Source of the DNA: Candidatus Scalindua sp.
GTDB lineage: Bacteria > Planctomycetota > Brocadiia > Brocadiales > Scalinduaceae
Assembly (NCBI GenBank): GCA_031316235.1
Contig: JALDRA010000001.1
Span: 3,330,001 to 3,362,000, forward strand
Reading direction: 5' to 3'
Length of the DNA stretch: 32,000 nucleotides
This document shows positions 1 through 32,000 of this stretch, piece by piece. The stretch's first letter is position 1, and every line of letters begins with the position of its first letter. The notes beneath the pieces are model-generated. The model had not been told where the DNA came from. It saw only the letters and a list, made by a program, of their open reading frames with translations, and did not search any database. Made by a program: the position numbers and the translations under genes.

Positions 1-118
1 CATTGACGGTCATTTCACCGTGGGGTCTCTCCGCCGCTTTGTTTCTGCAGCCTGTGCAGAAGAAAATTGACAATAAAGGAAAAATTAAGAGAAGAAATCC
101 TGATAAGACTTTTGTCAT
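1..118 (-). CDS. Putative lipoprotein, N-terminal fragment (gene runs off the left edge)
   Basis: A minus-strand ATG (plus-strand cat at 116..118) opens MTKVLSGFLLLIFPLLSIFFCTGCRNKAAERPHGEMTVN. It has a charged N-terminus, a hydrophobic core and a Cys-containing lipobox-like TGC. The frame stays open to position 1. It is absent from the ORF track because it is truncated. Confidence 0.35.
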   Translation of the reverse strand, partial: MTKVLSGFLLLIFPLLSIFFCTGCRNKAAERPHGEMTVN

Positions 119-526
119 ATTACGCCACCATTGTTTTTACCTGAATTGAACGATTCGTGATCAAATAAACATAGGGGATTTCTTGCCCGGCTGGGAAAAG
201 AACTTTCACCTGATGGATTGTACCAATTATTTGCATATCCGGCTAATTATAAATGATAACTGGTAGATAATGATGGAGGATAGCTCAAATCAGTTTGCTG
301 CAGCAACAATTCACTTATTCCATGTCCATGGCTGCGTTTATTCAGTGCGTGAACGAAAACCTTCATCCTTGTCCCATACCCTTTTCTTCTTTGACTGCAA
401 CCAATCCACCGGTGCTGTTATCTGCCACAATTTTTAATGCCTTCTATAAGGTATCTTCAGGTGCAGCGGTAAAGATCCCTCTCTGCGTATCCTGGATAAT
501 TGGTTTTACAGATATCTTATAACCCT

Positions 527-1042
527 TCACCGGCTTTTTTTATTAAATTCCCAGCTATCGAGTACTTCCAGAAGCATCTGTTTGGATGACGATTTCAGTA
601 TGCTCCCTGATGAAAGGACAAAGGAGTGTTTTATCTCCACATAGTCCCCGAATTCCTCTAAAATATTTCTGAAATATGAGTCATATTCCTTAATATTCCT
701 GAAAGCATAAATTATTATGTGGGTTATGTCTGTCTCAGGTATTGCATAGCATCTGATAGCATTATTCGGCTTTAAAACCTTATCTAATTCGTTGTTCTTG
801 AACTTTTTAAAAACACTGGGTAATATCTTTATCAAAGCAATTGTATGTATGTTTACGCCTAATTTTTCATAATCAAGGCTTAATTCCTGGTTTTTTATAA
901 ACCCTTTCTCTGTGAGCTGCTTCCGTATCTTGCCGACACCCTGGGAGGTTATCTCAAGCTTATTTGATATTTCCTGGTTTGTACTTAGTGGATTCTGGAC
1001 CAGCAGCTTAAGTACATGCACCTCGTTCTTTGTGAGTTTCAT
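527..1042 (-). CDS. Lrp/AsnC-like transcriptional regulator
   Basis: 171-aa ORF. The N-terminal segment looks like a winged HTH (LSTNQEISNKLEITSQGVGKIRKQLTEKGFI). The C-terminal half begins LDYEKLGVNIHTIALIKI, which is the layout of Lrp/AsnC regulators. The family call comes from the remembered pattern, not a search. Confidence 0.55.
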   Translation of the reverse strand: MKLTKNEVHVLKLLVQNPLSTNQEISNKLEITSQGVGKIRKQLTEKGFIKNQELSLDYEKLGVNIHTIALIKILPSVFKKFKNNELDKVLKPNNAIRCYAIPETDITHIIIYAFRNIKEYDSYFRNILEEFGDYVEIKHSFVLSSGSILKSSSKQMLLEVLDSWEFNKKSR

Positions 1043-1214
1043 TATGAAACCTCCCCTTTGTCATGCTGCCCTGTTGGTTTTATTATTGAACGGAATTCTG
1101 CGGAAGGTTTATAGTAGGAAAATATATTGCAGGTGTCAATATGTTTTATACACGGTAACATTAAAGGGTAATATATCAGATGGAATCGTAACGAGTGAAA
1201 ATATAGCCGTGGAT

Positions 1215-1234
1215 GCATGAGATGAGTATACTTC
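1215..1234 (+). repeat. Solo end fragment of the intergenic repeat family (3'-terminal motif only)
   Basis: gcATGAGATGAGTATACttc matches the 3' terminus of copies A-D (for example copy B, cagtATGAGATGAGTATACttt). I could not align the upstream sequence convincingly to the rest of the element. Confidence 0.3.
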
Positions 1235-1562
1235 AGAGATATCTTTACGAGAATATGACAGTTGGCAGCATGGTTTTTAAAGAGCGGAAGTAATACAATC
1301 ACGCAGTGGTGAATAGTATTGGACAAACGAGAGTCTGATAACTACAATCTGTATCGAGACGTAACAGAATTCAAGCATTGGAGGCGGAAATCTGCTCCTG
1401 TCAAGGGTGAAATCGTAAGGAATAGTTTTCAGATGAGGGCCTTCCCGTGTAAATGGTAATTTCCATGGATTACATTTTTTGTGCGTCACCACGCCAGGTG
1501 GAATGCACAAACTTGAAGGAATAAAGGCATTTTACAAAAATTTTACAGAAAGCTGAGTTATC

Positions 1563-2051
1563 ATGAACCCTATATCGTCAGATATTGTTGAGAAGACGTG
1601 GAATACGATATCAGAAACATCTGATCATATGGCATCAGAAATGGTTAAGCATATGGGCGAACAACAGCCGCTTATGTTAGCGTATCTTATGGAAGCAGGA
1701 GGTGATGAATTAAACCAGGAAGAGCGTGAACACTTACTCTACTTGGGTATTGTTGTGTGGCAGATAATGCTACAGGGGAAGACATCACCTCCTGTGATAA
1801 ATGAAGAGATACTGGAGGGAGTTGAGGATCTTAACATTAAGATGCTGGAATATGTCGAGGGAGAACCTGATTCTGAATTTATCGATACCGTACAAAAGAT
1901 CATAAACAGTTACAATCAGCCGGAGATCCTGCGGTATATTGTTGAAGCCCTGATGGAAGATCCGGAGGAGGAGGAATGTATGATAAGAGATGAGAATATC
2001 GGATTACTGTTTATCTACCTTAAGACGGTTATTGACTGTTTTGATAAGTGA
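1563..2051 (+). CDS. Hypothetical acidic protein
   Basis: 162-aa ATG ORF with Glu/Asp-rich, protein-like composition. It ends 57 nt before the likely cobD start on the same strand. I recognise no motif. Confidence 0.5.
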   Translation: MNPISSDIVEKTWNTISETSDHMASEMVKHMGEQQPLMLAYLMEAGGDELNQEEREHLLYLGIVVWQIMLQGKTSPPVINEEILEGVEDLNIKMLEYVEGEPDSEFIDTVQKIINSYNQPEILRYIVEALMEDPEEEECMIRDENIGLLFIYLKTVIDCFDK

Positions 2052-2108
2052 CTTTTCTGACACCGATTATTGAGAATTTTACGAAACTTTTATGAAAAGA
2101 TATTAATT

Positions 2109-3206
2109 ATGCTTGATGGACATGGTGGCAATAGTAAGAAAATGGGTAATCTTTATGGTATTGATCCAGGAGAAATTCTCGATTTCAGCGCAAACATAAA
2201 TCCTCTTGGCTATCCTGATTGTGTCCGTACGGCTATTCTTGACCGTTTTGACGATATACTGAGCTATCCGGACAGTGAATGCACAGACCTCAGAAACGCT
2301 ATTGCCGTGAAGTATTCCTGTAATGAGGCAAACATAATGGCGGGGAATGGTTCAAATGAACTCTTCTATCTGATACCCCGTGCTCTTAAACCGGGAAGCG
2401 GTATTATTCTGCAACCAACCTTTGGTGAATTTCAAGATGCATTGATTAGCGCAAATGTTGAAATTACAGATGTTATGAATGAGGATGACAATTTTCCCCT
2501 CTTTAACCTGCAGGACTCGCAGTTGAAAGCGTGCAGGGAGGAGTTGATTATTTTCTGTAATCCCAATAATCCTACAGGCCAACTTGTTCCGAGAGAAGAG
2601 ATTGTGAAATTTGCAGAGGATAATGCGGAGAGGTTTGTTGTCATAGACGAGGCCTTTATGGATTTTGTTGAGGAGGAGGAGAGGTTTAGTGTCTTACAGG
2701 ATGTGCACACATTGAAAAACCTCATCGTGGTTCGATCATTGACAAAATTTTACGGCTTTCCCGGGCTCAGATTGGGGTTTCTCGTTGCGAGTACTCCCAT
2801 AATGAATAAATTATGGAAGCTTAAGGAGCCATGGACCGTCAACTCATTCGCCCAGGTTGCAGGTAAAATTGCCCTTAATGATGACGCATTTGCCGTGAAG
2901 ACCAGGGAGTTTGTGTCGAGTGAAAAAATATTCTTGTATGAAGGACTTTCTCAGATTGAGGGATTACGGCCATTCTATCCATCGGTAAATTTTATATTGA
3001 TAAGAATTGACAATGAAAATCTCATCTCTTCAATACTCCAGAATCTCTTAATCAGAGACAAGATTATTATACGTGATTGCTCAAACTTTGTAGGCCTTAA
3101 CGAAAACTATGTGCGTGTTGCCGTAAGGTCACGGAAGGAAAACCAGAGATTACTCGATGCAATGAAAGAAGCTGTGCGTATAGCAGAGAGTTCAGAGATG
3201 ATGTAG
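2109..3206 (+). CDS. cobD: L-threonine-O-3-phosphate decarboxylase (CobD, aminotransferase class I/II fold)
   Basis: N-terminus MLDGHGGN (the HGGN motif typical of CobD/CobC-type enzymes), CNPNNPTG, and the PLP-lysine block VRSLTKFYGFPGLRLGF. I chose the internal ATG at 2109 over the track start at 2070 because it places HGGN at the N-terminus. cobQ and cbiB are adjacent. Confidence 0.75.
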   Translation: MLDGHGGNSKKMGNLYGIDPGEILDFSANINPLGYPDCVRTAILDRFDDILSYPDSECTDLRNAIAVKYSCNEANIMAGNGSNELFYLIPRALKPGSGIILQPTFGEFQDALISANVEITDVMNEDDNFPLFNLQDSQLKACREELIIFCNPNNPTGQLVPREEIVKFAEDNAERFVVIDEAFMDFVEEEERFSVLQDVHTLKNLIVVRSLTKFYGFPGLRLGFLVASTPIMNKLWKLKEPWTVNSFAQVAGKIALNDDAFAVKTREFVSSEKIFLYEGLSQIEGLRPFYPSVNFILIRIDNENLISSILQNLLIRDKIIIRDCSNFVGLNENYVRVAVRSRKENQRLLDAMKEAVRIAESSEMM

Positions 3207-3272
3207 CTTATCATGCAATACACATATCCAGAAATCATTGCAATGGGGATAATAAGCAAGAGAGAGGCTTAT

Positions 3273-3788
3273 TCAGGCCTCGCTTTCGGAAACTGACTCT
3301 TCGGCGCGTTCCCTGACTGAAAAGTATTGAGAAGAAGAGGATTTACCTCCTTTGTGGATATCGGGAGATTCCCACCAGACCGTAAAACTTCCTGAATAGG
3401 TTATCTCCTGGATATGGTCTTCAGGTTCATCGGCAAATTCACCATCGAAGGTAGCACGAATGTTCAGCAAGCTGGGAGCCTCAATTCTTGCATACAGTTC
3501 CTTGATAACCTCCTGTTTGCCGTGGATGTCCTGGTATATTGAATTACCCACATTTTGACGTTCTTTAAGAATGCGTATTGAATTGTCAAGAGAGGGAGAA
3601 ATGTTGAGTCCGAAGAGTTTACCAATTTTCTGTACAGAATCATGGGGAATCACAAATGAAGGGCCATCAATCCCATTAAACTCTTTCCAGCTTGCATGAG
3701 TAGAATCCGAATAATTTTTCTGAAAAATAGTAACCCCGGCATCATGGAGTTCAATTCTCTTTACTTCTCTAAATTTTTCTCTATTCAT
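3273..3788 (-). CDS. Hypothetical protein (opposite-strand gene inside the cobalamin cluster)
   Basis: The track ORF 3273..3836 begins with GTG. The first ATG (plus-strand cat at 3786..3788) gives MNREKFREVKRIELHD... and has a G-rich stretch about 10 nt upstream. I recognise no motif. The C-terminus is acidic and Ser-rich. Confidence 0.5.
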   Translation of the reverse strand: MNREKFREVKRIELHDAGVTIFQKNYSDSTHASWKEFNGIDGPSFVIPHDSVQKIGKLFGLNISPSLDNSIRILKERQNVGNSIYQDIHGKQEVIKELYARIEAPSLLNIRATFDGEFADEPEDHIQEITYSGSFTVWWESPDIHKGGKSSSSQYFSVRERAEESVSESEA

Positions 3789-3878
3789 AAAGAAGACCCC
3801 CTGTGGAAACAAGTTAATGTGTAAGAATACAAGCACATGTCGGGCAAGATTCCCAGAAATGGATAACGGAATATTTTT

Positions 3879-3993
3879 ATATACTCACCTCATACTGGAT
3901 TTCGGATAAAATCCGAGCTAAAAAGGATCGAGTAAAGTCCTCGGCGCTTTTTGTCCGGGGATACCAGTGACCAGGCTTTGGTTTCAGTATATC
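3879..3993 (-). repeat. Intergenic structured repeat, copy D (inverted orientation, lacks hairpin-1 module)
   Basis: The reverse complement reads gATATACTgAAACCaaagcctggtcactGGTATCCCCGGACAAAAAGCGCCGAGGACTTTACTCGatcctttttagCTCGGATTTTATCCGAAAtccagtatgaGgTGAGTATAt. It aligns with copies B and C, except that the 14-bp hairpin module is absent. Confidence 0.85.
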
Positions 3994-4312
3994 TACGATA
4001 TGCTGAATGCCTGATGTGAATCCTCGGTACAGTAACAAATGCGGGGGAAAATACTCGGCATTTCTGAGCATAGGAGAATTTTAGCTTTTATATTACCGTA
4101 TGTCAATTGAATAGGTAGTTTTTGTTGCATAAAAAACCCTCCTTCAAAGGGGGATTTGAATTAATCCGGGGATGTCATGATTGATGAATTCCCCAGAAGT
4201 TTTCCGCTTGCCATTTCCTGCTGATAGTCCATAATACCTTGTCAGCCTGAAGGGTTGTAAATTGATAGTAAAGAGGGTAAGTCTGGAGTCTTTTTCCGGA
4301 AGGGAACAATAC

Positions 4313-5995
4313 GTGTCAGCTAAGGCAATAATGGTTCAGGGTACAGGGTCGAATGTAGGGAAAAGTATTATTGTATGTGCCCTCTGCCGGATTTTCCATG
4401 AAGACGGTATCCGCGTCGCCCCATTCAAGTCTCAAAATATGTCACTCAATTCATACGTGACCCTGGATGGCAAGGAGATGGGGCGGGCTCAGGTCGCACA
4501 GGCGTATGCATCAGGGTTACATCCCGTGGTAGAGATGAATCCTATTCTTCTGAAACCTACAGGAGAGAATGGGTCACAGGTGATTGCAATGGGCAGGCCG
4601 GTAAGGAATATGAAGGCGAGCGAATATTATGAGAATAAAGAGTGTATGTTGGACATTGCGATCAAGGCATATGCAACGCTTGAAAAACAGTTTGATCTCA
4701 TCGTTATTGAGGGAGCCGGAAGTCCGGCAGAGATTAATCTGAAGGACAACGATATAGTGAATATGAAGATGGCGGAGGTTGCCAACGCACCCGTAATACT
4801 TGTGGTTGATATTGAACGGGGAGGAGCTTTTGCATGGGTTGTTGGTACGCTGGAACTTTTGGACAGTGCAGAGAGGGATAGGGTGTCCGGGGTAATTATA
4901 AACAAATTCCGGGGAGATCTGGAGATACTGAAGCCCGGGATACAGATGCTTGAAGAGAAGATCAACAAACCTGTTTTGGGTGTTATTCCCTATTTTAATG
5001 ATATAAAGATTGACGATGAAGATTCTGTCTGCCTGGAACGTAAGGGAAACAGCAGGGGAAGTTATTGTGAAATGCCGGAGAGTGAATGCATAACTATTGC
5101 CGTAATAAGATTACCCAGCATATCCAATTTTACAGACTTTGATCTGCTCAGGCATGAAAAAGGAGTACGGCTGGTTTTTATAGAGACGGTATCATCTTTC
5201 GGTACACCTGATTTAATCATCATACCGGGCACAAAAAATACGATTGGTGATTTAATGTTCATTCAAGAGAATGGAATTGCTGCCAGGATACTTGACCTTG
5301 CAGAAAAAGGGTCTATGGTCATCGGGATTTGCGGAGGGTATCAGATGCTGGGAAATGAGATCAGGGATCCTCAGAACACGGAATCCTCCTCTTCCCACAT
5401 AAAGGGTCTCGGCCTCCTCGATGTTGTGACCACTTTTTTCCCTGAGAAAATTACGTATCAGGTGAAAGCGAGGTTGTATGATAATTCGATCGGATACTTA
5501 CATGGCGTTGCCTGCCAGTCTGCTCAAAGAGCAGCGGGGGGGGAGGATTCCACAGGTAATATTCCCTATGAGGTTACTGGTTATGAGATTCATATGGGTG
5601 AAACGGAGTTATTGGAAGAGGCGTTACCCTTTTCAAGGATTATTGAGAGATCCGGGAGGGTAATTCAATCCGGAAAATCAGACAAGGGCGAGTATCCAGG
5701 CCTGAACGATGGGGCAGTTTCCCGTGAAGGAAATGTGATGGGGACCTATCTACACGGGATTTTTGACAACGATATATTCAGGTTGGACATCATTAACACT
5801 CTGAGACAAAAGAGAGGTCTCTCTCTTTTGTCTCAGAGTGAGTTAACGGTTGCGGATAGTGAGAAAGAGAAACACTATAAGAGACTTGCAGACTTGACCC
5901 GGAAACACCTGGATATGGACTTGATCTATACTTTAATCGGCAGAAACTCTTCAGCTGCCGGGGCAGGACTCTCCGGCGTCAGCATGGAAGTTTGA
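4313..5995 (+). CDS. cobQ: Cobyric acid synthase
   Basis: AIMVQGTGSNVGKSIIVCALCRIF (the CobQ/CbiP N-terminal nucleotide-binding block) and a C-terminal glutamine amidotransferase with GICGGYQMLG and GTYLHGIFDN. The start is uncertain. GTG 4313 has GGAAGGGA 7 nt upstream. The alternatives are ATG 4331 and the track's TTG 4262. Confidence 0.9.
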   Translation: MSAKAIMVQGTGSNVGKSIIVCALCRIFHEDGIRVAPFKSQNMSLNSYVTLDGKEMGRAQVAQAYASGLHPVVEMNPILLKPTGENGSQVIAMGRPVRNMKASEYYENKECMLDIAIKAYATLEKQFDLIVIEGAGSPAEINLKDNDIVNMKMAEVANAPVILVVDIERGGAFAWVVGTLELLDSAERDRVSGVIINKFRGDLEILKPGIQMLEEKINKPVLGVIPYFNDIKIDDEDSVCLERKGNSRGSYCEMPESECITIAVIRLPSISNFTDFDLLRHEKGVRLVFIETVSSFGTPDLIIIPGTKNTIGDLMFIQENGIAARILDLAEKGSMVIGICGGYQMLGNEIRDPQNTESSSSHIKGLGLLDVVTTFFPEKITYQVKARLYDNSIGYLHGVACQSAQRAAGGEDSTGNIPYEVTGYEIHMGETELLEEALPFSRIIERSGRVIQSGKSDKGEYPGLNDGAVSREGNVMGTYLHGIFDNDIFRLDIINTLRQKRGLSLLSQSELTVADSEKEKHYKRLADLTRKHLDMDLIYTLIGRNSSAAGAGLSGVSMEV

Positions 5996-6016
5996 AAGGG
6001 TCACCAGGTTACCTCA

Positions 6017-7063
6017 ATGTATACATATCTCGCCTTGCAAATCGGTATAGCCTTTCTTCTGGATCTTATCATTGGAGACCCGCGCTGGTTCCCCCATCCG
6101 GTAAGGTTGATAGGAAAGGGGATTGAATTACTTGAAATGATAGTGAGGTGGTTGTTTGGATTGGAGAGATTTAACGGTACCGTGTCTGCGGGGCATGTAA
6201 TTCCGGACAGAAAGAGAGAGAGGCTGGCAGGTATTGTCCTGACGGGGGCGATAGTATTCGGGACATACTTCATAACATACGAGATTGTAAGCTTTGGAAA
6301 ATACCTGGGGCAGTTGTGGGAGGTAGCTGTGGGTGCCATAATTATCTACTTTTCCCTCTCAACCCGGGATCTTTTGAGAGAAGCCAGGGGTGTCCTTCAT
6401 ACACTTAAATCCGGCAGAATCGTGCAGGCTCGCGAGAATCTCAGCAGAATTGTTGGAAGAGACACCGGAGAACTTGATGAAGAAAAAATTACAAGGGCCT
6501 GTGTGGAAACCATTGCCGAAAATAGTGTAGACGGGATAATAGCGCCGATTTTTTATGCCGTCTTGGGAGGACCTGCGCTTGTAATGGCCTATAAGGCAAT
6601 TAACACACTCGATTCAATGGTTGGGTACAAAAATGCCGAGTACCTTCATCTTGGATGGGCATCTGCCAGGTTCGACGACATCGTAAACTTTCTTCCTGCC
6701 AGGCTCGCAGCCATACTGTTACCACTGTCTGCCTGGATGTGTGGAGCAAGTTTTTTCCGGTCGATACGAATAATTAAAAGAGATGGACAAAAACATCCGA
6801 GTCCCAATAGCGGAATTCCTGAGGCTGCAGTTGCTGGGGCATTGGGCATAAGACTTGGGGGAACCAGTTCGTACCGCGGAGTTGTCACGGAAAAACCCTT
6901 TATCGGTGATGAAGAGCAGAAGGTAGGTATTGATCATATAAGAGATACGGCAAATATTGTGTTTGTAGCATCAGTTTTGTCAGTCTCTACCGGTATTATA
7001 GCTTTATTGATAGTTTCTAAAATTATTCAGTGGCTGATCTGGGCAGGTTCAGTTCAACCATAA
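6017..7063 (+). CDS. cbiB: Adenosylcobinamide-phosphate synthase (CbiB; called CobD in the Pseudomonas nomenclature)
   Basis: LLDLIIGDPRWFPHPVRLIGKGIELLE at the N-terminus, IAENSVDGIIAPIFY, and PNSGIPEAAVAGALGIRLGG. It is a multi-pass membrane protein and starts 22 nt after cobQ. Confidence 0.85.
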   Translation: MYTYLALQIGIAFLLDLIIGDPRWFPHPVRLIGKGIELLEMIVRWLFGLERFNGTVSAGHVIPDRKRERLAGIVLTGAIVFGTYFITYEIVSFGKYLGQLWEVAVGAIIIYFSLSTRDLLREARGVLHTLKSGRIVQARENLSRIVGRDTGELDEEKITRACVETIAENSVDGIIAPIFYAVLGGPALVMAYKAINTLDSMVGYKNAEYLHLGWASARFDDIVNFLPARLAAILLPLSAWMCGASFFRSIRIIKRDGQKHPSPNSGIPEAAVAGALGIRLGGTSSYRGVVTEKPFIGDEEQKVGIDHIRDTANIVFVASVLSVSTGIIALLIVSKIIQWLIWAGSVQP

Positions 7064-7084
7064 GGTTTCTGTCCAAATAGTATG

Positions 7085-7140
7085 CAGTAAGTGGTAAATG
7101 GTAAGCAGTGAACAGTAGGCAATATGCAAAATAGGAACAG
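7085..7140. repeat. Heptamer-periodic tract (about 8 units, consensus CAGTAAG)
   Basis: CAGTAAG TGGTAAA TGGTAAG CAGTGAA CAGTAGG CAATATG CAAAATA GGAACAG, read directly from the sequence. It is intergenic, just after cbiB. Confidence 0.3.
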
Positions 7141-7356
7141 ACCCTGAAGTCTTAAGTGTTCACCTTAGCATTTCAGATTGCAGACTGCGGAATGCATTCA
7201 TTGCAAATTTAACAATTAGCAGTAAATGTATTGTGAAATATTATGATCTTAAAATGGTCAACTGTGTGTTTATGAGCGATAACGAAAGCAGATTAAAAAA
7301 ATTTTTTATAGATTTGATACAGAAGCAGTATCCTCCGGTATGAAACTTTTTAGGTG

Positions 7357-7473
7357 AGTATACTAAAACCTATTTGGTTTTCGGTTTTACCGGAAACCAA
7401 ATCTTGGTTGCAGTCATACTCGCTCAATTTTATCTCGGATTTTATCCGAAAACCATTATAAGATGAGTATACT
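7357..7473 (+). repeat. Intergenic structured repeat, copy A (lacks the central module)
   Basis: AGTATACTAAAACCtATTTGGTTTTCGGTTTTACCGGAAACCAAATCtTGGTtgcagtcaTACTCGCTCAATTTTATCTCGGATTTTATCCGAAAACCATTaTAAGATGAGTATACT. Relative to copies B and C it lacks about 28 nt (GGTATCCCCGGACAAAAAGCGCCGAGGACTT). Confidence 0.85.
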
Positions 7474-7780
7474 TTGAAAAATGGATGCAAAGAGAGGATT
7501 GGCTTGAACATGTAGCCATACAGAAAGTTTGAACTGACGTACATTATAAACTTTATAAACCTTAATACTCCGATGTCTCTATTTCAAAAAGAAGAAATTA
7601 ATCAAGAGTTATTAAAACTAAAGAATAAAACAAAAAGCAGGAGGCCTGAATATCATTTAGAAATCATCACAGATTAAAATGCTGATCCTTACTTTTTCTC
7701 TTTTTATTTCTTTTACTTAAACTCTTTTCAAGTGAATTCCCGTCATTATGAAAAACCAAAACCAGACGAAAGATTAATTC

Positions 7781-8232
7781 GTGAGTCCACAAGATATTAT
7801 TGATGAAAGTTTTCACATTATTGAAGACCTTGCAGACTTTGATAAAATCCCGAAGACGTCCAGGCAGATGATACAGAAAAAAACGGTGAAATTCTGGGAG
7901 ATTGTGATGGGGGTTGTTGTAAAGGTATCAGTTCCGGAGGGAGAGGAGTTGGTGAAGAAGACCTTTAACTGACACCCAGGTATTATGGGGGGGGGCTATT
8001 TCCATTATCGGGACGTCTGGTATTGTAAAACCCATGTCTCTGGATGCATTCAATGTCTCTCTGGTGTGTGAATTAAATGTTGCAAAAGCTTCGGGATATG
8101 AGACAATCGTGCTTGTTCCGGGTGGTATTGGTGAAAGAGCTTTATCAAAACCAGCAGATGATATCTTAATGAACATATGCGGGAGGGAGTGTGTCGTCCT
8201 GCTGTTATCGGTGTTTCAAAGGATTATAGAGA
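7781..8232 (+). pseudogene. cbiD: Cobalt-precorrin-5B methyltransferase (cbiD) relic: central block only, with an in-frame stop and a homopolymer frameshift
   Basis: The frame from 7781 reads ...IPKTSRQMIQKK...VVKVSVPEGEELVKKTFN, then TGA (7970..7972), then HPGIMGGG. After the G9 run at 7987..7995 the match continues in the +1 frame: AISIIGTSGIVKPMSLDAFNVSLVCELNVAKASGYETIVLVPGGIGERAL. This parallels the CbiD core as I remember it from Salmonella ([35 protein letters not shown]...LVPGNHGERF). The first ~130 and last ~150 residues of a normal CbiD have no counterpart. Confidence 0.6.
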
Positions 8233-8880
8233 GTGGGAAAAAAGCTTGTAAACAAAATTACTATTGTTGGTTGTGGGCCAGGTTCGAAAAAACATATCAC
8301 AGGCCTGGCTATGCAGCGAATCAAGAATGCGGATTCACTGATCGGCAGCAGAAGGCTGCTGGAATTATTTTCAGACATAGAGACTGACAAATATACGGTC
8401 AACCGAAATTACCGATTGCTTATTATGCGCATTATCTCCTTGAGTAAACGTAAAAAAGTTGTTGTCCTTGTAAGTGGAGACCCGGGTTTTTTTAGTTACT
8501 CAAAGCGCATAATAGATAAAGTTGGTCTGGATAATTGTGAAATTATTCCCGGTATCAGCTCGATTCAACTTGCTTTTGCATCAATTGGAAAGAGCTGGAA
8601 CGACGCCTGTTTTGTGAGTCTGCAGGGGAGAAAGGGTGAATTTCCCGAGCTCATAAAAAAGGTGAAAGAACAGAAAAAAGTTGCGGTATTAACTGATAAA
8701 TCCAATAATCTGAAACTTATTTACAAGGGACTGATGAGTGAAGGGATTCGCGACAGGATGGTTTATGTCTGTGAAGATCTCTCTTTAAAAACGGAAAGGA
8801 TACGCTGTTTTAAGTTGACTTCCATTCAGAGAGTACAGGTGAGGGGCCTGAATGTCATTATTATTGTAGATGAGGGCTAG
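8233..8880 (+). CDS. cbiE: Precorrin-6Y / cobalt-precorrin-7 C5-methyltransferase subunit (CbiE)
   Basis: ITIVGCGPGSKKHIT, VVVLVSGDPGFFSY and IPGISSIQLAFA are signatures of the tetrapyrrole methylase fold, and the length (215 aa) is CbiE-like. It uses a GTG start. No cbiT follows. Confidence 0.75.
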   Translation: MGKKLVNKITIVGCGPGSKKHITGLAMQRIKNADSLIGSRRLLELFSDIETDKYTVNRNYRLLIMRIISLSKRKKVVVLVSGDPGFFSYSKRIIDKVGLDNCEIIPGISSIQLAFASIGKSWNDACFVSLQGRKGEFPELIKKVKEQKKVAVLTDKSNNLKLIYKGLMSEGIRDRMVYVCEDLSLKTERIRCFKLTSIQRVQVRGLNVIIIVDEG

Positions 8881-8931
8881 TCCGTAAATAGAGCAATCCG
8901 GCCACTCGCAAAAGGACCCTTGATTTTTCGC

Positions 8932-8959
8932 TTGACAGATACATTTAAAATGATATGGT
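8932..8959 (+). promoter_or_regulatory. Sigma-70-like promoter candidate for the riboswitch leader
   Basis: TTGACA (8932..8937), a 16-nt spacer, then TATGGT (8954..8959), about 35 nt upstream of the proposed aptamer. Confidence 0.3.
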
Positions 8960-8990
8960 TGTTAACAAGTAAGTTTTGTTTGTGTAATCA

Positions 8991-9089
8991 GTGAGACATT
9001 ATCGGATTATGCTAAAGGCTAACCTTGAGTGATCAGGGGGCGCAAAGTAAAGGGTCTTTAACGTACATGGATGTGCGTGGAGATGTCAC
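8991..9089 (+). promoter_or_regulatory. Candidate GEMM-I cyclic-di-nucleotide riboswitch aptamer
   Basis: GGCUAA (9017..9022), the hairpin CCUUGA-GUGA-UCAGGG (9023..9038, GNRA loop) and GG-CGCAAAG (9039..9047) mirror the Vc2 core GGCAAA-CCAUUC-GAAA-GAGUGG-GACGCAAAG. A second hairpin, ACGUACAU-GG-AUGUGCGU, lies at 9061..9078. A possible closing helix pairs 8991..8999 with 9083..9089. Confidence 0.5.
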
Positions 9090-9127
9090 GATATACTCCA
9101 TGTTTTCAAGGAAGAGTTTCGCCATTA

Positions 9128-9196
9128 AAGACAGCCTTACTGCCGGGGATTTGAATGTGTTATCACATCTTGGGCGGTAAGGCTGTCTTTTTTTTT
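9128..9196 (+). terminator. Rho-independent terminator (expression platform of the leader)
   Basis: GACAGCCTTAC (9131..9141) pairs with GTAAGGCTGTC (9177..9187). An inner ATGTG/CACAT stem extends the hairpin. A run of nine T follows immediately at 9188..9196. It lies 100 nt upstream of the ATG at 9297. Confidence 0.75.
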
Positions 9197-9296
9197 GGAA
9201 GGAGGTGTACCGGATCTGAGCAGTTATATAAACAGTGGTACGTTTTTTATTTTTTTCTAAATTACAGTCGACCTACTTTAAAGGGGGGGGGAGAAA

Positions 9297-11195
9297 ATGA
9301 ACAGTAAATTATTAAGGTTTCTTCTTTTTACGGGCTCTATGTCATTTGTCTTTGGCGCGTATTCCTTGACGAATGTACAAGCCGATGAAGAACTATCAAA
9401 CAGTCAAGGAGCAAACACAACATTAGTTTCCGGATATGAAGAAGAGTCCGTTTCTGAAAATCAGGAAGAACCGGAAACAACTCCTGGTACAGGGATTGGA
9501 ACGGCAACTCCTGAAGTCGATCTCCATATCTACACACAGGATGAGGTTTCAACTGCAATCCGGCTCGAAGGTAACAGTGCGATTGACGGGTCTTACCGGG
9601 AAAACACGACGATTTTACGAGACAGCAGCGCGTTAAGGATCCTTGATGATGATTCCGGTGAGAGTGTTACGATTAAAGAAAATGGTAATGTGGGTATCGG
9701 TGCCTCGAACCCGTTACAGAAACTCCATATTGGTGGTACTCCGGGGTCAGATGGAGTTATGTTCCCTGATGGTACCGTGCAGACCACTGCAAGTGTCGGT
9801 GGTCCAGCAGGTCCGGCAGGTCCGGCAGGTCCGGCGGGTCCGGCGGGTCCGGCAGGTCCGGCAGGTTCTAATGGAGCAGATGGTGCGGCAGGTCCGATAG
9901 GCCCGATAGGTCCGGTTGGTCCGGTTGGTCCGGTTGGTCCCATCGGTCCACAGGGGCTACCGGGAGATTCACATTGGCTCCTCAACGGGACGAGCACATA
10001 TTATAACGCCGGTGATGTCGGTATTGGAACCAACAGCCCGGTCTGTGACCTTCATGTTCTCCGTTCCGGTGGGAACAACCGTCCACCTACCACATCAGGC
10101 ATTCAATTTAATAAATCAAACCTGATCGTTAAAGCGGATGAAGCTGTAGTAGGCCCGGTAATTCCCGGTCCCGTGATTCCAGGCCCGGTTATTCCACCGG
10201 TAATAATCCCGCTTTTCACTCCGTACTGGTTCTACACGGCAGTTGGAGGTACCGGTTCGACGGGAATCGTGGACGTTGACACAAGATTTGTGAGAAAAAC
10301 AAATACCGATCTCCATTTTCAGACCCAGTCTACTATTAAAACAGGTGCTGTTTCCACGCAGATGACCCTGGACAAGGATGGCGATCTCGGTATCGGCACG
10401 ACAGTCCCGGAATTTAAACTGCACATCCCGGAGGGTTCAGATGTAAATGTAACGACAGGGGGATTTATCGTCCTTGGTTCAAGAACGGGTACGAATATGG
10501 GGATTGATAACAATGAGATGCAGGCCCGTGTCAATGGTGCGGCTGCACAGATGCACTTAAACTGGGAAGGTGGAAATGTTGCTCTCGGTGGTCCGTTAAG
10601 GGGGAGAGGTACCAGTCTCAGTGGAGATTCAAGTGATGGCGTACAAATCGGTACTGGTCTCGCCGGATGGGATGTTTATGTAAATGATGATTTATGGGTT
10701 GCGGATCAGACGAGTACGAAGATACTCCACATTCGGGGTGGATCTGACCTCTCGGAAGAGTTTGATATCAGTAAACCGCATAACCTGAAAGAGTATATCA
10801 AAAATGAGGAAGAGTTTAAGATTGAGCCTGGTATGGTTGCATGTATTGACACCAGGAACTCAGGTAAGCTCATGGTAAGCAGTAAGGCATATGATCGAAC
10901 AGTAGCGGGCATCATCAGCGGAGCAGGTGGTATCAACACCGGGATGCTTATGGGGCAGGAAGGTACTGTTGCCGATGGTGAGTATCCCGTAGCCTTGACC
11001 GGACGTGTTTACTGTAAGGCTGATGCTGCGTATGGTGCTATTCAGCCTGGAGATCTTCTCACCACTTCTGATACTCCCGGATATGTGATGAAGGTAAGTG
11101 ATTATGACAGGGCCCATGGGGCTACTATCGGCAAGGCGATGTCAGCCCTTGACCAGGGAACCGGATTGGTTCTGGTTCTTGTGTCATTACAGTAA
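9297..11195 (+). CDS. Secreted collagen-repeat, tail-fibre-like protein
   Basis: Signal peptide [29 protein letters not shown]. Nineteen uninterrupted Gly-X-Y triplets. Three copies of a G(N/D)(V/L)GIG..(N/S/V)P...LH(I/V) motif ([51 protein letters not shown]). Also GIDNNEMQA and a C-terminal block ...[11 protein letters not shown]...[15 protein letters not shown]...[13 protein letters not shown]...[15 protein letters not shown]...[10 protein letters not shown] strong SD (GGGGGGGGGAG) precedes the ATG. Confidence 0.85.
9801..9971 (+). repeat. Collagen-coding 9-bp tandem repeats
   Basis: GGTCC(A/G)GC(A/G) occurs 7 times (9801..9863), almost identical at the DNA level. It is followed by GGTCCGATA/GGCCCGATA, GGTCCGGTT three times, and further units. 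Translation is (GPA)7 GSN GAD GAA (GPI)2 (GPV)3 [12 protein letters not shown]. Confidence 0.9.
10152..10211 (+). repeat. 15-bp imperfect tandem repeat encoding (GPVIP)3-PVIIP
   Basis: GGCCCGGTAATTCCC GGTCCCGTGATTCCA GGCCCGGTTATTCCA CCGGTAATAATCCCG. The units differ mostly at synonymous positions. Confidence 0.7.
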
Positions 11196-11230
11196 TTACG
11201 TTTTACAAACCTTAATAAGGGAGTATGAAT

Positions 11231-12247
11231 ATGAAGAAATTAAACATACGTTACCTGATGATGTGCAGCTTGTTCCTGCTGCTCACATTGCCGGTTAGCA
11301 TCATGGCTCAGGATGCCGGAGACCCGTATGATCCGTATGCACCCTATGATAACGGTGTGCCTGAAGGGTGGAAGGTTATTGAAGGAGATATCCTTGTCAG
11401 AATCTCAGAACCGGAAGGTACGTTTGAAAGCAATTTGTGGTCAAACCGGAGAGTTCCGTATCAATTCGATTCGAATGTATCATCTCTTAATCAGACCCGG
11501 GCAGTCAATGCCATGGCTGAATTGGAGGCAGTATCAAACATAGATTTCAGGCCGCGAAACGGTGAGGGCAACTATGTCCATTTTCAGAATTCAACCGTAA
11601 ATAATTCTGCCGTTGGCATGAAAGGTGGAAGACAGGTTATCAATATCGTTAGCTGGTCTTCAAGGTTTATCATAGTACATGAATGCATGCATGCAGCAGG
11701 GTTCTGGCATGAACAATCCCGGCCTGATCGTGACAGCTTTGTGACCATTCATCTGGATAGAATTCCATCTGATAAGGAACACAATTTTGACAAGAAATCT
11801 TCGGCTGATGTCTTGGGGACTTATGATTTTGATTCTGTCATGCATTATGATCAATGCGCTTTCTCGGAGTGTTCTAATTGCAGTTCAAATTTGAGTAGCT
11901 GTAGAACCATAACGGTGAAGTCACCCAATACATCACAGCAGGGTGTTATCGGGCAGAGAGACCATTTGAGTGATCTGGATCAGCTTACGATGCAATATCT
12001 CTATCCGCCAAGTAACTGGAGGTTTGTCAATGGTTCTTACTCGAAGGCACCTCCGGCTAACTTTATTACTTTTCTGCAGATAGGCACATTTCATCTACCT
12101 GCAAAGACGATTAGTAAGGGTGTGAGTGTCGTGCCGACAGGAGGGACGCTTATTGTTATGCCCGGAACATATAGCGGAGCGACTACCTATAGCAAGGCTA
12201 TGACCTTGAGGGGGAGTTCTCTGCTTGGGACTGTGACTATCAGATGA
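11231..12247 (+). CDS. Astacin-family (M12A) zinc metalloprotease zymogen with a C-terminal beta-helix-cap-like tag
   Basis: HECMHAAGFWHEQSRPDRD matches the astacin signature HExxHxxGFxHExxRxDRD. The Met-turn is DSVMHY. Upstream, IEGDI resembles the propeptide Asp-switch (FxGD). The signal peptide is MKKLNIRYLMMCSLFLLLTLPVSIMA. I prefer ATG 11231 over 11225 because of its spacing from GGGAG (11219..11223). Confidence 0.85.
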   Translation: MKKLNIRYLMMCSLFLLLTLPVSIMAQDAGDPYDPYAPYDNGVPEGWKVIEGDILVRISEPEGTFESNLWSNRRVPYQFDSNVSSLNQTRAVNAMAELEAVSNIDFRPRNGEGNYVHFQNSTVNNSAVGMKGGRQVINIVSWSSRFIIVHECMHAAGFWHEQSRPDRDSFVTIHLDRIPSDKEHNFDKKSSADVLGTYDFDSVMHYDQCAFSECSNCSSNLSSCRTITVKSPNTSQQGVIGQRDHLSDLDQLTMQYLYPPSNWRFVNGSYSKAPPANFITFLQIGTFHLPAKTISKGVSVVPTGGTLIVMPGTYSGATTYSKAMTLRGSSLLGTVTIR

Positions 12248-12322
12248 GCGTGATACCAGGGTTGTTTTTTACAGAGGGGTTCCCAATAAGGTGCATCCTC
12301 TGAGAAAATGGTAAGTGTATAT

Positions 12323-12361
12323 GCAACAGATCGCGCCGCAGCAAGCGGCATGATCTGTTGC
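12323..12361 (+). promoter_or_regulatory. Strong stem-loop between the astacin and S1 protease genes
   Basis: GCAACAGATC (12323..12332) pairs with GATCTGTTGC (12352..12361). An inner GCCGC/GCGGC stem has the loop AGCAA. No U-tract follows, so it is not a canonical terminator. Confidence 0.4.
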
Positions 12362-12476
12362 TATCTTGCCGGGCTGGAGGTCTGTTTTTCCGAAGAGTGT
12401 TTTGCTTCTCTTTATTCGCGTCAGGAACAGCGAGACTGGTAAAAGAGGTTGCGTGAAAGAGGAAGAGGTGGAGGGA

Positions 12477-13841
12477 ATGAGGAAGATTGAAACGTACAAC
12501 ATCGTGATCGTCACCATATTGCTGCAGCTGGCGTCTTTGTTTTGCCCGATTGTCAGTGGCGCAGACGACACTTCAATCCGTTGTCACAGGGAGCCGTTTG
12601 TCCTGGATTCCGGTGTCCATGAAAATCTGCGGAAGGAAAGCTCTGTGCCATTTCGAGAAACGATGATAATTCCTGGTGTTCCCTGGATGCAGATCCATGT
12701 GAGTGCTTCTAACCTGGGAGAAAGGAGCTGTATTGTAATAACGTCTCTCTATGACGGGGGGCAGCAACGTCTCGACACTCAAAGTCTCGTTCAGTGGCAC
12801 AATTCAAGTGCGTATCTTAATGGTGAAGCAGTAGAGATAGCACTAGTTGTTGGCCCGGGGGAGTCAGGAATCTTTTTCCGTATCGAGGAGATTACGGTTG
12901 GTGAGTGGATTGGGAATGGTGGACCTGCAGACGGATCTTCTTCTCTTCTGTTTCAGGAAAGTATTTGTGGGAGTTCTGACAATCGAGTCTCATCAGAAGA
13001 TCCGGCCGTTGGTCGCATTATGCCAGCCGGCTGCACCGGTTGGATAATCTCAAATGGTGCGTTCCTGACTGCCGGTCACTGCAGCGGTATTGGTTATGTG
13101 CTGCAATTTAACGTACCCGCATCGTTGCCTGATGGAACGCCGCTTAATCCTCTCCCGGAAGATCAGTATCCCGTAACGTATCTCGATTTTCACAATAATG
13201 ATGAGGGAGATGACTGGGCAATATTTCAGACAGGGACAAATAATAAAGGCCAGCAGGCGATAGAAAGACAAAGGGCTTTTTATCGTGTAACACATGACAT
13301 ATCTCCCGAGAGTGTCAGTGTTACCGGATACGGAATAGATTCTCTCCCTCGGGGAACAACGGGAGGCCGCAATTCAGATAACCAGACACAGCAAACTCAC
13401 ACTGGTCACTATATAGGAAAGAATATTGTGAGGCGTACGAAAGTCATAATTGAATATTTAGTAGATACTCTGGGTGGTAACTCTGGTGCTCCTGTTATTA
13501 TTACCCAGGAAGGCCTGACACTTGGAATCCACACCCATTCGGGCTGCAATCCTCCCCATTTCGGGAATCAGGGTACCGGTTTTCAACAGCGCGGTCTGAA
13601 AAATGCAATCCAGACTTTTCCCGGGGTAAATGTGGAATATGTAGACAAAGGTTACCCTGAACTTGCTGTCCGGAAAGACGGTACCGTTTTTAGACCCTTT
13701 AATACGGTGCAGGAGGGTGTCAATGCAGCATCTGCCGGAGCAGTCATCAGCATTGTAAAGGGCTCCTATCATGAGTCGGTTACCATTACCAAGAATGTAG
13801 TTATTGAAGCCCCCGTTGGCACGGTTATTATCGGTCAATAG
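12477..13841 (+). CDS. Secreted trypsin-fold (S1 family) serine protease with an N-terminal pro-region and a C-terminal beta-helix-cap-like tag
   Basis: Catalytic-triad contexts are FLTAGHC (His), DDWAIF (Asp) and TLGGNSGAPVI (Ser). ATG 12477 is preceded by GGTGGAGGGA and gives the signal peptide MRKIETYNIVIVTILLQLASLFCPIVSGA. The track start at 12366 is probably too far upstream. Confidence 0.8.
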   Translation: MRKIETYNIVIVTILLQLASLFCPIVSGADDTSIRCHREPFVLDSGVHENLRKESSVPFRETMIIPGVPWMQIHVSASNLGERSCIVITSLYDGGQQRLDTQSLVQWHNSSAYLNGEAVEIALVVGPGESGIFFRIEEITVGEWIGNGGPADGSSSLLFQESICGSSDNRVSSEDPAVGRIMPAGCTGWIISNGAFLTAGHCSGIGYVLQFNVPASLPDGTPLNPLPEDQYPVTYLDFHNNDEGDDWAIFQTGTNNKGQQAIERQRAFYRVTHDISPESVSVTGYGIDSLPRGTTGGRNSDNQTQQTHTGHYIGKNIVRRTKVIIEYLVDTLGGNSGAPVIITQEGLTLGIHTHSGCNPPHFGNQGTGFQQRGLKNAIQTFPGVNVEYVDKGYPELAVRKDGTVFRPFNTVQEGVNAASAGAVISIVKGSYHESVTITKNVVIEAPVGTVIIGQ

Positions 13842-14044
13842 CAGCTGCTGGATTTTTCACAGAGGCATTACAGTTCTCATCTGATTTTCCTCAATTTCAG
13901 GCTGATCAGATAACACCATTTACTCCGGCAATCTTACAATCCAATCCCGGGTAGGAACGTGAGGGAATCATTGTTCGGAAAAACCTTTCAGCACAAGACG
14001 GTTTTGGTTCAACTACCGGGTTTCCGTTCAATCAATAAATAAAG

Positions 14045-14073
14045 TTGAAATAGTACCTGTTTCTTTATAAAAT
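14045..14073 (+). promoter_or_regulatory. Sigma-70-like promoter candidate for sdhCAB
   Basis: TTGAAA (14045..14050), a 17-nt spacer, then TAAAAT (14068..14073). It lies about 160 nt upstream of the sdhC ATG. Confidence 0.3.
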
Positions 14074-14233
14074 GATCTTTTATACGGTAGCTGAAAATTT
14101 ATCACCCTGCACCTGATTTCAAGTCCATGAACATAAGAAATGATGCGTATGATAACTTGTGTGAAAGGTATGCACACCGTGCACTCTTCTCTCAACTAAG
14201 TACGATAAACCATTATGGCGGAGGTTTCGGATA

Positions 14234-14923
14234 ATGCTTCCTGTGTTTACGGCAGTTCGATCTTCGGTAGGAAAAAAGATCCTCATGGCAGGTACTGCAT
14301 TATCGTTAGTTTTGTTTGTGACTACGCATTTGCTGGGTAATCTCAAATTGCTCAGCAGAGATTCAGTCTCTTTTAACCGGTATGCTCACAAGCTCGAAAG
14401 TCTTGGCGGGCTCCTTTATCTTGCAGAAACCGGGCTGCTCCTTCTTTTTCTTGCTCATATCACTATAGCCATATCTATTTTCCTCACTACGAGAAAAGCG
14501 AGACCCGTAGGCTATTATATGCACAGGCATATGGGGAAAGCAGGTTATAATTTTTTTGGTTCGACAACGATGATTTATACAGGAGTAGCGGTACTGATTT
14601 TTCTGGTTATCCATCTTATCCATTTTAAATTTGGGCCGGGTGTTAAGGATGGCTATATCAAAGAGATTGATGGAGAATCGGTTCGAGATTTACATCGCCT
14701 GGTTATAGAGAGTTTTCAAAGTTTCTGGTATGTATCTTTTTATGTGATATCGATTTCCTTGCTTGGAATTCACTTGAGTCATGGTGTCTGGAGTGCTTTT
14801 CAGTCTCTGGGAGCAAGCCATCCCAGATACACTCCATTAATTTTTGGATCAGGAATCCTCATAGCGCTAACCTTATCCTTGGGTTTCCTGTCTCTGCCTG
14901 TTTTGATATATTTTATTTGGTGA
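14234..14923 (+). CDS. sdhC: Succinate dehydrogenase / fumarate reductase cytochrome b subunit (single-subunit, five-helix type)
   Basis: [28 protein letters not shown] at the N-terminus, several His-containing transmembrane helices, 229 aa, and a GGAGG-like SD. It sits directly upstream of sdhA. Confidence 0.8.
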
Positions 14924-14927
14924 ATTC

Positions 14928-16841
14928 ATGATTCTTGATGCAAAAGTTCCGGATGGTCCCATCAGTCATAAATGGGACAAACATCGTTTTGATATTAAAC
15001 TGGTAAATCCTGCAAATAAGCGGAAATATACCATTTTGGTTGTTGGAACCGGACTGGCAGGTGCTTCTGCCGGAGCCAGCCTGGCGGAGCTGGGTTATAA
15101 AGTAAAAAGTTTCTGTATTCAGGATTCGGCAAGACGTGCCCATAGTATTGCTGCTCAGGGCGGCATAAATGCTGCAAAGAACTACCCTAATGATGGCGAC
15201 AGTATCTGGCGTCTTTTTTATGATACGGTCAAAGGCGGTGACTTTCGTTCCCGGGAGGCAAATGTGTACCGTTTGGCACAGATCAGTTCTCACATTATCG
15301 ATCAGTGCGTTGCACAGGGAGTGCCTTTCGCCAGAGAGTATGGAGGACTCCTGGACAACCGTTCATTTGGCGGTGCTCAGGTTTCCCGAACGTTTTATGC
15401 TCGGGGGCAAACCGGCCAGCAATTGTTACTCGGTGCATACAGTGCTTTTATGCGGCAAGTGGGCAAGGGCAACATAGAAATGTTTCCACGTCGGGAAATG
15501 ATGGACCTTGTTCTGGTTGATGGTAAGGCAAGGGGCATTGTTGTGAGAAACCTGAAAAATGGAAAGATAGAGTCATATGCCGGAGACGCTGTAGTTCTTG
15601 CCTCCGGGGGGTATGGGAATGTGTATTTTCTTTCTACAAATGCGGTTAATTCAAATGCTTCAGCTGCGTGGCGCTGTTATAAAAAAGGTGCATTCTTCGC
15701 AAATCCCTGTTATACACAGATACATCCAACCTGTATTCCTGTTTCCGGTCCATATCAATCTAAGCTGACCTTGATGAGCGAAAGTTTAAGAAATGATGGT
15801 CGCGTATGGGTTCCGAAGAAATCTGGTGATACGCGCAGGCCGAATGAGATACCTGAGAGTGAGAGGAATTATTATCTGGAAAAGAGGTATCCGAGTTTTG
15901 GGAATCTGGTACCTCGTGACATTGCGTCCCGCAACGCGAAACAGATGTGTGCCGAGGGATACGGTGTTGGAGCCACCGGTTTAGCCGTGTATCTTGATTT
16001 TGCTGATGCAATTAAACGACTTGGGCAGAACACGATTAAAGAAAAATACGGTAACCTCTTTGATATGTATGCACGTATAAGAGGTGAGAACCCTTATAAT
16101 GTCTCCATGACGATTTTTCCAGCCGTACACTACACTATGGGAGGTCTATGGGTTGATTACAATTTAATGACTACGGTACCCGGCCTGCATGTATTGGGTG
16201 AGGCAAATTTTTCAGATCATGGTGCCAATCGTCTGGGAGCAAGTGCCTTGATGCAGGGTTTGGCTGATGGGTATTTTGTTATACCCTATACCATAGGCCA
16301 TTATATTGCATCAACTGATCTTTCACCAGTGAGTACCGAACACCCTGAGTTTATGGAAGCCGAGGGGGGGATTTCTCAGCGTATTACGAAGCTGCTCTCT
16401 ATAAAGGGCAAAAAGACCGTTCGGGAGATTCACCGTGAATTGGGTATTATCATGTGGAATAATGTCGGTATGTCCCGTAACAAAAGCGGATTACAAAAAG
16501 CTTTGGGTCAAATTAACGAACTTCGTGATGAATTCTGGGAGAATGTTTATGTGCCTCAATCGGGCGGTAATTTCAATAAGAATTTGGAACAGGCGGGCAG
16601 GCTTGCAGATTTTCTTGAATTGGCGGAGTTAATAGCAGTCGACGCATTGGAGCGAGGAGAATCGTGCGGTGGTCATTTTCGTGAGGAGCATCAGACAGAT
16701 GTGGGTGAGGCAAGACGCGATGATGAAAATTTCAGTCATGTAGCAGCCTGGGAATATAAAGGAAAAGATCAGAATACACAATTACACAAAGAACCGTTGG
16801 TATTTGAAGAGGTGAAATTATCTCAGCGAAGCTATAAATAG
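14928..16841 (+). CDS. sdhA: Succinate dehydrogenase / fumarate reductase flavoprotein subunit
   Basis: FAD fold [21 protein letters not shown]. The covalent-FAD histidine context is [15 protein letters not shown]. Also [10 protein letters not shown] and [10 protein letters not shown]. 637 aa. Confidence 0.92.
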
Positions 16842-17134
16842 TGGTGGAACGAAAACTACCCATTTCCTGCGTTGCGGTAATAATTGAGTATTTCTCGGGT
16901 ACCTGAGGAAGTTCCCGTTATAAAACCAGCGTACCATGTATCGGGGCCGTATCCGCTTAACTACTGAGATGGCAGGTGCATGGAATATTTCCTGAACTTC
17001 TTTGTTGAACAAGTCGAATTCTTTGTTTGAATGTCCGGCTGCTCCAGAATAAAGCAGCTGTATAAGGTAGTTTTTTATACCGGTAGCATTTTGTTGCTCT
17101 GGCTCGTACAGTTTTTTGGGGGTGGTACGAAATA

Positions 17135-17887
17135 ATGAAAGATATAAATTTACATCTACTGGTCTGGCGACAAAAGGATGCAGATTCCAAGGGAGGCATG
17201 GAACCTTATCTGGCTGAGAATATTTCTCCCGATATATCGTTTCTTGAAATGCTGGACGTGGTAAACGAAGGTCTTATCAAAAAGGGAATTGAACCGATAG
17301 AGTTTGATAGTGATTGCCGTGAAGGGATCTGTGGAGCCTGTGGGATGGTTGTCAACGGACAGGCACATGGCCCGCAAAGAGCGACGACTGTGTGTCAGCT
17401 GCATATGCGCAATTTTCACGATCAGGACAAAATCGTGATAGAACCGTTTCGGGCACGCGCGTTTCCCATTGTGAGAGACCTGGTAGTAGACCGCAGTGCA
17501 TTTGATCGGATTATTATGGCAGGTGGCTATATTTCCGTTAATACAGGTGGTGCACCTGACGCCAATACGATACCCGTGTCAAAAGAGATCAGTGACCAGG
17601 CTATGGATGCGGCATCTTGTATCGGTTGTGGTGCATGTGTTGCCGCATGTCCAAATGCATCAGCATCGCTCTTTACGTCTGCCAAGATTTCACATCTCGC
17701 ATTACTTCCCCAGGGGAAAGTTGAGCGGAAGAAGAGAGCGGAGAATATGGTCAGCCAGATGGATAAAGAGTTGTTTGGTGACTGTTCTAATATTGGGGAA
17801 TGTGAAGCTGTTTGTCCCAAGGAGATATCTATTTCTCACATTGCGAGAATGAAACGGGAATATCTGAGAGCCGTCATTGATGAATAG
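17135..17887 (+). CDS. sdhB: Succinate dehydrogenase / fumarate reductase iron-sulfur subunit
   Basis: Three Cys clusters: [28 protein letters not shown] and [23 protein letters not shown] lies upstream of the ATG. Confidence 0.9.
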
Positions 17888-17910
17888 AAAAGTAGGTTTT
17901 TTACCCTTGG

Positions 17911-17946
17911 ATTCCCGCTTAAAGCATGCGGGAATGACATTTTTCT
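17911..17946 (+). terminator. Candidate intrinsic terminator after sdhB
   Basis: ATTCCCGC (17911..17918) pairs with GCGGGAAT (17928..17935) across a 9-nt loop. The sequence gacaTTTTTc follows. Confidence 0.45.
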
Positions 17947-17987
17947 GAAAACAGTTTGAGCTTACCAAAAATTGATTTACAACTGGT

Positions 17988-18129
17988 ATATACTAAAACC
18001 GATTTGGTTTTCGGTTTTACCGGAAACGAAATCCTGGTGAAGGTATCCCCGGACAAAAAGCGCCGAGGACTTTACTCGCTCAATTTTATCTCGGATTTTA
18101 TCCGAAATTCAGTATGAGATGAGTATACT
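17988..18129 (+). repeat. Intergenic structured repeat, copy B (full length)
   Basis: ATATACTAAAACCGATTTGGTTTTCGGTTTTACCGGAAACgAAATCCTGGTGAAGGTATCCCCGGACAAAAAGCGCCGAGGACTTTACTCGCTCAATTTTATCTCGGATTTTATCCGAAAttcagtatgAGATGAGTATACT. It is nearly identical to copy C and lies between the convergent sdhB and Memo-like genes. Confidence 0.9.
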
Positions 18130-18274
18130 TTGACAGGTAGCGGCAGCAGCCTGGTACTTCAGGCTCAACTTCTCAGAAATTACCTTCAATTCTCTGGTTT
18201 GTGGTGAGAAAGAAGTGACAGGTTTTTGCGTGTGGCGGTCAGAGGTAAGGTGAATCTCGTTTTAAATAGTAGCA

Positions 18275-19501
18275 TTAATAAAATGCCATACTGGCAAACG
18301 TTACTGTTGAACGGGTAGCTTGATCATTGTCTTGTGAATACTTCAACAGCTTACCCTCTTTTGCCTTGATGACATTCAGCATTGCATAAATTGCCGGGTA
18401 GCCACATATCCTTCTTTTGTCATTGTTCTTTTTTATACATTCATAAAATGCTTGTGCGTCCAGGTTTTCTGCCTGTTTCAGCAGGTTCAAGTCTTCGTCT
18501 TTCAATTTTCTGAGAAATGTTTCGTCCGGGGCTGTTCTGTCACCAAATCGTAAACCCACATGTGCAAGGTCTACGCTTGCAATCAGACAGATTTTCTTTT
18601 TGCTTTCTTCAATCGCCTCTTTCAGGGATGAAATGAAATTCTCAAGTTGTGGAGCCTCCATTGGGCTGCCGTTGTCAGCAGCCGGGAATTCAAAAGAAGA
18701 ACAAAGTATCGGTAGAATCTTGAAATCTCTTTTATTGTGATAAAGGTATTGAAGAAACATCAGCTGGAATTCGATTGAGTGTTCGTCTTTATGCACGAAC
18801 TCGTCTTCAAGATAATTACGTTTAAGGCAGCTGTTTAATGAATGAAGGAACTCCTTGTCTGTTTGAACGGGACCGAATGGTGTTTCGAATGTTTTGTTTG
18901 TCAGTGCGAAGGGATTGTTGGTGCCGGAATGTGCAATACCAAATATGATGAAAAGTTCTGCATCTGATGACTCTGCAATTTCTTTATAGGCCCAGGCAAA
19001 GCAGGGACCTCCGTTTCTTAAATCAATGTGCGGAGCGATTACCCCTCTTAGTTTATCTGTACTGTTTTGTAATGGTGGTTTGCCGGGTCCCTCTGAGGAG
19101 AGAAAGAATTGATCAATCTGTTTTCTCAACAGCTGAGCATCATTTTCATAAGCGACACCAGCATGTTTTGCTTTTCGTATGGTTGAGTGTTTGAAGTCAT
19201 CAACAACTTTTTTAATAAAATTTTTTGATCTCTCATTATCTAAAAAAAGATTCCTGTCAAGCTCATCAATTATCTGGGCTATCCTCTCACTAAATAATAA
19301 TTTTCCATATTGCTGTGAATATTTTGCTTGAATATCCAATGCAGAATGCGTACCATCAAAATGGCTGATAATGTAAAAAACATGATGAGGGACGACAAGG
19401 GTGCTTGAGGAATAATTGAGAGGGTCCCTGAGACAAATTGCCTGCTCTCCCGCATGATCTACCGGGAAAGCTTCTATCGGCCGAAGTTTAGGAAATTCCA
19501 T
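18275..19501 (-). CDS. Memo-like protein (AmmeMemoRadiSam system protein B family) with an N-terminal extension of about 130 aa
   Basis: GVIAPHIDLRNGGPCFAWAY, DEHSIEFQLMFLQY and IASVDLAHVG are Memo/AmmeMemoRadiSam-B-type metal-site contexts. It has an ATG start and is 408 aa. Confidence 0.75.
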   Translation of the reverse strand: MEFPKLRPIEAFPVDHAGEQAICLRDPLNYSSSTLVVPHHVFYIISHFDGTHSALDIQAKYSQQYGKLLFSERIAQIIDELDRNLFLDNERSKNFIKKVVDDFKHSTIRKAKHAGVAYENDAQLLRKQIDQFFLSSEGPGKPPLQNSTDKLRGVIAPHIDLRNGGPCFAWAYKEIAESSDAELFIIFGIAHSGTNNPFALTNKTFETPFGPVQTDKEFLHSLNSCLKRNYLEDEFVHKDEHSIEFQLMFLQYLYHNKRDFKILPILCSSFEFPAADNGSPMEAPQLENFISSLKEAIEESKKKICLIASVDLAHVGLRFGDRTAPDETFLRKLKDEDLNLLKQAENLDAQAFYECIKKNNDKRRICGYPAIYAMLNVIKAKEGKLLKYSQDNDQATRSTVTFASMAFY

Positions 19502-19618
19502 AGGGTACTCACTTCCTACCGCGTGTTGCAGCGCAAGAAAAGCTGATAGGTTCTTTTAAATCCTGTCGACAATATTGTTGTTCGTACGTTTTTGTACGAG
19601 CCTGAATTCTTTTTTATG

Positions 19619-20278
19619 TTATGTTGCTATCTTTAACTCTGCAACTAATTTTTCTGAAAGTTTCTCAATTTGTACATATCCGCCATCACGAAACATTCCA
19701 GCATTAAAGAGTAACGTATTCCCCAGTTTATCAGTGCCTCTTGCTTCATGAATATGTCCGCTCAGAGAAATATCTGGTTTGTGTCTCAGAATGAAATCCC
19801 GAACACTTGTGCTTCCTACATGAGTACCGTTTCCGACTATATCAATCTTTGTCCCATATGGAGGAGCGTGAGGAACCATGATCTTCCATTTAGCATCTTT
19901 AACCTTTTCAAAGCCGTTGTTTAAAAAAGCTTCGATTTCACTTTCGCTGAATTCAGTTGGTGTATGAAAGGGTGTTGGATTTGAGCCTCCTGCACCAAAA
20001 ATACCTATGTCATCGATAATGTGTCCGTCTCCGTGCAGGTTTATGTTCTTTTCATTCAAATAGTCATTGACTTCAGGCAGATCCAGATTCCCGAATTGAG
20101 CCAGTACATTCCGATTGATTTTCATGAACCAATCTATGACCTTTTGAGCTTCCCTTCTTCCATGATAATTGGTCAAATCTCCGGTAATGATTATGAGGTC
20201 GGCGGTTTCCAACTCATGTTTCATGAGACCTGCTTTTCCAAAATCCTCATGGATATCTCCAAAAGAGAGTATTTTCAT
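19619..20278 (-). CDS. Calcineurin-like metallophosphoesterase
   Basis: The motif series is MKILSFGDIHED, IIITGDLTN, GNLD, HAPPYGT and LSGHIHEA. 219 aa. Confidence 0.8.
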   Translation of the reverse strand: MKILSFGDIHEDFGKAGLMKHELETADLIIITGDLTNYHGRREAQKVIDWFMKINRNVLAQFGNLDLPEVNDYLNEKNINLHGDGHIIDDIGIFGAGGSNPTPFHTPTEFSESEIEAFLNNGFEKVKDAKWKIMVPHAPPYGTKIDIVGNGTHVGSTSVRDFILRHKPDISLSGHIHEARGTDKLGNTLLFNAGMFRDGGYVQIEKLSEKLVAELKIAT

Positions 20279-20459
20279 TTTGTTCTGTAAGTGATGGAGA
20301 GTTCAGTGATCTGGTAAATGTATTCGTTTTCGATTGATTGAAACACGTAAGAGCCAATACCTCACACCGTAACAAATAAAGTTCACTTGTGAAAAATCGG
20401 AATGTACATGGTAACAATTTGATGAAAATATTCAAGAGAATCTTCTGAATTGTTTTATA

Positions 20460-20488
20460 TTGACGCTGAAAAGATGTTTTGATAGTAT
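20460..20488 (+). promoter_or_regulatory. Sigma-70-like promoter candidate for the HEAT-repeat gene
   Basis: TTGACG (20460..20465), a 17-nt spacer, then TAGTAT (20483..20488). It lies about 100 nt upstream of the ATG at 20592. Confidence 0.3.
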
Positions 20489-20591
20489 AAATTCTCAACA
20501 GCTCTGGTGTCTCTGTACTATTTTGTAATATGTCAATCTTTCATACTGAAACCGTGCTATCCCGGCACCCATTCTTCCTGAAATCACTAAG

Positions 20592-22691
20592 ATGAAAAAA
20601 AGATATTTCTCTTTTTTTGTTTTTATAACAGTTTTTTTTTGCGGGTCTTTTATAACGATAGCGATTAAGAGAGCTGATGCTGAAGGCTTTGCAAAAATAG
20701 AGAGCAGGACTCATGATATCTCTCCTGATTTAAAAATAAAAATTGACGAGTGGATGAAATTGCTCTATTCAGAGGACACAGTAACACGGAGTTCTGCTAT
20801 CATTTCGTTGTTGGGACTCAATATTCCTGCTATTTATGATTCTCTTATTGGTATTTTAAGAAATTCTTCAGATGATGAAATTCGGATCTCTCTGATCAAG
20901 GCGTTTGGTTTTTCAGGTGATGATAAAGCCTTGGATTGTATAATTGAAATGCTCGCCAGTGAAAAAGAGATTATACGGAATGCCTCTGCTGACGCCCTGG
21001 GAAAGATAAAGACAGATCGGGCAATAGACAAGATGGCTTCGTTGCTTCTCAATCCGAAAACCCCCATTAGCTCACGTAAACTTATTGCAGGAGCTTTTGC
21101 AAAGACCTGTTCACGAAATGCGGTAAAACCATTAATTAATCTGTTAGAATCAGACAGCGAGGAATTAAGAATAGCAGCCAGAGAGGCATTAGTAAAAATA
21201 ACAAAACTGTCTGATGGCAATACTACAACGTATTGGCAAGAGTGGTGGGACAGAAATAAGGTAAAGACAAGAGAGCAATGGTTAGAAGATATGGTTGATA
21301 AGTTGGAAGAAAAAATAAAGAAAATGACTATCCAGAATGACAAGCTGACGAGTGAAATAGTACAGAAGACAATCGATATGTTAAAAACCAGAGAGGAAAA
21401 AGGTGAAACCAGGCAATACCTTGATGCCATGAAAAGTGAATATCCCGAAGTAAGAATTTTTGCTGCAAATAAGCTTGTTGTTCATAAAGATCAAGAGGTA
21501 ATAAACGCCTTTATAGACTTGATTTCCGATTCCGACTCCGAAATCCGTGCTCTTGCAGCAAAGGCACTCGGTGAATTTGGCGATGATTCAGGGTTGAAGT
21601 CTCTAACGCAGGCATTAAAGGATAAAGATGCCAGGGTGCGTAAAAGTGCAGCAAAAGCTCTCGGTAAATTGGGTAATAAGGATGCAGAGGTTGATTTGTT
21701 GGAAGCCTTGAGTGATTCGGATAACAGTGTAAAATGTGCTGTTGCTGAAACTCTGGGAGAAATGGAGGCACATGGTGCGGTAGAGGCCTTAATCAATTAT
21801 CTCTCGGATAAAGATCCAAAGGTGAAAGAATCGGTGATTGTGGCGTTGGGCAAGATACGTGATGTCAGATCCACAGAGTCGCTGATCGTTTCTTTAAAGG
21901 ATGAAGAGGAAAGAGTTCGATGGTATGCTGCAGACAGTCTCGGGAAGATCGGTGAAAAAAAGGCTGTGCTGCCCATTATTTCGTTACTTTCAGATCCAAG
22001 CGCACGTGTTCGTGAATCTGCGGCTACGGCTTTAGGTCAGATTGGTGATGAAAGTGCTGTTGGGCCTTTAATCAAATTGTTGAAAGACATCGATGACAGG
22101 GTTGTTGAGAAGGCAGTTAGTGCGTTATTGTCCAATGAATATAAGAAATTTGAGGTATATGATAAGATTGCCGATGCCATGTATGATGAGAAGGATTATA
22201 AACGAACGGTAATTATTTTAGAAAGACAGATTGAAACCTTTGACAATTTACCGGAATACAGCACTCCTTTGTGGCAGAGTAGAGCGAAATTGGCAAAGTC
22301 ATATCTTCAGCTTACCAATTTTCATAAAGCGATTCCTGTTTATGAAGAACTCTTGTTGCATTTTGGAGAAGATGAAGAAATTAAACATGAACTTGTTCAG
22401 TGCTTACAGGAGACGAAACAAAACGATAGATTATTAGAACTCTTTTTCTTGTGGATTGCAAATGTGCAGACGGATAACAGCCCCTGGTGGTATGGGGTAT
22501 TTGAGGTTGTTGAGAACTTTTTTGAAGATGGAAATTATGTGAGAGTGAAGGAGGTTGTCGATTTCCTTGAAAAGAAACATGAGTACATGGGTGGTGTTGA
22601 ATTAAGTTCCAGGTTTTCTGATTTGCGTGAGAAGAGTGAAAAAAAGTTGTTACTTAAAGAGGAGAAAATAACCGGGGTGTTAATTAAATAA
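20592..22691 (+). CDS. Membrane-anchored HEAT-repeat (PBS-lyase-type) protein with a coiled-coil and a helical C-terminal domain
   Basis: N-terminal hydrophobic anchor MKKRYFSFFVFITVFFCGSFITIAI. Many units follow the pattern D..VR..AA.ALG.(I/L)G...A...L...L.D (for example DSEIRALAAKALGEFGD, DARVRKSAAKALGKLGN, SARVRESAATALGQIGD). The central segment is Lys/Glu-rich. Confidence 0.8.
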   Translation: MKKRYFSFFVFITVFFCGSFITIAIKRADAEGFAKIESRTHDISPDLKIKIDEWMKLLYSEDTVTRSSAIISLLGLNIPAIYDSLIGILRNSSDDEIRISLIKAFGFSGDDKALDCIIEMLASEKEIIRNASADALGKIKTDRAIDKMASLLLNPKTPISSRKLIAGAFAKTCSRNAVKPLINLLESDSEELRIAAREALVKITKLSDGNTTTYWQEWWDRNKVKTREQWLEDMVDKLEEKIKKMTIQNDKLTSEIVQKTIDMLKTREEKGETRQYLDAMKSEYPEVRIFAANKLVVHKDQEVINAFIDLISDSDSEIRALAAKALGEFGDDSGLKSLTQALKDKDARVRKSAAKALGKLGNKDAEVDLLEALSDSDNSVKCAVAETLGEMEAHGAVEALINYLSDKDPKVKESVIVALGKIRDVRSTESLIVSLKDEEERVRWYAADSLGKIGEKKAVLPIISLLSDPSARVRESAATALGQIGDESAVGPLIKLLKDIDDRVVEKAVSALLSNEYKKFEVYDKIADAMYDEKDYKRTVIILERQIETFDNLPEYSTPLWQSRAKLAKSYLQLTNFHKAIPVYEELLLHFGEDEEIKHELVQCLQETKQNDRLLELFFLWIANVQTDNSPWWYGVFEVVENFFEDGNYVRVKEVVDFLEKKHEYMGGVELSSRFSDLREKSEKKLLLKEEKITGVLIK

Positions 22692-22769
22692 ATGGTTGAT
22701 GCGCATTTCTTTACTCTTTTAAAAAGATATATTCCTTTCCCGTTTAACCTTAATGAAAGATAGTGATCC

Positions 22770-24131
22770 ATGAAAGTTCTTATCGTTGGAGCAGGTGCCG
22801 TCGGCTTTAATATAGCGAAACAGTTATCAAAAGAGGGGCACGATATATCTATCGTTGACAAAGATTCTGCATTGGTTCAGAGAATTACAGAAAAACTGGA
22901 TGTCTTTGTTCTCGCAGGTGATGCCAGTTTACCAAGCGTATTGGAAGCTGCCGGCATAATCGATGCCAAAATGGTCTTAGCCGTAACCACGAGTGACGAA
23001 GTGAATATTGTCGTTTGTATTCTTGCGAATCAATATAATTGCAAAATTAAGATTGCAAGGATACGAAACAGCGAATTCACCTGTAAGGATGCATTGTTGA
23101 AACAGAGTGGGTTTTGCGTTGATCATATGATAAATCCGGATCAAATTATTGTAGAATCGATCATCAAGATCCTTGAAACTCCCGGTGCAACATTTGCTGT
23201 CGATTTTCCTGTAGGAGATGTGCTTTTACGGGGGTTCCGTGTACCCCATGATGCTCCAATTGCCGGTAGAAAATTTTCGGAGTTAGAGGGGATTGAATAT
23301 ACTGATTCCTTCTTGATCGTATGTATACAACGTGAAGATGAAATGATAATACCCGATGTACATACAGAAATATTGCCTGATGATGATATTTTTGTCCTTG
23401 TTTCAAGGATGGGGCTACCATATTTTTTGCCGATGGTAAACAGGAGGGCGGGCGAGGTCAGGAAAGTAGTTATTTATAGTACCAGCCGTACCGGTTTTCA
23501 ACTGGCGAAAAGACTGGAAGGCAGTTCAATCAATGTTACATTAATTGAACCAGAAAAGGATAAAGCAGAAATTGCCGCTGCTGAATTAGAGAATACGATA
23601 GTTCTTCATGGTGATGCAACAGAAATAGACCTGCTGAAGGAGGCGGATATTGGAAATACAAATTTTTTTATTGCGCTTTCTGACGATGAAGAAACCAATT
23701 TACTCACATCTCTGTTAGCGAAAAAGTATGGTGCAAAAAAGACCATTGTGCTTACAAATGAGCCGGGACTTGTGCCCATTATTAGTCAGATCAATGTAGA
23801 TGTTGTTGTGAACCCGAGATTAGTTACCGCAAGCGCTATTCTTCAACATGTAAGAAGAGGCCAGATACTGTCTATTACCAAATTGGGTGACAGCGATGCA
23901 GAGGCGATAGAATTGATTGTGGAAGAGGAATCGGAAATCGCAAAAAAACAGCTGGATAAGATACGATTTCCCAAAGGGTCGATTCTTGGAGCAATTGTAA
24001 GGAATGGTACAATGCTGCTGCCGAAAGGTATCCCTTCTATCAATCCCGGAGAAAGTGTTATCGTGTTTACCTTACCAGATGCTATTGAAAAGGTACAGGC
24101 CCTTTTCAGTAGAAAAAGAAAAGGTTCCTGA
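22770..24131 (+). CDS. trkA: Trk potassium uptake system, NAD-binding subunit
   Basis: MKVLIVGAGAVGFNIAKQLSKEGHDISIVDKD (Rossmann GxGxxG). The RCK N- and C-domains are duplicated (second KVVIYSTSRTGFQLAKRL). trkH follows. Confidence 0.9.
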   Translation: MKVLIVGAGAVGFNIAKQLSKEGHDISIVDKDSALVQRITEKLDVFVLAGDASLPSVLEAAGIIDAKMVLAVTTSDEVNIVVCILANQYNCKIKIARIRNSEFTCKDALLKQSGFCVDHMINPDQIIVESIIKILETPGATFAVDFPVGDVLLRGFRVPHDAPIAGRKFSELEGIEYTDSFLIVCIQREDEMIIPDVHTEILPDDDIFVLVSRMGLPYFLPMVNRRAGEVRKVVIYSTSRTGFQLAKRLEGSSINVTLIEPEKDKAEIAAAELENTIVLHGDATEIDLLKEADIGNTNFFIALSDDEETNLLTSLLAKKYGAKKTIVLTNEPGLVPIISQINVDVVVNPRLVTASAILQHVRRGQILSITKLGDSDAEAIELIVEEESEIAKKQLDKIRFPKGSILGAIVRNGTMLLPKGIPSINPGESVIVFTLPDAIEKVQALFSRKRKGS

Positions 24132-24207
24132 TAAATTTTTTAAAATCAACACTTGTCCTTACGTTGGTCAAGCATTGGTAACAAAAAGGCATTTTTTTGT
24201 TTAGAAT

Positions 24208-25692
24208 ATGAACATACCCCTGGTTTTGCACACCTTAGGCTACCTGCTTATTATTTTTTCCGGTATACTGTCCATACCCCTGGGTGTCTCGTTTTTTTAT
24301 GGTACAGAGACCGAGGTCTGGGCATTTTTATCGTCAATCATTGCTTCAGCCATAATGGGTCTGATATTGAGAGGGTTTTTCAAGTATCAAAATGAAGACA
24401 TTACTGTCAGGGAGAGTTTTGCGATCGTAGCTTTTTGGTGGTTATCATGTGCTTTTTTTGGTGCCATGCCTTATTGGTTGTCAGGCGAATGTGCTACCTT
24501 TTGTGATGCCTATTTTGAATCGATGAGCGGCCTCACGACCACGGGAGCTACTATTTTTAATGATGTTGAAGTACTGCCGCATGGAATCCTCTTCTGGAGG
24601 GGTATGTCTCAGTGGCTTGGTGGGATGGGTATCGTTGTGTTTTTCGTTGCGGTTCTTCCGACTATCGGTGTCGGCGGACATAAACTTTTTAGCGTGGAGG
24701 CTCCCGGACCGACAACCGATAAGATAAAGCCTCGGATAGCACAGACGGCAAAAATACTGTGGATGATATACTTGTCTCTTACCGCCATAGTAATACTGAT
24801 GTACTGGCTGGGAGGGATGAATATCTTTGATTCGATTTGCCATGCCTTTGCAACGGTATCAACGGGTGGATTTTCTACGAAAAACAAGAGTATTGAAGCC
24901 TTTGATAGCTTGTTTATTGAGAATGTAGCCATGCTCTTTTCCTTTATTGCTGCCTGCAATTTCATACTTCATTACCAATGTGTTACCGGACAGTTTAAGA
25001 AGATTGCGGGGAATGCCGAGTTCCGTTTTTTTGTCTCATTACTCTTATGTGTGACCGGCTGTATAGCAATCGCACTGTTCTTATTTGATTCATCATCTTA
25101 CAATGGGGGAGTTAAAGATGCGAAGTATGAAAGCCTGGAAGGATCTTTGAGATATGCAGCATTTCAAGTGATTTCCATAACAACGAGTACCGGATTTTCT
25201 AATGCTGATTTTGATAAGTGGCCAAATTGCTGCAGATTCTTTCTTGTCCTCGTGATGTTTATTGGTGGATGTGCAGGTTCGACAGCTGGAGGTATGAAGG
25301 TGGCAAGAATTATGCTTCTTTTTAAATCCAGTGCAAGGGAACTGGTACACCTGCTCAGGCCAAGGGCAATAATGCATGTAAAACTAAACGGCAAACCGGT
25401 CAGTGAAGAGATTCTTACGAATACATTGGGGTTTGTTGTCTTGTACCTGGGGTTATTTGGTGTGTTTTCAATTATTTTGACTATTTTTGGAACTGAACCC
25501 GTTACGGCATTCAGTGCAGTCGCGTCGATGATGAATAATGTAGGCCCGGCTCTTGCAGATGCAGGTGCCTCGAAAACGTATGGTTCTATAGCATATCCCT
25601 GCAAATGGATCCTCATTTTTTCTATGCTGCTGGGCCGATTGGAAATATACGCCGTTATTCTGATCTTCTTACCGATCACATGGAAGAAGTAG
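24208..25692 (+). CDS. trkH: Trk potassium uptake system, membrane subunit
   Basis: 494-aa polytopic protein. Selectivity-filter-like repeats are present: MSGLTTTGATIF, VSTGGFST, ITTSTGFSN and MNNVGPAL. Confidence 0.9.
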   Translation: MNIPLVLHTLGYLLIIFSGILSIPLGVSFFYGTETEVWAFLSSIIASAIMGLILRGFFKYQNEDITVRESFAIVAFWWLSCAFFGAMPYWLSGECATFCDAYFESMSGLTTTGATIFNDVEVLPHGILFWRGMSQWLGGMGIVVFFVAVLPTIGVGGHKLFSVEAPGPTTDKIKPRIAQTAKILWMIYLSLTAIVILMYWLGGMNIFDSICHAFATVSTGGFSTKNKSIEAFDSLFIENVAMLFSFIAACNFILHYQCVTGQFKKIAGNAEFRFFVSLLLCVTGCIAIALFLFDSSSYNGGVKDAKYESLEGSLRYAAFQVISITTSTGFSNADFDKWPNCCRFFLVLVMFIGGCAGSTAGGMKVARIMLLFKSSARELVHLLRPRAIMHVKLNGKPVSEEILTNTLGFVVLYLGLFGVFSIILTIFGTEPVTAFSAVASMMNNVGPALADAGASKTYGSIAYPCKWILIFSMLLGRLEIYAVILIFLPITWKK

Positions 25693-25817
25693 TAATTTCC
25701 TGAGAGTCTCAGTAATTCCAAAGCTTGGTGAAGGTATATCAACAACATCTTGTCCGTTACGTCTTTTCTACGCACCTGAAACCAACAGATAATATTTACG
25801 TTGATGTAAAACTATCT

Positions 25818-27359
25818 ATGACTGGACTTGGAAAGGTTAAGAGTGTTTCTGTTTATGGGATTGAGGCTTATCTCCTTGAGATAGAGATCTACGTTACCGG
25901 AGGGCAATTGCCTTCAACAGTTGTTATAGGGTTGCCTGATGCGGCAGTGAAGGAATGCAGGGACAGGGTAAAGGCCGCACTCAAAAATAGTGGTTACCGT
26001 TATCCTGTAAAGAATATCACGATTAATCTTGCTCCCGCTGACAGAAAAAAAGAGGGGCCCTTGTTCGAGCTGCCGATAGCGATAGGACTGCTCGTGGCCT
26101 CAGACCAGATAAATTCCAATATGATACATGAGTATGGTATTATAGGGGAGCTTGCATTAGATGGGAGAGTGAGAAGGGTCAAGGGCTGCCTGTCAATGGC
26201 TCTTAAATGTAAGGAAGCTGGATTAAGAGGTTTGATCCTTCCTGCCGAAAATGCCCCTGAGGCTTCTATCGTTGAAGGTCTTGATGTTATCCCCGTTGAT
26301 ACACTTTCAGATGCTGTAGGCTTTGTCACGAACTCACTATCGCTGTCCCCCTTTTCTGTGGACCTCAAGGAAGTTTTTATCCGATCGTCTCATTACGAGA
26401 TGGATTACCTCGACGTAAAAGGTCAGGAACATGTGAAACGCGCACTTACGGTTGCTGCAGCGGGAAATCATAATGTGATCATGATCGGCCCTCCGGGTTC
26501 TGGAAAAACCATGCTGGCACAAAGACTCCCCACCATAATACCGCAGTTGACCCTCGATGAGGCTCTTGAGACCACAATGATATACAGCACTGTCGGGCTT
26601 TTGAATTCTGCACAATCCCTCATAGCCATAAGGCCTTTCAGAAGTCCGCATCATACCATCAGTATTGCCGGACTGGTAGGGGGTGGGAGCGTACCTCGGC
26701 CGGGAGAGGTGAGCCTTTCTCACCATGGAGTGCTCTTTCTTGATGAATTACCAGAATTTAACAGGAAGACACTGGAGGTGCTGCGTCAGCCATTAGAGAC
26801 AGGTACGATAACGATATCGAGGGCGATGAGCTCTGTGACTTTTCCTGCAGAAATAATGCTGGTTTGTGCGATGAATCCCTGTCCGTGCGGGTTCTATGGT
26901 GATCCGCGAAAGGAGTGTCATTGTACACCCAGGCAGGTTCAGAATTACATTTCGAAGATCTCAGGTCCATTGCTTGACAGGATTGACATCCATGTTGAGG
27001 TTCCTAATGTGCAGTATATGGACTTAACCTCTCGTTCGACTGGTGAATCCTCAGCTGAAATCAGAAATACAATAAACGAGGCGAGAAATGTACAACTGGA
27101 ACGATTCAGAGGTCTCGACTGCACAACGAACTCCCGAATGTCAACACGGCAGACAAAAAAATACTGTGTTCTGGAACGTGAGGCCGAAGAGCTGCTCCAA
27201 CAGGCAATGGTGGAACTGGGCATCTCAGCAAGAGGATACAATAAAATACTAAAGATTGGCAGAACGATTGCAGATCTTGATGATGGCGGAGATATTCGGA
27301 TAGAACATATCTCAGAGGCTATTCAGTACCGCAGTCTTGACAGGTCATTTTTTCGATAG
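25818..27359 (+). CDS. comM: YifB/ComM-family Mg-chelatase-like AAA+ ATPase
   Basis: The N-terminal Lon-protease-like domain carries ITINLAPADRKKEGPLFELPIAIGLL. Walker A is MIGPPGSGKTMLA and Walker B is GVLFLDELPEF. The Cys-rich motif is CPCGFYGDPRKECHC. ATG 25818 (MTGLGKVKSVSVYGIEAYLLEIE) fits family N-termini better than the track start at 25725. Confidence 0.9.
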   Translation: MTGLGKVKSVSVYGIEAYLLEIEIYVTGGQLPSTVVIGLPDAAVKECRDRVKAALKNSGYRYPVKNITINLAPADRKKEGPLFELPIAIGLLVASDQINSNMIHEYGIIGELALDGRVRRVKGCLSMALKCKEAGLRGLILPAENAPEASIVEGLDVIPVDTLSDAVGFVTNSLSLSPFSVDLKEVFIRSSHYEMDYLDVKGQEHVKRALTVAAAGNHNVIMIGPPGSGKTMLAQRLPTIIPQLTLDEALETTMIYSTVGLLNSAQSLIAIRPFRSPHHTISIAGLVGGGSVPRPGEVSLSHHGVLFLDELPEFNRKTLEVLRQPLETGTITISRAMSSVTFPAEIMLVCAMNPCPCGFYGDPRKECHCTPRQVQNYISKISGPLLDRIDIHVEVPNVQYMDLTSRSTGESSAEIRNTINEARNVQLERFRGLDCTTNSRMSTRQTKKYCVLEREAEELLQQAMVELGISARGYNKILKIGRTIADLDDGGDIRIEHISEAIQYRSLDRSFFR

Positions 27360-27412
27360 ATAAAAAAGGAAGAAGTACCGGACATTTTTAAGGTGATGAG
27401 TTTATTGTTGAA

Positions 27413-27649
27413 TTACCTGTTGCTGCCAAGCAATATCTGACCCAGCATCCCCCCCCAATGATGAATCGCAAGTGAGTGGAGAAAAGGCACAATGATAAAA
27501 CTCATTGGCGCCATGAATGAAACAATGATAGACCCAAATATGCCCTGTTGACTTACAACCATAAAACCCCAGATGATGCATCCCATGACAATGGCTACAT
27601 AAATAAAGATAGAGCCGCAGATCAGACTGAGAGAAAGAAACTCTTTCAT
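27413..27649 (-). CDS. Small hydrophobic membrane protein (hypothetical)
   Basis: 78-aa ATG ORF with about three hydrophobic helices. It lies in an otherwise unassigned gap. I recognise no motif. Confidence 0.4.
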   Translation of the reverse strand: MKEFLSLSLICGSIFIYVAIVMGCIIWGFMVVSQQGIFGSIIVSFMAPMSFIIVPFLHSLAIHHWGGMLGQILLGSNR

Positions 27650-28029
27650 TTTTACCTCACTTTCAATACGATAAATAGTTATATCAGGCGGACTTCAGTC
27701 TCAGATCTATGGCTAATGGACTCATATCATCTGTCAGCTTTTTATGAATATTTCATGAATACGATAGTATTATCGCTTGTTTGTCCTGTAACTACAGTTC
27801 ATTTTCTGATAAATATGCAGGAGATTTTCTCATATTTCAGGTATGTTAAATGGGAAGGGAATCTAAGGTAAACGGTATAAAAACAGGAGGTTATGCGAGA
27901 TTATGTTTTTTATTTATCTTTGGATTGATTCTGACTTTCTCATTGTATTATCTCTCTTACCTTATATAATTGAACTAAATTCTGATATATAATTGCACGA
28001 AATCAGGTACTGCACAGTAAAAACCAATC

Positions 28030-28172
28030 GATATACTAAAACCGATTTGGTTTTCGGTTTTACCGGAAACCAAATCCTGGTGAAGGTATCCCCGGACAAA
28101 AAGCGCCGAGGACTTTACTCGCTCAATTTTATCTCGGATTTTATCCGAAAAACCATTGTAAGATGAGTATAC
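28030..28172 (+). repeat. Intergenic structured repeat, copy C (full length)
   Basis: ATATACTAAAACCGATTTGGTTTTCGGTTTTACCGGAAACCAAATCCTGGTGAAGGTATCCCCGGACAAAAAGCGCCGAGGACTTTACTCGCTCAATTTTATCTCGGATTTTATCCGAAAAACCATTGTAAGATGAGTATAC. Hairpin 1 is GATTTGGTTTTCGG/CCGGAAACCAAATC (14 bp with one G-U pair and loop TTTTA). Hairpin 2 is TCGGAT-TT-ATCCGA. Confidence 0.9.
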
Positions 28173-28206
28173 ATGAAGGTTGTATCAATAACAGAGAGAG
28201 ACACTG

Positions 28207-29607
28207 ATGATTCATAATCCAGAGAGAGAAGAACAAAAATCCCGTAAGGTCTTGATTAAGACCTTTGGCTGCCAGATGAACAAGCTTGATTCTGAATTGG
28301 TCTTCGGTTCGCTTATCAGGGAGGGGTATACACTTGTTACAGACGAGGAGAGTGCGGATGTTATCCTTTTTAATACGTGCAGCGTACGGCAAAAGGCGGA
28401 AGATAAGGTCTATTCGCAACTTGGACGATTACGGAAGTGGAAGGAAGAGAGGCCGGGCCTGGTTATTGGCGTCATGGGTTGCATGGCACAGAATGAGGGT
28501 GAAAACATCCTGAAACGGATGCCGCACGTAAACCTCATTTGCGGTACCAGGATGTTCTCAAGGCTTCCGGAATTGCTCGATGATATTAATGAGAGTAAGA
28601 GACATATTCTTGCCATAGATGATGATGCGACTGTGAACTTTGACAGGTTGGTTACTCAAAGACCGAATCGTTTCAGTGCATTTGTCTCTATCATGAGGGG
28701 GTGCGACAATTACTGCTCCTATTGTATTGTACCTTATGTGAGAGGGCGTGAATTCAGCCGGCCACTGGAAGAGATCGTAACCGAGGTGAAGAGGCTTGTC
28801 GATGACGGTTGTAAAGAGATTACGTTGCTGGGGCAGAATGTGAACTCTTATGGAAAGGGATTGGAGAGTAACAGTACCTTCTCCTCATTGTTGAGACAGC
28901 TGGATAGGATAGCGGGGATAGAAAGAATACGGTTTGTAACCTCACATCCAAAGGATATGTCCCGGGATATCCTGGAAGCGGTGGGAGAGCTGCCCACTGT
29001 TTGTGAAAACCTGCATATGCCTGCGCAGTCGGGTTCGGACAGAATATTAGAGAGGATGAGACGCCGGTATACCTCTGCACACTACAGAAGGCTTGTTGAA
29101 ATGGCCAGATCATTGGTTCCGGATATAACAATTGCCGGCGATTTTATTGTCGGTTTTTCTGGAGAAAACGACGATGATTTTCTTGATACGGTAAATTTAA
29201 TGAGGGAGATCCGTTATCAAAACTGCTTTATCTTTAAATATTCTCCGCGGACAGGAACTGATGCAGAGAAATTTACCGATGATGTGGAGGAAGAGACCAA
29301 AAAGAGGAGAAACCATACGCTCTTAGAGATACAGAAAGAGATAAGTACCCAAGAGAATAGAGAACGGATCGGGAAGAGTGTTGAAATATTGGTGGAAGGC
29401 TTAAGCAGGACTAACAAGAGCAAATTAACAGGGAGGACCAGAGAGAACCAGATTGTAGTGTTTGGTTTATCAGAAAGACTGCTTCCGGCTCAATCTCCTG
29501 CAGATAGCCGGAATGGAGGCCTCTCTCCTTATATAGGGAAACTTGTGAATGTAAACATTGAAGATGCAACTGATCTAACATTGTACGGCAGTATCGATAC
29601 TGGTTGA
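28207..29607 (+). CDS. miaB: tRNA-2-methylthio-N6-dimethylallyladenosine synthase
   Basis: UPF0004 N-domain KVLIKTFGCQMNKLDSE. The radical-SAM cluster is RGCDNYCSYCIVPYVRGRE. Also SHPKD and a C-terminal TRAM-like segment. 466 aa. Confidence 0.92.
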   Translation: MIHNPEREEQKSRKVLIKTFGCQMNKLDSELVFGSLIREGYTLVTDEESADVILFNTCSVRQKAEDKVYSQLGRLRKWKEERPGLVIGVMGCMAQNEGENILKRMPHVNLICGTRMFSRLPELLDDINESKRHILAIDDDATVNFDRLVTQRPNRFSAFVSIMRGCDNYCSYCIVPYVRGREFSRPLEEIVTEVKRLVDDGCKEITLLGQNVNSYGKGLESNSTFSSLLRQLDRIAGIERIRFVTSHPKDMSRDILEAVGELPTVCENLHMPAQSGSDRILERMRRRYTSAHYRRLVEMARSLVPDITIAGDFIVGFSGENDDDFLDTVNLMREIRYQNCFIFKYSPRTGTDAEKFTDDVEEETKKRRNHTLLEIQKEISTQENRERIGKSVEILVEGLSRTNKSKLTGRTRENQIVVFGLSERLLPAQSPADSRNGGLSPYIGKLVNVNIEDATDLTLYGSIDTG

Positions 29608-29621
29608 GCAAAACTATCCAT

Positions 29622-29960
29622 CTACAGAGTTACTGAAAAAATTCCGTAATCCTCACGTACTTGGGTACGGCCCGGTTCTGGAATTTTTCCGTGCCTTGTA
29701 CCCGGGCAGTTTTCGCTCAACTGCCAGATAATGCTTAGTCTCTTCGGGAAAATATTTTTATAAATTTTCTCTTTGTAAGCTTCGTTGTTAATAACGTTCT
29801 GTATATTTGGTATAGAGGAAGTTCTACCAGGAGGAAGATGCGAATGGATTGGTTTCTTTTTTTGCTGCTGCATGGTAAACAGTAAAAAAGCAAAATTCTT
29901 AAATCTGAAATCGAAAGCTAAGATCCTTATGCGACACGTCTGGGTTACGTAGATGATCAT
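29622..29960 (-). CDS. Hypothetical ORF (weak call)
   Basis: This 112-aa ATG ORF is the only long open frame in the gap between miaB and the YkgJ-like gene. It has no SD-like sequence and no motif I recognise. An internal ATG at 29873 is an alternative start. Confidence 0.25.
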   Translation of the reverse strand: MIIYVTQTCRIRILAFDFRFKNFAFLLFTMQQQKKKPIHSHLPPGRTSSIPNIQNVINNEAYKEKIYKNIFPKRLSIIWQLSENCPGTRHGKIPEPGRTQVREDYGIFSVTL

Positions 29961-30036
29961 GTTAAAAGATGGGGAACGGGTGGCGACCAGTGAGACGGTT
30001 TTTTCCGTTTGGTATTTGAGGAGATTACGGTTCGAA

Positions 30037-30474
30037 TCATATATCTCTGGCGGCTTCTTTTTCGTTGTGTGATGCGAGTAATGCTGTCAAGGGAGCATAC
30101 TGCCACTCTGCTTTGTTTTTGATGGCAACTTCTTTTATCATTTCATAATACTTATTGTAAATTTCATAAGAGGTATCTTTATACCCGGTGTTACAGAAAA
30201 AGACACGGCATCCGAGTGTTCTATAATCTCTGATCGTGCACTTCCTGTTGATAAGGAAAGGACATATGCGCTCTTTTGGGTCACAACGTGGTATCTCCAC
30301 GTTTTCTGAAATGAAATTTACTTCAATGGTAGATGCGTACAATTCATGATCAAAGGTGTCGAAATTACAACATTCACCGCACGTATCACAGCCTGGATTG
30401 TGCGCTTGCAGCTCATTCTCAAGCAATTTGTATATTGTAACAATTTCTCCGCTATTGCGGGGACCATTTTTCAT
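30037..30474 (-). CDS. YkgJ-family (UPF0153) cysteine-cluster protein
   Basis: CDTCGECCNF near the N-terminus, followed by ICPFLINRKCTIRDYRTLGCRVFFC. This is the CxxCxxCC ... CPFL ... C...Y..RP..C pattern of the family. Confidence 0.7.
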   Translation of the reverse strand: MKNGPRNSGEIVTIYKLLENELQAHNPGCDTCGECCNFDTFDHELYASTIEVNFISENVEIPRCDPKERICPFLINRKCTIRDYRTLGCRVFFCNTGYKDTSYEIYNKYYEMIKEVAIKNKAEWQYAPLTALLASHNEKEAARDI

Positions 30475-30893
30475 GATACCGTATTATACATACGATGAGC
30501 GATTTTTAAAGTTAAATAAAAGTTAAATAGTAGTAGAAGGATAACTACTCAGTTTATTTATACCGTGAACGGTGATCTGAAATTTATCTTGAAATTAAAT
30601 CGTTTCAGTGGTACGTTTTCATAGCTTTTCTAACATAACCTGCTAAAGTGTGTTATTTTACGAACTGGAATACTACGGTTTTCCTGACACAACCTTCTGG
30701 GCTGGTACCGTTTGCAACCCTTGAAAGTATTCTGGCTGTAATAGCGCGATCAGACAAAGATTGTCTCTGTTATCCAAAAATTGTGTAAATTCTCAATTTT
30801 CCCTGCCCTCCAGTAACTGTTTTGGGAGAGCACGAATATCAATGAACAGATAAATTGGACTTATTTATGAAGATAAGGAGATAAAAGAAGAAG

Positions 30894-32000
30894 ATGATAA
30901 AAAATATCGCAAGGGTATTATCTTTATTCGTGCTTACGTTTGGAACAGGTTGTGATACTCTTATCAAGAAGGAGGATGGAGGGGAACCGATTGAAATTGC
31001 CGGAGATGACAAGGAGCAAAAGGGTAAGAAACCAAGGAAGTGGGAGTGGGAGATAGCACCGCAGGAGAACCTGGTTGAAATCGAAGATGCTGAACCGGTA
31101 CAGAAGGAGTTTGTATACCCGCTTGAGATTGCTAAAACAGAGCCTTATGATGCCTCCAAACCTGAGGGGGAAAAGGTTGACATTACCTTTAATTTTCAAA
31201 ATGCAGACATAAAAGAGGTCCTGAATGTTATCCTGGGAGAGATACTGGAGATGAATTATACCCTGGACAAAAGGGTAACGGGCTTGATTACCTTACGCAC
31301 AACGGGGAAGTTTTACAGAGGTGAGCTCATAAATGTCATTCAGGCTATGCTGAATATAAATGGTTTTGCACTGGTAAAAGATAGTAATCTCTTCCAGGTG
31401 TTGCCGATACAGGAGGCCCGCAGTGAGGCGGGAATAATAGATTTGGGCGATAGCCTGAAAACGCAGGACAGGGAGGTGGTTACTCAGATTGTTCTGTGCA
31501 AACATGTGGCTCCACAGGCTATCATACCAACTCTCAGGGGGTTATTGACAAAGGCAGGGTTTGTCATTGCACCAAATGATACCCATGCGATTGTCATTTC
31601 TGAGAAGGCGACAAACATGGAACGATTGTTGAAGATTATTGAGACATTTGATGTTCCCTTCTTTGCGGGAAAGGCATTGAAATTTTATGATGTGGAACAT
31701 GTTAATACGAAGGCCCTTGCAAAGGACCTGGAAGTGGTGGTGCAGACACTCGGAGCGAAGACAAAGGGGCCAAAACTGGATATAGCCTTTATCCCGTTCG
31801 AAGATACCAACAGTATGCTGGTGGTAACGAATCTTCCCGAACTCTTTTCATCGGTAGATTCGTGGATAGCAAATATTGACGTGCAATCAAAAGAGAGAAG
31901 GCTCCGGCTGTATGTCTATAAGATGCAGCATGAGCAGGCAGAAACCACGGTACCTATCTTGCTTGAGCTCTTTAAGGAGAAAATCACACCTGCAGTAAAG
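30894..32000 (+). CDS. Secretin (GspD/PilQ superfamily), N-terminal part; the gene continues past the right edge
   Basis: My own translation, since the ORF is open-ended and absent from the track: MIKNIARVLSLFVLTFGTGCDTLIKKEDGG... The N0-like block is ITFNFQNADIKEVLNVILGEILEMNYTLDKRVTGLITLRTTGKFYRGELINVIQAMLNINGFALVKDSNLFQVLP. N1-type repeats follow (VVTQIVLCKHVAPQAIIPTLRGLL...; LKFYDVEHVNTKALAKDLEVV...; LRLYVYKMQHEQAETTVPILLELF). The frame is open for all 369 codons to position 32000. Confidence 0.8.
   Translation, partial: MIKNIARVLSLFVLTFGTGCDTLIKKEDGGEPIEIAGDDKEQKGKKPRKWEWEIAPQENLVEIEDAEPVQKEFVYPLEIAKTEPYDASKPEGEKVDITFNFQNADIKEVLNVILGEILEMNYTLDKRVTGLITLRTTGKFYRGELINVIQAMLNINGFALVKDSNLFQVLPIQEARSEAGIIDLGDSLKTQDREVVTQIVLCKHVAPQAIIPTLRGLLTKAGFVIAPNDTHAIVISEKATNMERLLKIIETFDVPFFAGKALKFYDVEHVNTKALAKDLEVVVQTLGAKTKGPKLDIAFIPFEDTNSMLVVTNLPELFSSVDSWIANIDVQSKERRLRLYVYKMQHEQAETTVPILLELFKEKITPAVK

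Follow-up and report, generated by a model that had tools for sequence, protein, structure and literature searches.

A predicted class I c-di-GMP riboswitch overlapping an intrinsic terminator ahead of a collagen-like fibre operon in Candidatus Scalindua

Does the leader of a secreted-protein operon in Candidatus Scalindua carry a cyclic-dinucleotide riboswitch, and if so, which ligand would it sense and in which direction would it act? The question was raised by a first-pass annotation of the 32-kb stretch of DNA analysed here (the window), which placed a GEMM-I riboswitch and an intrinsic terminator ahead of genes for a collagen-like protein and two proteases. All the sequence strings quoted in that annotation were present where it had placed them. 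The leader comprises a promoter (8932-8959), the aptamer, an overlapping terminator (9127-9196) and the ATG at 9297; all features lie on the plus strand. The GEMM-I aptamer at 9007-9147 and the terminator at 9127-9196 are predicted to form a transcriptional ON switch for the operon, a reading to which we assign a probability of roughly 0.82. What the analysis establishes is membership of the family, the nucleotides of the ligand pocket, the overlap between the two structures and their conservation; binding of c-di-GMP, kinetic control, an ON effect in the living cell, the site of transcription start and the reach of the operon are inferred.

Family membership and anatomy of the aptamer

The entire window was scanned on both strands with all 4227 families of Rfam 15 at gathering thresholds. 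A single match was returned, to RF01051 (c-di-GMP-I/GEMM-I) at 9007-9147, scoring 50.9 bits (gathering score, 35 bits) with an E-value of 2.6e-07 (calculated for 32 kb and 4227 families). The match ran end to end over model positions 1-87 and was untruncated. RF01786 (c-di-GMP-II), assumed to be among the 4227 families, gave no match in the same gathering-threshold scan of the window. By Rfam membership, 9007-9147 is a true GEMM-I aptamer, the sensor domain of a class I c-di-GMP riboswitch.

Features were assigned from the RF01051 alignment and pair extraction unless otherwise indicated. The core that had been read by eye (GGCUAA, CCUUGA-GUGA-UCAGGG and GG-CGCAAAG; 9017-9047) is the aptamer 5' core, and it aligns to the model as proposed, supplying G20-G21-C22, P1a and the AAA linker. 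G20 corresponds to G9017, and G21-C22 (9018-9019) pair with G45-C46 (9042-9043). P1a is a 6-bp helix (9023-9028 with 9033-9038) capped by a GUGA tetraloop (9029-9032), a GNRA loop of the GYRA type. The AAA linker occupies 9044-9046, with A47 (A9044) as its first base. The P2 5' strand, AGUA-A-AGGGUC-UUU with a bulged A9050, lies at 9046-9059 and its 3' strand, AAAGAC-AG-CCUUACU, at 9127-9141. All ten model pairs of P2 were Watson-Crick, and three U:A pairs added by inspection for the constrained fold lengthen it to a 13-bp helix. C92 was placed at C9143 using the consensus sequences of the variant models RF03167 (GGC) and RF03168 (UAU). The P1 3' strand was read by eye as approximately 2 bp (C9144-G9145 with U9010-G9011). 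Together, 9127-9147 constitute the aptamer 3' half, and the same bases serve in the terminator 5' arm.

This anatomy departs from the first-pass annotation in its distal part. The hairpin at 9061-9078 that had been taken for P2 sits inside a variable insertion, and the helix thought to close the element (8991-8999 with 9083-9089) requires a bulge and has neither strand conserved in the two orthologous leaders described below. The element had been given an end near 9090; the 3' border of the aptamer is 9147. The corrected positions of P2 and the terminator strengthen the riboswitch reading, since with them aptamer and terminator are seen to overlap completely.

The roles of the pocket and core positions are known from earlier work (PMC6140456, PMC5888326, PMC1950547). 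With RF01051, whose prototype is Vc2 of V. cholerae, the window shares the full length of the model, the GUGA-capped P1a, the AAA linker and G20/A47/C92; an AAA linker between P1 and P2 is found in all but 2 of 322 GEMM examples (PMC1950547). The window aptamer has no 11-nt tetraloop receptor and carries its bulged A close to the P2 base. Among GEMM members with a GYRA loop, the receptor is almost never present and a bulged A near the P2 base is often seen (PMC1950547). The closest known system is this receptor-less, GYRA-loop form of GEMM-I in which a terminator overlaps P2 (Weinberg et al. 2007, Fig. 2B; PMC1950547). The internal loop departs from the Rfam consensus at two highly conserved sites, GGCUAA in place of GGCAAA and GGC in place of GAC preceding GCAAAG, and both departures (UAA/GGC for AAA/GAC) are common to the window and its two orthologues. 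In our mapping to Vc2 numbering these are A23U and A43G, substitutions that could alter affinity. Canonical P2 was not recovered by thermodynamic folding alone, either in folds of the leader or by RNAalifold on the three orthologous aptamers.

The aptamer also differs from the GEMM-I consensus at the tip of P2, where a lineage-specific insertion (9060-9126) extends 67 nt beyond the 13-bp helix. In the Rfam alignment, 66 nt were unaligned at this point in the window, compared with 12 nt in the consensus; the unaligned stretch measured 72-73 nt in the two orthologues, giving a range of 66-73 nt across the three against 12-14 nt in the consensus. By our own extraction, the insertions in two paralogous leaders were shorter (27-34 nt). 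Identity within the insertion was 55% across the three orthologues, against 91-100% for the aptamer halves. RNAalifold on the orthologous insertions gave two small hairpins only and no convincing conserved fold. A mobile or repeated element was ruled out for the insertion, as blastn-short found no second copy in the window or in any locus.

Conservation in related leaders

Homologues of the 632-aa protein encoded directly downstream were searched in one genome per species. The closest came from Candidatus Scalinduaceae and Scalindua MAGs (anammox Planctomycetota, order Brocadiales). Two loci, L001 (a Scalinduaceae MAG) and L003 (Scalindua sp.), were fully syntenic with the window, sharing the order cobD, tetrapyrrole methylase, leader, collagen-like gene, astacin, trypsin-like protease, sdhC and sdhA; the methylase, SdhC and SdhA are the better-conserved flanking enzymes (85-91% identical). 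The leaders of L001 and L003 carry the RF01051 aptamer with 51.0 and 51.8 bits. Two further aptamers lie before other collagen/Peptidase_S74 fibre genes, one in L020 (59.3 bits), from the same Scalinduaceae MAG as L001, and one in L018 (46.6 bits), from Scalindua sp. AMX11. The proposed pairing of a GEMM-I aptamer with an intrinsic terminator before collagen-like and protease genes was thus borne out, with the gathering threshold passed by the window, two orthologous leaders and two paralogous leaders.

The aptamer was absent upstream of the homologues L002, L004/L021, L017, L022, L023, L025, L026 and L027. The distant loci L005-L014 (Phycisphaerae and others) likewise lacked it. Riboswitch control would therefore be confined to a subset of the fibre family. 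A metagenome scan with GGCTAACCNNNNGNNANNNNGGGGGCGCAAAG returned only L015 and L016, which are unrelated high-GC GEMM-I relatives, and added no orthologous leaders.

Across the window, L001 and L003, identity was 91.5% in the aptamer 5' half and 100% in the 3' half, compared with 47% in the 5' leader and 39% upstream of the promoter. This is the pattern expected, on sequence grounds, for a functional aptamer. Over five leaders (window, L001, L003, L018 and L020), standard pairs filled 50/50 cells in P2 and 29/30 in P1a, the single C-C mismatch being the outermost P1a pair in L020. Changes within P1a and P2 were one-sided and preserved pairing (U-G to C-G, G-C to G-U, A-U to G-U and U-A to U-G). 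Double compensatory changes in the aptamer helices numbered zero among these five leaders, a set of few and close sequences; structural support for the aptamer fold therefore rests on the Rfam score.

Overlap with the terminator and the predicted switch

The intrinsic terminator was assigned from fold energy and comparative pairing. Its stem is formed by 9127-9154 with 9163-9190 and is followed by a U9 tract (9188-9196). The hairpin folds at -43.6 kcal/mol, compared with -17.7 +/- 3.2 kcal/mol in mononucleotide shuffles, and the 236-nt leader fold has a z-score of -6.4. Hairpin and U-tract are thus as the first-pass annotation had described them; the spacing of about 40 nt downstream given there is wrong, and the hairpin overlaps the aptamer 3' half. 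Across the five leaders, 88.9% of cells in the terminator stem were paired, against 40-58% in registers slid by 1-3 columns. In L018, two terminator pairs had changed on both sides with pairing kept (A-U to G-C and G-C to A-U); this covariation is suggestive, coming from five closely related sequences.

The suggestion that aptamer and terminator pairings might exclude each other was upheld by folding. The terminator 5' arm (9127-9154) contains the entire P2 3' strand and C92, together with the short P1 3' strand, so that the ligand-bound fold is incompatible with the terminator. This overlap was repeated in 5/5 leaders. The leader segment 8967-9196 folds at -85.5 kcal/mol as the terminator, compared with -61.6 kcal/mol when the aptamer pairs are enforced. 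As the terminator state is far more stable, termination is the predicted default without ligand. The mutually exclusive folds most likely constitute a ligand-ON anti-termination design, as judged by modelling. The arrangement has precedent: in 78 of 322 GEMM RNAs a terminator competes with the P2 3' side, and ligand is predicted to raise expression (PMC1950547).

Transcription would be driven by a sigma-70-type promoter at 8932-8959, comprising a -35 TTGACA (8932-8937), a 16-nt spacer, an extended-10 TG (8951-8952) and a -10 TATGGT (8954-8959). The hexamers score 10/12 and the extended-10 TG is present. Three such sites were found in the region against 2.3 expected, so the hexamer match that had been noted earlier is not above chance by itself. 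The promoter call is nevertheless credible because the block is conserved in orthologues: it is 71% identical, against 39-47% in the flanks, and both TTGACAG at -35 and an AAAATGnTA block are kept in L001 and L003. A transcription start near 8966 may be inferred.

In the sequence of events that we propose, initiation at the 8932-8959 promoter would be followed by formation of P1a and the G21-C22/G45-C46 pairs. The long P2 insertion would then be transcribed, after which 9127-9141 and C92 (9143) would emerge and could close the binding pocket. If c-di-GMP were bound, P2 and P1 would keep 9127-9145, and the terminator 3' arm (9163-9190) would be unable to invade; polymerase would pass the U-tract and the collagen-like fibre, astacin and trypsin-like genes would be transcribed. 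If ligand were absent, the more stable terminator hairpin would form and transcription would halt at 9188-9196. The switch would be kinetic, with P2 locked by c-di-GMP capture while polymerase covers roughly 9147-9190.

Immediately after the terminator, at 9197-9207, lies a Shine-Dalgarno-like block, GGAAGGAGGUG, approximately 90 nt 5' of the start codon. The block is 100% conserved in L001 and L003 and is also retained in L002, a paralogue without the riboswitch. It is possibly a standby or stabilising 30S site. Small leader ORFs were compared in L001 and L003 and none was conserved, after GGAAGGAGGUG or elsewhere; a 21-codon ORF at 9195-9260 was dropped, being retained in neither.

The identity of the ligand bears on whether the aptamer belongs with the 3',3'-cGAMP sensors (GEMM-Ib), or is bispecific, as opposed to a c-di-GMP aptamer. 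GEMM-Ib RNAs belong to the Rfam clan that the window matches, terminator-type ON switches are common among them, and the two internal-loop departures from the consensus mean that specificity is not a given. Against a cGAMP sensor, the Scalindua lineage is not known to have a Hypr GGDEF context like that of Geobacter. The pocket bases are canonical in the model alignment (G9017, A9044 and C9143 for G20, A47 and C92) and are kept in 5/5 leaders. The c-di-GMP pocket of Vc2 has G20 paired with G-alpha and C92 in Watson-Crick pairing with G-beta, while A47 also touches the ligand (PMC5888326, PMC6140456). In cGAMP riboswitches an A replaces G20 (A14 in Gs1761), and wild-type Vc2, with G20, discriminates against cGAMP, binding it with a Kd of approximately 10 uM compared with picomolar for c-di-GMP (PMC6140456). 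The Geobacter element (Gs1761; PMC6140456, PMC8835794) has fold and clan in common with the window; its hallmark adenine at position 20 is absent here, with G at 9017 and in all four related leaders (L001, L003, L018 and L020). The variant classes RF03167 (A47G) and RF03168 (G20U with C92U) were ruled out, as RF01051 was the best clan member and the pocket is G/A/C. With G rather than A at position 20, c-di-GMP is predicted as the ligand over 3',3'-cGAMP, and a cGAMP or bispecific aptamer is very improbable.

Two other readings keep the RNA structures and change their meaning. In one, the aptamer is a decayed, non-binding relic, and the hairpin with its U-tract is a constitutive attenuator or serves to end transcription from the cobalamin genes upstream. 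Several features would fit such decay: a P2 insertion that is long and poorly conserved, the two core substitutions, the advantage of about 24 kcal/mol held by the terminator and the existence of close operon homologues without an aptamer (L002, 77%; L017, 62%). They must be set against aptamer halves that are far more alike in three species than the neighbouring non-coding DNA (39-55%), and against three ligand-contacting bases and every P2 pair left intact in five leaders. A dedicated, conserved promoter also separates the aptamer from the gene upstream, and a constitutive 28-bp terminator would silence a conserved operon. We consider decay unlikely on these grounds. The other reading accepts a working aptamer and reverses its effect, with ligand lowering expression by OFF polarity or translational action, for example via GGAAGGAGGUG or the G-rich Shine-Dalgarno sequence. 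Class I c-di-GMP riboswitches do act in either direction depending on the species, so that polarity cannot be extrapolated (PMC6366702), and the conserved Shine-Dalgarno-like block after the terminator is unexplained. Against this, the incompatibility of the ligand-bound fold with a terminator built on P2 and C92 points to an ON switch, and a search revealed no alternative anti-terminator that ligand could release. Retention of the block in the aptamer-less L002 further implies that it is not part of the switch. An OFF or translational mechanism is accordingly rated less probable still than decay, and the cGAMP reading lowest among these alternatives.

Controlled genes and comparison with known systems

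The gene content predicted by the first-pass annotation was recovered as Collagen repeat, Astacin and Trypsin-like domains in three consecutive genes downstream of the ON switch proposed here. Gene 1 (9297-11195) encodes the 632-aa secreted collagen-like, tail-fibre-like protein, identified by domain and fibre matches. Its N-terminus resembles a signal peptide, as read by eye from the translation, and GPX collagen repeats (PF01391) span residues 169-224. Its matches include the Bdellovibrio fibre bd2133 (8ond_A, E 5.5e-11) over residues 116-169, BclA over residues 168-249, and several PHROGs tail-fibre families. Gene 2 (11225-12247) encodes an astacin-family (M12A) zinc metalloprotease (PF01400, E 3.8e-42) and is syntenic in L001, L002, L003 and L017. 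Gene 3 (12366-13841) encodes a trypsin-like serine protease (PF00089, E 5.3e-07), is syntenic in L001, L003 and L017, and is probably the last gene of the operon.

The intergenic gaps are 30 nt between genes 1 and 2 and 119 nt between genes 2 and 3, and sdhCAB lies 393 nt beyond. A scan between the three genes gave no convincing terminator or strong promoter; it returned short stems with 5-7 pairs, of which three fell within coding sequence, and promoter-like sites scoring 9/12 that were no more frequent than chance predicts. The remark in the first-pass annotation that the window holds no GGDEF, EAL or PilZ gene agrees with the domain search, in which no GGDEF, EAL, HD-GYP or PilZ domain was found in the scanned window ORFs. 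No gene for a c-di-GMP synthase or phosphodiesterase was found among these ORFs of the 32-kb window, a point that counts against the switch.

Surface proteins are known targets of c-di-GMP riboswitches. Bc2 of B. thuringiensis is a class I ON switch in which ligand gives read-through into the collagen adhesion gene cap/cbpA (PMC6366702, PMC7423583). The window resembles it in class and in predicted ON polarity. The products differ, however: Bc2 controls a Gram-positive, wall-anchored protein that binds collagen of the host, whereas the window encodes a planctomycete protein that is collagen-like in its own right (GPX, tail-fibre-like) and is predicted to be co-transcribed with two proteases. 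In C. difficile, c-di-GMP riboswitches govern surface proteins (CD2831/CD3246) and a secreted zinc metalloprotease (ZmpI, PPEP-1), a combination of targets likewise predicted here (PMC6366702, PMC6447587). Control is reciprocal in that species, with the adhesins switched ON via class II and the protease OFF via class I (PMC6366702, PMC6447587). In the window, by contrast, the fibre and the two proteases would share one operon and be induced together by its class I ON switch. Co-induction in place of reciprocal control suggests, speculatively, that the proteases would act in maturation or matrix remodelling rather than in release.

Descriptions of this riboswitch class, of its ligand logic and of terminators that overlap P2 go back to 2007-2008. 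The window element is predicted, from its sequence, to be a bona fide but ordinary GEMM-I ON switch that would leave knowledge of the RNA unchanged. What goes beyond routine is its host, an anammox planctomycete (Scalinduaceae), the recurrence of the design before several Scalinduaceae collagen-like fibre genes, and the length of the P2 insertion. A search of a limited literature collection found no paper on c-di-GMP-I riboswitches in anammox bacteria, Scalindua or Planctomycetes.

Work on how anammox bacteria aggregate and form granules often appeals to c-di-GMP. The present prediction is that a Scalindua-like fibre protein and two proteases answer directly to c-di-GMP, and the fibre genes of L018 and L020 appear to be wired alike. 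A cis-acting RNA sensor before surface-fibre genes provides a concrete hypothesis that is testable without host genetics. More tentatively, the Scalinduaceae class I riboswitches might constitute a small RNA-level regulon that switches on collagen-like fibres, with two proteases added at this locus, and the insertion of approximately 70 nt might be a functional add-on (a folding delay or a second binding site) and not a neutral expansion; we regard this broader proposal as doubtful, with perhaps an outside chance of being correct. If true, it would provide a direct link from c-di-GMP to remodelling of the cell surface or aggregates in a group that is uncultured and of biogeochemical importance. 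Otherwise the unusual length of the P2 insertion is a minor structural curiosity, one that could indicate how far the fold tolerates distal expansion of P2.

Leader of the paralogue and the SD-like block

The locus L002, which lies in the same Scalinduaceae MAG as the syntenic orthologous locus L001, carries a paralogous collagen-like and astacin locus with 77% identity. The distal leader was retained there, from the SD-like block through to the ATG, and neither an aptamer nor a terminator was present in the leader (5600-6015). Since the distal leader is kept without these elements, the riboswitch module must have been gained or lost between the paralogues as one unit.

The SD-like block itself (GGAAGGAGGTG, window 9197-9207) is located directly 3' of the terminator U-tract and approximately 90 nt 5' of the actual start codon. 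The two syntenic orthologous loci, L001 and L003 (Scalindua sp.), share it with 100% conservation, and it is retained as GAAAGGAGGTG in the riboswitch-less L002. No conserved ORF was found after the block. The counterpart in L020, a paralogous leader with a GEMM-I aptamer, is AAAAGGAGGAGG, which there serves as the true SD, its ATG lying 8 nt downstream. Block 9197-9207 might serve as a standby or mRNA-stabilising 30S-binding site, in the manner of the STAB-SD of cryIIIA.

Fibre C-terminal domain and paralogue neighbourhoods

Residues 471-632 of the collagen-like protein encoded by gene 9297-11195 comprise a C-terminal domain of approximately 160 aa, for which no Pfam match was obtained. The domain recurs at 50-63% identity in many proteins, those with a named source coming from Planctomycetota and Phycisphaerae MAGs, and its place is occupied in paralogues by Peptidase_S74 or Lcl_C domains. 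This is apparently a modular domain of uncharacterised type, either a fibre tip or a chaperone.

Immediately 3' of a collagen/Lcl_C fibre gene in L022, c4-2 (7796-7876, 56.7 bits) and int-alpA (8918-8986, 46.1 bits) RNAs adjoin resolvase, HTH_17 and D5_N/primase genes; this region resembles an integrated mobile element or the remnant of a prophage. At L025 2517-2873 and L027 9315-9653, a bAvd-type gene (PF22296/PF05635) was located two genes 5' of a fibre C-terminal domain homologue (P0002), and an RVT_1 (reverse transcriptase) fragment was located close to a Collagen/Collar gene. These may be components of diversity-generating retroelements near Scalinduaceae MAG fibre paralogues. A Response_reg-HDOD-HD protein gene (L026 6489-7772, Scalinduaceae MAG) is positioned approximately 1 kb 3' of a collagen/Peptidase_S74 paralogue.

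Interval between cobD and the methylase gene

In the window, cobD is separated from the tetrapyrrole methylase gene by 1.17 kb (7063-8233) containing short ORFs only; the equivalent spacing in L003 is approximately 4 kb. The N-terminus of ORF 8034-8387 weakly matched CbiD positions 170-208 (E 0.002), and the interval may represent a cbiD remnant, a deletion or a frameshift.

Follow-up and report, generated by a model that had tools for sequence, protein, structure and literature searches.

A candidate c-di-GMP-induced operon of Candidatus Scalindua, predicted to encode a self-maturing collagen-repeat fibre and two enzymes addressed to it

The gp12 protein of phage phi29 carries a C-terminal domain, D4, that is a tandem beta-tulip autochaperone (bioRxiv 10.1101/216911), and mature gp12* terminates at residue 691 (PMC6542822). 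Fibres of the Bdellovibrio MAT type share a capping-loop consensus, V-G-G/N-pi-x-x-P-x-x-x-L (PMC10769870). With regard to regulation, a class I switch of the ON type precedes an adhesin gene in B. thuringiensis (Bc2; PMC6366702), and in anammox granules high c-di-GMP accompanies matrix production (PMC11224092). The locus described here comes from the anammox bacterium Candidatus Scalindua sp. (GCA_031316235.1, contig JALDRA010000001.1). All coordinates refer to the window, the whole stretch of 32,000 nt that we analysed, and all features lie on its + strand.

Three ORFs were verified, at the positions first claimed in a sequence-only reading of this DNA: a fibre gene (9297-11195, 632 aa), a pro-astacin gene (11231-12247, 338 aa) and an S1 serine protease gene (12477-13841, 454 aa). 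The fibre stop codon is separated by 35 nt from the astacin ATG at 11231, which is also the NCBI-annotated start of an identical Candidatus Scalindua sp. protein (P0001), while the spacer between astacin and S1 is 229 nt. The signal peptides proposed for all three proteins could be seen by eye: each N-terminus looks Sec-type, with a basic n-region, a hydrophobic core and then a cleavage-like site, the putative ends being VQA|D, IMA|Q and VSG|A for fibre, astacin and S1 respectively. Pfam Collagen, Astacin and Trypsin/Trypsin_2, the families to which the proteins had been assigned, were all matched. The gene set is not a chance arrangement, since it recurs in other anammox genomes, where it is present in four different genomic contexts: a shared one (L001/L005, L002/L006) and three others (L003, L004, L007), the second Scalinduaceae copy, L004, consisting of fibre and astacin without S1. 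The proposal of a conserved secreted module of three genes is therefore supported within anammox genomes, where it is syntenic.

Upstream of the fibre gene is a promoter-like site (8932-8959; TTGACA, 16 nt, extended -10 TG-n-TATGGT), which in a consensus scan gave 10/12 consensus matches plus the TG extension; in the leader alignment the -35 box and its flanking sequence are kept in two other Scalindua loci. There follows a c-di-GMP-I riboswitch aptamer (9007-9147; Rfam RF01051, 50.9 bits against a gathering score of 35) with a GUGA tetraloop on P1a and a ~70-nt hairpin inserted in the P2 loop. The positions that contact the ligand are read as G20/A47/C92, and when aligned to the clan model the sequence gives CGC-A-AAG (the A47 type, not the GGC variant) with an unpaired G-C before P1. 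Sequence reading, a terminator scan and folding identify a putative intrinsic terminator as the expression platform (9127-9197): its 5' arm (9127-9144) doubles as the 3' strand of the aptamer's P2 and P1 helices, its 3' arm lies at 9173-9190 and its U-run extends to 9197. In the minimum free energy fold of 9005-9200, computed without ligand, an 18-bp terminator hairpin replaces P2/P1 (z -6.75). Because the ligand-free fold is a terminator that uses the 3' strand of the aptamer, our model predicts that the leader is a c-di-GMP ON switch. The leader as a whole is kept in two further Scalindua genomes, with orthologous aptamers at L005 and L006 scoring 51-52 bits and the complementarity of the terminator arms maintained in both. 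A search with our riboswitch model (R1) matched only orthologous Scalindua loci; the riboswitch was not found at L003, L004 or L007, and is thus limited to the syntenic Scalindua locus. Both this element and the homology of the fibre C-terminus had been overlooked in the sequence-only reading.

The fibre protein comprises the signal peptide, an acidic linker, a body with three capping loops and a collagen segment, and a C-terminal domain predicted to be a self-cleaving chaperone. A profile of its C-terminal part, including the last body repeats, matches the Bdellovibrio MAT fibre Bd2133 (PDB 8ond; E 2.7e-6), and a regex search places three capping loops that match the MAT consensus at 9690-9725, 10017-10052 and 10386-10421. 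The collagen triple-helix segment (9801-9971) is an uninterrupted run of 19 G-X-Y triplets, matched by Pfam PF01391 over residues 169-224 (E 9e-7, 29 bits against a cut-off of 27.2). We infer that the body is built like the Bdellovibrio MAT fibres, as a trimeric beta-prism into which a collagen triple helix has been inserted. Fibre orthologues in anammox loci are 45-90% identical, and collagen repeats are found only in the anammox fibre homologues (L001-L007). The fibre shows no visible cell-wall anchor motif.

The C-terminal domain, which we term colC (residues 476-632; 10722-11192), was modelled by AF2 with pLDDT above 90 across the final 120 aa of the fibre. Foldseek matches of this model are pre-mature gp12 (3suc) and beta-tulip decoration proteins, and in BFVD it matches phage tail fibres as well as 'preneck appendage protein barrel' (E 1e-12 to 1e-8). 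The colC motif, GGS|DLSEEF (10737-10763), aligns with the gp12 cleavage-site motif SDFAEYFE, which in gp12 reads W-S691|D692-F-A-E-Y-F-E; cleavage is predicted at S483|D484, which falls between nucleotides 10745 and 10746. Eight phage G2 domains have [S/A/G]-D-x-x-E-x-F-E in common, and the colC consensus, whatever the partner enzyme, is [S/A]-D-[L/F]-[A/S]-E-x-F-[D/E], with G482, D484 and E487 invariant in 143/143 complete motifs. The family, for which there is no Pfam model, comprises 16,285 protein clusters, the domain being C-terminal in every case. The Pfam Peptidase_G2 model does not detect colC, hhalign of colC against the eight phage G2 domains gave a low probability of 15% (E 0.0018), and tblastn against 50,697 phage genomes returned no match, so that the case for homology with G2 rests on motif, fold and position. 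At the level of motif and fold, colC is a distant homologue of the self-cleaving intramolecular chaperone phi29 gp12 D4/Peptidase_G2. Given the invariance of the aspartate and glutamate, the S483|D484 cut is probably autocatalytic. The procollagen-like logic suggested earlier survives in part: the fibre appears to have a C-terminal non-collagenous domain of the trimerise-then-remove kind, but with its own gp12-like autocleavage motif it would not need a separate processing protease for the cut. After the conserved motif comes a variable linker, 6-40 residues long and probably exposed; none of its features follows the protease class of the partner.

The pro-astacin (Pfam PF01400, E 4e-42) has a signal peptide (11231-11308, by eye) and all of the signatures first read in it: the aspartate-switch IEGDI (11378-11392), the zinc motif HECMHAAGFWHEQSRPDRD (11678-11734) and the Met-turn SVMHY (11834-11848). 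IEGDI is aligned with FEGDI in human pro-meprin beta, whose PDB sequences are matched through the propeptide as well, and the best matches of the AF2 model (pLDDT 86) are pro-astacin 3lq0 and pro-meprin zymogens. The S1 protein matches Pfam Trypsin over residues 185-362 (E 4e-7, 30.4 bits against a cut-off of 20.6) as well as Trypsin_2, and its triad, H201 (13077), D246 (13212) and S336 (13482), is conserved in 21/22 homologues. A region of ~170 aa does precede the catalytic part, but what had been taken for a pro-region is an N-terminal domain (approximately residues 29-175) conserved in S1 partners of other phyla. We regard co-transcription of the S1 gene as uncertain because the spacer contains a strong, GC-rich hairpin (12323-12361), without a U-tract, which L001 and L002 retain with compensatory changes.

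The astacin and the S1 protease share a C-terminal domain of ~70 aa, hereafter the tag. The astacin tag (residues 262-338; 12014-12244; HMM E 3.7e-21) and the S1 tag (residues 386-454; 13632-13838; HMM E 4e-22) cross-match, and the astacin alignment shows the former to be conserved across phyla. A profile built from non-astacin tags only, with the window's S1 tag as first row, hits right-handed beta-helix enzymes and phage tailspikes at the first turn of their helix. Tagged astacins lie directly after a colC gene in 49/59 cases, compared with 0/15 for untagged astacins. Among 57 colC genes drawn from metagenomes regardless of partner, 45 (79%) have a tagged ORF starting ≤400 nt downstream, leaving ∼20% without a tagged neighbour; gaps between colC and partner genes are ∼10-60 nt. 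About 75-80% of tagged partners are proteases, of at least nine families (astacin, S1, M43, reprolysin-like, C10, C25, S8, M23 and M10), and a few are non-proteases (EEP, DUF4185, Kelch, BNR/sortilin, LVIVD/TSP3). A single fibre gene can have two to four tagged genes after it, and some partners carry a surface-anchoring T9SS domain of their own beyond the tag. The conserved unit is a gene for a variable, predicted trimeric fibre ending in colC together with a neighbouring gene for a tagged enzyme, and the pairing is widespread across bacterial phyla; we found no description of it in the literature. The synteny of collagen, astacin and S1 genes holds in anammox genomes, but the trio is not the wider conserved unit, because an S1 homologue is nearby at only 6/74 evaluable astacin loci and the collagen repeats, like the riboswitch, are confined to the anammox lineage.

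We consider the chances about even that the genes form an operon that c-di-GMP switches on and that makes a secreted trimeric fibre of the surface or matrix, able to mature by itself, together with two enzymes addressed to it. Without ligand the leader would fold as a terminator, as computed, while c-di-GMP would lock the aptamer and allow transcription to enter the fibre gene. The fibre would be exported by Sec, its body forming the trimeric beta-prism with collagen helix expected from homology. The colC domain would trimerise the chains from the C-terminal end, which would suit nucleation of the collagen helix, and then sever itself at S483|D484 by means of D484 and E487. Astacin and S1 would be secreted as zymogens, each with the tag as a stand-alone 'first turn of a beta-helix'. 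The tag most likely docks its enzyme on the C-terminal module of the fibre, given that it marks the enzyme adjoining such fibres across phyla; the target could be either the chaperone trimer or the new C-terminus left by the cut, which is conserved (..vLxItGG[S/A]). As to the purpose of docking, we favour display or tethering of the enzyme on the fibre, and think clearing of the cleaved chaperone less likely. It is important to note that a pure display model does not predict the bias towards proteases, which may point to some proteolytic task performed on the fibre.

Such a task is specified by an alternative that we judge unlikely but plausible: the fibre cuts itself, the chaperone trimer stays bound and the tag-borne protease digests it outside the cell, a logic like that of the procollagen C-proteinase, applied to clearance rather than to the primary cut. 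The predominance of proteases from unrelated families is what non-orthologous displacement classically produces when a single proteolytic task has to be filled, and the tight gene coupling and the variable linker are consistent with it; moreover, gp12 D4 is reported to require an active release step (Xiang et al. 2009). However, the same tag is found on non-proteases, up to four different tagged proteins per fibre gene seems excessive for clearing, and no linker feature tracks the protease class.

We think it improbable that the products act independently, the fibre as an adhesin or matrix protein and the proteases as co-regulated nutrient or matrix-remodelling enzymes whose tag binds polysaccharide or the cell surface. 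The homology of the tag to the start of carbohydrate-active beta-helix enzymes and the T9SS domains of some partners would suit this explanation, as would the grouping of tags by enzyme type rather than by locus (S1 tags are 27-33% identical to the astacin tag at the same locus, and 48-56% to S1 tags in other phyla). Yet tag and colC are linked very specifically, as would scarcely be expected of two conserved modules that had no functional connection.

Highly doubtful is the cascade originally proposed, in which S1 activates the pro-astacin and the astacin removes the C-terminal domain of the fibre. The astacin is indeed a zymogen with an animal-type aspartate switch, the three genes are syntenic in anammox genomes, and the conserved fibre motif presents an X|D bond; IGQR is conserved in the astacin alignment, and in BMP-1 and meprin beta this Arg is responsible for the preferred Asp at P1'. 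However, X|D-x-x-E is the autocleavage motif of G2 chaperones, and it is equally invariant beside S1, C10, C25, S8 and M43 partners and at least the Kelch and BNR/sortilin non-proteases. Furthermore, the astacin alignment shows no conserved Lys/Arg at the expected activation site, and most astacin loci, L004 among them, lack S1, leaving activation of the astacin by S1 unsupported. Least probable is an adhesion-versus-release switch in which a protease frees the fibre when c-di-GMP falls. The C. difficile precedent is real (PMC6366702) and the locus does have a c-di-GMP riboswitch, but there is just one, of the ON type, and the genes for fibre and proteases all follow it on one strand; the astacin-S1 spacer contains no second riboswitch, and there is neither a sign of opposite regulation nor a visible anchor motif in the fibre.

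BMP-1 cuts procollagen, and the cascade would give the astacin a like role on a collagen-like fibre. In phi29 the cleaved chaperone is reportedly released in an ATP-dependent step, whereas clearing by a tagged protease would remove it outside the cell. In C. difficile, adhesin and protease are inversely regulated (PMC6366702), while here one riboswitch lies 5' of the fibre gene and the proteases are downstream on the same strand; inverse regulation therefore drops out of the analogy, and what stands is a class I riboswitch directly upstream, kept in orthologous Scalindua loci.

Three consecutive plus-strand genes encoding secreted proteins of Candidatus Scalindua sp., an anammox planctomycete, had been picked out by the sequence-only reading, and these are borne out as described: a fibre gene at 9297-11195 (+, 632 aa), an astacin gene 35 nt 3' of it at 11231-12247 (+, 338 aa) and, after a 229-nt spacer, an S1 protease gene at 12477-13841 (+, 454 aa). 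The Pfam domains that it proposed looking for are all found, with Collagen at residues 169-224 of the fibre protein, Astacin at E 4e-42, and Trypsin at residues 185-362 of the S1 protease (30.4 bits against a cut-off of 20.6). It was also right about the module and its secretion signals (signal peptides judged by eye). The catalytic triad of the S1 protease, H201/D246/S336, is kept in 21 of 22 homologues. Cross-matches and an HMM show that the S1 protease ends in the same domain as the astacin; we call this ~70-aa domain (residues 262-338 of the astacin and 386-454 of the S1 protease) the tag, and the C-terminal domain of the fibre protein (residues 476-632) colC.

Housekeeping genes flank the module, namely those for cobalamin synthesis, succinate dehydrogenase/fumarate reductase, Trk and MiaB. 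The G+C content is 0.47-0.49 in the module (9000-14000) but 0.35-0.40 in the intergenic and flanking stretches beside it, and three homologous loci from other anammox genomes (L003, L004, L007) lie in other genomic contexts; these two observations suggest that the module is a movable cassette. One Scalinduaceae genome holds two copies, one without the S1 gene (L004) and one with it (L005). Upstream of the module, between cbiB and a cbiE-like methylase gene, 7063-8233 is AT-rich (G+C 0.35) with short ORFs only, and at the matching position Scalindua AMX11 (L002) has extra genes for CbiX, a DUF433/PIN pair and CbiC.

We surveyed 80 astacin-anchored loci, one genome per GTDB species. Within tens of nucleotides upstream of the astacin catalytic domain there is usually a gene ending in colC; the last ~160 residues that it encodes are 40-64% identical to the Scalindua fibre C-terminus, and the remainder is unrelated. 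Tagged astacins lie directly 3' of a colC gene in 49 of 59 cases and untagged astacins in none of 15, and an S1 homologue is found within 6 kb of the astacin at only 6 of 74 loci. A second survey was anchored on colC, using 80 metagenome loci picked regardless of partner, and of the colC genes that could be evaluated in it, 45 of 57 have a tagged ORF within 400 nt downstream. The conserved unit is the pair of fibre and tagged enzyme, not the trio, and this cassette spans Planctomycetota, Chloroflexota, Acidobacteriota, Verrucomicrobiota, Bacteroidota and other phyla. About three quarters of the tagged partners are proteases (S1/Trypsin_2, astacin, M43, reprolysin-like, C10, C25, S8, M23 and M10), and rarer partners are EEP nuclease/phosphatase, DUF4185, Kelch, BNR/sortilin and LVIVD/TSP3 proteins. 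Two to four tagged genes can follow one fibre gene, as at the anammox loci L003 and L007. At both of these (L003 8001-13761; L007 9953-15600) there are four in succession, encoding an astacin, two S1 paralogues and a 353-449-aa protein without a Pfam match.

The tag is C-terminal in 129 proteins, internal in 26 (often ahead of a T9SS sorting domain) and N-terminal in 11. In three metagenomic loci that are probably from Bacteroidota (L135, L145 and L159), the partner protease carries the tag and then a T9SS C-terminal sorting domain, and a fourth, L126, has the sorting domain without the tag; an enzyme with such a domain would itself be surface-anchored. Right-handed beta-helix enzymes (xylosidase 3vst, residues 4-69; pectinesterases; alginate lyases) are matched by the tag profile at their opening turn, and phage tail spikes (8fqc, 9rkv) at the point where the beta-helix begins; in Pfam the tag weakly matches the first 40-50 positions of DUF1565 and NosD. 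Given these matches to opening turns, the tag is a stand-alone 'first rung' of a beta-helix. Since its linkage to colC is near-perfect whatever enzyme it is fused to, we argue that the tag and the fibre end interact.

The colC family comprises 16,285 clusters (50% identity, E ≤1e-3), every source name displayed for it being 'hypothetical protein', and the domain stands at the very C-terminus in 150 of 150 best matches among these clusters. Sequence searches of Pfam, NCBIfam and the PDB with colC gave no match that informs. Its AlphaFold model, with pLDDT >90 over the last 120 residues, is matched in Foldseek by beta-tulip phage decoration proteins and by the pre-mature phi29 tailspike gp12 (PDB 3suc), and in a library of viral models by large phage tail-fibre proteins and a 'preneck appendage protein barrel' at E 1e-12 to 1e-8 (for the latter, E 6e-10 and rmsd 3.5). 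In gp12 the D4 domain, a tandem beta-tulip autochaperone, is required for trimerisation (bioRxiv 10.1101/216911); Pfam names it Peptidase_G2, 'IMC autoproteolytic cleavage domain'. Mature gp12* stops at residue 691 (PMC6542822), where the sequence reads TGGNTW-S691|D692-FAEYFE, and [S/A/G]-D-x-x-E-x-F-E is common to eight diverse phage G2 domains. colC starts with ..ITGG-[S/A]-D-[L/F]-[A/S]-E-x-F-[D/E], in which G482, D484 and E487 are invariant in 143 of 143 complete motifs, whichever enzyme adjoins, and the F is kept in 142 of the 143. When the colC profile is aligned with the phage G2 alignment using hhalign, the region of the cleavage motif is aligned at E 0.0018, with low probability; the Pfam model Peptidase_G2 (PF11962) finds no match in three colC sequences at E up to 10, against 312 bits for the gp12 control. 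Our conclusion is that colC is a cellular domain distantly related to the G2 chaperone, and from the motif we predict that the fibre of Scalindua most probably undergoes self-cleavage at S483|D484, within GGS|DLSEEF. In the variable linker that follows the motif, no linker or cleavage-site feature tracks the class of the partner protease.

Two other assignments were discarded. Membership of Peptidase_S74 (PF13884) is ruled out by the lack of SDxxxK and of a Lys at +5, by Ser being replaced by Ala in 45% of members, and by the absence of a Pfam match. A prophage origin of the locus is ruled out by the near-absence of colC from viruses, with one match in 2.9 million viral contigs and none by tblastn against phage genomes. 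At one locus (L086, 3448-10694) two fibre proteins that end in the other type of self-cleaving chaperone, Peptidase_S74, enclose a colC fibre together with its tagged S1 partner, and a gene for a large reprolysin-like protein adjoins this cluster.

As to what the interaction is for, we favour the reading that the enzymes are displayed on, or tethered to, the fibre via the tag, which is in keeping with the non-protease partners that carry it, with the several tagged genes per fibre gene, and with a cleavage motif that is intrinsic to the fibre. It is possible, and we put this forward tentatively, that colC fibres and the ~70-aa beta-helix-cap tag make up a widespread, undescribed docking system that extends over many phyla and over 10,000 protein clusters and is comparable in function to cohesin and dockerin. 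The landing pad would be a phage-derived self-cleaving chaperone module, or the conserved fibre end that this exposes; secreted enzymes of interchangeable kinds, for the most part protease zymogens, would be loaded there onto surface fibres, with c-di-GMP as the switch in Scalindua. Another explanation, which we consider less likely than display, is that the tagged proteases clear the cleaved chaperone away. The preponderance of proteases among the partners would fit this. As Xiang et al. 2009 are said to have found, gp12 cleaves itself and its D4 needs active, ATP-dependent release, and for a secreted fibre this ATP-dependent route would be unavailable outside the cell.

The astacin has both the zinc motif HECMHAAGFWHEQSRPDRD and the Met-turn SVMHY, which are invariant or nearly so in the astacin alignment (A1). 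Its IEGDI aligns with FEGDI, the aspartate switch of human pro-meprin beta, and the astacins of A1 share a C-terminal extension of ~75 aa. The AlphaFold model (pLDDT 86) finds crayfish astacin and meprin zymogens as its best matches, the very best being pro-astacin 3lq0 over all 235 residues, and myroilysin is a much poorer match. A 340-aa version of the ORF was discarded, there being no exact-sequence match to it; the start is annotated at 11231 in an identical protein from Candidatus Scalindua sp. An Arg in S1' would argue for specificity for Asp.

The S1 protease had been cast as the first step of a cascade in which it would activate the astacin, which in turn would process the fibre. The results lend this no support, because S1 genes are mostly absent from the neighbourhood of the astacin, because the expected astacin activation site has no conserved basic residue in A1, and because the X|D bond of the fibre lies within an autoprotease motif, one kept equally well beside cysteine and serine proteases and beside at least two kinds of non-protease partner, Kelch and BNR/sortilin proteins.

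With the characterised bacterial astacins flavastacin, myroilysin and LegP, the Scalindua astacin has the M12A catalytic domain in common (the NCBIfam LegP model gives 140 bits, under its cut-off of 300), yet it differs from them in its C-terminal tag. It is nearer to animal astacins (29-35% identity) than to myroilysin (15-20%), and its switch is the animal-type aspartate switch IEGDI, of which the general form FXGDI has been defined, whereas that of myroilysin is a cysteine switch (PMC9848320). The IEGDI-bearing family has at least 531 matching loci among GTDB species-representative genomes. Tagged astacins occur, with IEGDI kept, in free-living environmental bacteria of the Planctomycetota, Chloroflexota, Acidobacteriota, Verrucomicrobiota and others (the window and L004-L083). 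In the same review bacterial astacins are presented as rare and scattered, acquired horizontally by animal-associated taxa and devoid of the animal motif FXGDI (PMC9848320); the tagged astacins contradict it on both counts, being spread through free-living bacteria and retaining IEGDI.

The fibre body contains 19 uninterrupted G-X-Y triplets (PF01391, 29 bits against a cut-off of 27.2). It scores far below the cut-offs of the Scl and Lcl adhesin models, which places it outside those families. The body also holds three copies of the capping-loop motif of mosaic adhesive trimer (MAT) fibres, V-G-G/N-pi-x-x-P-x-x-x-L, and a profile of the fibre C-terminal part including the last body repeats (A2) matches the crystal structure of Bd2133 (8ond) at E 2.7e-6. 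Members of the MAT superfamily carry a conserved ~130-aa beta-rich domain directly following the signal peptide; the N-terminus of the Scalindua fibre is an acidic low-complexity stretch. Among fibre proteins of the astacin-anchored loci, collagen is limited to the anammox lineage.

A link to c-di-GMP had been raised by analogy, and a class I c-di-GMP riboswitch does lie directly upstream of the fibre gene. The single Rfam element within the whole 32 kb is a c-di-GMP-I aptamer (RF01051) at 9007-9147 (+), which scores 50.9 bits against a gathering score of 35 and ends 150 nt 5' of the fibre start codon; orthologous aptamers in other Scalindua loci score 51-52 bits. In its alignment a G stands ahead of a paired GC, the sequence CGC-A-AAG has A where the GGC variant has G, P1 is preceded by an unpaired G-C, and the GNRA tetraloop on P1a is GUGA. 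The canonical ligand-contacting positions G20, A47 and C92 (Vc2 numbering) are present. A GGC-variant type is ruled out by a score under its gathering score and by the presence of A47. In the P2 loop, an insertion of ~70 nt (9056-9126) forms its own hairpin and is kept in all three Scalindua copies.

A promoter-like site (8932-8959, +; TTGACA, 16 nt, TGnTATGGT) precedes the aptamer. From sequence and a terminator scan, an 18-bp terminator (+) follows, the 5' arm of which (9127-9144) is the 3' strand of P2 and P1, and the 3' arm of which (9173-9190) is followed by nine T. This terminator is the minimum-free-energy fold of the leader without ligand and shares an arm with the aptamer, so ligand should allow read-through, and the leader should be, on these predicted folds, a c-di-GMP ON switch ahead of the fibre operon. 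Promoter, aptamer and terminator are kept in the orthologous loci of two other Scalindua genomes; L003, L004 and L007, which are paralogous or displaced copies, lack them. No riboswitch was found among 168 loci searched in other phyla with a covariance model (R1), a narrow model built from three close Scalindua leaders. R1 does detect, at 40 bits, a degenerate c-di-GMP-I-like leader at L084 (2691-2826; the same in L085), which Rfam does not confirm. It precedes a second Scalindua operon, the last genes of which encode a tagged LVIVD/TSP3 protein (4753-5829) and a 295-aa mini-fibre with colC (6001-6888).

The proposal that fibre and protease are inversely controlled, as a release switch, is contradicted by this layout, with a single switch 5' of the fibre gene, the astacin gene 35 nt on, and no second riboswitch in the 12247-12477 spacer before the S1 gene. 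That spacer contains a GC-rich hairpin (12323-12361; stem ~16 bp, loop AGCAA, no U-tract). Two other Scalindua genomes preserve it, with compensatory changes, and its role may lie in processing or stabilisation, or in attenuation that would uncouple the expression of S1.

No part of this system is new in kind: the riboswitch is a class I c-di-GMP riboswitch, the fibre is MAT-like, the chaperone G2-like, and the enzymes are an astacin and an S1 protease. What appears to be undescribed is colC as a cellular family, the tag as a module in its own right, the pairing of colC and tag across phyla, and riboswitch control in anammox bacteria; a full-text literature search for c-di-GMP riboswitch together with astacin returned no papers. 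A hypothesis of structure and mechanism would become available for more than 16,000 clusters of 'hypothetical' secreted proteins, namely that of a G2-like self-cleaving chaperone on cellular fibres and not on phage spikes alone. The Scalindua operon would be a candidate c-di-GMP-controlled matrix component in anammox bacteria, for which we know of no earlier protein candidate. Anammox granules and biofilms matter to engineering, and the tag, if it is indeed a docking module, could be used for enzyme display. Since matrix production in anammox granules goes with high c-di-GMP (PMC11224092), the operon is a candidate for a c-di-GMP-induced matrix or adhesion fibre.

The closest comparison for colC is the phi29 gp12 tailspike (pre-neck appendage), which likewise has a ~160-aa C-terminal domain of tandem beta-tulip-like fold on a trimeric beta-structured fibre; in both, [S/A/G]|D-x-x-E-x-F-[E/D] marks the domain boundary, and their hydrophobic last strands resemble each other. 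Unlike gp12, colC is cellular, secreted and invisible to the Pfam G2 model, and its fibre gene is paired with a tagged enzyme gene, of which phi29 has none. MAT fibres are trimers, a subset of which carry a self-cleaving S74 chaperone at their end (Caulton et al. 2024, PMC10769870). The S74 and non-S74 MAT fibres of Bdellovibrio share with the Scalindua fibre secretion, a variable body and the capping-loop motif, whereas the latter has a G2-like chaperone instead of S74, a collagen insert, tagged enzyme partners and no known predatory context.

The analogy drawn earlier with animal procollagen and its BMP-1/tolloid C-proteinase is apt for folding, because nucleation of a collagen helix needs a C-terminal trimerisation module: in both, a collagen helix goes with a removable C-terminal non-collagenous trimerisation domain, and in Scalindua an astacin zymogen gene adjoins the fibre gene. 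For the protease the analogy probably fails, the removal motif being of autoprotease type; furthermore, the collagen is confined to anammox bacteria and the astacin is swapped for unrelated enzymes elsewhere. An autoprotease motif and an interchangeable class of partner enzyme are indirect evidence, and they point against the astacin as remover of the fibre C-terminal domain.

The C. difficile circuit on which the release switch had been modelled is real, with c-di-GMP riboswitches that turn the adhesins CD2831/CD3246 ON and PPEP-1/ZmpI OFF, and in B. thuringiensis Bc2-cap is a class I read-through ON switch ahead of an adhesin gene (PMC6366702). The Scalindua operon resembles these in placing a surface fibre under a c-di-GMP riboswitch, of class I ON type as in Bc2, and in involving a metalloprotease, but the opposite control of adhesin and protease is not matched here: one riboswitch serves fibre and proteases, with no inverse regulation and no sortase anchor. 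Finally, the cohesin-dockerin system of the cellulosome offers an analogy, in which a scaffold with a conserved module is accompanied by many enzymes that each bear a small conserved module, their genes lying side by side. The folds are unrelated, the cargo that the colC/tag pair would dock is mostly proteases, and the scaffold module is a chaperone predicted to cleave itself.
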